From contig JAZDKB010000009.1 of the NCBI GenBank assembly GCA_043803405.1, positions 96,001 to 160,000 on the forward strand: a DNA stretch of 64,000 nucleotides, given 5' to 3'. Numbering within the stretch: position 1 is the stretch's first letter; every line of letters starts with the position of its first letter. Positions 1 through 64,000 of this stretch are shown piece after piece. The translations under genes and the position numbers were made by a program. This DNA comes from Spirochaetota bacterium (lineage in GTDB: Bacteria; Spirochaetota; UBA4802; JAFGDQ01). The notes beneath the pieces were generated by a model that was given only the letters and a program-made list of their open reading frames with translations, had not been told where the DNA came from and did not search any database.

Positions 1-1
1 T

Positions 2-190
2 GTGTATCACATGTGGGCCGAAGCTTTTGTAAACGGCAGATGGGTGCTTGTGGATGCGGCAAATCCGGGAACAAAATATCCGAACAGATACATTGCGCTC
101 GCTTATCATCATCTCAAAACCGAGATGCCTCTTTCGTATTTGAAGGCAGTTTCTGCCATGAAAAGCTTTTCTATTGAGTATGCAGAGTAA
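2..190 (+). CDS. Transglutaminase-like domain protein, C-terminal part (runs off window start)
   Basis: HMWAEAFVNGRWVLVDA matches the His/Asp segment of the transglutaminase-like triad. Confidence 0.7.
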   Translation: MYHMWAEAFVNGRWVLVDAANPGTKYPNRYIALAYHHLKTEMPLSYLKAVSAMKSFSIEYAE

Positions 191-195
191 TTATA

Positions 196-1356
196 CTACT
201 TCTTAAAACGTACCGTTATATCCGCAATCTCCGGCCTTGAGGTTGTGCGCACAGGTGGCCCCCATGTCCCGAATCCGGAAGATACATAGAAATGCGTTTT
301 GCCTTTCAGCTTATACCCCATGCTCAGTTCGAATATCAGTGAAGTAATATAATTGAACGGCCATAGCTGGCCGTGATGCGTGTGCCCGGACAGCTGCAGG
401 TCAACACCCGCGTCTATAGCTTCATTGAGAGCGAACGGCTGATGATCCATAAGAATGACCGGTAAGCTCCGGTCTATACCCTCGAGTATTTTGTCGAGCG
501 ATTCCCTCTTGTGGCCGTTAAACTGTGCAGAGCTTCTGTCGTCGCGACCCGCAATATAAAAATCATCGCCGATTTTAACCGCCCTGTCCCTGAGCATTGT
601 GATATTATGTTCGGAAAGATATTTTACAGCTTTACCGGAACCGCCAATATACTCATGATTGCCTGTAACAGCAAATACGCCATACTTCGACTCGAATTTC
701 CTCAGGGTTTCGCCCAGGTTGTTCTTAATGACAGGAGCAAGATCTTCGTCAACAATATCGCCTGCAAGCAGAATTAAATCCGGCTTAAGGCTGTTTATTG
801 TATCAACAAGCCTTTCGAGACGCGAGTTGGATATTATTGTGCCGAGATGTATGTCAGTCGCAAGCGCAATACGAAGAGATTTTAAATCAGGTACGGATTT
901 CTGTATTGTTATTTCGATTTTATTGAGCTTAGGTATGCAGGCATTAACATATCCTGCTATAACAATAATGATACTGACTCCTGTTACAATTCCAGCGCAA
1001 ATCAGTTTCGATTTTTCGTAATTATCTGTTACAGCAGCCGGGAAGAAACCGATAAAATGATTAAACGCCCTTGCTAAATCAATCAAAAGAATGCTAAAAA
1101 AAAGATAAATCATCAGGCCAAGCCAGAATGAACCGCTCCATATAAAAACTCCGCTGCAATCCGGCATGGAAGATCGTTCAACTATCCTGCCGGCAACATA
1201 CGACAGGCTTAAGAATAAAAAAACGATAACATACAGGGTTCTGAATATGTTATCCCTTGGTATTGCCTGCCAGCCGCGCATAAAAATATAAAAGTTTATC
1301 GATCCGTATATAGTTAAAGCGACTGAGATGAATATTAAAAAGTTATATGATTTCAT
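196..1356 (-). CDS. Membrane-anchored metallophosphoesterase (YkuE/YaeI-like)
   Basis: N-terminal TM helices; DIHLG, GDIVD, GNHE, HQP and GHTHHGQ motifs. Confidence 0.9.
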   Translation of the reverse strand: MKSYNFLIFISVALTIYGSINFYIFMRGWQAIPRDNIFRTLYVIVFLFLSLSYVAGRIVERSSMPDCSGVFIWSGSFWLGLMIYLFFSILLIDLARAFNHFIGFFPAAVTDNYEKSKLICAGIVTGVSIIIVIAGYVNACIPKLNKIEITIQKSVPDLKSLRIALATDIHLGTIISNSRLERLVDTINSLKPDLILLAGDIVDEDLAPVIKNNLGETLRKFESKYGVFAVTGNHEYIGGSGKAVKYLSEHNITMLRDRAVKIGDDFYIAGRDDRSSAQFNGHKRESLDKILEGIDRSLPVILMDHQPFALNEAIDAGVDLQLSGHTHHGQLWPFNYITSLIFELSMGYKLKGKTHFYVSSGFGTWGPPVRTTSRPEIADITVRFKK

Positions 1357-1410
1357 ATTCTTTATTAAAACTATTACAGTGTTGTATCGTTTTTAGCAGT
1401 TAATATGGCT

Positions 1411-1539
1411 ATAAATTGAAATACATTATAAAATTTTTGAGGACGCCTTTCAGGCCTGATGCAATAACGCTCAAAAATATTTAAAACGAACGATGAAGGC
1501 CTGATTCCGCAGAAAATTTTATAATGTATTTCAATTTAT
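1411..1539. repeat. 129-bp palindromic element with perfect 27-bp terminal inverted repeats (MITE-like)
   Basis: ATAAATTGAAATACATTATAAAATTTT (1411-1437) is the exact reverse complement of 1513-1539; inner TCAGGCCT/AGGCCTGA pair. Confidence 0.8.
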
Positions 1540-1564
1540 CAGTAAGCAAAATTTATATTTGAGA

Positions 1565-2182
1565 TTATTTTTTAGGCACGTCAGAGCTTTGCTTCTTAGC
1601 TATCTTTCCCTCGTTGTCTGCCTGGTCAACTTTATACTGCTCCGGCAACGGCTTCCCCGCTACCTTATATGCTCCGAGCGCGTAATTCTTCGCTGTTCTG
1701 CAAACATCGATTATGCTTTTATAATGCTTGGTGGCAAGCGCAGCCTTTGCGTCCTTTATGTTCTGGCTCGAAAGCCTTAAATATTCCACGACCTTTTTAT
1801 CATTAATGAAATCCACCATGTCTTCGCCTACAGCATCGTTTATCTTTTCAGCCCTGTCAATGTATTTCTTCGCGAGGACTTCGTAAAGACCATATTGAAT
1901 TGCAAGATATTTATTATATATTTCTATTGCATCCGTAAACTTTGACTGAATAAACTTTATTTTGCCGAGCTTTATCAGATGCTCCCCTTTGGCAAAATTT
2001 TCAAGATCGGCATTATCCCCGAAATTTTTTACGGATACTTCCAGTCCAAGTATCTCCTTTTCACATCGTTCGCGCAGAGCAGTTGCATCCGAAAGATCGC
2101 TGGAAAAAGCAGGTGCGATGTAAAAAGCAAACATCGCAAGCGACAGCATCAATATTCTGTTTAACTTATAATAATTCAACAT
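1565..2182 (-). CDS. Secreted alpha-helical hypothetical protein
   Basis: 205-aa ORF with signal peptide (..APAFS); GAGGT RBS upstream. Confidence 0.75.
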   Translation of the reverse strand: MLNYYKLNRILMLSLAMFAFYIAPAFSSDLSDATALRERCEKEILGLEVSVKNFGDNADLENFAKGEHLIKLGKIKFIQSKFTDAIEIYNKYLAIQYGLYEVLAKKYIDRAEKINDAVGEDMVDFINDKKVVEYLRLSSQNIKDAKAALATKHYKSIIDVCRTAKNYALGAYKVAGKPLPEQYKVDQADNEGKIAKKQSSDVPKK

Positions 2183-2250
2183 AAGATACCTCGTTATTAT
2201 AATATTCAGGGCTTACTGAAAAGGCGATGCAGGGGGAAAAAATTCTCTTT

Positions 2251-2355
2251 CGGCCCCCTAAATCCCCCTGAAGGGGGACTTTTGGTCTTTTTTGAAGAGT
2301 AAAGCTTTTACTTTTTCCGTTTCTAAGTCCCCCTTCAGGGGGATTTAGGGGGCCG
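2251..2355. repeat. REP/MITE-like palindrome, CCCCCTAAATCCCCC family, copy 1
   Basis: Perfect 31-bp inverted repeat CGGCCCCCTAAATCCCCCTGAAGGGGGACTT (2251-2281 / 2325-2355); each arm holds its own hairpin. Confidence 0.85.
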
Positions 2356-2617
2356 GTAGCTTAACAACCTTACTTTTCATACAGCCTCGGGATTTAGACG
2401 CTTATAGCTGCATTTCGTCATTTTAACTTAATGACATTGCCCTAAATACCAGTACGAAGCCTCCCCGTGGGACTAAAGGGGGCCATGTGGCTGAAGTAGC
2501 ACCTGCATACATTTATTACTTTTTTACTAGGCTTACACAAAAATGTGAGTAACAGAAAGCCCTGTTAACTTACATAAATAAGTACACGAGTTACGGCCAA
2601 TGTCAATTATTATATGA

Positions 2618-4306
2618 TCAGCCTTCTTTCTTCTGTATCTTTGCCCATGTGTCGCGCAGCTGTACAGTCCTGTTGAAAACCGGCTTGCCCTGTGAGGAAT
2701 CAGGATCTGCGCAGAAGTATCCCTGCCTTAAAAACTGGAATATCGCGCCGGCTTTTACATTGCCAAGACCAGGTTCAACCTTGCATCCTTTTAATGTCTT
2801 AAGCGAGTCAGGATTAAGATTTGTTTTATAATCCTCATCACCGCTTTCGGGATTCTCTTTTATGAAAAGATGGCTGTAAAGGCGCACCTCTGCGTCAGAT
2901 GCATGTTTTGCGGAAACCCAGTGCAGAGTCCCTTTCACCTTTCGGCTTTCCGACGCCTCCCCGCTTTTGGTAGCAGGGTCATAAGTGCAGTGAAGCTCCA
3001 GAATCCTGCCGGTCTTTTCGTCTTTAACAACGCGTTCGCATTTAATAATGTACGCGTGTTTTAAACGCACTTCTTTGCCTGGCGACAGGCGGAAATATTT
3101 TTTAGAAGGGATCTCCATAAAGTCTTCTTCTTCTATAAACAATTCTCGCGAAAAAGGAATCTTCCTCGTTCCTGTCGAAGGGTCCTCTGGATTATTCTCA
3201 GCTGCGAGCTCCTCAACCTGACCTTCCGGATAATTATCCAGTATTACTTTCACAGGACGAAGCACAGCCATTACGCGCAGGGCGCGCCTGTTCAGATCTT
3301 CGCGCAGGCAGTGCTCAAGCAAAGCGATATCCACAATGCTGTCAGCCTTTGCCACTCCTATGCGGTCGCAAAAATCCCGTATAGCTTCCGGAGTGTAACC
3401 GCGCCTTCGCAGTCCCGATATCGTGGGCATGCGCGGATCGTCCCAGCCTTTAACAAATCCTCCCTTGACAAGCTCAAGGAGCTTGCGCTTGCTCATTACA
3501 GTGTAATTAAGGTTAAGGCGCGCGAATTCTATCTGCTGCGGATGGCGTTTCATTCTTACTTCATCAACAAACCAGTCGTAAAGCGGCCTGTTATTTTCAA
3601 ACTCAAGAGTGCATATCGAATGAGTGATCTCTTCTATGGAATCTGAAAGGCAATGAGTGAAGTCGTACATGGGATATATGCACCATTTATCGCCTGTCCT
3701 GTGATGTTCGGATTTCTGTATGCGGTACATGACAGGATCGCGCATATTGATGTTGCCGGACTTCATATCTATTTTGGCGCGAAGCACATGCTCGCCGTTT
3801 GCGAACTCCCCTGCCTTCATGCGTGTAAACAAATCCAGATTTTCCTTAACAGAGCGGTTGCGGAAAGGGCTCTCTTTGCCGGGCTCCCTGAGCGTGCCGC
3901 GGTACTCCCTCATCTCGTCGGCATTCAGATCGCAAACATAAGCCTTGCCTTCTTTAATAAGCTGCACCGCGTATTCATAAAGCTTGTCGAAATAATCCGA
4001 AGCATAATACAAATGCTTTCCCCAGTCAAAGCCCAGCCATTTTACATCTTCCATAATGGAATCAACATATTCCACATCTTCCTTGCCAGGATTCGTGTCG
4101 TCAAAACGGAGATGGCACCTGCCCTTGTACTTTATAGCAAGGCCGAAATTAAGGCATATAGATTTCGCGTGCCCAATGTGCAGGTAGCCGTTCGGTTCCG
4201 GCGGGAAACGCGTAACAACCTCGGCGTTATTTTTTTTGGCCGCAATATCTGCCTCAATTATATTCTCAATAAAATTGAGCGACCCTGTGGATTCGTTAGT
4301 GTCCAT
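2618..4306 (-). CDS. glnS: Glutamine--tRNA ligase
   Basis: [17 protein letters not shown] and MSKRKL motifs; start placed at MDTNES after a GGAG RBS. Confidence 0.97.
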
Positions 4307-4506
4307 AAAAAGCTCCATTATTATTCTATAATTAAATGTCTTTTCGGTTATCATTGCTTGCAAGAAATTTTTTTTATATAACCTGCAAATTGCTTTAATT
4401 CCGTGTTTTTTTACGAAGATTTAACAAAATTGAATATTATTTATGATATTTACCGGAAATTTTGCATAATTTCAATGTTTTTGCCAGTATTTATGATGTA
4501 AAATAC

Positions 4507-4674
4507 CTTACTGATGCACTCATTGTTCATCTAAACGCGATCATAGTCCTTCCGGACATAATCTCTATCCATCCGGACACGATTATCATCCTTCAGGACA
4601 TAGTCACCGCTTATCCAGCCTGTGTCAGCATCTTTCCGGAAGCAGCCACCAAACATCTAATCTATGTCTTTAGC
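4507..4674. repeat. Degenerate tandem array of eight 21-bp units
   Basis: Units such as CTTCCGGACATAATCTCTATC / CATCCGGACACGATTATCATC / CTTCAGGACATAGTCACCGCT at exact 21-bp period. Confidence 0.7.
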
Positions 4675-5328
4675 CTAAAACGCTAAAAGCGCAGCCCTTA
4701 TGAAGCTTGTAATAGGAGCCTGCTCCCTTGCATCTTCCATTGTTTCACGCAGTTCTTTTATTAAGTCATCCGCGTTATTATACACTTTGTTTTCATTGAC
4801 CAGCTTGCCGAGCGTACCCTGTCCAGTATTTATTTTAGCAGTGATTTCCTGAATATTACTTATGGTCTTGTAAAGATTCGGCCTGTTCTCGGCAATCAAA
4901 TCGCTCAGCTCGCTGAACATATCAATAAGTCTTTCGCCTTTCAGATTATTCCTTTCCTTAACAACGGCGTAAGTTCTGCCGTCTTTAAAAGCAATGCCAG
5001 GATCGATACCTACGAACCTTCCGCCAAGCATGGTTTCGGTCCTTACTTTTATTTTGTAGTTTTCATACAATAAAAATTCATGAAACATTTTCAGTTTAAC
5101 AAATACAGTATTGTCCGGAAGCAATTTTATTTCTTCAACAGCACCTGCGACAACGCCGTTCACCTTTACTTTGGACGTGGTATCGAGCCCTTCAATATTC
5201 TGAAAGATTACAGTCATCCTGTAATAATCCCGGGTCTGAAAAATATCGCCGCTCATAATTATGGTAAAATATCCGAGAATGGAAAGCGCGACAAAAAACA
5301 ATATGCCTACAGTAACTTCGTTTTTCAT
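4675..5328 (-). CDS. mlaD: MlaD/MCE family protein
   Basis: N-terminal TM; GL..VKVNGV..G.V and MLGGRFVGIDPG MCE motifs; GTLGKLV tail. Confidence 0.9.
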   Translation of the reverse strand: MKNEVTVGILFFVALSILGYFTIIMSGDIFQTRDYYRMTVIFQNIEGLDTTSKVKVNGVVAGAVEEIKLLPDNTVFVKLKMFHEFLLYENYKIKVRTETMLGGRFVGIDPGIAFKDGRTYAVVKERNNLKGERLIDMFSELSDLIAENRPNLYKTISNIQEITAKINTGQGTLGKLVNENKVYNNADDLIKELRETMEDAREQAPITSFIRAALLAF

Positions 5329-5394
5329 TGTAATCATCCTTATGATGCTTAAATGGTGTTAAGGACTTATATATATTATAGCACCTTAACCAGC

Positions 5395-5707
5395 TTCTCA
5401 CCAATACCCCCTCCCGGCCTGCGGCCAGACTACCTCTTGGCAGCTGACAATCTACCTACATTTTTTCTGAAAGATTTGATAGTAAACAAATTAAATAAAA
5501 AATGTACATCTTTGCCTCTAAGTCCCCCTAAATCCCCCTTAGGGGGACTTAAAAAATTAAAAACAATAAAATACATCGAGTTGTTATTTGTTTTTAAACC
5601 CCCCTAAGGGGGGTTTGGGGGGCGGAAGAAGCACTTCGCCCCCTACATTTTTCACCTCTTTCTCCCATTTCCAATAAATGTGGGCCGGGAAGGGGTGTTT
5701 GGGAGAA
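5395..5707. repeat. Nested palindromic element: outer imperfect IR enclosing copy 2 of the CCCCCTAAATCCCCC palindrome
   Basis: Outer arms TTCTCACCAATACCCCCTCCCGGCC (5395-5419) and GGCCGGGAAGGGGTGTTTGGGAGAA (5683-5707); inner arms 5524-5555 / 5591-5622 with 4 mismatches. Confidence 0.75.
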
Positions 5708-5734
5708 AGTGCTTAGAAGCTTTCTCTCATCTCC

Positions 5735-6481
5735 TCACGCCACTCTTATAGGCCCAGATATCTGCCCTGTAATGAACTGCCTCACAACCGCATTTTCAGT
5801 ATTCCTTATTTTGTCAGGCACATCGCATTGTATAATATCTCCCTGGTAAAGCATTGCGATCCTGTCTGCTATGTAATAGGCGCTCTCCATGTCGTGCGTC
5901 ACAACAATCGAAGTAACTCCGAAATCCTTCTGCATACGCCTGATGAGCGCGTTGATGTGCGCCGACATTACAGGATCAAGCCCGGACGTGGGCTCATCGT
6001 ACAGAATAATATCCGGATTGCCCACAAGCACCCTTGCAAGCGAAGCCCTTTTCTTCATGCCCCCGCTAATGTCAGACGGCATTTTATCAGCCGCGTCCGT
6101 TAACTGAAGTATCTCGAGCCTGTCGTTTGTGATCCTCTCGATCTCGTCCGGAGGATACAGCTTGTTTTCGCGCAATGGAAGCGAAATATTATCCCTTACA
6201 GTCATCCAGTTTATCAATGCGCCGGACTGGAAAACAATGCCCATTCTTTTCCGCAGGGTTTCCTTCACGCTGCTTTTCGCGCCGTTCATTTTTACGCCTT
6301 CTATCAGAACATCCCCGGAATCGGGATCAGTCAGGCCCGAAATATGCCGGAGTGTAACAGTCTTCCCCGTGCCGGACTGGCCTATTATAACAAAAGTTTC
6401 GCCCTTTTTAATTTTAAAGCTTATTCCGTTAAGCACCTTGAAAGTATCAAAACTTTTGTGAACATTTACAAGCTCAATCAT
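5735..6481 (-). CDS. mlaF: MlaF-type ABC ATP-binding protein
   Basis: Walker A GQSGTGKT, ISGGMKKR signature, YDEPTSGLDP; next to mlaE/mlaD. Confidence 0.92.
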   Translation of the reverse strand: MIELVNVHKSFDTFKVLNGISFKIKKGETFVIIGQSGTGKTVTLRHISGLTDPDSGDVLIEGVKMNGAKSSVKETLRKRMGIVFQSGALINWMTVRDNISLPLRENKLYPPDEIERITNDRLEILQLTDAADKMPSDISGGMKKRASLARVLVGNPDIILYDEPTSGLDPVMSAHINALIRRMQKDFGVTSIVVTHDMESAYYIADRIAMLYQGDIIQCDVPDKIRNTENAVVRQFITGQISGPIRVA

Positions 6482-6486
6482 TCCTT

Positions 6487-7272
6487 TTATTTCCCGTAAA
6501 AAAATGCAGTTATAAAATACCCTGTAATAAGAACCATTAAAAAGGAAGCGACAACAGTAGACCTAGTCGCCTTGCCTACTCCCATTGCGCCGTTTGCAGC
6601 TCTCATTCCCTGGGCGCAGCTTATGGCCGCAATTATAATGCCGAATATATTGGATTTCAAAAGCCCCACATAAGTTGCCTTAAACCTGAGAGCCTCTACA
6701 ACGCGGTTGTAATAAACCTCGTAAGGCACTCCAAGCTGGAAATACGAAACAACAGCACCTCCCACAGTACCGAGAGCGATAACGTATATTGTCGAGACCG
6801 GCACCATAACCGCGAGCGCAACCAGTCTCGGCATAACCAGGAAGCGCACAGGGCTGATGGACATCATCTCAAGAGCGTCAATCTCTTCGCTCACTTTCAT
6901 GGTGGCAATCTCCGCGGCCATGGCAGAACCCACCGAAGCAATAATTATAATGCCTGTCATGAGCGGCCCCATCTCCCTTGTCATTGTCGTAATAACAAGA
7001 TCGCCCACATAATTCTGCTGCTGAAAACGCATCAGCTCAATCCCTGTCTGTAAAGCCAGTATCATCCCGACAAAAACCGCAACCAGGGAGCATACAACCA
7101 GGCTCTTTACTCCTGCAATGTACATCTGCTTAAAAATTTCCCTGCGCTTGGTGAACGCGCTTTTGCAGTGATAAAACGCCTTTGCGAGCAATACAATAGT
7201 GAACCCGGACAGCTCAACTATATCCATGAATCTTTTGCCCAGCAAATAAAAAAAGTTCGTTAAATAATTCAT
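6487..7272 (-). CDS. mlaE: MlaE-type ABC permease
   Basis: REMGPLMTG, AEIATMKVSEEIDAL..M and GVGKATRSTVV motifs. Confidence 0.93.
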   Translation of the reverse strand: MNYLTNFFYLLGKRFMDIVELSGFTIVLLAKAFYHCKSAFTKRREIFKQMYIAGVKSLVVCSLVAVFVGMILALQTGIELMRFQQQNYVGDLVITTMTREMGPLMTGIIIIASVGSAMAAEIATMKVSEEIDALEMMSISPVRFLVMPRLVALAVMVPVSTIYVIALGTVGGAVVSYFQLGVPYEVYYNRVVEALRFKATYVGLLKSNIFGIIIAAISCAQGMRAANGAMGVGKATRSTVVASFLMVLITGYFITAFFYGK

Positions 7273-7288
7273 AGCATTTTCCGGCAGC

Positions 7289-9037
7289 TTACAAAAGCCT
7301 CATTGTGTATAAAACAAATTCATCGGACGCGTTTAATCTTCCGCCCGTAAACAAAAAATTATTGGTATGATAATTAATATCACTTCCATCCGTTTCAGGG
7401 CTTTCATCATTATAGTCGCCCGAAACACCCTTATTTGCAACATCAATTTTATTATCGGACTTTTTCTGTAAATAAACCGGTATCCAGAATAATCTAATAT
7501 AATTCCCGTCATCATCATTGTTGTAGGAGAACATTGAAAAGAGTATGCCGACATGGCCCCCGCCGTCATAGCTGTTGTAGCAGAACAGGCTAAGGTAATC
7601 CATTGCGGACAACTTTGCAGCACCGGCTTTCGATGTATTGTACGAGAACAGCACAGGCATCTTAACATTTATAAAGTCTTCGCCCCATCTCTGGTAATAT
7701 AACCGGAGCAAAAGGCCGAATCTTTTCTCACCGGACTCAAGCCGCCTGTATTCAAATAAAGTCCAGAAAGGCTGGTACATCTTCTCGTATCCATCCGGGT
7801 CCCTGAACGGAAAAAGCGATAGCATATTGAAGGATAAATTCCCCCTGTCATCGTATTCGTACTGGAACAAAGGCCATATCTTAAAATACCGCCATGAACT
7901 CCCGTAAACAGGATTCGGTTTATTCTTATATTCCCTTTTAAAATACCAGATTATTAGAGCATTGATATAATATTCTGATTCAAAAATATCGCTGCGCTTT
8001 TTAAGGCTTATGTAAAGCGGAGTTGCGAAGAACATTTCCTTGTTCTGGTATTTGTACGAACCTGCAACAGGAAAGAATATGCGCTTCGTTATCTTCGGAT
8101 CGCTGCAAGTCTGCCACTGCACAATAGGCCACGGGAAATTCAGCTCGAAATCCCCGCGCTTAATGTCATACCCCCATGAAAAGAACGGCCACAGGAGCGA
8201 ACTGGAGCCTCTTACCGAAGAAAGGTTCCATCTTCTGCCGTAAAACGGGAACGCAAAAAACGTGCGCTCTTCGTCAGCCTTCATAATTGTTCTGCCGTAA
8301 TTGAATATCATTAAAACAGAATAATTATCGTAAGTATCTTTCTTGTAATTATGCGCGTAAAACGGTAGAAACCTTTTATCGTCCCTTGTAGGGCTCTTTC
8401 CCCACTGGATAAGCGGCCACAATATTCCGTGAGCCTTGTAATCCCTGGATTCATAATCGACGTAGGCCGGAATAAGCGAAACAAAAAACACTGCAACATT
8501 CAGCCATGTAGGCGGGAACACCGGAGGATAAATAAAGAACAGCAGAACGCCCGGGAACAGTACAGTCGATATCCTGTCCTGTCCGAGCTTTCCTTTTACA
8601 GTGCCGCCGAAAGGCCACACATGCAAATACCTGTCGCGCGCGTCCTGCGACTCCCCATATAATAAAAACGGGAATGCGCCAAAGTCATAGTCCCTTACGC
8701 CGTTTGCATGAACATAATTAACCGATTCAATTAAACCGAAAAAAGATTTCCAGTCCGTTTTGCTTTTAGTCTCGTATTCCCAGAAGATCACTGGCATCAG
8801 CGATGCTTTAAAGACGTTCCCGTTTTTGTTACTTATGTTTTTAAGGTAAAATGGACGGACTGTAAACGAATTGCTTAAAACATTATTCTCGGTTTCATAG
8901 AACACCCAGTACCAGTTAAAATCGGAAACTCCGGCTGCGTTTGCTTTCTGCGCCAGTAAAGCAAACAACAATATAAAAAGGCAAATCCTGATTGTCTTTG
9001 CGAAACTGCGTTTTAACATGAGAAGCAAATCCGGCAT
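7289..9037 (-). CDS. Secreted/outer-membrane hypothetical protein with aromatic WP/FP repeats
   Basis: Signal peptide (..ANA-AG); recurrent (W/F)P(F/L) units; 16 bp upstream of mlaE. Confidence 0.75.
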   Translation of the reverse strand: MPDLLLMLKRSFAKTIRICLFILLFALLAQKANAAGVSDFNWYWVFYETENNVLSNSFTVRPFYLKNISNKNGNVFKASLMPVIFWEYETKSKTDWKSFFGLIESVNYVHANGVRDYDFGAFPFLLYGESQDARDRYLHVWPFGGTVKGKLGQDRISTVLFPGVLLFFIYPPVFPPTWLNVAVFFVSLIPAYVDYESRDYKAHGILWPLIQWGKSPTRDDKRFLPFYAHNYKKDTYDNYSVLMIFNYGRTIMKADEERTFFAFPFYGRRWNLSSVRGSSSLLWPFFSWGYDIKRGDFELNFPWPIVQWQTCSDPKITKRIFFPVAGSYKYQNKEMFFATPLYISLKKRSDIFESEYYINALIIWYFKREYKNKPNPVYGSSWRYFKIWPLFQYEYDDRGNLSFNMLSLFPFRDPDGYEKMYQPFWTLFEYRRLESGEKRFGLLLRLYYQRWGEDFINVKMPVLFSYNTSKAGAAKLSAMDYLSLFCYNSYDGGGHVGILFSMFSYNNDDDGNYIRLFWIPVYLQKKSDNKIDVANKGVSGDYNDESPETDGSDINYHTNNFLFTGGRLNASDEFVLYTMRLL

Positions 9038-9040
9038 TTT

Positions 9041-9424
9041 TCAGCTTCTTAGGCTATTAATATATTTAGCAATATACAACCTGTCTTCGGGTGATATTAT
9101 GCTGAAGACAAGACCGCCCTTTAAAGTTCTTCTCCCTGCCCCGCCCGTAATACTGCTCCAGACCTTTTTGCCTTCAGCCAGAATACTCTTATCCGAAAAA
9201 ATAATATTAATATAATAATTCGTCATTTTAGCGAACTCGTCAATGCCGCTAAGAGCTTCGGTTTCTTCAATAGAGTAACCGATTCCGTTCACATTTATAT
9301 CTATGACTTTAAGCCTGTAAATCCTGTCGCTGTTTATTTCTATTTCGATATCTTTAAAATTATCATCTTTAACGTATTCAGATATCTCGAATCTTTTAAA
9401 TTTTCTTTTTTCCTTATTATCCAA
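9041..9424 (-). CDS. PilZ domain protein
   Basis: RKFKR (RxxxR) and DINVNG (DxSxxG-like) motifs. Confidence 0.75.
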   Translation of the reverse strand: MDNKEKRKFKRFEISEYVKDDNFKDIEIEINSDRIYRLKVIDINVNGIGYSIEETEALSGIDEFAKMTNYYINIIFSDKSILAEGKKVWSSITGGAGRRTLKGGLVFSIISPEDRLYIAKYINSLRS

Positions 9425-9627
9425 AACCGTTTCCTGTAATTAATTCTTAAACTATTAGATATTATATCTTTAAATACATCAATAGTTTTTTAAATCAAAA
9501 TATTATAATATTTGCATAAATTTATTCTTCTTATTATAATTAATGACACACTTAAGAATTCAGAATTATATTTATGATATTCATACTTTTAATCCATTAC
9601 CGGTGAGTTGCCGCTTGGAATTCCATA

Positions 9628-11505
9628 ATGAAGAAAGTAGATAAAACAAAAATAAACATCAAAGTTGATAAGCTTGGCGAATCAGCCAGGAAGGAGATGT
9701 TTACCAAATTTAAAGAAGCAGGCGGGGAAGTTACAGAAGAAAAGGAGGAAACAGAAAGTATATCCAAAAAGATAAATAAAATCGGACCTATAACCGGAAA
9801 ATCAAAGGATACTGACGTAAACATCAGAAAAGATTCCCGCATTTATGCAAAAAAAACATTGTACACGAGCCAGCCGAAAACAGGGAAACCTTATTCGGAT
9901 CACAAAGCCGGATTTTTTACCACATTCTCTCAAAAAATAGCAATCCGTTTTCGTCTTTACTTTATGGACATAACGGATTTCCCGGCAGCAAATTTTAATA
10001 ACAAATTTTTTCATTCATTCAACACGGAATACAAAATTGCCCTGATGGGCATCAGATTGCTGTATATGGAATTATTCGGGCAAAACGAGGAACTGATGTA
10101 TCGTATAATGACTACGCTGGATAAAATAAATCCTCTTTACAGTCAGCTTATCGATAAAATGTCCGGGATATATAATGAAGATGAAATGAAAAATATAACC
10201 AATAAATATATCGGCTCCCCGCAAATTATCCAGCCTGTCGGCAGCATAGAAGAACCGATTCTGCACTTATTCAGGAAGATATACGTTCTTAAACCGCACG
10301 AAAAAAATATCTATGCAGCATTTCAAAAATCAATTGATCTGCATTATAAGCTTACAAATAAAAAATCTTCCGAATACAATACTAAAAGAAAAAATCTGAG
10401 AAATGATATTTTTATAATATTTGATAAATTATTCACAGCTCTTTACTGGCTTTTTTGCAGATATCAGAATAAAATTATTCCCCCGGGCTCGCCGGAAATA
10501 GATGATATTTTAAAGATTAAATATTCTAAAAAACAAAGCGAAAAAAGCGTGACACAAGTTCTTCCGGAAGAAGAAAGTCCAATAAAAGACGAAACAGAAA
10601 TATATATTAAAATCGCTGAAGGAGAAGAAAGCTCAGCAGAGCAGGAACCTGAAACAACAATACCCGAAGAAATATTAAAAGGACTACAACTTTTAAAAAG
10701 ATTCAATTTAGATAACATAAAGGACCTGCGATCCGCTTACGATTCAAATATTTCCGGCAATCTGAATAATAATGATAAAATACTGTTTATCTATTATATT
10801 TTTAAGGAATTAGACAATGAATATTCGTTCCTTCTCACTACAAATAAAATAAAATATAAATCCGGTTATTATTTGCCCGGTCACATAAATGTTAAAGAAA
10901 AACTGCTGGATTATTATAATGAGATAAAAAAATGTACAGATCTGTTCATGGAATACAGTAATGCATTTGAACTTTTTGTTAAAGTTCAGAAAGAGAAACT
11001 CTTAAGCGCTGACAGGTATATTGCGCATACAAAAGAGCTTAGCACATTTGTTGCAAGGAGGGAACAAACAGCGCGGGCAGTAAGATTTGCCGTATTGGGT
11101 TTTATAAATAATCTTTCGATCCTGTTTAAAACCCTTATGGATGATATAAATGGATCACGGGAAATAATCGAAAATCCGGACGACGTAATCAGTTTTGAAA
11201 TCACTGCGGATAAAAATAAAATACTTAACAATAAAACCATACTGGAAGCCATAACATCTGCTTATTATTTTGCCAATGCTTTTGCTTATAAACTCAGCTC
11301 ACAGGGCGATCTCTCCGGCAGTGTTGAGTTCGACGAAAAAAAAACAGATGCAAATCCTCCTGACATTAAAAACGGTAACGGGCCATCAGCTGCTTCCCCC
11401 GTTGATTCATTAGCTGACATTTCCTTAGACTCTAAAAATACTAAGAAAAAAGACACAGATGACCAGTCTATAATTGATGAACTGGATGATATATTTTCCC
11501 AATAA
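9628..11505 (+). CDS. Large helical hypothetical protein
   Basis: 625-aa ORF; no motif recognised. Confidence 0.7.
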   Translation: MKKVDKTKINIKVDKLGESARKEMFTKFKEAGGEVTEEKEETESISKKINKIGPITGKSKDTDVNIRKDSRIYAKKTLYTSQPKTGKPYSDHKAGFFTTFSQKIAIRFRLYFMDITDFPAANFNNKFFHSFNTEYKIALMGIRLLYMELFGQNEELMYRIMTTLDKINPLYSQLIDKMSGIYNEDEMKNITNKYIGSPQIIQPVGSIEEPILHLFRKIYVLKPHEKNIYAAFQKSIDLHYKLTNKKSSEYNTKRKNLRNDIFIIFDKLFTALYWLFCRYQNKIIPPGSPEIDDILKIKYSKKQSEKSVTQVLPEEESPIKDETEIYIKIAEGEESSAEQEPETTIPEEILKGLQLLKRFNLDNIKDLRSAYDSNISGNLNNNDKILFIYYIFKELDNEYSFLLTTNKIKYKSGYYLPGHINVKEKLLDYYNEIKKCTDLFMEYSNAFELFVKVQKEKLLSADRYIAHTKELSTFVARREQTARAVRFAVLGFINNLSILFKTLMDDINGSREIIENPDDVISFEITADKNKILNNKTILEAITSAYYFANAFAYKLSSQGDLSGSVEFDEKKTDANPPDIKNGNGPSAASPVDSLADISLDSKNTKKKDTDDQSIIDELDDIFSQ

Positions 11506-11588
11506 ATTGATTGACAAGCACGATTTTCAGCTTATATAATTATAACAATTATATAAGATTAATCTTAAAAACGGAGGTAATTCGCTGC

Positions 11589-12302
11589 ATGAAAAGAAAT
11601 ATTATTACTGCTTTAATTCTAAGTTTATTTATTTTTACAACAGGCTATACCCAGCAGGCGGCAAAACCTGAAGCAAAAGGGCCGGCAGAAGCTGCTCCGA
11701 AAGTTGAAGCCGTCGAGAAGGCGCCTGAAGGCAATATATACCGTGAAATTACGATTATGGATTTTGAAAACATTGAATTTAAGGACGCAGATATAATCTT
11801 TCAAAAAGCCAGAGAAGAAGAGTATAAAATTGCCATGAGAGATGAAACGCCTGCGCCAATTAATTCCAAAAAATATCTCGGCGTAAAACTCAGAGGCACA
11901 AAGAGCAACGCTATACAGATCAAATTCCCAAAAGATAAAATTCCTGTAATTGATAACTACTGCCAAAGCATCTCAGTCTGGATTTACGGAAAAAATTTTA
12001 CAGGTGAATTTGCAATATATTTAATGGACGCTACAGGAAAAACATTCAGATTATCGTTCGGAAAACTTAACTTTCAGGGATGGCATAAACTGACTAAAAT
12101 TATTCCGTCTGTAGTGGCACAAACCAATAAGTTTCTTGAGGTAAAAACAAACATAAAAATCATGAGTATGGTTTATGTTCCGGGGACCGGATTCAAACCC
12201 GGCACAACCATCCTGGATCCGGAATGGCAGACATTTTATGTTGATGATATAACAGCAAAAGTACGTGAAAAGTACAAAGACAGTCAGAACGACGAATGGT
12301 AA
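11589..12302 (+). CDS. flaA: Flagellar filament outer-layer (sheath) protein, FlaA family
   Basis: Signal peptide; YLGVK, SISVWIYGKNF, FGKLNFQGWHKL and FYVDDITA motifs; GGAGGT RBS before ATG 11589. Confidence 0.8.
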   Translation: MKRNIITALILSLFIFTTGYTQQAAKPEAKGPAEAAPKVEAVEKAPEGNIYREITIMDFENIEFKDADIIFQKAREEEYKIAMRDETPAPINSKKYLGVKLRGTKSNAIQIKFPKDKIPVIDNYCQSISVWIYGKNFTGEFAIYLMDATGKTFRLSFGKLNFQGWHKLTKIIPSVVAQTNKFLEVKTNIKIMSMVYVPGTGFKPGTTILDPEWQTFYVDDITAKVREKYKDSQNDEW

Positions 12303-12338
12303 ACTAAAGAATAAAAAAGTTATTTAACAAGATATACA

Positions 12339-12375
12339 CAAAAAAAAAGACAGGTCTATGCCTGTCTTTTTTTTT
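12339..12375. terminator. Bidirectional intrinsic terminator
   Basis: A-run, AGACAGG-tctatg-CCTGTCT stem-loop, T-run, between convergent genes. Confidence 0.85.
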
Positions 12376-12420
12376 GTAACGCTTACGGCCTCAATCCCCG
12401 GATATAAACTTACTCTTTGA

Positions 12421-13644
12421 TTACTTTCTTCCGTTTAGCATTATTTCTATCAGATCATGCGCCTTGCCGACATAATTGCCGGTTGCCTTTGCCATGTTCT
12501 CTGTAAAGCACGAATCTTTGCCGGATTTTTTGAAACCCGAAATAGTTTTACTGCTATAAATGCAAAATGGCACATCGTCTGAACTATGCGTCCTGATAAC
12601 AATAGGAGTAGGATGATCCGGCATAACCAGAACGCAATAATCGGGATATGATTTTAATCCGTAAATAACCCTTCCCACAACCTTTGAATCAAAATCTTCA
12701 ATCGATTTAATCTTATGCTTCAGGTTGCCTTCATGCCCGGATTCATCCGGAGCTTCCACATGCAGGAATACAAAGTTGGATTTTTTAATTGCTTCCAGCA
12801 ACGCATCTGCCTTACCCGTGTAATTCGTATCGACATAGCCGGTCGCTCCTTCCACGCGTAGCGGTGTAAGCCCTGCTGCCCTGCCTATTCCGTGTATAAG
12901 GTCAACAGCAGATATAGTATATCCATGCAGGCCGAAACGTTTTGCCAGCGACTCAACAGCAGGCTTTTTGCCTCCGCCCCAGAGCCATGCCGAAGCCGGC
13001 TTGCCCTTATAGCGTGTTCCGCTTTTTTTAATGATTTCGGAACCGGCAATGATATTCTGCGATTCCTTAATTATATCAATTAACTCTTTTGCCCCATCGC
13101 CTTTCGGAAAAAATGCTTCCGCTTCTTTTCCCTGAATGTCATGCGGCGGCGTGGTTTCAGCAATTCTGTTATAGGGATAATCCCTCCAAACCATTATGTT
13201 CCTGTACGAAACTCCGGGGTATAATTCAAGTTTATCTGTTGCAATTTTTTTTGCAAGTTCGCCAATTACAATCCTTGTATATTCCGTGTCTATATGATCC
13301 GCGCTGAAATCCTCCATTATTCCGTTCGCAATATTAACCAGGTTGCAGCGGAATGCAACATCTCCGGGACCTAGCTCAATGTCCATGTTAAGCGCTTCAA
13401 GCGGCGCCCTCCCGGTAAAATATCTGGAGGGATCATATCCGAATATCGAAAGGTTAGCGGTATCGCTTCCCGGGGACATGCCCTCGGGTACTGTTTTTGT
13501 GAGCCCGAAAACCCCGTTCCTTGCCAGATCGTCCATATTTGGAGTATCAGCCACCTCCAGCGGAGTTTTGTCGCCCAGCTCTTTTATCGGGTAATCGGCC
13601 ATACCGTCGCCGATCAGAATAATTATCTTTTTTTCTTTATCCAA
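12421..13644 (-). CDS. apgM: Cofactor-independent phosphoglycerate mutase (ApgM type)
   Basis: GDGMAD, PGSDTAN, HVEAPDESGHEG and PDHPTP..RTH motifs. Confidence 0.9.
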   Translation of the reverse strand: MDKEKKIIILIGDGMADYPIKELGDKTPLEVADTPNMDDLARNGVFGLTKTVPEGMSPGSDTANLSIFGYDPSRYFTGRAPLEALNMDIELGPGDVAFRCNLVNIANGIMEDFSADHIDTEYTRIVIGELAKKIATDKLELYPGVSYRNIMVWRDYPYNRIAETTPPHDIQGKEAEAFFPKGDGAKELIDIIKESQNIIAGSEIIKKSGTRYKGKPASAWLWGGGKKPAVESLAKRFGLHGYTISAVDLIHGIGRAAGLTPLRVEGATGYVDTNYTGKADALLEAIKKSNFVFLHVEAPDESGHEGNLKHKIKSIEDFDSKVVGRVIYGLKSYPDYCVLVMPDHPTPIVIRTHSSDDVPFCIYSSKTISGFKKSGKDSCFTENMAKATGNYVGKAHDLIEIMLNGRK

Positions 13645-13647
13645 GCA

Positions 13648-14064
13648 TCAGCTCCTGTCGAAAACCCGGCTTGTGCCGTCCGTGTAATGCAGGGTTTTCC
13701 ATATAGGCACGGTTTTTTTTATCGTATCAATTATATATTTTACTGAGGCGAACGATTCCTCCCTGTGCGGGGACGAAACTGCAATTATAATGCTTGCCTC
13801 TTGCAGCTCCACCCTGCCGTACCTGTGAACTACGATACAGTCCGTAATAGGCCACCTGGCAAACGCATCATCAACAATTTTATTCAGCTCCTTCAAAGCC
13901 ATTGACTCGAATATTTCATAATCAATAAATTTAACTTCGCGTTTTTCCGCTTCCTTCCTTGGCCTGCCGATGAAAACCGATACAGCACCGTTTTCTTCAG
14001 TACCTACTTCGTTTATAAACTTCGAAATTTCTATTTTCTCTTTTTGTGTCTGGATTTTTTTCAT
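13648..14064 (-). CDS. moaE: Molybdopterin synthase large subunit
   Basis: HRYG, AVSSPHREE and K..VPIWK motifs. Confidence 0.9.
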   Translation of the reverse strand: MKKIQTQKEKIEISKFINEVGTEENGAVSVFIGRPRKEAEKREVKFIDYEIFESMALKELNKIVDDAFARWPITDCIVVHRYGRVELQEASIIIAVSSPHREESFASVKYIIDTIKKTVPIWKTLHYTDGTSRVFDRS

Positions 14065-14127
14065 GGATTTTTTTTCGTTATAATAATTCGGGGGAGATGC
14101 GGCCGGTTCCGCGAAGGTTCGGGCAAT

Positions 14128-14373
14128 TTACCCGCCGCTGACCGGCGGGAAAACAGCGAGGATATCGCCGTCCTTAAGGATTCTCGATTCATCGCAATAT
14201 TCGTCATTGACAGCGAAAAGCAGTCCGCCTTTCATCTTTGACAAATTGCCGTATTTTCCGCATAAAACCTTAAGCGCATCCCCTACAGATGCTTTTTCAT
14301 TTAATTCGAATTTTTCCTCAGTAAAACCGCATGCCGTCTTTACAGAGGAAAAAGCGCTGACAGTAATTTTCAT
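14128..14373 (-). CDS. moaD: MoaD/ThiS sulfur carrier
   Basis: AVNDEY...FPPVSGG with C-terminal Gly-Gly. Confidence 0.9.
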   Translation of the reverse strand: MKITVSAFSSVKTACGFTEEKFELNEKASVGDALKVLCGKYGNLSKMKGGLLFAVNDEYCDESRILKDGDILAVFPPVSGG

Positions 14374-14424
14374 GACATATACTTTTAATGAACAGGTGAT
14401 TTTAATATATGTTCTTGTTAGTTT

Positions 14425-14796
14425 TCATTTCTTTTTTAACTTATTGTTCGTACTTCTGTTGAACATAAATAAGTAATGTTTTATATACGGCTGAATACTT
14501 TCCGAAAAATCGCCTATATTTACATCTTCGGGTTTTTTCAGGATTGTGGCAAGACTGGTTTTTGATATATCTTCATTGATTGAACTTGTAATCGTAGTTT
14601 TAAATCGTTTAATTATTTCTTTGTCGTTTGCATCGTCCGAATAGTTGTTCATTACAGAACACAGCTTCAGTAAATTTATTTTCTTTTTCTGTTTGGTTGA
14701 GGCATTTGAGACTTTGTCCGATTTCTTTTTTACTTTGGTTTTCGAATTGACCGTTGTTGCTTTTCTGCTATTGCCGGGCTTAATAGATTTAATCAT
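14425..14796 (-). CDS. Lys-rich hypothetical protein
   Basis: ORF with GGAGGA RBS before ATG at 14796. Confidence 0.6.
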   Translation of the reverse strand: MIKSIKPGNSRKATTVNSKTKVKKKSDKVSNASTKQKKKINLLKLCSVMNNYSDDANDKEIIKRFKTTITSSINEDISKTSLATILKKPEDVNIGDFSESIQPYIKHYLFMFNRSTNNKLKKK

Positions 14797-15144
14797 TAGA
14801 AATAGTCTTCCTCCGAATGTCTTTATTCGAACAATTTTAATTTTTAGTGTTAATATTGTAAACAAAATTTTAATAAGTTCCTGATGAATAATTCACGCTT
14901 CAGTGATTTATTGCATTTCCTCCGTCTGTGGCGTGAAAAACAATAAATCAGTAAAAGTTTTAACTTCCCTGGAATTTTTAAGATAAAATACCATAACACA
15001 AAAGTCTTTAATTACAGAATTGCTTTCTTTAATTTTATTGATTGGAAATATTTTAAAGAGATATTAAATATATATCGATCATTACAATAGTATGTAAATT
15101 ATAAGCTCCTTATACTGACTTTTCTATTCTTCAACCGGGAGAGA

Positions 15145-15930
15145 ATGATGAAAAATAATTTTTTATATGTTCTGTTAGTAATTATCATTGCTGTTTCAGG
15201 ATGTTCGCAGCATCGGGCTGCAGAGATAAAGCAGCAGGAAGATCAGATTAAAACTTACGAAACCGAAAAACTTATAAAATTTTTTACTACTTGTAACAGC
15301 GATATAGTAAAAGCAGTCCAGGTAATAGCAGACTATAAAATGATAGCAAACCTGACTCATCTAAAAAGAATGGACATGGAAGGCAGAAAGTATTATCTTC
15401 TCGAAAGAGAAAATCTCACAAAAATGATTAAGGCTGTTACAGAAGGAACATATTCCGATCTGATACTAATAAACAAATCCGGTGTTATAATTTATACAAT
15501 GTTAAATGACGAAATTTTCGGGCAGAATGTAAAAACTCATTTAAAAGATACTGCGTTGAACACTTGTTTTATAAATAGTTCTCAGAAGGGGTTTTATGTT
15601 GAAGATATTTCGATTTTCCCTTCTTCTAACGGCACTCCGAAATTATTTGTTTCATATCCGGATAAAATAGAAGATTTTATAAGAGGAGTATTTATTATCC
15701 AGATAAATTCTGAGATATTTAAGTCAATTTTCGAAAAAATCCCGATCATAACAGGCATGGACGGCAAATACAGGCTGGATAAAAACGATGGTAATATACT
15801 TCAGCCTTATAAATATTTTGATAAAATTATTCCCGGAAATGGCAGGCAATATTTTGAAATAGAAAACAAAAAATATTCATATTACCAGTTTAAATTCAAC
15901 TCTCTTTCATGGGTAATAATCTCTGAATAA
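15145..15930 (+). CDS. Lipoprotein with Cache-like sensor domain
   Basis: Lipobox VSGC; YSDLILINKSGVIIYT..FGQNV..FPSS..P.LFVSYP..GVFIIQI resembles chemoreceptor Cache domains. Confidence 0.65.
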   Translation: MMKNNFLYVLLVIIIAVSGCSQHRAAEIKQQEDQIKTYETEKLIKFFTTCNSDIVKAVQVIADYKMIANLTHLKRMDMEGRKYYLLERENLTKMIKAVTEGTYSDLILINKSGVIIYTMLNDEIFGQNVKTHLKDTALNTCFINSSQKGFYVEDISIFPSSNGTPKLFVSYPDKIEDFIRGVFIIQINSEIFKSIFEKIPIITGMDGKYRLDKNDGNILQPYKYFDKIIPGNGRQYFEIENKKYSYYQFKFNSLSWVIISE

Positions 15931-15951
15931 AATTCAAATTGCAGGGGCAGC

Positions 15952-17220
15952 TCAAAGTTCTTTGATTAAATCCGGTATTCTTTGATGCGCTTCACTAAAA
16001 ACATCCGGAAGTACTTCGTCCTTGCCCTTTAACAAGCCTATCTTTTGAGATAATTCTATTATCCTGGCATCGTCCAGAAATTTGACATTTGATTCGATAA
16101 GTCCTTTCAGTATGCCTGGAAAAAGAGCATAGCTGTCCATCCATCCGCTCTGAAGAAAATCCCTTACCCCTTTTTCTCTCATAATATCCGTTTGCAGATC
16201 TTTATCCAGCAGGCTGATTATTATTTGCCCTGTTCCGAATCTGTATAATTCATCGGAATCGAACTGATCCTTAAAAATAATTATTAAGTCGGAATTCTCA
16301 TAAATATGTTCATGCGTGGTGGCCAGCCCGCTTTCCCTTTCAAAACTATGCATAAATTTTAAATTATTATCGTATCCAAGGATGCGCTGAAAACCTAACT
16401 TTACAAGCAGCCTTGTTACTCTCAGAGCGCTTATACTGATACCGATCAGACCGACAGTGCAGCTATTTATATTAAAGCTGTTTTTTGTCAGTAAATGAAT
16501 AATCGCGATCAGCAGATATAGCGGGATCTCATCATAACAATGTGACAGGAGAGGCAAAGAAATTTCCTCATAAAGCCGTTCGTATAATGTTATATCATCA
16601 ATATTTTCAAGATCAATAATTCTTATAGCTCTGAATGTTGATACAACCCCAAGAAGAATTTTTACAAAATCATCGAACTGGCCCAGTCGTATCAATAGTG
16701 GGAAAGAATTAAACCCGATAAACTTTTTTAATATAATCGAATCTCTTTCTGCGATGGTATATAACTTTAAATGCTTTTGCAGCAACTCTTCTCCGGCTGT
16801 TATCCCGCATAACATCCCGATATTTCTGAAAATACCGGAATATTGACTAATACTTTCCTTGTCCTGCAGCCTGTTAAAGATCAGTTCCGCTGCTCCGAGA
16901 ACGTTCATCTCATATTCGATTAAATTGTTGAACTGGAGCTTCCCTGTAACATTCAGCATGCCTCCGGATATTTCATTTTCGATCAGGTTCTCGGTTGATG
17001 TTATCTGAAAATTTTCTTCGAATTTAACAATTTTGTTTAAGAGATCCTTATATTTTTCAATATTGGAATAGATGATTTCTATTTGAAACAGGTCTGATCC
17101 GTTTCCGTTTTCGAGTAAAGATATATTTTTGGCAGCGCAGTTTCTTTTATATACTTCATTGATTAAATGCTGTAAATATCCGGTTTTAATTCTTATAATT
17201 AATTTCGATATCAGCCGCAT
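15952..17220 (-). CDS. ACT-domain malic-enzyme homologue with degenerate active site
   Basis: Colinear by eye with ACT-containing NAD-malic enzymes (GGMLNV, F.GFNSFPL, FPGILKGL, LPDVF) but catalytic motifs are replaced. Confidence 0.7.
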   Translation of the reverse strand: MRLISKLIIRIKTGYLQHLINEVYKRNCAAKNISLLENGNGSDLFQIEIIYSNIEKYKDLLNKIVKFEENFQITSTENLIENEISGGMLNVTGKLQFNNLIEYEMNVLGAAELIFNRLQDKESISQYSGIFRNIGMLCGITAGEELLQKHLKLYTIAERDSIILKKFIGFNSFPLLIRLGQFDDFVKILLGVVSTFRAIRIIDLENIDDITLYERLYEEISLPLLSHCYDEIPLYLLIAIIHLLTKNSFNINSCTVGLIGISISALRVTRLLVKLGFQRILGYDNNLKFMHSFERESGLATTHEHIYENSDLIIIFKDQFDSDELYRFGTGQIIISLLDKDLQTDIMREKGVRDFLQSGWMDSYALFPGILKGLIESNVKFLDDARIIELSQKIGLLKGKDEVLPDVFSEAHQRIPDLIKEL

Positions 17221-17224
17221 TTTT

Positions 17225-18226
17225 CTATCTGTTCAGTTTTGCAAATATCATTCTTCCTGCAGTGGTCTGGAGAACGGAAGTGACTTCAAGTTCAACTTCC
17301 TTATTTAGCATTTTTCTGCCGTTTTCAACAACCACCATTGTACCGTCATCCAGGTATCCGATCGCCTGGCTCTGGTCTTTTCCTTCTTTAACAAGAGCGA
17401 CTTTCACTTTCTCGCCCGGCAGCATAATCGGCCTGAGAGAATTAGAAAGCTCGTTTATATTTAAGACAGGCACGCCATGAACCTCGGCAACTTTATTTAG
17501 ATTAAAATCGTTTGTGATAAGTTTTGCTTTCATATCGCCAGCAAGTTTTACCAGCTTATCATCCACTTCATTAATTTCAGGATAATCAACATCCGTAATC
17601 TTGACCATAATTACCTTGTCTTTCTGCATTTTATTCAGGATGTCAAGCCCTCTTCTTCCCCTGTTACGTTTGATTGAATCTTTGGAATCGGCCACCATCT
17701 GAAGTTCATTAATAACAAAGTGCGGTACTACAAGAATGCCTTCTATAAAACCTGTGTCGCAAATATCGAAAATTCTTCCGTCGATTATTGTGCTTGTATC
17801 CACGATTTTATAAGAGATATTTCCATCGCTCATCTTCTCCGTTTTCTCAGGCATGATTTTGTTTATAATCGCGAGATCTTCATTATGAATGACAAAAAAT
17901 ATCATCACTGAAAAAGTAATAATATGATATATAACCGCTTTTATTGTATTGAACTGCACATCATCTACAGGTAAAGAAATCAATGATATTCCCAGAATTA
18001 CAAGATGGGCAAGGATAAGCCCAAGCATTAATCCGAATATAGCGGATAAAATATTCCTCGATGACAGGGAATGGGACAGATATTCAATAAGGACTATTAT
18101 CACAAAGGAAATAACTCCTGTAACGCCAACTGAAATTATCTTTGTCATTAATGAAGAATCAAAATTATATATAAATGCTATGCTCATTGTAATTAGGATA
18201 AATAAAACCCTTAATATAATAATCAT
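17225..18226 (-). CDS. Membrane PIN/TRAM domain protein (YacL family)
   Basis: TM helices; DTSTIIDGRI, RGRRGLDIL, TNDFNLNKVA and GYLDDGTMVVVE. Confidence 0.93.
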   Translation of the reverse strand: MIIILRVLFILITMSIAFIYNFDSSLMTKIISVGVTGVISFVIIVLIEYLSHSLSSRNILSAIFGLMLGLILAHLVILGISLISLPVDDVQFNTIKAVIYHIITFSVMIFFVIHNEDLAIINKIMPEKTEKMSDGNISYKIVDTSTIIDGRIFDICDTGFIEGILVVPHFVINELQMVADSKDSIKRNRGRRGLDILNKMQKDKVIMVKITDVDYPEINEVDDKLVKLAGDMKAKLITNDFNLNKVAEVHGVPVLNINELSNSLRPIMLPGEKVKVALVKEGKDQSQAIGYLDDGTMVVVENGRKMLNKEVELEVTSVLQTTAGRMIFAKLNR

Positions 18227-18341
18227 AAATACTCCTTTAAAAAAATAATAAATAGTTCTTGAGGTGAATTAAATATAAATAAGCTTGTGAAAAACAGTTA
18301 AAATCAAGAAGCCTGTTTTATGTTTTATCAATAGGGGTCAA

Positions 18342-18824
18342 TTAAGTGGTCGAGAGCGCATCGGAAACCAGGTTGCCGGAATCTTCTATTTCAACATCCT
18401 TTGCGTATGCGATCTCGTAAATAATAAACTGATAAGCATTCTCGTAAAGCTTTCTTTCCATTATCGATAAGTCCTTTTCTTTTCCGCGCTGGTATAAATC
18501 CCGTAAAACCTCTGCGACTTTGAGTATTGATCCGCTTTTAACCTTATCAATATTATTCTGATACCTTATTTTCCAGTCTTCTTCGGTTATTTGATTGGTC
18601 TTTTTAAGAACGCTTAATACTTTACTGATTTCTTTTTTCTGAATAATGCCCCTGATACCTATTGAATCCGCATTTTTAACAGGAATCATGACTTTCATCC
18701 CGCTATTGACAATTGTAATTATATAATAATCATCCTTCTTGTTAAGAACAGTTTTTTTCTCTATTGCTTCTATTACGCCTATCCCGTGCATCGGATAAAC
18801 TATTTTATCGCCAACTTTATACAT
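18342..18824 (-). CDS. carD: CarD family transcriptional regulator
   Basis: GDKIVYPMHGIG, WKIRY and LS..ERKLY motifs. Confidence 0.93.
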   Translation of the reverse strand: MYKVGDKIVYPMHGIGVIEAIEKKTVLNKKDDYYIITIVNSGMKVMIPVKNADSIGIRGIIQKKEISKVLSVLKKTNQITEEDWKIRYQNNIDKVKSGSILKVAEVLRDLYQRGKEKDLSIMERKLYENAYQFIIYEIAYAKDVEIEDSGNLVSDALSTT

Positions 18825-18959
18825 TTTAAACTCCTGAAGGATGAAAAACTCTCAATTAAGGCGCACCTTAAAATCCGAAAAAGCAAGTAAAAAAACATCT
18901 TTTAAGACACATTCTTATCAAATACACAAATATTATTGAATTTCAACAACTATTTTTAA

Positions 18960-21317
18960 TTATTGATTATTAATCTTTACTCCTTCTTTCTCTACATATC
19001 TGTCCAGAAGAGATTTTACCTGCAAATGTTTGCCGGAACATGTTTCCGTGGGACCTCCGCCCTGTATCATGTACTCTACGTGTGTTTCAGCGCACAGAGG
19101 CGAAGGTAAAAGGCCGGTAAACGAACATACTTCCGCCGAATATACGCCCTGCGGCGGGGGACTAAAATTCCTTCCGTCTTTAAGGCTTATGCTTTTCATA
19201 TAATTCGCCCATATCGGAGCAGCCGCAACTGCCCCGGCCTGATGTTTGCCTAAAGTCATAAACGGTTTGTCGTAGCCGATCCAAACAACAGCAGCCAGAT
19301 CCGGTGTGAAACCGCAAAACCACGCGTCTGTCCAGTTTGTGGTTGTTCCTGTCTTGCCTGCGCAGGGTTTGGTAAACTGGGCATTCTTTCTGACAGCTGC
19401 ATAAGCTGTACCGCCGTTTACGACCGACTGCATAAGAGACGTCATTATAAACGCGACATCTTCCGGTATTATATGGATTGTTCCGTTAAGCTCCATTTCT
19501 GCAATAATATTGCCGACATCCTCTTCGGTATTATCGAGTTCATTGCCGTCCCTGTCAGTTACGTATCTCACGGCAAAAGGGATCACTTCTTTACCGTTAT
19601 TTGCATAGATCGCATAGCCCCTTGCCATTTCTAGCGGTGTTAATCCGCAGACGCCCAGCGCAAGGGACGGTGTCGGGGTAAATCTCGATTCCGGCACCCT
19701 TAAAACTTTTCTGGCGTAATCTATTATTACATCAGGGCCTATTATGTCGAATATTCTTACAGAGATAACATTTATTGAAAGCGCAAGAGCGGTTCTTAAT
19801 TTAACGAAGCCCGAAAAGCTGTCCTTATAGTTTCCGGGGCTCCATGTTTCCCCTGACTCATCAATATTCAGAATAGGAGAATCGGGCAGCGTTGTGGCTG
19901 CGTTTATCAGCTTCGATTCGATTCCAGAGCCGTAAACAAAAGGCTTAAACGCTGACCCTACCTGTCTCTTTGCCTGTGCCGCCCTGTTGTACTGGTTATC
20001 CACGCTGAAACCTGACCCGCCTACCATGGTCGTTATATGCCCGGTAGCCGGCTCTATTGCGACAAAAGCGCCTTCAACCTTTAAGGCTGAAGATATGTCC
20101 GTGCCCGCAGAACGGTATCTCTCGAGCGCTTTACTGCATTTTCCCGAGTCCGCCATAAGGCTCAGAATGTCGATGTCGTCTACTGCGTCGTCTATCATTA
20201 TTTTATTAAAATACGATTCAATATCATTTTTTCTTTTTATAAGAGGAAGATCGAATATGTTCCCGAGAGAATCGTATATACGGAAAAGCTCTTTATCAAC
20301 TGCCAGGTTGGTATATTTATTCGATGTTGACGAAATTTCGTTTTGTGCTTTCAGCCCGTCCGTAACAAATTTTTGCGCGAGTCTCTGATTCTTCAGATTC
20401 AGCGTTGTATAAACGCAAAGCCCTTCATTGTAAACTGTGTCTTTACCGAATTTCGAAAGCAGTACCTGCCTTACATAATCTGTAAAGTATGGCGCGTTGT
20501 CAATGTTGCCGGTATTCGCGGTCCTTGTCGGAAAGTCATCCATAATCGAATCGATAAACGCGGGCCAGAATTCATTGTAAATTTTTTCCGCCTTTTCCTC
20601 AGTAAGAAAACCGGCATTTATCATTCTGTTTAATGTATCCCTGTTCTTTTCGTAAGCATTTCGTGGATTCTGGAACGGAGAATATTTTCTTGGCGCAGAA
20701 GGCAAAGCCGCAATTATAGAGCTTTCCATTACGTTTAAATCTTTGACTTCTTTATTAAAAAATAACCTCGCAGCAGAGGCTATACCGTAACATCCGTGGC
20801 CCAGATATATCTGGTTAAAATACATTTCAAGAATCTCTTCTTTGGAAAATTTCTTTTCTATCTGAAGAGCGAGTACTGCTTCCATTGCCTTCCTGAAAAG
20901 AGTCCTTTCGCCGCCTGTGAACAGGCGCTTGGCAAGCTGCTGCGTAATGGTCGAGCCTCCCTGCACTACTCTGCCTGCTGCCAGGTTTTTAAAGAATGCC
21001 CTGATAATGGCTGAAGGATTTAATCCGATATGCCTGTAAAAATCCCTGTCCTCTGCCGCCAAAAATGCGTTTATCAGACTTTTAGGGAGTTCTTCGAAAG
21101 AGATGAGTTCCCGCTTCTCCTGGAACAGTTCAGCAATAAGCTCCCCGTTGACATCATAAAGCTTTGTCGGCAGGCTCGGCTGGAACTGCCTGAGGTTATT
21201 GATGCCGGAAAAATGCCTCATCTGGGAAACGACATAACCGAACATTATGCCGCCGATCAATGAAAAGCTTATTATTGAAATGAACGCTATTCTTTCGAAT
21301 TTTGATTTGAATTCCAT
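18960..21317 (-). CDS. Penicillin-binding protein 1A
   Basis: Transglycosylase EDRDF/GGSTITQQL/RKAME; transpeptidase SAFK, SIN, KTG. Confidence 0.93.
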   Translation of the reverse strand: MEFKSKFERIAFISIISFSLIGGIMFGYVVSQMRHFSGINNLRQFQPSLPTKLYDVNGELIAELFQEKRELISFEELPKSLINAFLAAEDRDFYRHIGLNPSAIIRAFFKNLAAGRVVQGGSTITQQLAKRLFTGGERTLFRKAMEAVLALQIEKKFSKEEILEMYFNQIYLGHGCYGIASAARLFFNKEVKDLNVMESSIIAALPSAPRKYSPFQNPRNAYEKNRDTLNRMINAGFLTEEKAEKIYNEFWPAFIDSIMDDFPTRTANTGNIDNAPYFTDYVRQVLLSKFGKDTVYNEGLCVYTTLNLKNQRLAQKFVTDGLKAQNEISSTSNKYTNLAVDKELFRIYDSLGNIFDLPLIKRKNDIESYFNKIMIDDAVDDIDILSLMADSGKCSKALERYRSAGTDISSALKVEGAFVAIEPATGHITTMVGGSGFSVDNQYNRAAQAKRQVGSAFKPFVYGSGIESKLINAATTLPDSPILNIDESGETWSPGNYKDSFSGFVKLRTALALSINVISVRIFDIIGPDVIIDYARKVLRVPESRFTPTPSLALGVCGLTPLEMARGYAIYANNGKEVIPFAVRYVTDRDGNELDNTEEDVGNIIAEMELNGTIHIIPEDVAFIMTSLMQSVVNGGTAYAAVRKNAQFTKPCAGKTGTTTNWTDAWFCGFTPDLAAVVWIGYDKPFMTLGKHQAGAVAAAPIWANYMKSISLKDGRNFSPPPQGVYSAEVCSFTGLLPSPLCAETHVEYMIQGGGPTETCSGKHLQVKSLLDRYVEKEGVKINNQ

Positions 21318-21327
21318 TCAGTATTTC

Positions 21328-22476
21328 TTATGGTCTCTCTGCTACGGTAATAAAGAGATTAATTGTTTGTTTATTTCTGACAACCTGAATCTTCAGCGTT
21401 TTGCCTATAGGCATCTTACCGATAATATCAAGAAGATCCCCGTAGTTCTCAATTTTCTTATCATCAATAATAGTGATCAGGTCACCTACTGTTAAGCCGC
21501 CTTTGGCTGCCGGGCTTTTCTCAACTACAGCTCCTACAAGCGCCCCTTTGTTGTCCTTAAGCCCAAGCTCGCGGGCATACTCTTCAGTTAATGGCACGAT
21601 CTGCACTCCAATATATCCTCTCTTGACTTTCTTGTTAACTTTAAGCTGTTCAAGAATCGATTTTGCGGTATTCATCGGGATAGCAAAGCCTATTCCAATA
21701 TTTCCGCCTGTCTGTGAATATATCATGCGGTTAATGCCAATAACTTCGCCCTTTATGTTGATAAGCGGCCCGCCGGAGTTGCCCGGATTGATCGAAGCGT
21801 CTGTCTGTATCAGCGACAGAGAGCTGCCCATCATGTCTACATCGTGCCTTCCTGTTGCGCTTACAACCCCGACTGTGAATGTTTTATCCAGCCCGAATGG
21901 ATTACCTATGGCTATTGCCCAGTCGCCGACTTTAACCTTATCCGAATTGCCGAGATACGCGGATTTAAGGTCGCCGCCTGCTTTTATCTTGATCAGCGCA
22001 ATATCCGTAGGCTCATCAGAACCTATTACAACTGCGTCATAGGTCTTGTTTTCTATCTTAACAGTAACCTTATCCACTCCCTGAATTACATGATGGTTTG
22101 TGCATATATAGCCGTCGCTGGAAATTATAAAACCTGTTCCAAGACCTGTGCGTTTTTGTGTCTTTGGAGCCTGTCTCTGGTTAGGGCCTCCGAAGAACTC
22201 CCTGAAGAACGGATCATTGAAGAACGGATTCGGCTGAACTTTCACAGTCTGTTCAGTGCTTATAAACACAACTCTTTCTTTATATAGTTCATAAATTTCC
22301 CTGAAAATATCCTGAATTTCGAGGGCTTTTACAGTGCCGGATTTATTTACAAGAGGCGACTCTTTTGTTTCCCCAAGCAGAGGCACTTCATTCTGCGAGC
22401 AGGAAAAATTATACAAAGATAATACAATAAAACATCCAACTATAACCGGAATAAAATATTTAATTTTTGTTTTCAT
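21328..22476 (-). CDS. HtrA/DegP serine protease with PDZ domain
   Basis: TNHHV, DIAL and GNSGGPL triad motifs; C-terminal PDZ. Confidence 0.93.
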   Translation of the reverse strand: MKTKIKYFIPVIVGCFIVLSLYNFSCSQNEVPLLGETKESPLVNKSGTVKALEIQDIFREIYELYKERVVFISTEQTVKVQPNPFFNDPFFREFFGGPNQRQAPKTQKRTGLGTGFIISSDGYICTNHHVIQGVDKVTVKIENKTYDAVVIGSDEPTDIALIKIKAGGDLKSAYLGNSDKVKVGDWAIAIGNPFGLDKTFTVGVVSATGRHDVDMMGSSLSLIQTDASINPGNSGGPLINIKGEVIGINRMIYSQTGGNIGIGFAIPMNTAKSILEQLKVNKKVKRGYIGVQIVPLTEEYARELGLKDNKGALVGAVVEKSPAAKGGLTVGDLITIIDDKKIENYGDLLDIIGKMPIGKTLKIQVVRNKQTINLFITVAERP

Positions 22477-22534
22477 TATGATACCCCTGAGAAATAATAT
22501 TACAGAAACACATAAGACTAAAAAAACCTTACAG

Positions 22535-24097
22535 TCAACTAAATTTCTTGAAGAGTTTAACGGCTAAATTTTTAATTGTTACAACCTCGTGAACCCTGAG
22601 CAGAAAGCATGTAACGAAATAAACCGCTATCCCGGTAATGACTATTATTACAAGAAAAATCATTCTTTTAACAAACGGGTCATTTGCCCAGTCCACAAAT
22701 CCGGCTATTAACGAAATTGAAACTGCCATTACAATGCCGGCAAGAACGAATTTCAATACCGGCAGCATGAACTGCCCGAATCCGATATGCCCTATTTTTT
22801 TTTGTAAGATGTAAACCAGTATTAGCATTTGAACTGTAGATGCTATCGAAAGTCCCAGCGTAAGGCCGCCGTGTTTAAGCGCTGTCTGCATAAGAAAAAA
22901 TCCTGAACCTATGTTTACAAAAAAAGATAAGAGCGATGTATACACAGGCGTCTTAGTATCCTTCAATGAATAATAAGCGGGAACTGTTATGCGCAGGATG
23001 GAGATCGAAGGGATGCCGATGCTCGCGTAAAACAGCGCTTTGTAAGTCATGTCCACATCATAAAAGCTGAAATTGCCTCTCTTGAACAGAACGGAAATAA
23101 TCGGGAGCCCCGCGTACATTAGCGCGATCGCAGCCGGAATGCTGATGAGCAGCACAGCTTTTACGGATGATAAGTACAGGTCGCGTATTTTGCTCATATC
23201 GCCGGCCGCCGCAAAGCCGGAAAGCTCCGGCAGAAGCACATTGCCGAGCGATACTACGAACACTCCGAGAACTACCTCGGTCAGCCTGTCCGAATAGAAC
23301 AGCCAGCTAATGCTGCCTCCGGGAAGCGTGGACGCAAGCATTGTGCTCATTATAATATTTATCTGGTATATTGCGATCCCGAAAAGCGCGGGAGCCATCA
23401 TCTTGAATATCTTTCTTATCCCAGGATGATTGAGATCCAGTGAAAATTTCATTTTAAAACCGGCTCTTATCATATACGGGATCTGCAGAATGAGCTGCAT
23501 TACACCACCCAGCAGTATCCCGATTGCAAGGCCGTAGAGCGGCTTGTCGAAAAACCTGCTTAAAAATAACGCGCCGAATATATTGCCCACATTAAAAAGC
23601 ACGGGCGAGAAAGACGGCCCGAAAAAATACTTGTGCGAATTAAGGTAACCCATGGCAAATGATACAAGGCTTATCAGAAACAGATAGGGGAACATCAACC
23701 TGTTTAGGCCGATTGTAAGCGATATTTGTTCGGCGTTTGTAAACCCGTATCCGAAAAGACGGACGATCTCCGGTGAAAATATCATGCCAAGGCTGACTAT
23801 TAAAAAAACGAATACGGACAGGGCCGATAAGGTCTTCTGTGCGAGTTCCAGCGCCTCGCTGCGTTCCTTTGTCATCAGGTATTCGGTGTAAACCGGGACA
23901 AAAGAGATGGTAAGACAGCCTTCCGCAACAAACCTGCGGAAGAGATTAGGGATGCGGAATGCTACGTAAAAGCCGTCCACAAGGGCGTTTGCCCCGAATA
24001 CGCTGCTTATTACAATGTCCCTTATAAGCCCCATTATGCGGCTAAGCAAAGTAAAAAAAGCGACAACACCTGTTGATTTTAAAATCGATTTGTCCAT
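22535..24097 (-). CDS. murJ: Lipid II flippase
   Basis: SRIMGLIRD and AFRIPNLFRR..AEG motifs; many TM helices. Confidence 0.95.
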   Translation of the reverse strand: MDKSILKSTGVVAFFTLLSRIMGLIRDIVISSVFGANALVDGFYVAFRIPNLFRRFVAEGCLTISFVPVYTEYLMTKERSEALELAQKTLSALSVFVFLIVSLGMIFSPEIVRLFGYGFTNAEQISLTIGLNRLMFPYLFLISLVSFAMGYLNSHKYFFGPSFSPVLFNVGNIFGALFLSRFFDKPLYGLAIGILLGGVMQLILQIPYMIRAGFKMKFSLDLNHPGIRKIFKMMAPALFGIAIYQINIIMSTMLASTLPGGSISWLFYSDRLTEVVLGVFVVSLGNVLLPELSGFAAAGDMSKIRDLYLSSVKAVLLISIPAAIALMYAGLPIISVLFKRGNFSFYDVDMTYKALFYASIGIPSISILRITVPAYYSLKDTKTPVYTSLLSFFVNIGSGFFLMQTALKHGGLTLGLSIASTVQMLILVYILQKKIGHIGFGQFMLPVLKFVLAGIVMAVSISLIAGFVDWANDPFVKRMIFLVIIVITGIAVYFVTCFLLRVHEVVTIKNLAVKLFKKFS

Positions 24098-24145
24098 TCT
24101 GTTTTATCTTTTTGTATAATAATTACCGGTTTTTCACTTCTGGAT

Positions 24146-24251
24146 ATGGGGGATTCTTTCCCCCAAGTATGAGGGCTCTTTTCCCTAACACGGGGACAGT
24201 TTCCCCAAAAACGGGGATGCTTCCCCCAACATGGGAATAATTGCCCCATAA
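24146..24251. repeat. Tandem array of five 20-23 bp hairpin units
   Basis: ATGGGGGATTCTTTCCCCCAAGT / ATGAGGGCTCTTTTCCCTAAC / ACGGGGACAGTTTCCCCAAAA / ACGGGGATGCTTCCCCCAAC / ATGGGAATAATTGCCCCATAA. Confidence 0.75.
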
Positions 24252-24263
24252 TATATTATTATT

Positions 24264-26198
24264 CTATACTTCCGGAGAGCCTGTAAACGCAGCCGGAACG
24301 GCTTCAACTACTGCGGTTTCCCCTTTAAGAATGCAATCAATTTTTCCGAAAAATTTTGGGAATTCCGCGCCGATGAAAAACTGCGAAGAGAGCACCTTGC
24401 CGTAATAAAAAGCTGCTTCAGCATTATTGTTGATAATTTTCTGCAGCTCTTCGCCCTTTGCTTTTCCGGTAAGCTGTTTAAGTTTTGGAAGCGATATAGA
24501 GAGGCTCCACAGGTGAAGCCATGCGAGAACCATCATAAACATAGATTGCAGGAAAGGAACGGCATTAACTGCCGGCGGGAGAGACACTAAAGATGCAAGA
24601 TCAACGCGTCTGCGCAATATCTTATTAAATAAAACAAAAATCATGAATTTTATATTCTTTTGTTTATTTAAATAGTATAATGCTTTATCAAGCTTTCTAA
24701 GGCCGGATCTTACAGCTTTTATATATTTTGCTTCAACAATTCCTTTTGAATTTGAAATTGTTTCTTTTACTTTTTTTCTCCAGACTTTGTAATCGTATTG
24801 TCTTTTGTTGAATATTATTTTTCTGAAAATAAGATCCATTGCCTGGATGCCGTTCGTGCCTTCGTAGATCGAAAATATTTTGCAGTCGCGTGCGAACTGC
24901 TCAACAGGATATTCGGATATATAGCCGTAGCCTCCGTATACTTGTATGGCTTCGGCCGTTATCCGCCACGACATATCGGATATCCCTGCCTTGATGAGCG
25001 GGGTGAGTATCTCGATAAGTCCCTTTGCATAGCGGGCATCCCTGTTATCGAACATCTGGGCAGTATCCATGCATGAAGATGTAAAGTACGCCAGCATTCT
25101 CATTCCTTCAACATAGGACTTCATCCATAACAGCATTCTCTTTACATCGGGATGTTCTATTATATAAACTGCATGAGCGTCCGGTTTCATCATTTGCGAA
25201 ATATGAACGCCCTGCTTACGTGTCTTCGCGTAAGCAACAGCGTGCATGTATGCCATGCTCGACTGCCCCAGAGCCTGCATCCCTGTGCTTATTCGCGCAT
25301 GATTCATAAGAAAGAACATGCATTTTATCCCTTTCTGTTCCTCACCCAGCAGGTATCCGACACATTTGCCGTTTTCTCCGAAGTTTAGCGTTGCAGTTGA
25401 ACTGCTTTTAATACCCATTTTATGTTCTATACCGCAGCATATAACATCATTTCTTTCTCCACGTGAGCCGTCCGGGTTCACTATGTATTTTGGGACAATA
25501 AATAAAGACAGTCCCTTGGTGCCGACAGGATGGCCTTCGATCCGGGCAAGAACAGCATGAATAATATTCCCCGTAATGTCATGTTCGCCTGATGAGATAA
25601 ATATTTTCTGGCCTGTTAAGAGGTATGTGCCGTCCGGCTGTTTTACTGCCTTGGTTTTAATATTGCCGACATCCGAACCTGCCTCAGGTTCAGTGAGGCA
25701 CATAGTGCCGCTGAATTCTCCGTTATGCATTTTATCAACGAACATTTTTTTTTGCTCATCAGTGCCGAACTCCCTGATAAGCGCAGCAGCACCGTGCGTT
25801 AATCCGAGATACATAAATGCGGAAGTGTTTCCGCTGACAAAATATTCGTCGCATGCCGTAGAGATAACTTCCGGCATACCCATGCCTCCCTCTTCCATGC
25901 CGATTCTTAACTTGAAAAAGCCCGCTTCTTTAAACGCTTTCCAGCACGCTTTTACGGATTCCGGCACTTTTACTTCGCAGGTTGCGCAATCGTACTTTAC
26001 CCCGCCCTCTTTATCCCCCGCAGAATTTGAAGGATAAAAAGTATCGACTGCAATCCGCTCAGCAAGCTCCAGCGTTTCATTAAATATTTCTTTATCAAGA
26101 TCGGAAAATTTAGGATGCTGAAGCAGCTTCTCGGCATTCAGCATTTCGAACAAAACAAACCTTACATCACGCGAATCAAGCAATGGATTATGTGCCAT
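24264..26198 (-). CDS. Acyl-CoA dehydrogenase
   Basis: MCLTEPEAGSDVG, GQKIFIS, EHKMGI, QVYGGYGY and IYEGTNGIQAMDL. Confidence 0.93.
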   Translation of the reverse strand: MAHNPLLDSRDVRFVLFEMLNAEKLLQHPKFSDLDKEIFNETLELAERIAVDTFYPSNSAGDKEGGVKYDCATCEVKVPESVKACWKAFKEAGFFKLRIGMEEGGMGMPEVISTACDEYFVSGNTSAFMYLGLTHGAAALIREFGTDEQKKMFVDKMHNGEFSGTMCLTEPEAGSDVGNIKTKAVKQPDGTYLLTGQKIFISSGEHDITGNIIHAVLARIEGHPVGTKGLSLFIVPKYIVNPDGSRGERNDVICCGIEHKMGIKSSSTATLNFGENGKCVGYLLGEEQKGIKCMFFLMNHARISTGMQALGQSSMAYMHAVAYAKTRKQGVHISQMMKPDAHAVYIIEHPDVKRMLLWMKSYVEGMRMLAYFTSSCMDTAQMFDNRDARYAKGLIEILTPLIKAGISDMSWRITAEAIQVYGGYGYISEYPVEQFARDCKIFSIYEGTNGIQAMDLIFRKIIFNKRQYDYKVWRKKVKETISNSKGIVEAKYIKAVRSGLRKLDKALYYLNKQKNIKFMIFVLFNKILRRRVDLASLVSLPPAVNAVPFLQSMFMMVLAWLHLWSLSISLPKLKQLTGKAKGEELQKIINNNAEAAFYYGKVLSSQFFIGAEFPKFFGKIDCILKGETAVVEAVPAAFTGSPEV

Positions 26199-26350
26199 GG
26201 AAATCACCTCGTATTTAAAATGATTTACATTTAAATGTTAGCTTAAATAACTGCAAAGTCAATCTGAATTTGAGATGACTGATAAATAGTGCATCCGTGT
26301 ATCGAGACAATAACAATCAATTTTCAGGATAGATTTTAGGACGGCTATTA

Positions 26351-27409
26351 TTACAGAATAAGCATTGCATCGCCATAAGAGAAAAATCTGCACTTTTCCT
26401 GTACAGCAGTCTTATATGCATCCATAATTTTTTCATAGCCTGCAAACGCGGACACAAGCATCAGAAGCGTGGAATACGGTGTATGGAAATTTGTGAGCAT
26501 TGCATCTATGGACGCAACTTTATATGGAGGATAGATAAATATGTCGGTTGTATTGCTTCCGGGCTCATTAATTCCTTTTTTAAACGAGCTTTCAAGAACC
26601 CTGAGGGATGTAGTGCCTACGGCAATAATTCTTCTTTTCTCTTTGCGCGCATTGTTGATTTCGTAAGCTGAATTTTCCGGCAGATAATAACTCTCGGAGT
26701 GCATTTTATGCTTGCTCAGGTCGTTCTCTCTGACAGGCTGAAAAGTCCCCCACGAAACATCCAGGGTTAGCTCTGTAAAAATTACGCCTTTCTTTTTCAA
26801 TACCGCGATCAGTTCGCCGGTGAAATGCAGCCCGGCAGTCGGTGCTGCCGCGGCTGCGCCGTTCTTGGCGTAAACAGTCTGGTAGCGCTCCCGGTCTATC
26901 GCATCCGCTTCTCTTTTTATGTATGGAGGCAGAGGTATAGTGCCTATTTCATTTAATACATTATCGTCAAGATAGATATTCGATTCAACCTGGAAAGAAT
27001 CGTTAATCTTTTTTTCAATATTAATTTCAACCGCGGGATTAATAACAGAACTGAGGACATCGCCAATCTTAAGCTTCTTTGTTTTATTACTTATTACAAG
27101 CCATTTCTTATCGCTTAACCGCTGCGTTAAAACGATCTCGGCAAGGCCTCCGCTTCTGCGCTTAAAAAAAATCCTTGCAGGAATAACCTTCGCGTTATTT
27201 GCAACAAGGACATCCCCTTCACGGAGGAATTCTTCTATTTCAAAAAATAATTTATGCCGATATCCGGAATCTGACCTGTTTAAAACAAACAACTTCGATT
27301 CGCTTCTCTTTTCGGAAGGATACTGGGCAATAAGCTCTTCGGGCAAATAGAAGTAAAAATCTTCCAGAGAATAAATTCTATCTGCCGGCATAATCCTTTT
27401 GACCGGCAT
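26351..27409 (-). CDS. queA: S-adenosylmethionine:tRNA ribosyltransferase-isomerase
   Basis: LPEELIAQYP, PLPPYI, YQTVYA, AAPTAGLHFT and FFSYGDAM. Confidence 0.96.
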   Translation of the reverse strand: MPVKRIMPADRIYSLEDFYFYLPEELIAQYPSEKRSESKLFVLNRSDSGYRHKLFFEIEEFLREGDVLVANNAKVIPARIFFKRRSGGLAEIVLTQRLSDKKWLVISNKTKKLKIGDVLSSVINPAVEINIEKKINDSFQVESNIYLDDNVLNEIGTIPLPPYIKREADAIDRERYQTVYAKNGAAAAAPTAGLHFTGELIAVLKKKGVIFTELTLDVSWGTFQPVRENDLSKHKMHSESYYLPENSAYEINNARKEKRRIIAVGTTSLRVLESSFKKGINEPGSNTTDIFIYPPYKVASIDAMLTNFHTPYSTLLMLVSAFAGYEKIMDAYKTAVQEKCRFFSYGDAMLIL

Positions 27410-28544
27410 CCCTGATGCTTACTCCCCTGTAGTAATACTTAAGTATTTCTTTGTAACCGGCGCCCTTTTCTGCCATACCTTTAGCGCCCCACTGGCACAT
27501 ACCAACGCCATGGCCCCAGCCGTGGCCGGAGAGTATAAGCCCGTCTTTGACCTTCTTTGCGCTAAAGAACATGCTTTTTATTTTCTTCTCAGGAAAAAGA
27601 AGACGAAGCTCATTGCCTGTTAATTTTATTGTGCCATGTTTATGTTGTATAACTGCCGAGAACACCCTGTTCCCTTTTCGCTCAAAAGAAATGCCGGAAA
27701 TGGGGCCGACACTTTTGTATTTCCTGCCGAGGCATTGCTTAATATCGTACAACGTAAGTTTTTCTTCCCAGCTGTAATAAGGCGAATCTTTGCAGAAGCT
27801 GCAGCTTACGGATTTTAAATAATCCTCGCCATCGCCGCTCCACACATTCCTGTCGTCGGTCGTTCTGCCGCCGCAGGTCGAATGAAAGAACGCGACAATG
27901 GGTTTGCCGCGGGAGAATGCCACCTTTCCCGATGTCTCATTTACTGCTGCTGTTGTGCTTTCTTTTTCAACCGAGACTCCCTTGTATACCTGGAAATTGC
28001 TGGTGCTGTCCAGGTCGAACAGTGACTTTTTGTTTTTTGTTAAATGATGATATGTATATGTCCTTGCAGCGACTGCCTGCGCCTTTAAAGCTTCACTATC
28101 CCACGAGCTGACAATTTCGCCGGGCACAACGCTGTAAAGGTATTCGTTCATCTGAATTACGTTGATCACATGCATTTTGCCGAGCACATTATGCAGTTCA
28201 ATCATTCCCCTGTAATCATCGCCGTCAATACTTAACGGGCTGCCCCACGACTCTATTAAAACCGCGTTATCGATCTTACCAGGTTCATAATATATATCCT
28301 TCCCGGTGTCGGAATATATTATTTTACCGGTTTTTTTATCGGTTATCTTAAATTTTGTTCTGGAAGATACTAAAACCCTCTGCTCTGTTTTTTTCAGCAG
28401 TATTCTGATGAATAATTTGTCAATGCCGGATACCTGATATTGTTTATAAATATATTTTTTGGAAGGCGTACAGGAAAGATACACGAGCAGAAAACAAGTA
28501 AGTGACGTTAAAAGCGTTAATGTTATACTTTTATTATTTTTCAT
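27378..28544 (-). CDS. SpoIID/LytB domain lytic transglycosylase (probable lipoprotein)
   Basis: YLYSVVPGEI, EALKAQAVAARTY and GHGVGMCQWGA; start uncertain. Confidence 0.9.
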   Translation of the reverse strand: MKNNKSITLTLLTSLTCFLLVYLSCTPSKKYIYKQYQVSGIDKLFIRILLKKTEQRVLVSSRTKFKITDKKTGKIIYSDTGKDIYYEPGKIDNAVLIESWGSPLSIDGDDYRGMIELHNVLGKMHVINVIQMNEYLYSVVPGEIVSSWDSEALKAQAVAARTYTYHHLTKNKKSLFDLDSTSNFQVYKGVSVEKESTTAAVNETSGKVAFSRGKPIVAFFHSTCGGRTTDDRNVWSGDGEDYLKSVSCSFCKDSPYYSWEEKLTLYDIKQCLGRKYKSVGPISGISFERKGNRVFSAVIQHKHGTIKLTGNELRLLFPEKKIKSMFFSAKKVKDGLILSGHGWGHGVGMCQWGAKGMAEKGAGYKEILKYYYRGVSIRDAGQKDYAGR

Positions 28545-28700
28545 CAAGATTATAAAACGGATAAAATCTTTTTTTATAAATATTACAGCTCTTATAAAGA
28601 TCATTGGTCCACTCCCGTAAAAGACTAAAATATAAAACAAATCTTTTTCGGCAAGCAGAAAGACAATCAGTTATCAATAAAAATTCACGGGCTGTATTTT

Positions 28701-29597
28701 TTAAACTCTCGGATGATATTTCTTATGAATCTCTTTAAGTTTACGTTTGGCCAAATGCGTATAAACCTGGGTTGTGGAAATATCCATGTGCCCAAGAAGT
28801 TCCTGCACAGAGCGCAGATCGGCTCCGTTTTCAATAAGATGAGTTGCAAAAGAGTGTCTTAAAGTATGAGGCGTTATATTTTTTTCTATTTCAGCTTTCT
28901 CTACGTAACCTTTTAAAAGACGCCAAACAGATTTTCTGTTAAGCAAAGGACCTTTCTTGCTGATAAACACATACTCGCTCGTCCTGTTGCTACCGAGAAT
29001 AACAGGCCTTGATTCATTTATATATTTATTCAGCAGTCTTACAGCTTCCTCGCCTATCGGCACAAGCCTTTCTTTGCTCCCTTTCCCAAGCACCCTTATA
29101 TATCTGTTGCTGAAATCAACATTATTGATTACAAGCTCAACAGCTTCCGAAATGCGAAGCCCGCAGGAGTACAGAAGCTCAAAAAGCGCCTTATCGCGAA
29201 GCTCGTAAATATCATCTTCCGAGATAGTTTTATATAGCTTATTGATCTCTTTAATGGTTAAAAAGTCGGGTAAAGATTTTTTTATCTGAGGCGTTTCAAC
29301 TTTATTGGTCGGATTTTCAAGCTCGCCTGTAGTGTCCGAAATAAAATTATAGAACTGCCGTATGGCGGCTAAAGATCTTGCAAGCGTCCTTGACGAGTTG
29401 TGTTTTTTTAGTCTCTCGAATTTAAGGAACTGTTTTATGTCGTCACCTGTAGCGGTCATGATGTCCTTATTAAGGGACGATAAAAATTCGTTGAATTTTT
29501 TAAGATCGTAAGTATATGCATAAACAGAATTATCGGATAATCCCTTTTCAATCTGCAAAAAGCGCTTGAATCTTTTTATTGCCGAAGTCTCTTTCAA
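28701..29597 (-). CDS. xerD: Tyrosine recombinase XerD
   Basis: LYSCGLRISE, GKGSKER, HTLRHSFATHL, VQELLGH and TTQVYTH; no IntI-specific insertion. Confidence 0.9.
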   Translation of the reverse strand: MKETSAIKRFKRFLQIEKGLSDNSVYAYTYDLKKFNEFLSSLNKDIMTATGDDIKQFLKFERLKKHNSSRTLARSLAAIRQFYNFISDTTGELENPTNKVETPQIKKSLPDFLTIKEINKLYKTISEDDIYELRDKALFELLYSCGLRISEAVELVINNVDFSNRYIRVLGKGSKERLVPIGEEAVRLLNKYINESRPVILGSNRTSEYVFISKKGPLLNRKSVWRLLKGYVEKAEIEKNITPHTLRHSFATHLIENGADLRSVQELLGHMDISTTQVYTHLAKRKLKEIHKKYHPRV

Positions 29598-29834
29598 TTC
29601 CGGTCTCCTTAATATTTATTTATCAGAATATTTATTTCATTCAATTTTTAATATAAATTTAACAAATTGCATTTTAAGCAGAAAACCTTGAATCCGCAGA
29701 AAACCGACTGGGATTATGTATCATATTTAATAAATATATCGGTAAAAAACGAATTTGCACTTAATAGGGAATATGATTTTTTTTAATAATGAATGTATAA
29801 TTATTGCACATTGATCATGGAACTGCTGCGCTGT

Positions 29835-31016
29835 TTATTCAAACCGGAGAGCATCAATAGGCTTAAGATCAGATGCTTTTTTTGCGGGATAATAACCGAA
29901 GAAAATTCCTACAAAACTTGCGAACAGAAACGACACTATAACAGACGGCACTGAAAACAGAAAAGGCCAGTCGACAAAGAACACAATTAAAAAGTATATT
30001 ACAAGGCCAAGAGTAATACCGACAATACCTCCGGCCGAACTTAAAGTTACGGACTCGATCAGGAACTGAAGCAGAATGTCTTTCTTTTTGGCTCCGATTG
30101 CAAGTCTGATTCCGATCTCACGCGTGCGTTCACTCACCGAAACCAGCATAATGTTCATAATGCCGATGCCGCCTACAATAAGGGATATTGAAGCAATGAA
30201 CGCAAGCAGAATTGACAGCACATTCGAGATATAATCAGCCTGTTTTAATTTATCCTTGCTTGTCTCCATTTTAAAATCATCCGGCTTCCCTGCCGGTATT
30301 GAATGTATCCTCCTGAAATATTCTCTTATATAGTTCACAGTCTCGTCAACCTGCCCGGCAGAATATGTCGAAGCATTTAACTGGTCAAAGCTCTTTGATC
30401 CAATGATCTTTGTCTGTACAGTCGTATACGGTATTACGAGAATGTTATCGAAGTCCCTTCCGGAAAGAGCCTGCCCGATGGGCACAAGACTCCCGATAAT
30501 CTTAAACGGAACATTCATAATAAGCATTACTTCTCCGACGGGATTCGTAAAACCGAACAATTCCGTCCTGACTGTGTTACCAATTACCACAACCTTATCG
30601 CTTGAAATCAGTTCAATATCGGTAAAGTACCTGCCGTATTGAAGTTCATAGTCCATCATTGAAAAATAGTTATTATTTACTCCGTAAATCCTGCTTTTTA
30701 TTGATCTGTTTTTATATTTTACCGGAGTGTACGATCTGTATATTTGAGGAGTAATATACTGAATCTGAGGGAACATGCGTTTAAGATCATCCATATCCCT
30801 TTCAGTCAAAGGTCTGGCTGAATTATAAATGGAAATAGCATTCGCCCCGGCAGTATAAATTTTCTTTTTAACCGCGATTCTCGCGCTGTTTCCTATACCG
30901 ATCATAATAATTACCGACGATACGCCAATAATAATCCCAATACTGGTTAAGGCAGATCTCATCTTGTTTCTGCTCAGCGCTCTTAATGCTGTAATAAATG
31001 CATTTCTTACATTCAT
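29835..31016 (-). CDS. MacB-family ABC permease
   Basis: GGIGIMNIMLVSVSERTREIGIRLAIGA and P.DALRFE. Confidence 0.93.
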   Translation of the reverse strand: MNVRNAFITALRALSRNKMRSALTSIGIIIGVSSVIIMIGIGNSARIAVKKKIYTAGANAISIYNSARPLTERDMDDLKRMFPQIQYITPQIYRSYTPVKYKNRSIKSRIYGVNNNYFSMMDYELQYGRYFTDIELISSDKVVVIGNTVRTELFGFTNPVGEVMLIMNVPFKIIGSLVPIGQALSGRDFDNILVIPYTTVQTKIIGSKSFDQLNASTYSAGQVDETVNYIREYFRRIHSIPAGKPDDFKMETSKDKLKQADYISNVLSILLAFIASISLIVGGIGIMNIMLVSVSERTREIGIRLAIGAKKKDILLQFLIESVTLSSAGGIVGITLGLVIYFLIVFFVDWPFLFSVPSVIVSFLFASFVGIFFGYYPAKKASDLKPIDALRFE

Positions 31017-31024
31017 GCGATTGA

Positions 31025-31741
31025 CTATTTCTTTTTTTTCTTTTTTTTAACAGCAATATCCTGAATTATACTGCCGTCCCTGAATATGACTTTTCTGTCA
31101 GTAAACTCAGCCACTTCTGGCTCATGAGTAACCAGAATAATAGTGATACCCATTTCCCTGTTAAGTTTTGTAAACATTTTCATTACTTCTATTGTATTAT
31201 GCGTATCCAGGTTGCCGGTAGGTTCATCCGCAAGTATAATTGCCGGATCATTAATAAGGGCGCGCGCTATTGCGACCCTTTGCTGCTGGCCGCCGGATAG
31301 TTTATTCGGGTGATGATGCTCCCTCTCTGCCAGGCCTACGAGAGCCAATAGCTCCCTGGCCTTGCTTTTAATTTCGTGCGACCCGACATGCCCCCTGTAA
31401 AAGAGAGGAAGCTCTACATTTTCAATTGCCGAAGTCCTTGAAAGAAGGTTGAATCCCTGGAAAACAAAACCAATTTTGCTATTACGGATTTCGGCCATGT
31501 CATCATGGCTCATTGTTTTAGCTTCTGTTCCGTCCAGATAATAGCTTCCCGAAGTCGGCAGGTCCAGAAAACCGAGAATATTCATAAAAGTTGATTTGCC
31601 TGAACCTGACGCTCCCATTATAGCTACAAATTCCCCTTCAGCAACATCCATAGAGACATTATTCAAGGCAGTAACGCTGATATCCTCTCCCTGCCCGTAT
31701 ATTTTAAAGAGGTCTTTTATCTCGATTATTTTTTGTTTCAT
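31025..31741 (-). CDS. ABC ATP-binding protein (MacB/LolD type)
   Basis: [18 protein letters not shown] and ADEPTGNLD. Confidence 0.93.
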
Positions 31742-31777
31742 GCTTTTTCAGAAAATATTAATTGAGGCTGTTTTCAA

Positions 31778-31805
31778 GAGATTTCTCACATTCGTTCGAA
31801 ATGAC
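31778..31805. repeat. Single REP-like sequence
   Basis: GAGATTTCTCACATTCGTTCGAAATGAC resembles a short intergenic repeat motif I recall from other bacteria; only one copy here. Confidence 0.45.
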
Positions 31806-31895
31806 ACGGCAATAGTCATTATATAAACTGCTATAATCTCAAAAAAATCAATGCTTTAAAAATCTGATAGAATTAATAAATACTGAGCATATTAT

Positions 31896-33020
31896 CTATC
31901 TGATTGATTCCTTTGCTTCGCCGCCTTTATTAATTCCGACAAGTATTTCGTCACCAGTTTTAAGCTTATCCGAAATCACCTCGGTAAAGTAATCGCCTGT
32001 CAGGCCTGTCTTTACTTCTACTCTGGTAACCGGCAGACTCTTGACTGCAAGACTTTGCTTTTTCCAGAGATATTTTTTACCGGGTTCAATTGCCATGTCA
32101 ACAGGTGAGACAATAAACGCCTCGCTTGGAACGCGCAAAACATTTTTTTTGCTTGCCACTTCTACAGTTGCCGTTGCGGTCATGCCAGGTTTCAGGATTA
32201 ACTCCTTGTTATAGCAGGTAACAATTGCCTGGTACGAGACAAGCTGTTCTTTTTTAATCGGGTTCAGCCTGACCTGGTCGATCCGTCCTTCAAAAGTTTT
32301 TTCCGGAAAAGCGCTCACAGTAAATACGACGTTCTGGTCTTTTTTAATAAAACCTATATCCGACTCGTCAACCTGTATAATGAGGCGCATTCTTGTTAAA
32401 TCCTCAGCGATAACGAACAGCACTTTATTTTGCGTAATGGGAACATCCTGCTGAATATCCTTTGAAATAATCACCCCGGAACTGGGCGCAAGTATTCTGG
32501 TATTATTCTTATTCCTTTTGGCGATTTCATACTCGTTCTGTATCTGTTTTAGCTGCGTCTCAATTTTTTTATACTGAAGCTCTGCCTGCTCAAGGCCTTT
32601 GCTGGATATTAAACCGTCCTTAAGCATATCCTTTTTTGCGTTCAGATCCCGCTTTGCAGAGAGCAGTTCAAACGCAATAGATTCTCTGCGTGAATCTATC
32701 TTTAATATTTCCTGTTCAATTTCGGTTGCATCAATCGTTGCCAAAAGCTGGCCTTTCTTTACATGCTGGTTATAATCAGCATACACATTTGTAACCAGCC
32801 CGTTTATCCGGCTGAGAACTGAATGAGAATCCTGTATCTCCAGCGTGCCGGTTGTTGAAATAGTCTTTTTTACATCACCCGTATTGAGCTTCTCATAACG
32901 ATACGTTAATCCCGTATCTCCGCCGCAGCTTCTAAGCAGCAAATAAGTAGCTGCCGTCATTATAACAATAATTATTATTATAATTTTTTTATTGGGTATT
33001 TTCTTTTTTACTTTGTGCAT
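31896..33020 (-). CDS. Efflux periplasmic adaptor (MacA-like)
   Basis: VKKGQLLA, I.AP.SG, VDESDIG and LKPGMTA motifs. Confidence 0.92.
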   Translation of the reverse strand: MHKVKKKIPNKKIIIIIIVIMTAATYLLLRSCGGDTGLTYRYEKLNTGDVKKTISTTGTLEIQDSHSVLSRINGLVTNVYADYNQHVKKGQLLATIDATEIEQEILKIDSRRESIAFELLSAKRDLNAKKDMLKDGLISSKGLEQAELQYKKIETQLKQIQNEYEIAKRNKNNTRILAPSSGVIISKDIQQDVPITQNKVLFVIAEDLTRMRLIIQVDESDIGFIKKDQNVVFTVSAFPEKTFEGRIDQVRLNPIKKEQLVSYQAIVTCYNKELILKPGMTATATVEVASKKNVLRVPSEAFIVSPVDMAIEPGKKYLWKKQSLAVKSLPVTRVEVKTGLTGDYFTEVISDKLKTGDEILVGINKGGEAKESIR

Positions 33021-34387
33021 AAGTATTCTTCGCCTAGCCCGACTGCATTTGATAGTTTTGCAAGTATAATGAGATAATCATAACCTGCTTTAATGAAACC
33101 CAGCTCGGATTTTAAAAACGTCATCTCAGCGTCCTGTAATTCAAGCTGAGTGCTTAATCCGTTTTCATAGCTTTTCTGAGCCAGTTTAAGGTGCTTTTGT
33201 GAATTATCCATCATAAGTGCAGAAAGATCAATTTGTTTTTTATATTCATCTATACTTTGGAAATAATTTCTTATTAATGTCCTTATATTTATTAATATTT
33301 CACGCTCAATATATTTCGATTTATTGTATTCCGCAATTTTAGAATCTACCCTTGCATCAATAGCCCCGCCCGACCAGAGATTTAACTTTGCACTAATGCC
33401 AAGATTAATTGCTCCTGTCCAATTCTCCCACTTCACCTTGTCTTTAAATAATTCGGGATCATTATACTGATCTTTCCACCCATAAAGAATATTAGTATTC
33501 TGCATGCCTACTGCTCCCAATAAATCGACGCTGGGATAATGCGCCGAACGCGCAATGGAAATATTTGATTGATTGATTTCTTTAGACATCTGGGAAATTT
33601 TGATATCTGGATTATTGCTTTCCGCCAGTTGATACAATTTAGTCAAGGTAAAACGCAATACCGGTAGCTTCTCAGATTTAATCGGAGAGAATTCAATATT
33701 TTCATCTATAATCCCCATGGATGCAAGTAGCTCGGTTTTTACAATATTTTCATAATTCTTTGCTTTTTCGTACTCCAGCCGTGCATCGGCAAGGTCAACT
33801 TCCGATTTAGAGACATCAAGGATTGGCCTTTGGCCATTTTTATAAAGAAGATTCGCTTTCTGAAGTTTGGAATGGAATTTTTCTACAAGCTGCTCTCTTT
33901 TCGCCCTGTTTTCCCTGGCAAATAAATATCCGAAATAATTCTTTTTAACATTTACAATAATTTCAGCTTTTGCTTTAAAGGCTTTCATTTTCGCTAGGTC
34001 AATGCCCGATCTGGCGGAATCAATTGCATCTCCTCTTTGTGGATCATATAGATTATATATAAATGTCGGACCCACAAACAGTCCTATCGATGTATCATGA
34101 CCTGGTATACTCGCAATGCCATTTTTTGGCTTAACCACTCGGTTGCGTTCATCAATAAACTGATTTTCGATTGTCTTAATTTCGAAATTAATGTTCGCCC
34201 CGTTTTTCGATTTCGCGAACGCATAGTTAGCCTGTGCAATATGGACGTCCTCATCGGAGGCTTTTATTTCGGGATGATTTTGAACCGCAATGCCAATACA
34301 TTCGTTTAGAGAAATTTTTCTAAGTTCCGAATAAAGCGGACCTGAAATAAAAAGAATAATGGATAAGATAAGTAGATATATTTTCAT
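33008..34387 (-). CDS. TolC family outer-membrane channel
   Basis: Signal peptide; ISLNECI..A..NHP, A..YP.VDL and Y.NG....LEL.DA motifs. Confidence 0.9.
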   Translation of the reverse strand: MKIYLLILSIILFISGPLYSELRKISLNECIGIAVQNHPEIKASDEDVHIAQANYAFAKSKNGANINFEIKTIENQFIDERNRVVKPKNGIASIPGHDTSIGLFVGPTFIYNLYDPQRGDAIDSARSGIDLAKMKAFKAKAEIIVNVKKNYFGYLFARENRAKREQLVEKFHSKLQKANLLYKNGQRPILDVSKSEVDLADARLEYEKAKNYENIVKTELLASMGIIDENIEFSPIKSEKLPVLRFTLTKLYQLAESNNPDIKISQMSKEINQSNISIARSAHYPSVDLLGAVGMQNTNILYGWKDQYNDPELFKDKVKWENWTGAINLGISAKLNLWSGGAIDARVDSKIAEYNKSKYIEREILINIRTLIRNYFQSIDEYKKQIDLSALMMDNSQKHLKLAQKSYENGLSTQLELQDAEMTFLKSELGFIKAGYDYLIILAKLSNAVGLGEEYLCTK

Positions 34388-34557
34388 TGAATAAAATATT
34401 AAAATGAATAACTGTTTATGGATGTATATATTATTATCGTCATAAGATGGATATTAATATATTTTTATAGATGACTTAATATTTTTTAAAACAACTAAAA
34501 AAATCATTGACATTAGACTCAAACTTTCAGACAAGAAAAAAGCGTTTTAATGAAATT

Positions 34558-34630
34558 GCTGGCGTAGCTCAATCGGTAGAGCAGCTGATTTGTAATCAGC
34601 ATGTTGGGGGTTCAATTCCTCTCGCCAGCT
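34558..34630 (+). tRNA. tRNA-Thr(TGT)
   Basis: Cloverleaf GCTGGCG..CGCCAGC; anticodon arm CTGAT-TTGTAA-TCAG; GGTTCAATTCC T-arm. Confidence 0.95.
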
Positions 34631-34637
34631 AATCGAT

Positions 34638-34719
34638 GGTGAGGTTCCCGAGCGGCCAAAGGGAACAGACTGTAAATCTGTCGGCGATGCCTTCGGAGGT
34701 TCGAATCCTCCCCTCACCA
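34638..34719 (+). tRNA. tRNA-Tyr(GTA)
   Basis: GGTGAGG..CCTCACC acceptor stem; CAGA-CTGTAAA-TCTG; long variable arm. Confidence 0.95.
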
Positions 34720-34743
34720 AAAAAAGTTATATATTTACAATGT

Positions 34744-34771
34744 CAACACCGCCTGTCAAAAGGCGGTGTTG
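34744..34771. terminator. Hairpin terminator after the tRNA pair
   Basis: CAACACCGCC-tgtcaaaa-GGCGGTGTTG between convergent units. Confidence 0.7.
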
Positions 34772-34827
34772 CTGTTTCCGGTTCTTATATCAATTTTTCT
34801 GTTGAAAGAACTTAATCAACTGCTTAA

Positions 34828-35040
34828 TTATTTTGCTGCCTGCTCATTTAATTCTTTAAGCATTTTCGTCAGCATTTTATCGTCGAAACCGTGAGCATGT
34901 GCTCCTTCTTCTATTGTTTCGCTTGTTGAAATATGACATCCGATACAATGCAAACCATAACCCGCCATTATTGGTGCGGATTTAGGAAAATTTTTCATTA
35001 CCTCGCCGAAAGTCATATTTTTATTAATCTTGTCCGGCAT
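34828..35040 (-). CDS. DUF1858 (hybrid-cluster-associated redox) domain protein
   Basis: MTFGEV...GLHCIGC..S..ETIEEGA.AHG. Confidence 0.85.
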   Translation of the reverse strand: MPDKINKNMTFGEVMKNFPKSAPIMAGYGLHCIGCHISTSETIEEGAHAHGFDDKMLTKMLKELNEQAAK

Positions 35041-35167
35041 ACGTTTTAACATCCTCCATAATATATTATTATATATAGTAATTTCAATTCGGATCGATGT
35101 CCACTACTTTTTAAAGATCAGCAAAAGCAGTCTCGATGCGAACAGAAATGAATTCAAAAATCCGGGA

Positions 35168-35425
35168 TCAGTTCTGAAAACCGCAATCCCCTCCGTACCT
35201 GTGCATTCCGCAAGTGCCGGAAGCGCAGCATGATCCTGCCTGAGCGCACGATGGCATTTCCACCGAAGCTCCGCCGCCTTTCATAATGAATCCGCTTCCG
35301 CCGGTGATCAATCTTTTAACCCCTGCGCCGCATTTAGGGCATTTATCTACCGGATTTTCTGTCATCCCGTGGAATACTTCAAATCTATTATTGCATGATG
35401 AACAATGATATTCGTATGTTGGCAT
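35168..35425 (-). CDS. FmdB-family zinc ribbon protein
   Basis: MPTYEYHCSSC...CPKCG...F.MKGGG. Confidence 0.9.
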   Translation of the reverse strand: MPTYEYHCSSCNNRFEVFHGMTENPVDKCPKCGAGVKRLITGGSGFIMKGGGASVEMPSCAQAGSCCASGTCGMHRYGGDCGFQN

Positions 35426-35582
35426 AAAAAACCTCAATCCTGTTAAAATTTATTATAAAAACTGTGTTTAATAAAAAATACTAATTATCATATTGACAAG
35501 TCAAGTATTTAAACTAATAATCTATTGACATTTTATAAAAGTTCAATAAGTTTATTAAATTAAGTTAACATACGGAACAATA

Positions 35583-36488
35583 ATGCATATTGACGATAAA
35601 AATAACGACATTAATCTGGATTCATTCTCAGATGATGATCTGAATTTTGAAAATCTTTTTGAGGAACCGGAAGCCTCACTAAAATCATCCGAAAAAAAAC
35701 CTGTTCACAAAACAAAACCTGCTTCTGAAAAAAAACCGCAAAATAAAATCAGCTCTTTCGAAGACTTCACTGCATCTGAACCTGCGAAAAAAAAGCGCAC
35801 AATAAGCGATTTTGAACCGGATATGGACGCGCTGTTAATGACCGCGCAATCATCAATGATTATTGAAGGCATGGAACATTACAGCAATAAAGATTTCTCT
35901 TCAGAAGCGCTTCAAGTATATATCGAAGCATTTAAAGGAGTGGATCTTTATATAAAAATATTAAACAGGAATCCCAATAACTACCGCAAGCTTAAAAAAC
36001 TGATCGATTCAGATACGGATTGCCAGCAGGTGGAAAAATTCGCATTTGAATTATATAAGGAACAATGCGGGTCTACCCCAAATACAGATAAGGAAAAATT
36101 GGAAGCTTTTGAATTATTCAAACAGATATTCAAACAATCCATCAATAAATCAAGCATAAGCAAATCGATGAAATTATTAAGAAAATATTTTCTGTTATCC
36201 GGCGGACTTGATACAGAAAAGATTCAGGAACTGATAAACAGCGGCAGCCTTGAATTAAAAAGAGAGATTAACTATTTTCACCAGCATCTGCACGTCGCTC
36301 TTGATATGCTAAAAAAAGGCGACAGCGAAATCGTAAGAGGGCTCAAGGGAAGAGACTTGAATGTATTTATTACAAAAAGCTCTGAGCTGCTGGGACATTA
36401 TTATAAAACACAGGATAATATAAAAATTTCGGATTATTATTTCAGGATATATACTATTTATAAAAAATATTTTATAATTAAACAATAA
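35583..36488 (+). CDS. Hypothetical protein with acidic N-terminus
   Basis: 301-aa ORF; no motif recognised. Confidence 0.7.
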   Translation: MHIDDKNNDINLDSFSDDDLNFENLFEEPEASLKSSEKKPVHKTKPASEKKPQNKISSFEDFTASEPAKKKRTISDFEPDMDALLMTAQSSMIIEGMEHYSNKDFSSEALQVYIEAFKGVDLYIKILNRNPNNYRKLKKLIDSDTDCQQVEKFAFELYKEQCGSTPNTDKEKLEAFELFKQIFKQSINKSSISKSMKLLRKYFLLSGGLDTEKIQELINSGSLELKREINYFHQHLHVALDMLKKGDSEIVRGLKGRDLNVFITKSSELLGHYYKTQDNIKISDYYFRIYTIYKKYFIIKQ

Positions 36489-36515
36489 AATTCCCGGGGG
36501 CAAGCCTCTGTGAGC

Positions 36516-37670
36516 TTATAAAAACATCTCTGTCATCTCATAAATTAATCCATCCATTTGAAAAAAGCCCTGTCTGCTAAATTTGACTTTCATATCATTA
36601 TCAAATTCTTCGATTTCCAGCAGATTCTTTTTTTGCAAATCAATGAATTTGCTCATTAACTCTTTGCTTAACCCGATTCCGAGTTTTGATTCAAAGTCCT
36701 TGACCGATATTCCTTCAGCAAGGCGCATTCCCGATAGAATATATTCCACAATCTCGGAATTTTTTGTTCTTTTATCCTTTTCCCTTATATTGCCATTCAT
36801 CTTAATATATTCTTCTATCGAAGCCGGATTATAAAAACGCTCATTATTATAAAAAGAGTGGGCGCCTGCGCCGAATCCGGCATACGGCATGAATTTCCAG
36901 TATTTTAAATTATGTTTTGATTCAAAATCCGGTAAAGCATAATTGGAAACCTCGTAATGGTTGTAGCCGGCATTTGTAAAAAAATCCATTGTCCTTTCCA
37001 AAAAAATTCTTTGCATATTGTTAAGGTTCTTAACCTGCAAACCGCTTTTCGCCAATGGTGTTCCGGCATCTATGCTAAGGGTGTACGCCGAAACATGCTC
37101 TATCCCATAACCGACAATTTTTTTTAGTTCTTCCCGCAAGTCACGTTCCGATTGGCCGGGAATGCCGATTATAATATCAACGCAATATACGATATCCGGA
37201 AAACTTATAAACTCCGAAAGCATCTTATCATTGCACAGACATGCGGATCTACCAAGAATACTATGCAATCTTTTATTAAATGTCTGCACACCAAGCACAA
37301 CCCTGTTTATTCCAACGGATTTATATTCTCCGATTTTATTTACAGAAAAGTCATCCGGGTTACATTCTATTGTAATTTCTAATTTTTCGTCTTTAAGTTT
37401 TAAACTTTTCTTTATCTGCGAAAATATTTTATTAAGCTGGATGGAAGTAAGAAGAGACGGAGATCCGCCTCCTAAATAAATCGTATCTATTTCAAAATCC
37501 CTTAGTTCAGTACTTCTTTTTTCAATCTCGCTTAAAAGCGCTTTTAAATATTTATTTATTATTCCGGTTTCATCATTTCTGTCGTTTTCATCAACAGGAA
37601 CCGAGTAAAATGAGCAGTAAGAACATTTTCTTCTGCAGAATGGAAAGTGAATATACAACCCTAAATTCAT
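36516..37670 (-). CDS. hemW: Radical SAM heme chaperone HemW
   Basis: YIHFPFCRRKCSYCSF, GGGSPS, HYEVSNY and HNLKYW. Confidence 0.9.
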   Translation of the reverse strand: MNLGLYIHFPFCRRKCSYCSFYSVPVDENDRNDETGIINKYLKALLSEIEKRSTELRDFEIDTIYLGGGSPSLLTSIQLNKIFSQIKKSLKLKDEKLEITIECNPDDFSVNKIGEYKSVGINRVVLGVQTFNKRLHSILGRSACLCNDKMLSEFISFPDIVYCVDIIIGIPGQSERDLREELKKIVGYGIEHVSAYTLSIDAGTPLAKSGLQVKNLNNMQRIFLERTMDFFTNAGYNHYEVSNYALPDFESKHNLKYWKFMPYAGFGAGAHSFYNNERFYNPASIEEYIKMNGNIREKDKRTKNSEIVEYILSGMRLAEGISVKDFESKLGIGLSKELMSKFIDLQKKNLLEIEEFDNDMKVKFSRQGFFQMDGLIYEMTEMFL

Positions 37671-39364
37671 TATTTTTTATCCGGCATTCCCATGTTTACA
37701 TTTATACTTTTCTTAGGTTCAAATCCGCCGTTTAAACATAAAACAAGCTGCTTAATGGATTCATGCGTACTGGAGAATGTGAAAAACACAGGGGGTAATC
37801 CTTTAATTGAACCCAGTGGGAACGGATTGCCTGTGCATAAAAAATACAACTTAATCTGATTTTCTTTGCATACATTTATAATTTTATTAATTGAATTATT
37901 ATCTATTCTATCAAATTGATAATAAGCAATAGTGTTTTTTAAAGATTTCTTTTCTTTGTTTTGTAACGCACTTTTTAATGTTTGATTAATAAAATCATTT
38001 TCTGTTTTAAATAATTTAATACTTTTTTTTAAGTCCTTATCAGCTAAAGAGCCGACTTCGGTTATAAAAAAACTATTTGATGAAATAAATATTTTTGAAA
38101 ATTCATTATTAATAAAATCTTCTTTTCTATAGTTCGAACCGGAATAAAAATATATAGATTCTCTCGATACCTTCCTGTTCAGCTCTTCGGATTTCGTTAA
38201 AATCTCCGCTTCTTCTTTAGTATAATTATAATCTTCGTATTTACTTTTTCCTTCCTCATCATTCATTATTCCAAACCGCAATTTTGTTTTAATGATTCTC
38301 TCGACCGATTCGTTTATTCGATCAACAGGGATTATCCCATCAGCAACAGCTTTGTTAAGAGCTCCCGAAATTATTTCAATACTGTTACCGTAGGTGCTTA
38401 CTAAAACGATATCAGTACCTGCAATTACAGATTTCACTGCAGCATCTCCCAAATCCATAATTTTTGAAACCGCATTCATTTCCATGTCATCTGTTATAAC
38501 TATTCCTTTAAAATGCATTTTATTGCGTAAAATATCCGTCAGGAATTCTTTTGAAATTGTAGCAGGCAGATTATTTTTTAAAATCTCAGGGAAAGATATA
38601 TGAGCGGTCATAACTCCTTCTACGTTGTTATCTATAGCGCGAACAAAAGGTGGAAACTCGACCTTATGAAGTCTTTCAATATTATGATGAATTACGGGCA
38701 AAGTCAAATGCGAGTCTTTATCAGTATCGCCATGGCCGGGGAAATGTTTACATACTGCAATGCATTTTGATTTTTGCAGTCCTTTAATATAGGCTGCACC
38801 TAGCCTGGAAACGATGTCAGAATCTGAACCAAAAGATCTGGTGTTTATTACCGGATTTAAAGAATTATTATTTACATCAATCGCAGGCGCAAGGTTCATA
38901 TTTATTCCTATCATTCTGAGTTCCATTCCGGTAATCCTTGCACTGTCATAAACGAGTGATTCGTTATCTGCTACTCCAAAGGCCATATTACCCGGGAACT
39001 GGGTTACCCCGCTCGTAATGCGCCTTACTCTTCCTCCTTCCTGATCTATTGAAATAAACATAGGTATCCTGTAGTTGGATATTGCCGTTTGCTGCATTTC
39101 TTTTATATATTGCCTGGTATCTTCCGTGCTTCCGATATTATAACCGAATAAAATAATTCCTCCCGGATAATAATTAGTAATGATAGCTGTTGTTTCTTTG
39201 CAGATTTTGTTATCCGGAACTCCCAGCATAAGCATTTGTCCTATTTTCTCCTGCGTGCTCATTTTGCCGACCGCCTGGCCGGCTTTGTAATTTATTCTTG
39301 TTTCACAGCAAAGTAAGACAAATAGCAGAATAATCATTGATGAAATATTATATTTTGCCGGCAT
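37670..39364 (-). CDS. nagZ: GH3 beta-N-acetylhexosaminidase
   Basis: IDQEGGRV, KHFPGHGDT..DSH and ITDDMEM. Confidence 0.9.
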   Translation of the reverse strand: MPAKYNISSMIILLFVLLCCETRINYKAGQAVGKMSTQEKIGQMLMLGVPDNKICKETTAIITNYYPGGIILFGYNIGSTEDTRQYIKEMQQTAISNYRIPMFISIDQEGGRVRRITSGVTQFPGNMAFGVADNESLVYDSARITGMELRMIGINMNLAPAIDVNNNSLNPVINTRSFGSDSDIVSRLGAAYIKGLQKSKCIAVCKHFPGHGDTDKDSHLTLPVIHHNIERLHKVEFPPFVRAIDNNVEGVMTAHISFPEILKNNLPATISKEFLTDILRNKMHFKGIVITDDMEMNAVSKIMDLGDAAVKSVIAGTDIVLVSTYGNSIEIISGALNKAVADGIIPVDRINESVERIIKTKLRFGIMNDEEGKSKYEDYNYTKEEAEILTKSEELNRKVSRESIYFYSGSNYRKEDFINNEFSKIFISSNSFFITEVGSLADKDLKKSIKLFKTENDFINQTLKSALQNKEKKSLKNTIAYYQFDRIDNNSINKIINVCKENQIKLYFLCTGNPFPLGSIKGLPPVFFTFSSTHESIKQLVLCLNGGFEPKKSINVNMGMPDKK

Positions 39365-39507
39365 TAAAATACTCCTTGGAATTTATAGCTCAGAATAAAC
39401 AAAATATAGATCGATAATTAGTGTATTCAAGAATAAAATATATAATTGAATTTTTTTAAATCGTTTTTTAAACATGATGTTTTTAACATATATAACAGGA
39501 GAAAACA

Positions 39508-40254
39508 ATGAGCCTTAAAAAAGCAAAGGCAGCTTATTTAAATGCTGATTTCTTAACATCCAGAGAAGCCAGAACAATCAGAATAACATCTGAATATCTT
39601 GAACCCGAAAAACGATTTGAAGAAATGAATATATTCCACACTGTTGTTTTTTTCGGCTCAGCCAGAACAAAAGATAACAAGGAAAGCAAATCTTACTGGG
39701 CTGCTGAAAATTTCGCATATAAGCTTGCAGAATGGTCAAAAGAACTGGAAAAGAATGGCGAAGGTTTCTATATTATGACAGGAGGCGGACCCGGCATTAT
39801 GGAAGCTGCGAACAGGGGCGCAAACAGGGCGGGAGCAAAGACAATAGGTTTGAACATATCAATTCCTTTTGAACAGCAGCCAAATAAATATATATCGCCG
39901 GAATTAAATTTCGAATTCCATTATTTTTTTATGAGAAAACTCTGGTTTTTATATCATGCGAAAGCTCTTATAGTTTTTCCAGGCGGGTTCGGGACCCTGG
40001 ATGAACTATTTGAAACACTCACCCTGTTACAAACCAGAAAAATTGAAAAGGGCAACATACCTATCCTGCTTTACGACCGTGAATTCTGGGAAGGATTAAT
40101 TAATTTCCGGAAACTTGTAGATGAAGATCTCATATCGTCTGAAGATCTTAATTTATTTCATTTTTTTGATGATCTGGACGAAGGCTTCAATTTTCTTAAG
40201 CCGAGGCTGGAAAAGTTTATAAATAAAGTAAATCACGGATTAATTAAAGTTTAA
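39508..40254 (+). CDS. LOG family protein
   Basis: FFGSAR, TGGGPGIMEAANRG and PGGFGTLDE. Confidence 0.92.
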   Translation: MSLKKAKAAYLNADFLTSREARTIRITSEYLEPEKRFEEMNIFHTVVFFGSARTKDNKESKSYWAAENFAYKLAEWSKELEKNGEGFYIMTGGGPGIMEAANRGANRAGAKTIGLNISIPFEQQPNKYISPELNFEFHYFFMRKLWFLYHAKALIVFPGGFGTLDELFETLTLLQTRKIEKGNIPILLYDREFWEGLINFRKLVDEDLISSEDLNLFHFFDDLDEGFNFLKPRLEKFINKVNHGLIKV

Positions 40255-40462
40255 ATAAAAAATTATTTTATTTTATGCTGTTAATAGTTATTTGAACTCA
40301 TCTCAATAATGGCCGGTACTTTGAAAATTTGATAGAATTATAAAGATTTTATCATTGATTTTTTTTTATTATTTTATATCCTGTTAAAAGCCATATCCTA
40401 TAAAGCGTTTAATTATTATATCCGGACCTTTTCAAATAAAATATGTTTTCAGGAAGAAAAGC

Positions 40463-41098
40463 ATGAAAAACAATGTATTGAAACTCTGTATTATCCTGTT
40501 ATTTTTCTATATATCACCATCAAGCTCTTTCGGCGCAGTACAATACGGTAAATACATCAATAATACGTACAATTATGAAATAATAATACCGTTGTCATGG
40601 CAAAAGAAGGAATCAACAATCCAGAATAAACATGTAATGTATGCCTCGATAAACCCGAATACCGGGATCAAGGTAAGGGCATTTAAGTCATCAGACGAGG
40701 ATATTGAGAAAATAGTCCATTCCGAAACATGGGACCTGCGGAAAATAGATCCGAAATTAAGCAAAATTATCGAAACGGAAAAAATTACAGTAAAAAAGAA
40801 TATTACCGGAAAGTTATTAATATTTGAATATAGATCGAAAAAGAATGATATTTTACAAAGGACACTGATAACTTTAAACAATAAAATAATTTACATTGTC
40901 GAATGCAAATCGCCGCGATTTAATTTCAGTAAATATGAAGATATTTTCACTACTGCACTGGCAAGTTTTAAATACATTCAGGCCGGTGCCGGACAGGACG
41001 CAGCCATAAAGGATGAACCCCCTAAAGAGGAAATCATTAAAGAAAAACCGAAAGAACAACCGCAGGAAGAACTTATTGAAGAGGACGAAAAGCTTTAA
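40463..41098 (+). CDS. Secreted hypothetical protein (PsbP-like fold possible)
   Basis: Signal peptide; Y.I.IP.SW start and F..ALASF end pattern. Confidence 0.6.
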   Translation: MKNNVLKLCIILLFFYISPSSSFGAVQYGKYINNTYNYEIIIPLSWQKKESTIQNKHVMYASINPNTGIKVRAFKSSDEDIEKIVHSETWDLRKIDPKLSKIIETEKITVKKNITGKLLIFEYRSKKNDILQRTLITLNNKIIYIVECKSPRFNFSKYEDIFTTALASFKYIQAGAGQDAAIKDEPPKEEIIKEKPKEQPQEELIEEDEKL

Positions 41099-41105
41099 AA
41101 CTGAT

Positions 41106-41191
41106 TGCCCAAGGCCGGACTTGAACCGGCACGGATGTTAAGGTCCGAGGGATTTTAAGTCCCTTGTGTCTACCAATTCCACCACTTGGGC
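41106..41191 (-). tRNA. tRNA-Leu(TAA)
   Basis: Reverse strand GCCCAAG..CTTGGGC; GGGAC-TTAAAA-TCCC anticodon arm; long variable arm. Confidence 0.95.
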
Positions 41192-41202
41192 ATGGTTAAA
41201 AT

Positions 41203-41274
41203 AGGCGCCGAGCGGATTTGAACCGCTGCATAAAGGTTTTGCAGACCTCTCCCTTGCCACTTGGGTACGGCGCC
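41203..41274 (-). tRNA. tRNA-Cys(GCA)
   Basis: Reverse strand GGCGCCG..CGGCGCC; AGGT-CTGCAAA-ACCT anticodon arm. Confidence 0.95.
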
Positions 41275-41380
41275 ATTGACAAATACATCACCTAAATACA
41301 AACATCTATCTAATACACAAATCTTTTGTCAATCAAAAAAGCCGAATGTTAAATACCTGCATTTTAGTGCTCCGGTTATT

Positions 41381-41791
41381 TTAAAAATTAATAAATTTCG
41401 CATCTCCCCATAACCGTTCCAGCTGATAATATTCCCTGAGATCCTTTGTGAATATATGTATTACTATTTCATAATAATCAAGCGCTATCCATCCGCTATC
41501 CAGTCTTGGATTAGGCACCCCCTGAAAACTTATGTTCTTAAAATATTTCTGAACTTCTTTTGCGAGAGCGCCGCAATGAATATGCGAATTGCCTGTACAA
41601 ATAATAAAATAATCGAAATAACTGTTTATTTTTCTTAAATCCATGAGAAGTATATCTTTTGCTTTCTTCTCATCAAGAAGAGCTGCACAGTTTTTTGCTG
41701 TCTCAAGAATTTTACTTTCCGGTATATTTTTTTTTAACACTTCATGCAATCCTGATGATCTATTTCTGTTATTTATATTTCGCAAGGTCAC
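41381..41791 (-). CDS. rsfS: Ribosome silencing factor
   Basis: KKAKDI, DYFIICTGNS, WIALDY and YYQLERLWGDA; true start may be downstream. Confidence 0.9.
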   Translation of the reverse strand: MTLRNINNRNRSSGLHEVLKKNIPESKILETAKNCAALLDEKKAKDILLMDLRKINSYFDYFIICTGNSHIHCGALAKEVQKYFKNISFQGVPNPRLDSGWIALDYYEIVIHIFTKDLREYYQLERLWGDAKFINF

Positions 41792-42881
41792 TGCCGATTA
41801 TTATAAGCACATTAGTAAGCTGACTGCTGTCTACAATATGATAAATATTTGTGACCCCCAGAAGGTCGGCGACTTTTTTTACAGGCCCAATTTCTCCTCT
41901 TCTATTTATAATTACCGTCTTTTCAAATGCCGGGTAAGGAGCAGTGCCGAACTCAAGGACATTAAATCCCTGGGTCACAAATTTATACCTAATTTTTCTG
42001 GCAAGTCCTGCAACATCGGTACCGTTTAATATTTTTACTTTAACCTGCTGCTCGGACTCATCATCTACAACAAGTTTTCTTAAAAATTCTTTGGAATATA
42101 TTTTATAAGCGATCTCATCTATAGCGTAAAAGCCGTCTTTTCCCGAAAAACCGGGTAATACAGTACATATTAAATCAGAATTCTTTTTTCTTAATAATTT
42201 TGTAAGTGATAAAATTTCCTGTGGAAGTAAATTAGTTTTTACTGTTTTTATAATTTCAGAAATAAACTCAATATTAAAAAATTTTTCATATTTTTCTTTA
42301 TTGTAAAACAATGTTAACAAAATATTCTGTATCCGATCGTATTTTTTATAAATTGAATTCTCTTCCACTGAATTTATATATTGATTTACTTTATCACCAT
42401 TAAAATAATTAAGGCCGAAATTTATTCCGTGAATATTCATCCCGTCCAGCACATAAAGTTCGATTCCGTTGATAAGATCAATAAATCTTTCAACATCAGG
42501 CGAATACAGAACAACATAAAACGGAATATTTATTTTTAAATCACGCCCTAAAGATTTGCTTAAATCATTAAAATCATTAATATTAATTTCGCTGATTTTA
42601 TTAAAATTTTTACCTTTTCCGTTAAAGTCTACTCTGTATTCAGGAGGTATAAACGTTATTCCGATTTTACTTTTTTCCGGGTTAATGCTTAATATGGCGT
42701 AAAAGATATGCTTGTTTTTTTTATAAACATTGCTTCCTGCAATAAGTATATTAATCATTTTCCTGCTTTCAACAAAGTTATCAACAGCATTTCTGGTGTT
42801 TTTTTTATAAAATAAAAATATGAACAGAAAAATGACTATTGCAGCTAAAGATATGCTGATAATGGCAATCTTATTTTTCAA
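41769..42881 (-). CDS. LCP-like protein with LytR C-terminal domain
   Basis: N-terminal TM; ILNGT.V.GLA and IIIGSD of LytR_C; nadD-LCP-rsfS order. Confidence 0.8.
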   Translation of the reverse strand: MKNKIAIISISLAAIVIFLFIFLFYKKNTRNAVDNFVESRKMINILIAGSNVYKKNKHIFYAILSINPEKSKIGITFIPPEYRVDFNGKGKNFNKISEININDFNDLSKSLGRDLKINIPFYVVLYSPDVERFIDLINGIELYVLDGMNIHGINFGLNYFNGDKVNQYINSVEENSIYKKYDRIQNILLTLFYNKEKYEKFFNIEFISEIIKTVKTNLLPQEILSLTKLLRKKNSDLICTVLPGFSGKDGFYAIDEIAYKIYSKEFLRKLVVDDESEQQVKVKILNGTDVAGLARKIRYKFVTQGFNVLEFGTAPYPAFEKTVIINRRGEIGPVKKVADLLGVTNIYHIVDSSQLTNVLIIIGSDLAKYK

Positions 42882-43462
42882 AATTTATAAAGCTCCTTTT
42901 TGATTATATATTTTCCCACGTCCGGCGGCACCAGATATCTGATCGATTTACCATTTCTTATGTTGCTTCTGATCCCGGAGGAACTTATCTCGATTAGTGG
43001 ATTATTAATTAATTTTACATCTTTTGCCTTTCTCATAATTTTTGTATTAATCTGATCGTACCCGGGCCGCTCCATAATAATAAAGGAAAGCATCTGCAAT
43101 AATTGATCAGCATTTTTCCATGTATCTACTTCATTAAAGGCGTCCGTTCCAATTAACAAGAATAATTCGGAATTCTTATAAATTGTAAATAATTGTTTTA
43201 TCGTAGTAATAAAATATGATTCGTCCGGCCTGTCTAACTCGATCCTTGAGGCCTCGAAATAAGGATTTTCCGATACAGCAAGCTCCACCATTTTAAATCT
43301 GTCATCTGAGGAAATATTGCCCTCGAGTACTTTATGAACCGGATGTCTGGAAGGAATAAACAGGACTTTGTCGAGCTGGAAAGCCTCTCTGATTATCTCG
43401 GCGTTTATTAAATGTCCATAATGTACAGGATTGAATGTACCGCCTAATAGTCCGATTTTCAA
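42878..43462 (-). CDS. nadD: Nicotinate-nucleotide adenylyltransferase
   Basis: GGTFNPVHYGHL and ISSS.IR. Confidence 0.95.
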   Translation of the reverse strand: MKIGLLGGTFNPVHYGHLINAEIIREAFQLDKVLFIPSRHPVHKVLEGNISSDDRFKMVELAVSENPYFEASRIELDRPDESYFITTIKQLFTIYKNSELFLLIGTDAFNEVDTWKNADQLLQMLSFIIMERPGYDQINTKIMRKAKDVKLINNPLIEISSSGIRSNIRNGKSIRYLVPPDVGKYIIKKELYKF

Positions 43463-44721
43463 TTTCTTATCTGGCCGCTCCCGTATATTACATATTTCAG
43501 GCAGGTTAAGCCCATTATACCCATGGTCCCGCGCGCATGGAGTTTCTGCGTGGAAATCCCGATCTCAGCTCCAAGCCCGAACTCGCCTCCATCATGAAAC
43601 CTTGTAGAAGAGTTTACAAATACTGCGGAAGAGTCAACTTTTTTCAGATAGTTTTCCGCGTTCTCATAGTCTGCTGTTACAATCGCTTCGGAATGATTGG
43701 ACCCGTACCTGTGTATATGATTTATTGCTTCTTCCATTGAATCTACTATTCTGACAGCCAATATCAAATCAAGATATTCTTCGTGCCAATCCGCTTCCGA
43801 AGCTTTTTTTACTTTTTCGGGCAATATGGCTAAAGTCCTATCGCATCCCCTGATCTCTACTCCCTTGTCGATAAGCGCTTTTAGCAGCCGCTTTGTTTCC
43901 GGAAAATCTTTATGAATCAGCAGGGTTTCCATCGCGTTGCAGACACCCGGCCTCTGGACTTTAGCATTAACTGAAATATTTATTGCCATCTCGGGTTCCG
44001 CGCTTTTGTCAATAAACGTATGACATACGCCTTTATCATGTTTAATAACAGGAATACGCGATTCTGCACTGACCATTTTTATGAGGCTTTCGCCGCCTCT
44101 TGGAATAACGATATCGATATACCCACTCATTTTAAGCAGCTGGATTACTGCTTCGTGCTCTGTTCTGTCAATAAAAGACACAGCCCCTACAGGGCACACG
44201 GATTTTTTAAGAACTTCATTGATAACGGAATAAAGGGCTTTGTTTGAAAATATCGATTCTTTACCGCCGCGGAGTATTGCTGCGTTTCCGGACTTTATTG
44301 CGAGAGCTGCAATATCCGTAGTTACATTAGGCCTGGATTCATATATCACTGCCACAACACCGATCGGGACTCTCATCTGCCCTACCCTGATGCCCGACGG
44401 CCTTACGCTCATAGATTCGATCCTGCCAACCGGATCTTCCAGCCTGGCAATATCTTCAATTGATGCTGCCATTCCGTTAAGCCTGTCGCTGTTCAGCAAA
44501 AGCCTGTCACGGACAGCTTTTGAAAGACCGGCTTTATCGGCCTCCGAAAGGTCTTTCTTATTTTCATCAGCGATAAAACCGGATTTCTCACGGATAGCCG
44601 CAGCAATATCATATAAAATTTTATTTTTTTCGTTTGTCGACAGGTTGGCAATTACTCTGGAAGCATTTTTGGCTTCTTCGCAAATACTGCCGATATATTC
44701 TGTAATATCCTTTTCAATCAT
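43459..44721 (-). CDS. proA: Gamma-glutamyl phosphate reductase
   Basis: IYESRPNVT, GVCNAMETLL and AEIGISTQKLHARG. Confidence 0.96.
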   Translation of the reverse strand: MIEKDITEYIGSICEEAKNASRVIANLSTNEKNKILYDIAAAIREKSGFIADENKKDLSEADKAGLSKAVRDRLLLNSDRLNGMAASIEDIARLEDPVGRIESMSVRPSGIRVGQMRVPIGVVAVIYESRPNVTTDIAALAIKSGNAAILRGGKESIFSNKALYSVINEVLKKSVCPVGAVSFIDRTEHEAVIQLLKMSGYIDIVIPRGGESLIKMVSAESRIPVIKHDKGVCHTFIDKSAEPEMAINISVNAKVQRPGVCNAMETLLIHKDFPETKRLLKALIDKGVEIRGCDRTLAILPEKVKKASEADWHEEYLDLILAVRIVDSMEEAINHIHRYGSNHSEAIVTADYENAENYLKKVDSSAVFVNSSTRFHDGGEFGLGAEIGISTQKLHARGTMGIMGLTCLKYVIYGSGQIRN

Positions 44722-44755
44722 AATAACTAATGTGAATCTTTCCTTAAATCAGCTG

Positions 44756-44932
44756 TCAAGCTTTCCCTTTTTTATCTTTCTTATCATCTTCGGTATTTTC
44801 ACCGCTGATGCTTTTTTTAAACTCCCTGATTCCGCCGCCGATATCTTTGGCTATCTTAGGGATTTTACCTGCTCCGAACAAAAGAAGAACGATAAAAAAT
44901 ATAATTACTAATTCTCCCATTCCAAGTCCCAT
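44756..44932 (-). CDS. tatA: Twin-arginine translocase TatA/E (58 aa, absent from the ORF track)
   Basis: Manual translation MGLGMGELVIIFFIVLLLFGAGKIPKIAKDIGGGIREFKK..; GGAGGT RBS. Confidence 0.92.
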   Translation of the reverse strand: MGLGMGELVIIFFIVLLLFGAGKIPKIAKDIGGGIREFKKSISGENTEDDKKDKKGKA

Positions 44933-45008
44933 AATTTACCTCCAGATGATGCTTATTCGATATAAACAGTTTTTTTATTCGTTTGTCAAATACAATAAAT
45001 GATCCGGG

Positions 45009-46016
45009 CTACATCTTTTGTGCCAACAGTTCCGCGATCTGAACAGCATTAAGCGCCGCACCCTTCCGAAGCTGGTCACCCGAGATAAAGAAATTCAGCC
45101 CGTTATCGCAGGAAACATCCTTGCGGATCCTTCCGACGTAACAATCGTCTTTTCCTGCCGCAAATAGCGGCATAGGGTACTTGCTGTTCGCTACATCATC
45201 AAATACCTGCAGCCCTGGCGCTTTCGAAAAAAGCTCCCTTGCCTTTTCAGGGGAAACCGGTTTTTCGGTTTCAATTGTAACAGCTTCCGAGTGCGCAGTA
45301 AACACAGGCACCCTTACGCAGGTAGCAGTTACTTTTATTGAAGTGTCACCCATTATCTTTTGCGTCTCATTATACATTTTCATCTCTTCTTTAGTGTATC
45401 CGTTATCCAGAAAGACATCGATATGCGGTATCAGGTTATAAAGGAGCTGATGCTTAAAGAACTCAACCTTTATTTCATGCCCTGCCGCCCACGCACGCGC
45501 CTGGTTCTCAAGCTCGTACATGCCTTTGGCGCCCGCACCGGAAGCAGACTGATAAGATGATACGACGACTCTGCTTATTCTACTGTGATCGTGAATGGGC
45601 TTTAGCGCAACAACCATTATTATTGTAGTGCAGTTCGGATTAGCAATAATCCCTTTATGTTTAAACGCATCGTCCGGATTAACTTCCGGAACAACAAGAG
45701 GAACGTCTTTTTCCATTCTAAAGGCGGAACTGTTGTCAATAACAACTGTGCCGTCAAGTACGGCAGAAGGTACGAATTCCCTGCTTATTGAAGCTCCGGC
45801 AGAAAAAAGAGCTATGTTTATATTTTTAAAGCTGGTATGTTTCAGTTCTTCTACTTTGTAAGATTTATGATTAAAGGTGTATTCCTTTCCGGCAGATCTT
45901 TTTGATGCCAGCAACACAAGTTTATCCACCGGGAAGTTACGCTGTTCAAGAATTTTAAGCATCGTTTCGCCGACAGCGCCGGTCGCACCAGCTATTGCCA
46001 CATTATATTTTTTCAT
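45009..46016 (-). CDS. asd: Aspartate-semialdehyde dehydrogenase
   Basis: GATGAVG, NPNCTT, SYQSASGAG and DQLRKGAALNAVQIAE. Confidence 0.96.
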   Translation of the reverse strand: MKKYNVAIAGATGAVGETMLKILEQRNFPVDKLVLLASKRSAGKEYTFNHKSYKVEELKHTSFKNINIALFSAGASISREFVPSAVLDGTVVIDNSSAFRMEKDVPLVVPEVNPDDAFKHKGIIANPNCTTIIMVVALKPIHDHSRISRVVVSSYQSASGAGAKGMYELENQARAWAAGHEIKVEFFKHQLLYNLIPHIDVFLDNGYTKEEMKMYNETQKIMGDTSIKVTATCVRVPVFTAHSEAVTIETEKPVSPEKARELFSKAPGLQVFDDVANSKYPMPLFAAGKDDCYVGRIRKDVSCDNGLNFFISGDQLRKGAALNAVQIAELLAQKM

Positions 46017-46111
46017 AGCTCCTCTTAATTTAATTATTTCGCTTTGTTGAATACATACCTTAAAAAAATAATTTGACTCTTTTGCAACAAAAAAATTTTT
46101 AAAATATATTT

Positions 46112-47215
46112 TTATTTAAAATTTTGAATTATATTCTCAACATTGTCGAGGAGAGCCTTAACAGCATCGGCAGCCTTTATTGTTTTCAGTTTTTTTCCTT
46201 TGGAGAAAAGCAGCATTTTCCCCTTTCTTCCTCCGGCTATGCCTATATCCGCGTGAGCCGCTTCCCCCGGGCCGTTTACCTCGCAGCCCATAACCGCAAT
46301 TGTTAAGCTGATATTTTTCTCCTTAAGCGCATTACCGAATTTTGCGTTTAATTCAGTTTCGACGCTTTGCGCAAGGGAAAGAATATCGAGTGAAGGATCG
46401 GTTCTCCCGCAGGTGGGGCACGATATTATACGCAAAACAGGCTTTCGCTCGCCCACAGACTCCAGTATCTTCTTTGCAACAACGATCTCATCCGCAGGAT
46501 CGCCTGTCATACTGACGCGTATTGTGTCGCCAATACCGTTAAGAAGCAAATGACCTATCGTTATTGAACTCTGAACAGCGCACGACATCCCGTAACCCGC
46601 CTCTGTAAGCCCAAGATGCAGCGGATAATTCCTTACGGAGGAAAAAAGCTCATTTGCCTCAATCGTCTGAAAAATATCCGAGGATTTTATGGACACAACA
46701 ATATCGAAAAAATCATTATCCTCCAGAATTTTTATGTGCTCCATGGCAGAATCAACCAGGCTTTGCGGAGAAACGCTGCCGTACTTTTTTGTATCCACAG
46801 AACCGCTGTTTACGCCCACACGTATGGGCACCGAGTAATCCTTTGCGGCCTTCAGCACCTCCCTCACTTTATCCGCGCTGCCGATATTCCCCGGATTTAT
46901 CCTCACCTTGTCAATGCCGGCCTCGATCGACTTAATCGCTATCCTGTAATTAAAGTGCACATCCGCGGAAAGCGGCGTATCCACGGCTTTCCGTATTTTT
47001 TTAAGATATTTAATCGACTCTTCGTTTCGTACAGCAAGCCTCATAAGACCGGCTCCCTCATCTGTCAATTTTCGTATTTGTTTTATTGTGCCTTCAACAT
47101 CCTCTATAGGAACATTTGTCATAGACTGAATTGACACAGGAGCATCTCCGCCTATTCCAAGGCCGCGCACCACAACTTTTCTTGTTTGTTTTCTGTTTTG
47201 TCTTAAATTGTCCAT
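46112..47215 (-). CDS. ispG: HMBPP synthase
   Basis: QSMTN, RINPGNIG, GIGDTIRVS, SCPTCGRT and MGCEVNGPGEA. Confidence 0.96.
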   Translation of the reverse strand: MDNLRQNRKQTRKVVVRGLGIGGDAPVSIQSMTNVPIEDVEGTIKQIRKLTDEGAGLMRLAVRNEESIKYLKKIRKAVDTPLSADVHFNYRIAIKSIEAGIDKVRINPGNIGSADKVREVLKAAKDYSVPIRVGVNSGSVDTKKYGSVSPQSLVDSAMEHIKILEDNDFFDIVVSIKSSDIFQTIEANELFSSVRNYPLHLGLTEAGYGMSCAVQSSITIGHLLLNGIGDTIRVSMTGDPADEIVVAKKILESVGERKPVLRIISCPTCGRTDPSLDILSLAQSVETELNAKFGNALKEKNISLTIAVMGCEVNGPGEAAHADIGIAGGRKGKMLLFSKGKKLKTIKAADAVKALLDNVENIIQNFK

Positions 47216-47517
47216 GCTGCTAATTACTTTCTAAATTAATAACTCATGCGTAATCGTTAACTATTTTCCCGTCGAGCAACCGGGGGAAATCCTGTTGTTA
47301 ACCAGGAACTAAATAGCACCTATTAAAGCATAAAATCAAGTAAATAAATTTTATTAGTTAATGTATAAGCGTATAGGAACTGGAAAAATTTATTATTTTA
47401 GCTTAAAATTAAATACTTTTTCATAGATATATTATATCTTGACAAAAAATCTGATTCGATTTATCGGGATTGTTAAAAAAGCAGAATATCAATTGAATAT
47501 TATTTATAGAGGATCTT

Positions 47518-48039
47518 GTGAAAAAAATTTTTGTATTATTTGTGTTTGCTTTGCTGATTTCAGCATGCAATAAAAGCTCCAGCGATTCCAGCGATACAAG
47601 CTTTAGGATGAAACCAAATACACTTACTAAGTTTGATTCGCCTGTGCCGGGGACTGAAATGAACTATAGTACAACTCTTGGAAGTGGAAATTATGCAATT
47701 ATATATAACGGAACTATCAATAATGAGAATTATGTTGGGATTTCTTTGAGTAATAATCCTGATCCTGAAGGAACAGAAAGTTTTAATTTAAAAATTTATT
47801 TTCAAAGCTCCACAATTCCTTCTAGTTTTGCGCTTACAACTACCAATTGTTCAATTACATATAAAACTGGAAGTAATACTTATACAGTGCTTTCAGGAGG
47901 GCCACTAACTTTAAATTTCGCATCAGCTCCGGCAACAAATACTACATATACTATATATACTATTACTTCAAGTGGTTCAATTAGTGTAGGAGGAAATGCA
48001 TTATCTTCTTTAAATATTAATGCAGTTAAAGCTAATTAA
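47518..48039 (+). CDS. Hypothetical lipoprotein
   Basis: Lipobox LISAC; S/T/N-rich. Confidence 0.7.
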   Translation: MKKIFVLFVFALLISACNKSSSDSSDTSFRMKPNTLTKFDSPVPGTEMNYSTTLGSGNYAIIYNGTINNENYVGISLSNNPDPEGTESFNLKIYFQSSTIPSSFALTTTNCSITYKTGSNTYTVLSGGPLTLNFASAPATNTTYTIYTITSSGSISVGGNALSSLNINAVKAN

Positions 48040-48096
48040 TTTTTTAAAATAAAAAATAATTTTTCAATTTTAGTTTAATTAAAATCTAAAATTATA

Positions 48097-48705
48097 TTAA
48101 TACTCGCTATATATCGACTTGTTCACGCCCCAAAGCGTAAAGCGCACGCCTATGAGCGCCTGAAAGCCCATAATGTTATCATCCTTTAAATCATTGAAGA
48201 AATACGTCTTGTGAACACCTAAATCAATATACCCGCTTATGCCTTGCGTGAACATGTAAAGTATTCCTGTCCATGCTGCAACGCAAAGGCCTGTATCGCT
48301 CTTATCGGTTAAGTATTCATTGCGAAATGTTGTAGTGTTCCAGCCATAATCTTCTTTTATGCTCACCTTGCCTGCGCCGACTCCAGCCGAATTTTTCCAG
48401 AAAAGCGGCAATTTTTTTATATTGTAAAGATATTCAACCCCTGCAATTCCCATAAAATATTTATATTCATTATTTTTCGTTGTAGCCTCATCTTCAATTT
48501 TCCGTTGATTATAAATTCCTTTAGCAAAAATATTGAAATCATCGGCAACCTGGTAAAGTAGCGCGCCTCCGCCACCGACCTGGTTTTTAGCGTCCATTGT
48601 CTGGGTAAAAGCCCCGGCGCCATCCAGGGAGATATTGCCCATCGCAAATGATTCAGTGCAAAATAATAAAAAAATAAAAATTCCCGGAATACTTTTTAAT
48701 CTCAT
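48097..48705 (-). CDS. Small outer-membrane beta-barrel protein
   Basis: Signal peptide; alternating beta-strand pattern ending ALIGVRF. Confidence 0.7.
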   Translation of the reverse strand: MRLKSIPGIFIFLLFCTESFAMGNISLDGAGAFTQTMDAKNQVGGGGALLYQVADDFNIFAKGIYNQRKIEDEATTKNNEYKYFMGIAGVEYLYNIKKLPLFWKNSAGVGAGKVSIKEDYGWNTTTFRNEYLTDKSDTGLCVAAWTGILYMFTQGISGYIDLGVHKTYFFNDLKDDNIMGFQALIGVRFTLWGVNKSIYSEY

Positions 48706-48846
48706 GGAGGCATCTCCCCTTAATTTGATCTGTGATTTAATTTGCTAAATATTATAAATATTATTTTAAATAATGTCAAATACAATTAGTTAGTCAACCT
48801 GACTTACTTTTATACCGGTTGTCCGCAGGCATTAAAATTATATCTT

Positions 48847-50268
48847 TTATTTTGAACTCTTTGCGTTCCAGTATAAATAAAAAGGAATACCGGCAGCCAT
48901 AAGCATTGCACCAAGCAATGCTTCACGGGTATTGGTAAAGAATGAAATGACAACAAGAACAAGACAGAATAAAATAAAAAAAGCAGGAATAACAGGGTAC
49001 CCCCAGACTTTATATGATCTTTCAAGATGAGGCTCTTTTACGCGCATAATAAAAACACCCAATGTGGTTGCCCCGTAAAAGAAAAAAGCAGCAAAAACAA
49101 GCATATCTGTCAGCTGGTCAAATCCACCGGAAACAACAAGAAGAGATGCCCAGACTGCCTGTATCCATAATGCATAATTTGGACTATTGTATTCCGGATG
49201 AATTTCCGCTGCTTTTGAAAAGAATAACCCGTCTTTGGCCATGGCGTAATATATTCTGGGCGGCATAAGGATAGTGCTGTTGGTACAGCCGAAAGCTGTG
49301 ATAAGTATCAAAAAGCTTAACATCATCACACCGGTTCCGCCTGCAAAACTGCTGACTACTGTTACTGCCGCAATTGCGTTCTGGGATTTATGAACTTCCA
49401 CTAAACTGTCTATTGGAAGGACAAATAAATAAGTAAAATTTACAAGCAGATAAACTGTTATTACAATAGCCATTCCGCCAAACAGAGCCAGCGGTAAATT
49501 TTTCTTTGAGTTTTTAATTTCTCCGCCTAAAAATCCTACGCTGTTCCATCCTTCGTAAGCCCAGAAAGCAGCAAGCATAGCTGCAAACATGGCTTTTATC
49601 AGACCAAAATCGTACCAGCTTTTCTGTACATACAAGGATGAATTGTGCGTAATGCCGGAAATATTTCCTCCGCCGAAAAACAAGCCAGAGATCACTATAA
49701 TCGCGAGTCCGGCAAGGATCAGCCTGGTAATGGAATTACTGAGCGAAGAACCCAGTTTTAATCCCCTGGTATTAATAAATGTTAATCCCACAATTAAAAG
49801 GATTGTTAATAATTTTACGCCAAAGTTCTCAAATGGTTTAAATGCGTTAAGGAATTCCATCTGTTCCAGGGACAGCGGCAGATGAGGCAAGGGAACAATT
49901 GAATTTAACGAGTGTGAAAAAAGGTAGGCAATTGAAGCGACTGCCGACGACTTAATTACTGTAAATACGCTCCACCCGTAAAGAAACGCCATAAACCGGC
50001 CGTAAATACGTTTAAAATATACGTATTCTCCTCCGGAATCCGCCAGCATGCCTGCTATTTCCGCGTTGCTTAATGCTCCAAAAAGCGATATTACTCCGGC
50101 TAACAGCCAGCAAAGCAAAACCAAAGAGGGTGACAGGAGTTCGGCCGACATTGGCGCTACTTTCTTATATACTCCGGAGCCAATAATAGAACTTACTACA
50201 AGTATTATGCTTGCTCCAAGTGTTAATGACTGTTTTAGTTCTCCTTGTTGTTTTGGCGTATTTCCCAT
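48847..50268 (-). CDS. APC family amino acid permease
   Basis: SIIGSGVY, GGEYVY, WAYEGW and RIYYAMAKDGLF. Confidence 0.92.
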   Translation of the reverse strand: MGNTPKQQGELKQSLTLGASIILVVSSIIGSGVYKKVAPMSAELLSPSLVLLCWLLAGVISLFGALSNAEIAGMLADSGGEYVYFKRIYGRFMAFLYGWSVFTVIKSSAVASIAYLFSHSLNSIVPLPHLPLSLEQMEFLNAFKPFENFGVKLLTILLIVGLTFINTRGLKLGSSLSNSITRLILAGLAIIVISGLFFGGGNISGITHNSSLYVQKSWYDFGLIKAMFAAMLAAFWAYEGWNSVGFLGGEIKNSKKNLPLALFGGMAIVITVYLLVNFTYLFVLPIDSLVEVHKSQNAIAAVTVVSSFAGGTGVMMLSFLILITAFGCTNSTILMPPRIYYAMAKDGLFFSKAAEIHPEYNSPNYALWIQAVWASLLVVSGGFDQLTDMLVFAAFFFYGATTLGVFIMRVKEPHLERSYKVWGYPVIPAFFILFCLVLVVISFFTNTREALLGAMLMAAGIPFYLYWNAKSSK

Positions 50269-50542
50269 TATTATTCCAGTTGATAGCCGCGGTATTTCTA
50301 TATATGATATTATCCTGACGGATATTTTATTCTATATTTATAAATATTTTATTTTGCAAAAAATATCATAATGGCAGGAAGACATTGCGTAAACGGATCT
50401 GCAGAACACCATTCAAGCTAAGCCAACCATGTATCTGAATAGAATTTTCTTTCCCATGGCTCCCCACAAATCTGTATTATCTAATATCTTTGCTGTATTT
50501 GACCATATAACTTCTCCATTTTTTAAGTCGATTTAAACAATA

Positions 50543-51289
50543 TTAATTATTAAAAAGAAGTGGTAATTTAAAATTAACTTGTTTTTCCCCTTTATCAAAT
50601 TCGCGACCTTCTATTATCATAATTGTTTTACCATTTTTTTCTAATCGACCGATTGTAAATTTATACTGTTTTGCTTTAAAAGACTGTATATCTTTTAAAG
50701 CATTTAAATCTATATCTTTTGGTTCTTCAAATTTCCATTTATATCCTTTCCATTTACTTAAAAAACCGTTATTTTCATCAGTGATGTTTAATGTTTCTGA
50801 AAATAATAATTTATGCTCACCAACTATTATGATATTTTTAGTAATATCGATCTTGATGGCTTTAAGTAATGCTAATTTTCCTTCTGCTTCAAATTGAATA
50901 AAATCCCCCTTCTTTTTTATTATTATTTCTGCTTTTCCTGTTGATGCCAATTCTATATTTTTAGAATATTTGAAAAATTCTGTATGTTCTTCTTTAGTTA
51001 TTCCGAGGTTTGGATGATAAGGCATTGGTTTTCCTTCAGGAATAGTCTTCATATAGTTCACAAACCACTGGTAATTTTTCCGTATTCCAACTTGAATTTT
51101 TTTTGCCAGTTCTTCTTGACGTTTATTTATTTTAGTCTCCATTATATCAGCAATTATTTTCCCTCCAGGTATAAGGATATTTACGTCTTTCTTTACATCA
51201 CCAGTTAGTTCTCTTAGGTTATTTGCTTGAGCTAAACTACAAATTACCAGCAAGTATAAAATAACAGCAATGCTAACGATTCGATTCAT
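50543..51289 (-). CDS. Secreted hypothetical protein (cassette ORF)
   Basis: Signal peptide ..LAQA; begins 30 bp after an attC-like R' site. Confidence 0.75.
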   Translation of the reverse strand: MNRIVSIAVILYLLVICSLAQANNLRELTGDVKKDVNILIPGGKIIADIMETKINKRQEELAKKIQVGIRKNYQWFVNYMKTIPEGKPMPYHPNLGITKEEHTEFFKYSKNIELASTGKAEIIIKKKGDFIQFEAEGKLALLKAIKIDITKNIIIVGEHKLLFSETLNITDENNGFLSKWKGYKWKFEEPKDIDLNALKDIQSFKAKQYKFTIGRLEKNGKTIMIIEGREFDKGEKQVNFKLPLLFNN

Positions 51290-51318
51290 ATATTTTCCTT
51301 ATTAAACTTATGATTTGA

Positions 51319-51429
51319 CCTTAACAATGAGAAAGTACAAGCATTCAATAAAATTCACGCAGAGGGCAAAGGTACATGCTCCACTGAGACAAATACGCCG
51401 CTTTGTCATACTGCAAGCCGATGTTAGGT
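51319..51429 (-). other. attC-like site 1 (111 bp)
   Basis: Minus strand R'' ACCTAAC ... R' GTTAAGG; GC-richer than flanks; between co-oriented ORFs. Confidence 0.7.
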
Positions 51430-51453
51430 AAATGTTTAGCCCAAGCTTTTTGC

Positions 51454-52653
51454 TTATGGATTATTGAAATTTATAACCTCACCTGTATTTTTGTAACCGA
51501 TTAAGCATGAATCAGATGAAAGAACAATTCCACTAGCTTTGTTACGATTTAACTTATTTGTCCCTTCTATTAGAACAAAATTATTGGTAATCCCAGGATC
51601 TATTACTTTGATGAGATAAAAATCATTGAATTCAAATTTAAAACTATTATTTGTAATGAACATTTTTCCGGTTGACAGATAGGCAGACTCAGAATTTTTA
51701 CTCCAACAACAAAATAAAGCTACATCACAGTCTTTTACAATTTTACATAACTTAATACCACTTTTGGCTGCTGCTTTTATCTTTAAAGTAGAAATATTCT
51801 TCCCGGGGAAAGTTTTTAAAATCTCACATTCATAAATGATATTATTTTTATCTATTGCGTCTATCTTTACAATAGATTTTAGCTCATCAGTAAAACAAAT
51901 AATCAGTCCAGCATCCCTCACTAGTAAGCCATATATAGTATGATTTGTTGGCTTATATACATCAGGATAAAGATACTGAGAAACGTCTTTTTCTGAAATT
52001 GGTTTTATATGTTGTATATAATTAATCGTTACAATTGAATCTATGTAATTTTTAATTACATCATTTCCGATAGATAATTTTCTTTCTTCGGTTATAATCT
52101 CAAAAGAATCTAAAAGATCATTATAAAATTTAATATACTTGTTATACTCGTTTATGTCGCTGGAAGCGAGAGTAATTACAAATATTGATTTATTAGTTCC
52201 AATAAAGCATACTCTTTCTGTTTTATTATATGGCATATTTGTAAATTCATAAATTTGTCCTTTATATTTATTCTTTATAAATATGTCGTTTAATTTTTTA
52301 GCTTCAACTTTCTCAGTTTTACTTTTATAGTCCTTAATATCTCTTTCGATAAAACCTTGCAAACCACCATTTTCATTTTCAATTGAGTAGATAGAAGAAT
52401 ATATATAAGTAAAAAGTTTGTTGTTTTCATTGCCTTTTGGATAAATAAAAAATGGTACTCTGTTTCTTTTAGCAGTTACTTTATCCAGATACCAACCTTT
52501 ATCTGGTTTTAATGAATACATAACTGGGCCGGAATAAGGTGTCGCCGTAAAATTTCCAGTTTCTTCTTCGTTAATAGTTTCCGAATTAGCAGCAGTAATA
52601 GAAAATATGAAATTTAAGATCAGAAGCAATTTTATTAGTTTTAAATTCTGCAT
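51454..52653 (-). CDS. Secreted hypothetical protein (cassette ORF)
   Basis: Signal peptide; 399 aa; bounded by attC-like sites 1 and 2. Confidence 0.75.
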   Translation of the reverse strand: MQNLKLIKLLLILNFIFSITAANSETINEEETGNFTATPYSGPVMYSLKPDKGWYLDKVTAKRNRVPFFIYPKGNENNKLFTYIYSSIYSIENENGGLQGFIERDIKDYKSKTEKVEAKKLNDIFIKNKYKGQIYEFTNMPYNKTERVCFIGTNKSIFVITLASSDINEYNKYIKFYNDLLDSFEIITEERKLSIGNDVIKNYIDSIVTINYIQHIKPISEKDVSQYLYPDVYKPTNHTIYGLLVRDAGLIICFTDELKSIVKIDAIDKNNIIYECEILKTFPGKNISTLKIKAAAKSGIKLCKIVKDCDVALFCCWSKNSESAYLSTGKMFITNNSFKFEFNDFYLIKVIDPGITNNFVLIEGTNKLNRNKASGIVLSSDSCLIGYKNTGEVINFNNP

Positions 52654-52693
52654 TAAAACTCCAATCTCTTTTATAATAAAATATATATTTTTA

Positions 52694-52824
52694 ACTTAAC
52701 GACGGGCTAAGTTGTTTTTACGGGTGACAGCAATGGCATTAAAAACTCGCTGATATTAAAACAGCAACCACATACTGAAACAGTGAAAGCGCGAGTAAAA
52801 ACCAGGCTTGAGACCATGTTAAGC
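52694..52824 (-). other. attC-like site 2 (131 bp)
   Basis: R'' GCTTAAC directly abuts the upstream TAG; L'' CTCAAGCC; GTTTTTAC/GTAAAAAC stem; R' GTTAAGT. Confidence 0.82.
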
Positions 52825-53562
52825 CTATTTATTTTTTTGGTTAAATGGAATAAATTTTTCTTTATTTGTAAGCTCAAATTTTGATTTATTTGAATTCCAT
52901 TGGAATAAAATTTTTTCAAATTCTTTCATTCCAATATTATCTAAAGTATTGGAAATATTTATAAAATCTCTATCTTGATAAATTCTGTTTGCAAAATGTA
53001 AACATTTGTCACATACTTGTACCGTTATATTTAATCCTTCTCTTGGTAATTTGTAGTAAAAATTATCTAATTTAAAAGTACTTGCTATCTCTCTTCTTAT
53101 TTTATAGAAATTATTTTGTTTGCTATTAGAATAAAATTCTTCAATAGGTAGTATTGGAATTTTATTTAGAGTTATATCGTACCATTGTTTTCCATTAAAT
53201 GTATATATCCCAAATTGTAATGTGCTTGTGAACCCTTCACCTTGATCATATATGTTTATAGCTATAAAATGGTTATTTTTTTTATCAATAAAAAGAGCAA
53301 GTTCAGTTACATAAGAACTTGCTCCAGTTCCGCCATCCTTAATTTCAATAAAACCGTTTTTTATATCTACCGTAGCATAATCCTCATAGCCCATAGTTGT
53401 TTTAAATTTATATTTTGAATCTTTTAAAAAAATAGGATAATATCGTTGTTTAATTATCGATTCCGCATTTTTATAGTAATCCAGGATTGTAAACTTGCTT
53501 AAATCATCTGCATGTACATTAATTGCGGTAGTAATAAATAATAAAAATAATATTTTTTTCAT
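52825..53562 (-). CDS. Secreted hypothetical protein (cassette ORF)
   Basis: Signal peptide ..NVHA; GGAG RBS; bounded by attC-like sites 2 and 3. Confidence 0.75.
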   Translation of the reverse strand: MKKILFLLFITTAINVHADDLSKFTILDYYKNAESIIKQRYYPIFLKDSKYKFKTTMGYEDYATVDIKNGFIEIKDGGTGASSYVTELALFIDKKNNHFIAINIYDQGEGFTSTLQFGIYTFNGKQWYDITLNKIPILPIEEFYSNSKQNNFYKIRREIASTFKLDNFYYKLPREGLNITVQVCDKCLHFANRIYQDRDFINISNTLDNIGMKEFEKILFQWNSNKSKFELTNKEKFIPFNQKNK

Positions 53563-53581
53563 TACAATCTCCAAAAGACAG

Positions 53582-53711
53582 GCCTAATGATATGAATCAG
53601 CTGTTCTTGCGGGTAAAGGCACTGGATTACAAAAGCATAGTGGCTTTAACCTGCACTGAATTTAAAAACAAATAATACACGAGCAAAAATAAGACTGGAA
53701 CACGATTATAG
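53582..53711 (-). other. attC-like site 3 (130 bp) with variant cores
   Basis: R'' CTATAAT, L'' TTCCAGTC, TTTTTGC/GCAAGAA stem, L' GCTGAT, R' ATTAGGC; same length and layout as sites 2 and 4. Confidence 0.68.
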
Positions 53712-53733
53712 GTTTTTATTTTTTTACTATTAA

Positions 53734-54123
53734 TTATACAAGCCATGTTTTATTTGGACGCTTTTGATAAATATCAACTATTTGATAATTTTGTAATATT
53801 GGTAAAATATAGTTTATACAACGTACATTTGAATTTTTATCTCGTGAAACAAGACAAAGAGGACCTGCTGCTTTTTCTGAATTTGATGAACGAATCTCAC
53901 ATTGATTTTTAAAATAATGATCGTTTTGAAACAGGTAGTGTAATGTAGAGGAAAACGATTCTTTAGTTATTGAAATATTTTGAGGTGTAATTGTAATTTT
54001 TTGGTTGTATTTCTCTTTGATAAAAAAATTTTTCCCTTTGTAAAGATCAGGAGTTCTGAACTGCCGACCTTCTTCTAACTTAGACCATACTTTTTCGATT
54101 ATATTTTGACAGTGTTCGCACAT
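53734..54123 (-). CDS. Cytoplasmic hypothetical protein (cassette ORF)
   Basis: 129-aa ORF; N-terminal CEHC. Confidence 0.7.
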   Translation of the reverse strand: MCEHCQNIIEKVWSKLEEGRQFRTPDLYKGKNFFIKEKYNQKITITPQNISITKESFSSTLHYLFQNDHYFKNQCEIRSSNSEKAAGPLCLVSRDKNSNVRCINYILPILQNYQIVDIYQKRPNKTWLV

Positions 54124-54156
54124 ATTTCATTTTCTATATAGTATATCTAAACACAT

Positions 54157-54624
54157 TTATTTATTTTGGTTTTGAGATGCATAATGCTTCAATCTATTAG
54201 GTAGATCTTTTTTTAATCCTGTTTCCCATAACAGCAGAGGGATTTCATCTCTCCATTTATTTTCGCTATTAAAAATTCCTTTAGCAATTAAATTTCGTTT
54301 TTCATATAACTTAAATTGTTTATTTCGTGAATTAAATACAAAAACATGTGTAGCAGTTGTATCAAATATATTTCCGCTATATTTAGCTGACTCTGTAGAT
54401 GTTCCGACTATTTGAATTTAATTTTTAATGAATATATTTTCAATATAATTATGAACATATTTAGAATTATCTGATAGTCCGAGGTACTTAGTAAGTTCAT
54501 CATCCGAATTTACAAAAATAGAAATCGAAGGATTATCAGTAGGAGTTTTCTTTATAATCAAATGATTATATGATGTCATGCAACCATATAAAAAGAGAAA
54601 AATAATAAAAAATAACCTTTTCAT
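54157..54624 (-). pseudogene. Cassette lipoprotein interrupted by an in-frame TAA
   Basis: Lipobox LYGC; TAA at 54418-54420, after which the frame stays open for 86 codons to TAA at 54157. Confidence 0.7.
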
Positions 54625-54646
54625 TTTTTTACTCCAATAAGATATT

Positions 54647-54777
54647 TTCCAACGAAATGTTCAGCTGCATGGCGGGTACTGGCACAGGCATTGCTAACCC
54701 GGCCAATAATGGAACATGCATAAATAACAGCAGCTAATCCAGCGCCAGCCATGTCAGACTCGAACCGCTGGTTAGGC
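54647..54777 (-). other. attC-like site 4 (131 bp)
   Basis: R'' GCCTAAC, L'' TTCGAGTC, CATGGC/GCCATG stem, L' GCTGAA, R' GTTGGAA. Confidence 0.82.
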
Positions 54778-54814
54778 CTCTTTCTTTGCATTTATCAGAA
54801 TACATGCTGATGGC

Positions 54815-54835
54815 ATCTAACGATTTGTCAAGATC
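54815..54835 (-). other. Candidate attI-like primary site
   Basis: Lone GTTAGAT core (..CTTGACAAATCGTTAGAT) at the head of the array with no matching upstream R''. Confidence 0.35.
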
Positions 54836-54974
54836 AAAACTTTGTGATTTAGCCGATTTTCATGTATCATAATTTCTAATGCCGATCATCCAATTTGCCG
54901 AATGATAAATATTATTTACTAAATTTTATATATTATCATTTCTTTCATTGCCCTTACAACAATTACAAACATAG

Positions 54975-55425
54975 GTAAACGAACCGGCAGAGTATATTCA
55001 GCGTGTCCCGAATGCGCTCAAAGCTATTCTGAAAAAGCACTTTCAGAGCTTCTCTGAAAAAGACAGCAGTAAATACAATTCAGGATCAGAAAGGATCAGA
55101 CTTGATAGAATAGAGTCATTCAAGGATAGCCTGATCTCTTGCGGTGATTACACAAAAGGAATAGCGCGTATACAATGCTCAAAACTCGATTGCAAGCACG
55201 AGATATTCAGGCCATTTTCCTGCAAACGCTTTTACTTCTGCCCGTCGTGCAGCCAGAAAAGAGCGATTCTATTTGGTGAACACGTCTCTGACGAAGTACT
55301 TCTAAAACTGCTGCACAGGCATTGTTCTGGCGTTTCAGTCTTACGGTGACTTTTAAGATTTAATCCGCACTTACACAGCCTGATCCTCGAAGGAGGCTTT
55401 GACGAAGACGGCAATTTCATTTTTA
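54975..55425 (+). pseudogene. IS91-family (Y2 HUH) transposase remnant
   Basis: Manual translation: SCGDYTKGIARIQC..DCKHEIFRPFSCKRFYFCPSCSQKR zinc-binding domain; after a deletion and frameshift QSYGDF/LRFNPHLHSLILEGG (HUH motif); truncated. Confidence 0.88.
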
Positions 55426-55529
55426 GGCAGATACGCTATTTTGACCCCCTGCTTGGCCATTTTGTTGTGAATTATTAGTTGAAATTATTTTCAGGATTGC
55501 TATCTTATTAGGATGAAGACAATAAAACT

Positions 55530-56552
55530 ATGCTGATAAAAATCAAAAAAATTATTTTCACTTCACTTCTCCTGTTAATTTCAGGCATAGCATGCGGAGG
55601 AGGAAGCGATGAACATGGAACTACTTCATGGTATGAGGTGACAGATTTTCAATTAATCAATACATACAACGATTCCACAAGGCTTACCCTGCTGTATCCT
55701 AAAACTGTTTCCGGAAATATTATCTATATTGAAAGTTCAACTGATCTCCACATAAACACAGTGAGTGATTTCAATAATAGCCCTGCAGCAAAAACAACAA
55801 AGACTGTTGCTGCGGATGATAATATATATGATGATTATATCACTTCAATCTCTTACGGCAGTTTAAAGAAAGTGTACTTTTATGTGCTGTACGACGGCAT
55901 GCTCAGAACATTTACAGGCACAACATCCGGTTCCGGTTCAACAACAATAACCGGATCAGTAACCGGATCAACTACAATGACCACTACAATAACATTGCCT
56001 ACCGGTTACAATGATGATACATTAAAAACATGGCCATTCATAGTCTCGTTAAAAGGACCGGCTTTCGGTAATCTTCCATGTATTACGTTATGTGTTAATA
56101 TAAGCTGGAGTAACAATACACAGTACAATGCCGATCTCGAAGCTATTAAAAATCTGGTTAAATCTATTATTGAAGGTACGGTAAATGTCGGGGATGCCCC
56201 GGCCAGGATTAATAAAAATAAAATTTACGGATTCGGATTCAGCGCCGGAGGATGCGCTGTAATGCAGATAGCCAACGATGATGCTAGCAGTCAATATGAT
56301 TTTATTGCAATTATCGGAGTCGGGATAAGTTCATGGATTGGGCAGTATTATTCCGATAATCTGGGTGATAAAAATATCTGGCTGTTCTGGGGCGAGGATG
56401 ATGATCCCTATGGTCCACAGACAGTGACCGCATTCGGATATATCCCTGCCGGTAGCGGCGAACATATTTTAACAGAGATGTACGATACGGGTCATACGTC
56501 GACTCCAGTAACTGCAAGTCCGTATATGTATATGTGGCTTTTAAGTAAATAG
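55530..56552 (+). CDS. Lipoprotein with C-terminal alpha/beta-hydrolase domain
   Basis: Lipobox GIAC; GFSAGG nucleophile elbow; GEDD and TGH as candidate Asp/His. Confidence 0.75.
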   Translation: MLIKIKKIIFTSLLLLISGIACGGGSDEHGTTSWYEVTDFQLINTYNDSTRLTLLYPKTVSGNIIYIESSTDLHINTVSDFNNSPAAKTTKTVAADDNIYDDYITSISYGSLKKVYFYVLYDGMLRTFTGTTSGSGSTTITGSVTGSTTMTTTITLPTGYNDDTLKTWPFIVSLKGPAFGNLPCITLCVNISWSNNTQYNADLEAIKNLVKSIIEGTVNVGDAPARINKNKIYGFGFSAGGCAVMQIANDDASSQYDFIAIIGVGISSWIGQYYSDNLGDKNIWLFWGEDDDPYGPQTVTAFGYIPAGSGEHILTEMYDTGHTSTPVTASPYMYMWLLSK

Positions 56553-56691
56553 GGATGACGATTATAAAAATAAATTCGTTAAAATAATAAAGTAAATGAA
56601 ATAAATTTTGTTTTATTCTCCCTTTCTGTGATCTAGAAATATTATTTGTTATAGATTTACTTGGTAATTTATCCTTGCTTTAAAAAAGCTT

Positions 56692-58347
56692 TTATTTCCA
56701 GTCGAAATACTGTAAACGGGTAATTCCGGGAAGCAGACGCCCGAGGTCTTTTCCGTCACTTAGCCGTATTAACCGCAGCTCGGCATAGCCGCAGGTCCGG
56801 ATATATGCCGCGTACTGCCCGCTTGGGTCATACACCGGCAGCCAGTTTATCCACGGGTCATGGACAAGCGTCCGCTGGCCGGAACCGTCCAGTTTTGCCT
56901 CAACAATATCCCATGGGACAAAGGACGCGCGGATATCCGAATAAAAATCGTATGGTGCCGTTATACGTTCAAATATCGCGCTGTCACCTTTTGCTACAGG
57001 GTCATGGTCTACAACATCATCTCCAAATGAAACCTGTTTTACATTGGTTCCGTCCGAGTCCATAATCGCGATCCTTAATTCGAATTCGTCAGGATAAGTG
57101 TACCATGGAGTCCACCTGCTAGTTTTAAAGATAATGCGTCCATCAGTTAACCAGTCAGGGTCATTCTCTTCGGTGTTAGTTGTTGTTTCAATACTCAGGT
57201 CTGTCGCAGTGCTGATGTCATCTGAATCCGCGACCCATATGTGGCCGGTACCGTATTGAAATGTTATATAAACAAGCTTCGAATCATCGGGTGACCAGCC
57301 AGGGTGGCCATGTACGAATCCTGTTGCTGAATTGAAGCGGTGGTAATCTGATCCGTCAAGTTTTATCATGTAAATATCTACATTGTTTGTTGTAAACATG
57401 GGTGTTGTTGATCCCATAAAGGCGACCCGGCTGCGGTCATGAGATAATGAAATGTTATCAATATACAGGCTTTCAAATTCCGCAACTTTTAAAGGGTCTG
57501 AATCTGTACATGTAAGCCGCGTAACAGCTTTTGTCTGCGGGTTGAATTTATAAATCTTACCTTTTTCATCTTCATGTCTGCTTATCAGTACTATCTGTCC
57601 CTGAAGATCCCCAGGTATGCTTAAATGAGAAAGTGGCCCTGCTGCAGTGAGCGGTATTTTGCTCCATTCACCTTCAAAGATATAGCCCGCATGGGTTGGT
57701 GTGCTGAACATGTGATTTACGATCATAACATTAAAACGGGAGGAGGGAGTTATATTTTTATCGTCAGTGTCGGTGCTTGTCAGCGGAATTATAAACTCCG
57801 CTTTATATTTTTTTTCACCAGGATAATACTTCATGTATCCGTTACCGTCTCCAATGAGATCATCATATTCGGCAGGATCAACCGGTGTTTTCCGTGAATC
57901 AAGATATTGCGCGCTGTTAAGCTCACTTACAATTATTTTCTGATCTTCATCATCCTGAAAAATCCCATCACCGTTGTTATCGATCATCAGAAATATTTCG
58001 TCACAGGCAACCGGGCCGCTTGAAGTGTACTGGTCGTCAAAAGATTCGTCAGTCCATTCTACTGCAATATATAATTCCCGGTCATCATTTACAAAAGCAA
58101 TGCGGACAGGTATGGTAGTGTAAACAACCTGGTCTGCAATGTTTCTTAGCGTAATGGTGTAGTCCTTGACATTACTGAGAGTAGAAAAGTCAACTATTCC
58201 GTCAACAGGGTATAATTCGGACAGGCTGGGATCTGTATGGCCGGGAGTAGAATTATCAGAATTAGTTTTTGAACAGCTTATTATTCCAATAATTAAGAAA
58301 TTGAGTAGGAATAAGGTACTAAAGTATGCTATCGATCTTTTTACCAT
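56692..58347 (-). CDS. Lipoprotein with DOMON/CBM9-like N-domain and TolB-like beta-propeller
   Basis: Lipobox IISC; LYIAVEWTD..AEFIIPL; PGWSPDD, PDW.TDG and P.YDPSG repeats. Confidence 0.75.
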   Translation of the reverse strand: MVKRSIAYFSTLFLLNFLIIGIISCSKTNSDNSTPGHTDPSLSELYPVDGIVDFSTLSNVKDYTITLRNIADQVVYTTIPVRIAFVNDDRELYIAVEWTDESFDDQYTSSGPVACDEIFLMIDNNGDGIFQDDEDQKIIVSELNSAQYLDSRKTPVDPAEYDDLIGDGNGYMKYYPGEKKYKAEFIIPLTSTDTDDKNITPSSRFNVMIVNHMFSTPTHAGYIFEGEWSKIPLTAAGPLSHLSIPGDLQGQIVLISRHEDEKGKIYKFNPQTKAVTRLTCTDSDPLKVAEFESLYIDNISLSHDRSRVAFMGSTTPMFTTNNVDIYMIKLDGSDYHRFNSATGFVHGHPGWSPDDSKLVYITFQYGTGHIWVADSDDISTATDLSIETTTNTEENDPDWLTDGRIIFKTSRWTPWYTYPDEFELRIAIMDSDGTNVKQVSFGDDVVDHDPVAKGDSAIFERITAPYDFYSDIRASFVPWDIVEAKLDGSGQRTLVHDPWINWLPVYDPSGQYAAYIRTCGYAELRLIRLSDGKDLGRLLPGITRLQYFDWK

Positions 58348-58576
58348 TTTTCATCTCTCCAATTTTTTACTCTTTTAATAATAAATATATACAATGTTTA
58401 TTAAAAAAACGACATTATTGAAATTTTTTATCCTAATTATAGAGATCAATGAAAGCTATACAAAGCTCCGTCTTAGTATTCATAACTATTTGCCCGCCCC
58501 AAACTACCAATTCATTCAGTAAACTTTGTATAGTCTGATTCAGGGCAATTTCAAAAAAATTTAAACTTCAATAATA

Positions 58577-59200
58577 TTAATTTTTTAATGAATTCATTAA
58601 TTCGAAGTAATACTTTGCTTCTTTTGTAATATATAATGAATACCAAGCAGATAATGTTTCTTTTTTGAAAATTTTTAATTGTTGAATAATCTCAAATGTG
58701 AATTCTAGTGGAGCTAAACCAGTGGCAGTAATTAGATTTTGATCACATACAGCAGGTTTTTCTTGGTATTTCCCTTCTCCACTATAATCTGGGCAAATCA
58801 TTTTTAAATATTCTTTGCTATTGGAAGTATGCATTTTATTATTTAATGCACCAATACGTCCTAAACCTATAGTTGCTCCACATATTGCTGCTACATTGTA
58901 ATCTCTTTCTATATAATTTTTTGCTATAAATAATGCATTTTCGTTTTCTTTATTCAACCATGTATCTGCACCAGGTAAAATTAAAATATCTTCTTTATTA
59001 AGATTTATTTTTTCAATGGTCATATCTGGAGTAATTGCTATTCCTCCCATTGTTTTTATTGATTCTCTTGTATTACCTATTTTAATCAAAGCACATTCTT
59101 CATTTTTATTCTTGAAATATCGCTTACTCGTTAACTCCGCAGTAATAAATCCAATTTCCCAATCAGCTAATGTATTTAATAAATATAAATATACTTTCAT
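58577..59200 (-). CDS. DJ-1/PfpI family protein (YdeA-like)
   Basis: LADWEIG, LILPGADTW, AAICGAT and LITA.G. Confidence 0.9.
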   Translation of the reverse strand: MKVYLYLLNTLADWEIGFITAELTSKRYFKNKNEECALIKIGNTRESIKTMGGIAITPDMTIEKINLNKEDILILPGADTWLNKENENALFIAKNYIERDYNVAAICGATIGLGRIGALNNKMHTSNSKEYLKMICPDYSGEGKYQEKPAVCDQNLITATGLAPLEFTFEIIQQLKIFKKETLSAWYSLYITKEAKYYFELMNSLKN

Positions 59201-59654
59201 CTTAATTCCTCCACAGTAATAATTGTTTTTATTAGTATGTTCACAAAGGATCGTACTTTACAGTTTTTGTAAACACGGGTGTAAAGGATGATCCTTTACT
59301 GTGCCGTATCAATTCTAACATATTATTATATAGTTTCCATATAACTACGGCTATTCAGTCAATTTCACCCATTTATTGCCGGATTATAACTTTACCTGAC
59401 TGTATAATATTACAATTAGCATATTATCCCGAAACCGGATAATACCGCTATAGTATCATCGCATATAATTTACTGATAGCAAATGCTACTCCGGTCTCGA
59501 CTGCCAGAACTGTCTGCCGCAGACACGATAGGTCGTACCCTGCTTTATTAATTATTAGCTTCTTCAGACATCGATCTAAGAAATTTTTTCTTACAATTTA
59601 TATATGTAAATTGCTTAGGTGAGTTTTCTACATTGAAACGCCAGGCACTTTTAG

Positions 59655-60392
59655 CTAGTTTTTATCTTTAATTTTTTGGTCAACAACTTGTATGAACTTT
59701 TCAGCTATTTCATTTTCTATTTGTATGGCTTTTTCTAATTCCTGTGGTGTAAAAATATCTTTCGTTACATGCAGATTTACTTTGTAAAGATGACATCTGC
59801 CAGGTTCTTTTTCAGAACGGTCGATGAATTCAGAGAGTTCTTTTCCTTCACCAATAATGTCATGGGAAATTTTATTCTGAATATTTTTATGCACGATAAA
59901 AGTAGTTTCAGTCCCAATCAGTTTTAATTTTGTTAAACCCTTCTTTTTTAACTCGATAAGTTCCTGAAGCTCTTCTTTGTTCATCGGCGTCTCCTTTTTG
60001 ATAATAACTTCTCTATCATTACAGATTATAGTTTCAAATTTTATTGTCAATTCTTCTATTTTCTTACGAACCTCATTTAAATTAAATGGTTTTTTTAAAT
60101 AGTCATCCATTCCGCATTCGGAATATTTATCTTTAATTGAAATATTTCCTGTAACTGCAAGGATAGGAAAATATTTTGTTCTACGGCGAATCAACTTGGT
60201 TGCCTCGTACCCGCTCATATAAGGCATGTCAATATCCATTAAACAAATATCATATTTGCCTTCATTTTCTATTGCGCGGTTGACTGCATCTCTTCCATTG
60301 TCCACAAGGTCACAAGTATATCCCCACTTTGTAAGAATTTTTTTATAAAAGTTACTACTGGTCTGATCGTCTTCTGCAACTAATATTTTCAT
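59655..60392 (-). CDS. Response regulator with unrecognised C-terminal domain
   Basis: ILVAEDD, LMDIDMP.M.G, AVT and KPF in the receiver domain. Confidence 0.88.
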   Translation of the reverse strand: MKILVAEDDQTSSNFYKKILTKWGYTCDLVDNGRDAVNRAIENEGKYDICLMDIDMPYMSGYEATKLIRRRTKYFPILAVTGNISIKDKYSECGMDDYLKKPFNLNEVRKKIEELTIKFETIICNDREVIIKKETPMNKEELQELIELKKKGLTKLKLIGTETTFIVHKNIQNKISHDIIGEGKELSEFIDRSEKEPGRCHLYKVNLHVTKDIFTPQELEKAIQIENEIAEKFIQVVDQKIKDKN

Positions 60393-60787
60393 ATTATTTG
60401 TCTCCCTATATTAAAATTCGCAAGTACTTTTCCTTAATGATTTAATGTAAAGTGAGCTTTGGTTATTCGTGTAAGGTTAATTTAAAATTTTTTATAAGAA
60501 CTTCTATATTTTTACTCTATGTACTTTCCTGTAATTAAAGGCAGTCAAATTCGCTCTGTTAACGACATCAAAAAGGTGTGAACCGCAATGCCGATGCTGA
60601 TAACAAATCGATTTAATCTCGGTAGCTCACCCAACCTGGCACAAACACAACAAGTAAATCAGGTTATATTATATCTTAAGCATTATACTTTGCAACGCTC
60701 TGTTTTCTTTTTAAAATTTACATCTATTCAAGTCATGGATATAAAAGTCTTAAATTTTTTATTTATGTATCATTTAATTATTAACTA

Positions 60788-61176
60788 TTATTGGCAGAAG
60801 TCATCTGAGATACTTCCCGAACTTCCGCCAGCAATATCCATCTCACTGGCAAGTTTATCATCTGTATAAATAGCAATTGTAATTGAGCTTCCTATATCAT
60901 TGTTTGTAGCATATAAAACTGCCTGCTGGCATATATCGGATAATTTTACTGTAAAATCATAATTCCATGGGAGGCTGTTGATTTCAGAACTTACCCATGT
61001 CGAGCCGGCTGAATTACCTCCATGCACTTCACCGCTATTAGTGAGAAATGTTACAGAAACGCTGCTGGAATCTCCGGTTATAACATATTTGAAATTAACT
61101 TCCTTCAATAGTGAAGCTAATGAGGTTAAATCGCAGCCGATAAAAAAAAATAAAATTATTATCAGTTTTTTTTCAT
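60788..61176 (-). pseudogene. Lipoprotein frameshifted in an A8 tract right after ATG
   Basis: AAGGA RBS, ATG-A8-CTGATAATAATT..; nine or six A would give MKK(K)LIIILFFFIGC in frame with ORF 60788..61108. Confidence 0.7.
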
Positions 61177-61236
61177 ATAATAGTCCTTAAATAACACTCC
61201 TTATGTTCCATATTTTGCTAATGATTGAGATTTGCC

Positions 61237-61728
61237 TCATGCATCCAGTTTAACTTCGCCTGTCTCAACATCAAGCAAAACTATAAAAAGTTGCAACAAT
61301 GATCGATCTGAAAGGTATCGATTGATTTCCCGATTGACTTCTTCAATAAGTAACCGGATATCCTCAAACTCTCTAATTGCCCGAATATAATCAGTGTCGG
61401 ACATAAACGGCCATCCATACGATCTTAAAGCGCCATGTACAATATAATTGCGAATATTTCGCACATATTCAAGTCGATCTGCCAATGAGTCATCAGGTAA
61501 TTGTTTCTGAAGCCCTTTAATAAGTTGGCCAAGGGTTTTCGACCAGAATTCAGCAGGATCCAGCTTACTCAGAAGACCCAGATGTGTCGCCAGACTAAAT
61601 TCAAATGACTGGATGACTGCCAGTGCCGCCCCCAGAGAGACAAATAGAGCAAGGTCGTCATGACTTCGCTGGAATTTAAAAGTAGTGTCTTTTCCTACTG
61701 GCAGAAGTATTGGTTCTTCATTATTCAT
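61237..61728 (-). CDS. Stand-alone HEPN-like protein
   Basis: TLGQLI helix followed by RNYIVH (Rx4H). Confidence 0.55.
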   Translation of the reverse strand: MNNEEPILLPVGKDTTFKFQRSHDDLALFVSLGAALAVIQSFEFSLATHLGLLSKLDPAEFWSKTLGQLIKGLQKQLPDDSLADRLEYVRNIRNYIVHGALRSYGWPFMSDTDYIRAIREFEDIRLLIEEVNREINRYLSDRSLLQLFIVLLDVETGEVKLDA

Positions 61729-61975
61729 TTTTGCAACCTTATATGATCTTCGAGAAAAAAATATCAGAATTCTATTTTAATGCTTTTTATCGTTTCATCT
61801 GAGTTTGCCCCTGCCATGTGGGCCGGATAAATGCTGATAAGCCAATACGCGATACCTGCTCCAAAGCAATTTAAGCGAAGGCGAACTTCTCGGACAAACT
61901 CCAGCAAAGGGACTGGTCACATTTGGCTTCCAATGTTGAGGATTTTTATTTATTCTCTGTAAATATGTAATTATA

Positions 61976-62572
61976 CTATTTCTCACCTTTAGTATTCAGG
62001 AATTCTTTAATTTTTATCAATTCGGAATCAGACACTTTCATAGTAATTGCATCTGTCATTGCGTATAATCTATATTCCAAACTTTTAGAATTTATAATTG
62101 CTTTTTCAAGATCACTTGTTAACATTATTTTTCCTGTCAATAATTTTGATTCTCTTGTAGAAGATTCGACCTTTACTTCGTCTTTCCCTGTCATAAAGTT
62201 CTTTTCTGTTTTAGACTCATGTTCAACTTCAGTTTGCATTTTTGAAGATGGATCATTAAGTTTAAGTTCTGTGACTTTATTATCAACCTTAATGAATGCC
62301 TCATTCTTTAAATCATTAACATTCACAGATGCAATTATGCTAAAGAATACATTTGTTGGTGTACTCTTCCCATCTTTTATTTCCCTAAAATATTTCCCAC
62401 CATATGTCGTTACTCCTTTACTAAATCCACCTCCATCTATAGTTGCGTCATGATCCATATCCATTGTTATCACGATTGAATTTTTAAAAGAGTCTTTCTT
62501 AACCTGGATTTCACCGGTTGTACATCCAAAAATAAAACTAAAGCAGATGAGTAAAAAAACAAATCTTTTCAT
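61976..62572 (-). CDS. Hypothetical lipoprotein
   Basis: Lipobox IFGC; GAGGT RBS. Confidence 0.8.
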   Translation of the reverse strand: MKRFVFLLICFSFIFGCTTGEIQVKKDSFKNSIVITMDMDHDATIDGGGFSKGVTTYGGKYFREIKDGKSTPTNVFFSIIASVNVNDLKNEAFIKVDNKVTELKLNDPSSKMQTEVEHESKTEKNFMTGKDEVKVESSTRESKLLTGKIMLTSDLEKAIINSKSLEYRLYAMTDAITMKVSDSELIKIKEFLNTKGEK

Positions 62573-62913
62573 ATGAACCTCTTTTTGTTGTAATTTTTTT
62601 TATAAATATAATTTATTGATATAAATTAATAATCTGCAATTCAAACACGGCTTCACCTAAGCTCCCGAACGCCCCTGCAACCCCGCCCGCCCTTCATGCT
62701 GAGTCAGCTTTATGCTCAGAACGCTCATGCATATAGTATGCTTTTGCTGCTGCGATTGCCTTCCTTTGCGTATTGCGAAAAGTAGGTTGAGCAATCAGCA
62801 AGTGAATAACAATGTACCAAATACCCCACTGACGATTAAAACAAAACTCAGTTGTGTTCTCCACGACACCAACAAGCTTAACAATTTAAGCATAGACGGA
62901 TTTCGTGTAAGTG

Positions 62914-63999
62914 TTATGGATTAATAACCTTAATAAAGCCTGCAGATGAACTCCCGTTATGTAAATCTATTCTTACTCCGTTTATCCAATAACAGGCAAT
63001 ATTGGTGAATCCAAGAGTATAATACCCGGCTGCATAAACATCAGTTCCCGATACAAAAATAGAGAAAGCATATGATTTGTTACCGTCACTATCCAAAAGA
63101 GTCCTGATTCCATTTTTCCAGTAACAAGCCTGTTCATAGCTGCCATTGTTATTATATCCTGATATATAAACATCCGTGCCAGAAACAAATACCGAGAGCA
63201 GGTTATAGGAGCCAGTTATCGTTAAATCAACAGGATTGTCTGTATTTTTCCAATAGCAGGCCTTCAACTGGCTACTTGCATTATAATGAGTGCCTATTAC
63301 ATAAACATCGGTTCCCGATACAGATATAGAACTTGTAGATGCATTACCTACGCCAACCATCGGTAAATAATAAATAGTGCTATTTATCCAGTAACATGGA
63401 ATTAAGACTCCGCTCTGATAGAAGCCATTTGTATACACGTTTGATCCAGACACGAATATAGAACCGGCAGATGAATCACCTGTTGTGTTAATTAAGTCAT
63501 ATCTAGTGCTGTTTTTCCAGTAACATGCTATGTTCCGTCCACTAACATAATAACCGGATGAATATACGTCTGTTCCTGATACAAACATATCGGTTACATG
63601 TGAATTATTTTGAGTAATTAAATCAGTTTTAACTCCATTTAACCAGTAACATGCAACATTGTATGTTCCATTATAATAAGAACCAGTAACATATGTATCA
63701 GTTTCAGATACTAATACTGAAGATGCACTTGAGTTACTTGTATTATGTAAATCAATTTTTTCACCATTTTTCCAATAACATGCTACATTATATGTTCCGT
63801 TATTGTAACTACCGGCTACATAATTATCATACTTCCAAATCGCATATAGTGTTATATCTGCCGTTCCTATTAGGAATGTTTTACCTTTCAAATATGTAGT
63901 CCCTGTGCCATCGGCCGCAGAATTCCACCAAACTAGACCATAACCTGATTTAACCAGACTGTTGTTTCCAAGAATAGTAGCAGTTTGGCCTTCTTCATA
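62914..63999 (-). CDS. Surface protein with InlB B-repeat and YVAG..ACYWKNG beta-propeller repeats (5' end outside window)
   Basis: Frame open to window end: KSGY...WNSAADGTGTTY..ITLYAIW, then seven VY..G......ACYW.NG-type repeats. Confidence 0.8.
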   Translation of the reverse strand, partial: YEEGQTATILGNNSLVKSGYGLVWWNSAADGTGTTYLKGKTFLIGTADITLYAIWKYDNYVAGSYNNGTYNVACYWKNGEKIDLHNTSNSSASSVLVSETDTYVTGSYYNGTYNVACYWLNGVKTDLITQNNSHVTDMFVSGTDVYSSGYYVSGRNIACYWKNSTRYDLINTTGDSSAGSIFVSGSNVYTNGFYQSGVLIPCYWINSTIYYLPMVGVGNASTSSISVSGTDVYVIGTHYNASSQLKACYWKNTDNPVDLTITGSYNLLSVFVSGTDVYISGYNNNGSYEQACYWKNGIRTLLDSDGNKSYAFSIFVSGTDVYAAGYYTLGFTNIACYWINGVRIDLHNGSSSAGFIKVINP

Positions 64000-64000
64000 A

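Follow-up and report, generated by a model that had tools for sequence, protein, structure and literature searches.

The window, that is the whole 64,000-nucleotide stretch of spirochaete DNA analysed here, contains an array of gene cassettes headed by the remnant of an IS91/ISCR-type HUH transposase (Table 1). All ORFs of the array are located on the minus strand, and four of the five named ORFs have signal- or lipoprotein-like N-termini as judged by eye, in line with the preliminary description of co-oriented, mostly secreted products. Cassette 1 has no match in Pfam or NCBIfam. Among 121 other genomes of the class, 17 have distant homologues of cassette 2, and none of the nine homologues examined is followed by an attC. 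No clear attC was seen downstream of the last ORF.

Table 1 Features of the cassette array and the adjoining transposase remnant, in positions of the window.
Feature	Position	Strand	Characteristics
Last ORF	50543-51289	minus	248-aa protein, signal-like N-terminus
Fourth site	51319-51429	minus	good R''/L'' arm and R' core; arms unpaired (arm score 0)
Cassette 3	51454-52653	minus	399-aa protein, signal-like N-terminus
Third attC	52694-52824	minus	intact; R1 68.4 bits
Cassette 2	52825-53574	minus	249-aa protein, signal-like N-terminus
Second attC	53582-53713	minus	both cores decayed; R1 43.3 bits
Cassette 1	53734-54624	minus	lipoprotein-like ORF, stop after 68 codons, then 129-aa ORF
First attC	54647-54777	minus	131 bp; R'' GCCTAAC, R' GTTGGAA; R1 50.8 bits
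Element spacer, attC R'' to transposase start	54778-54947	unstranded	conserved in close relatives; alignment A4
GTTAGAT heptamer	54815-54821	minus	127 bp from transposase start codon
IS91/ISCR-type HUH transposase pseudogene	54948-55425	plus	PF14319 E 2e-9; translation; alignment to L009/L011/L014

The attachment sites were scored with R1, a covariance model for which six attC sites from other parts of this genome served as the training set; it is a local, lineage-specific model, distinct from that of IntegronFinder, and fails on distant attC types. Three of the four attC-like sites described earlier pass R1, but the fourth has no R1 match and unpaired arms, and is a half-site, either a decayed or a hybrid attC. 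The second and third sites each share 73% identity with one attC of the intI-linked array of this genome. The first attC is part of the transposase element, with its top strand antisense to the transposase and its extra bases in the R'' arm; its homologues are a site in L014 and a half-site in L011. The array thus corresponds to a CALIN, having at least two attC sites on one strand (three pass R1) and no intI or intI pseudogene nearby, the closest intI being 119 kb off. It has neither the adjacent intI nor the heading attI of a complete integron, and its head shows no similarity to that of the resident intI-linked array. An Rfam search of the window returned tRNAs only. Two further attC searches were discarded, a palindrome-only scan flooded by REP-like repeats and a strict regular-expression search that missed CATAAC-type sites.

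The divergent IS91-family remnant beside the array, reported in the preliminary description, is supported by its PF14319 match. It starts with TTG, has an in-frame stop at codon 9 and retains the zinc-binding domain, followed by an internal deletion of ~140 nt, frameshifts and an out-of-frame HLH motif. The gene is truncated after approximately residue 203 of ~450, and the catalytic-tyrosine region is missing. No oriIS motif was found next to the remnant, in 55400-56700. Because oriIS and the catalytic half are lost, the window copy is no longer able to move itself; its intact attC sites would be remaining substrates for the intI 119 kb away. The zinc-binding and Y2_Tnp domains of IS91/ISCR transposases are represented by PF14319 in the remnant, which does not reach PF04986, and by PF14319 together with PF04986 in intact homologues up to 79-81% identical. 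One of these homologues (P0003) scores above the NF033538 cut-off. The family lies outside ISCR clade Ia (NF052416), as the intact homologues reach 114-130 bits against a curated cut-off of 925. No solved structures matching alignment A1 were found.

The region between the first attC and the transposase belongs to the element, since attC, spacer and gene together share 71-75% identity with L014 and L011 over 630-714 nt. The lone GTTAGAT core said to head the array is present, but it is not kept in L009, L011 and L014. A GTTRRRY sequence is found at a comparable place in none of 20 relatives and arises in 17% of shuffles of the window spacer, so the heptamer is probably a chance occurrence rather than an attI core. 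An outward promoter in the spacer was also considered and rejected: TTGACA is present in three of four aligned relatives, yet promoter-like matches are at chance level.

No IntI is encoded in the window, as had been stated: the recombinase at 28701-29597 reaches 93 bits against a TIGR02249 cut-off of 265. No intI pseudogene lies in the 50 kb around the array. The same contig carries an intact intI at a distance of 119 kb, in the same orientation as its own array, and in this lineage intI lies upstream of the array in the same orientation, a layout likewise reported in Treponema (PMC3607928). The earlier expectation that intI should occupy the place of the transposase is therefore wrong for this lineage. 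A second transposase remnant, fused to half an attC, is found on contig C21 of the same genome. No empty site was found; synteny with the related genome G004 breaks right after the permease, with no array or intI there, and a search of five relatives did not find the gene on the other side. The one DNA read run, with a low share, gave five short pieces and no joints, and no RNA run containing the sequence was listed. The missing empty site and the loss of oriIS count against the reading preferred below, in which the window copy itself would have moved.

Among homologues of the transposase, a divergent attC is located within 360 nt upstream of the gene in 18 of 90 non-redundant loci, the window included. 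The corresponding counts are 5 of 1080 for shuffles, 2 of 40 for flanks on the far side of oriIS and 1 of 57 for stretches located farther upstream. Under a stricter score, the site is retained in 11 of 90 loci and in none of the shuffled, oriIS-side and far-upstream controls. These counts overstate the association, because some sites were already known from inspection by eye when the attC detector was written, and because the loci are mutually related. The association between attC and transposase is non-random. The other 72 of 90 loci have no scored attC, and attC is not a universal part of the transposase family. In 15 of the 18 sites, extra bases are confined to the R'' arm of the antisense strand. 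All five members of the window's starred clade carry a full or broken attC, and intact homologues repeatedly lie divergent to an attC at most 200 bp away, across a conserved spacer; this recurrence was a test proposed in the preliminary description. Identity among relatives drops to background (0.26) just past R'. The first attCs of several relatives are followed by no evident cassette, and a scripted test for a second downstream attC gave 1/10 versus 1/21, having missed known sites including the window's own. The attC types match the general pool of the host, a match compatible both with repeated capture and with an ancestral component of the element. No IntI was found near the transposase homologues in 120 loci (594 kb). 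Unlike the IS91 elements that have a tyrosine recombinase upstream, the window copy has no such gene in cis, and among these loci only L039 and L042 have one.

The other end of the element is marked by an oriIS-like sequence, TT(C/A)CTA(T/C)CANT, present in 27 of 40 homologous loci and in none of 62 controls. It is positioned 3' of intact transposases, and in the cases read it adjoins non-integron DNA from within a gene. The nick site of the element itself differs in sequence from G|TT. One draft genome, G458, contains two 100% identical copies of a unit composed of transposase, attC, a toxin-antitoxin cassette, a second attC and part of the next ORF, although the two flanks do not rebuild an empty site. 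The unit terminates inside an ORF at a TACT junction resembling the oriIS end, and the duplication suggests rolling-circle transposition together with adjacent DNA. No IntI above cut-off was detected in G458. When a terIS hairpin with a fixed cleavage site 5' of the gene was looked for, the left breakpoints were found to vary among homologues, the G458 copy stopping within the ORF. The attC R' as the element's fixed terminus was ruled out, as the flanks keep RYYYAAC and the G458 copy read through two sites.

On plasmids, seven loci with clinical ISCR28/ISCR20-like copies contain a near-identical 65-bp attC that has five different partners at its G|TT junction, among them the qacE-delta-1 start and aacA4. 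Such partner changes at G|TT point to IntI. Plasmid 2 of K. pneumoniae KP36 has a 5' remnant of the element, together with its attC, between intI1 and aacA4. An attC at or after ISCR28 has been mentioned before, with data not shown, and interpreted as passive shuffling (PMC12772301).

The closest known systems are the ISCR28/ISCR20-like elements (pSY153-MDR armA, pS68 rmtE2 and sul4 modules), which belong to the same protein family (33% to P0003, 40% to P0016) and have an oriIS-type end as in the window's relatives, with a divergent attC 77 nt upstream. The window copy differs from them in its distant spirochaete lineage, its dead state and its non-resistance cassettes. In the articles consulted, attC is described for ISCR28/ISCR20 neither as a constant 5' component of the element nor with a change of partners at G|TT. 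IS1111 elements and group IIC introns insert into attC and are likewise mobile elements tied to this site, whereas in the window element attC is whole and travels with the element. The link between IS1111 and attC is cited in a passage of PMC3971601. With IS91, IS801 and IS1294 the family has in common the HUH transposase (intact homologues above the NF033538 cut-off), an oriIS lying 3' of its gene, read-through on the 5' side and the absence of any observed target duplication; one-ended transposition has been measured for IS91 (PMC13181058). Unlike in those elements, the target resembles the oriIS end rather than GTTC/CTTG, one conserved tyrosine is present in Y-x-x-R, orf121 is absent and attC is found at the position expected for terIS. 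ISCR1 of complex class 1 integrons is likewise an IS91-like element tied to a cassette array, on the terminus side (PMC3575428), but it comes after the 3' conserved segment in a complete integron, whereas the window element stands at the head of its array in a back-to-back arrangement, intI being absent in cis. CALINs and SALINs (Cury et al. 2016; Loot et al. attG preprint) also have at least two attC sites, no nearby intI and an intI elsewhere on the replicon; their four origins in PMC4889954 and the attG route involve no transposon bringing its own attC.

Taken together, the locus is probably (about 0.6) a dead ISCR-like rolling-circle remnant with a 5' attC facing away from the transposase, and its array was likely loaded by IntI and likely moved as a passenger. 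The transposase would nick at oriIS and copy its own gene, then attC and on into the array, and copying would stop at sequences resembling its nick site. A host IntI encoded elsewhere would add or swap cassettes at the element's attC, and the array would move as a passenger of one-ended rolling-circle transposition. Of the roles proposed in the preliminary description, that of an HUH element carrying cassettes is supported by the attC within 200 bp and conserved spacer of intact homologues and with the duplication of transposase and cassettes as a unit in one genome.

The element might instead be a parasite that repeatedly inserts backwards into arrays just upstream of the attC R'', attC being target or bystander and the array having later split off the resident integron. 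This is unlikely as a full account, although attC types track host lineage rather than the transposase tree, starred branches force at least seven trait changes, L050, L165 and L178 show mosaic spacers and attC bodies, and the attCs of the window share 73% identity with sites of the intI-linked array. Such a parasite should have its oriIS side in an array as well, but only 2 of 40 regions score there, the junctions read lie in housekeeping genes, and near-identical elements retain the same attC across genera and plasmids. It may nevertheless describe the origin of the unit, which is compatible with the preferred reading. Passive movement of transposase plus attC as an antisense gene cassette by IntI only, as suggested for ISCR28 (PMC12772301), is improbable: the clean G|TT junctions and the KP36 arrangement agree with it, but the other side would need an att site, where intact copies end in a conserved oriIS joined to unrelated genes, and the G458 copy stops within an ORF, not at G|TT.

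An IS91 insertion that displaced intI had been offered as the simpler reading; it is a case of chance insertion of an ordinary IS91 element next to a CALIN, whether or not intI was lost. Most homologues have no attC, and CALINs are frequent and in many cases lie on the same replicon as an intI (PMC4889954). A chance insertion displacing intI is nevertheless very improbable because relatives inherit the same junction at unrelated loci: it is homologous in five of five window-clade members, the side and orientation of attC are fixed, and no trace of intI is seen near the array. The conserved spacer and attC in L009, L011 and L014 already refute it in large part. Hardly any weight falls on the proposal that the HUH enzyme replaces IntI, itself excising or inserting cassettes at attC hairpins. 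No IntI lies in the 120 loci, attC sits where IS91 has its terIS hairpin (PMC13181058), and 5 of 12 tested genomes with an attC-ended element have no IntI above cut-off, but these five are drafts, 91-93% complete, and an intact IntI is encoded in the genome studied here. Partners change at the IntI crossover G|TT and keep the TTRRRY core consensus expected of IntI, whereas transposase junctions are TACT-like and the copied unit in G458 extends past two attC sites. Moreover, the transposase would displace the top strand of attC, but the bottom strand is the one on which IntI acts.

The window locus is a dead relic, and its value lies in the family pattern. Four possible routes to integrase-less cassette arrays have been listed (PMC4889954), and a rolling-circle element with its own attC would add a further one. 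More tentatively, and at somewhat less than even odds, ISCR-like elements of a widespread branch may form a portable, integrase-free integron platform that plants attC at new chromosomal or plasmid sites; host IntI would then fill it with cassettes, and further copying by the element would spread the array. If so, CALINs would have a general source in such elements, and the fusion of ISCR28/ISCR20 to class 1 integrons would be explained. The junctions of ISCR28/ISCR20-like elements with class 1 integrons find a precise explanation in the build that these elements share with the window's family.

The window, positions 96001-160000 of contig C9 in genome G000, contains a decayed element of ISCR type. 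The early stop, deletion and frameshifts of the transposase, together with the loss of its conserved tyrosine region (Y271 of the intact homologue P0003) and of oriIS, agree with its preliminary description as a remnant; its nearest named relative comes from a Leptospirales record. In the second remnant, on contig C21 of the same genome (G000, a draft of 54 contigs), the two parts keep their relative orientation, and this decayed copy indicates that the unit was present twice in G000. An empty site for the window element was not found, and the reads gave nothing useful on its move.

Features of the window locus and of related loci
Feature	Location	Strand	Description
Array ORFs	window 50543 to 54624	minus	28% GC
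Transposase remnant	window 54948 to 55425		stop at codon 9, ~140 nt deletion, frameshifts
Open frame	window 54621-54791	minus	56 codons, through first attC into start of cassette 1
Partial attC-model match	window 60577-60656		weak, 23 bits, after response-regulator gene
ORFs neighbouring this match	window 58577-63891		horizontally acquired appearance
Second remnant	G000:C21:15510-15660		internal transposase piece deletion-fused to attC 3' half
Integron integrase	G000:C9:269679-270623		intact, 453 bits (cut-off 265), 119 kb from window array
Resident integron (L109)	G000:C9:269625-282264		intI (333 aa), small basic ORF, TGTCTA/TAGACA repeats before first GTT core
Phage-integrase-like gene	L039:540-1229		upstream of homologue, two-gene IS91 type; also in L042
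Genes past oriIS end of intact homologue	L137:5635-7366 (G330:C1)		spirochaete draft genome; presumably ermB-like and partial ant(6)-like, by N-termini
Element 5' remnant and attC	L218:3851-4420 (CP017387.1)		between intI1 and aacA4 in class 1 integron, normal attI1 replaced

The covariance model was trained on six G000 attC sites outside the window, of which two lie in the intI-linked array. Their stems covary, 9 of 23 pairs having changed on both sides, a value inflated by the kinship of the sequences and equalled in 0 of 500 shuffles. Of the four attC-like sites initially recognized in the window, three were accepted by the model (68, 51 and 43 bits), while the fourth has a single good arm. 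The window sites show 73% resemblance to those of the resident integron, and the array is a CALIN with sites of that kind; CALINs and their proposed origins are treated in the consulted parts of PMC4889954 and the attG preprint. The open frame crossing the first attC, similar to one of 59 codons at locus L014, could be a translational leader or a product of chance. In addition, a symmetric, REP-like palindromic repeat of 90-180 bp, whose CCCTAAC...GTTAGGG ends imitate attC cores, is dispersed over contigs C1, C3, C4, C18, C19, C20, C33, C44 and C53.

The transposase had been placed where intI would be expected, and this was taken to fit either an enzyme that carries, feeds or replaces the integrase or, more simply, an insertion displacing it. 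Downstream of the intact resident intI come a small ORF and the integrase's own array, all co-oriented, and the array runs off the contig end. The same gene order is found in genome G004, G001 and G003 share the intI-small ORF pair, and co-orientation of intI with the array is described for Treponema in the part of PMC3607928 consulted. A divergent intI is therefore not expected at the window locus. IntI was not detected in any of the 120 homologous transposase loci. The lone GTTAGAT said to head the array is probably fortuitous: the heptamer is not conserved and had a 17% chance of arising in the spacer. One attC of the resident array contains a group II intron, and on contig C33 of G004 (L150, L153) there is a back-to-back pair of divergent intI genes, one of which precedes the small ORF with an array.

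Homologous loci were collected from metagenomes (79, from the best 80 of 527 matches), genome contigs and spirochaete genomes, and 90 of 120 were kept after dropping duplicates and those with <260 nt upstream or without the N-terminal match. An arm-pairing detector, written after some sites had been seen, required an antisense-strand score of at least 15 within 360 nt upstream of the transposase. Such an attC is present at 18 of the 90 loci, window included, versus 5/1080 shuffles, 2/40 regions beyond oriIS and 1/57 at 700 nt upstream, the loci being kin and the trials not independent; 72 loci were negative. The recurrence asked of homologues is seen at a minority of the loci. In 15 of the 18 sites, extra bases are confined to the R'' arm on the antisense strand, so the attC orientation is fixed as divergent. 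The trait clusters on the transposase tree (FastTree; 12 changes versus 22.7 shuffled), with at least 7 changes forced by starred branches; this count also takes in seven broken or low-scoring sites judged by eye and a single plasmid copy. Within the window's clade, a full or broken attC is present in each of the five members, and the spacer is conserved among them. At L140 (G330:C103), an IS110-like element sits within the R' core of the attC.

At the other end, the motif TT(C/A)CTA(T/C)CANT, which we take to resemble the oriIS end of IS91, lies 150-320 nt past the transposase stop in 27/40 loci versus 0/62 controls. In the cases examined it is joined to the interior of unrelated genes, presumably fliG-like in L023 and hisE-like in L192, which places attC and array on the terIS side. 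This is the side where one-ended transposition gathers passengers; according to the part of PMC13181058 consulted, such events make up 1-14% with either IS91 or IS1294, and roughly half when Orf121 is missing. The oriIS end is frequently found in a short tandem duplication among homologues (L018, L032, L065, L081, L083, L108).

Carriage of cassettes is suggested by contig C6 of the draft genome G458, where the arrangement occurs twice at a distance of 20 kb; over stretches of 1877 and 2272 nt the copies are 100% identical save an ISL3-type insertion in one. In the duplicated unit, the transposase is followed by a HigBA-like cassette between two attC sites and then by the initial part of an AraC-like ORF, within which the second copy stops at a TACT junction resembling the oriIS end. 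The duplication fits rolling-circle read-through over two attC sites; the flanks of the copies do not reconstitute an empty site, and IntI was not found in G458. By eye, an array follows the first attC in the window, L023, L037, L137 and L193, and an evident cassette is absent there in L015, L138, L178 and L197; a scripted second-attC test did not separate positives from controls.

Among 33 pairs of close relatives, identity drops to 0.26 directly beyond the R' core, which is partly kept. The picture is sharper in clinical plasmids, where a transposase 33-40% identical to the family has a 65-bp attC 77 nt upstream of its gene. This transposase is named ISCR28 next to armA in pSY153-MDR and ISCR20-like next to rmtE2 in the consulted parts of PMC5620268 and PMC9311965, respectively. 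At the seven loci examined, five different sequences adjoin its attC, in each case at G|TT, and these joints are the IntI crossover. Above-cut-off IntI occurs in 7 of 12 tested genomes with an attC-ended element, the remaining five being drafts. The spirochaete transposase of L141 (G391:C1, complete genome), whose attC holds a group II intron-like insertion in its left arm, shares 89% identity with the ISCR20-like protein encoded by pS68; L141 is possibly an environmental source lineage.

In the parts consulted, PMC12772301 mentions, as data not shown, that attC occurs at ISCR28 or after it, which is taken there as passive shuffling, and PMC5732528 and PMC5034289 put ISCR20-like elements at integrons without naming attC. 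No published description of a fixed 5' attC was found in the literature searched, which did not include the 2024 ISCR28 paper. The anatomy, its recurrence, the partner changes at G|TT and one duplicated unit were observed. In the proposed mechanism, oriIS would be nicked, read-through would continue beyond attC, and IntI would load cassettes in trans. Because the attC types follow the host pool, attC has likely been captured repeatedly by such elements.
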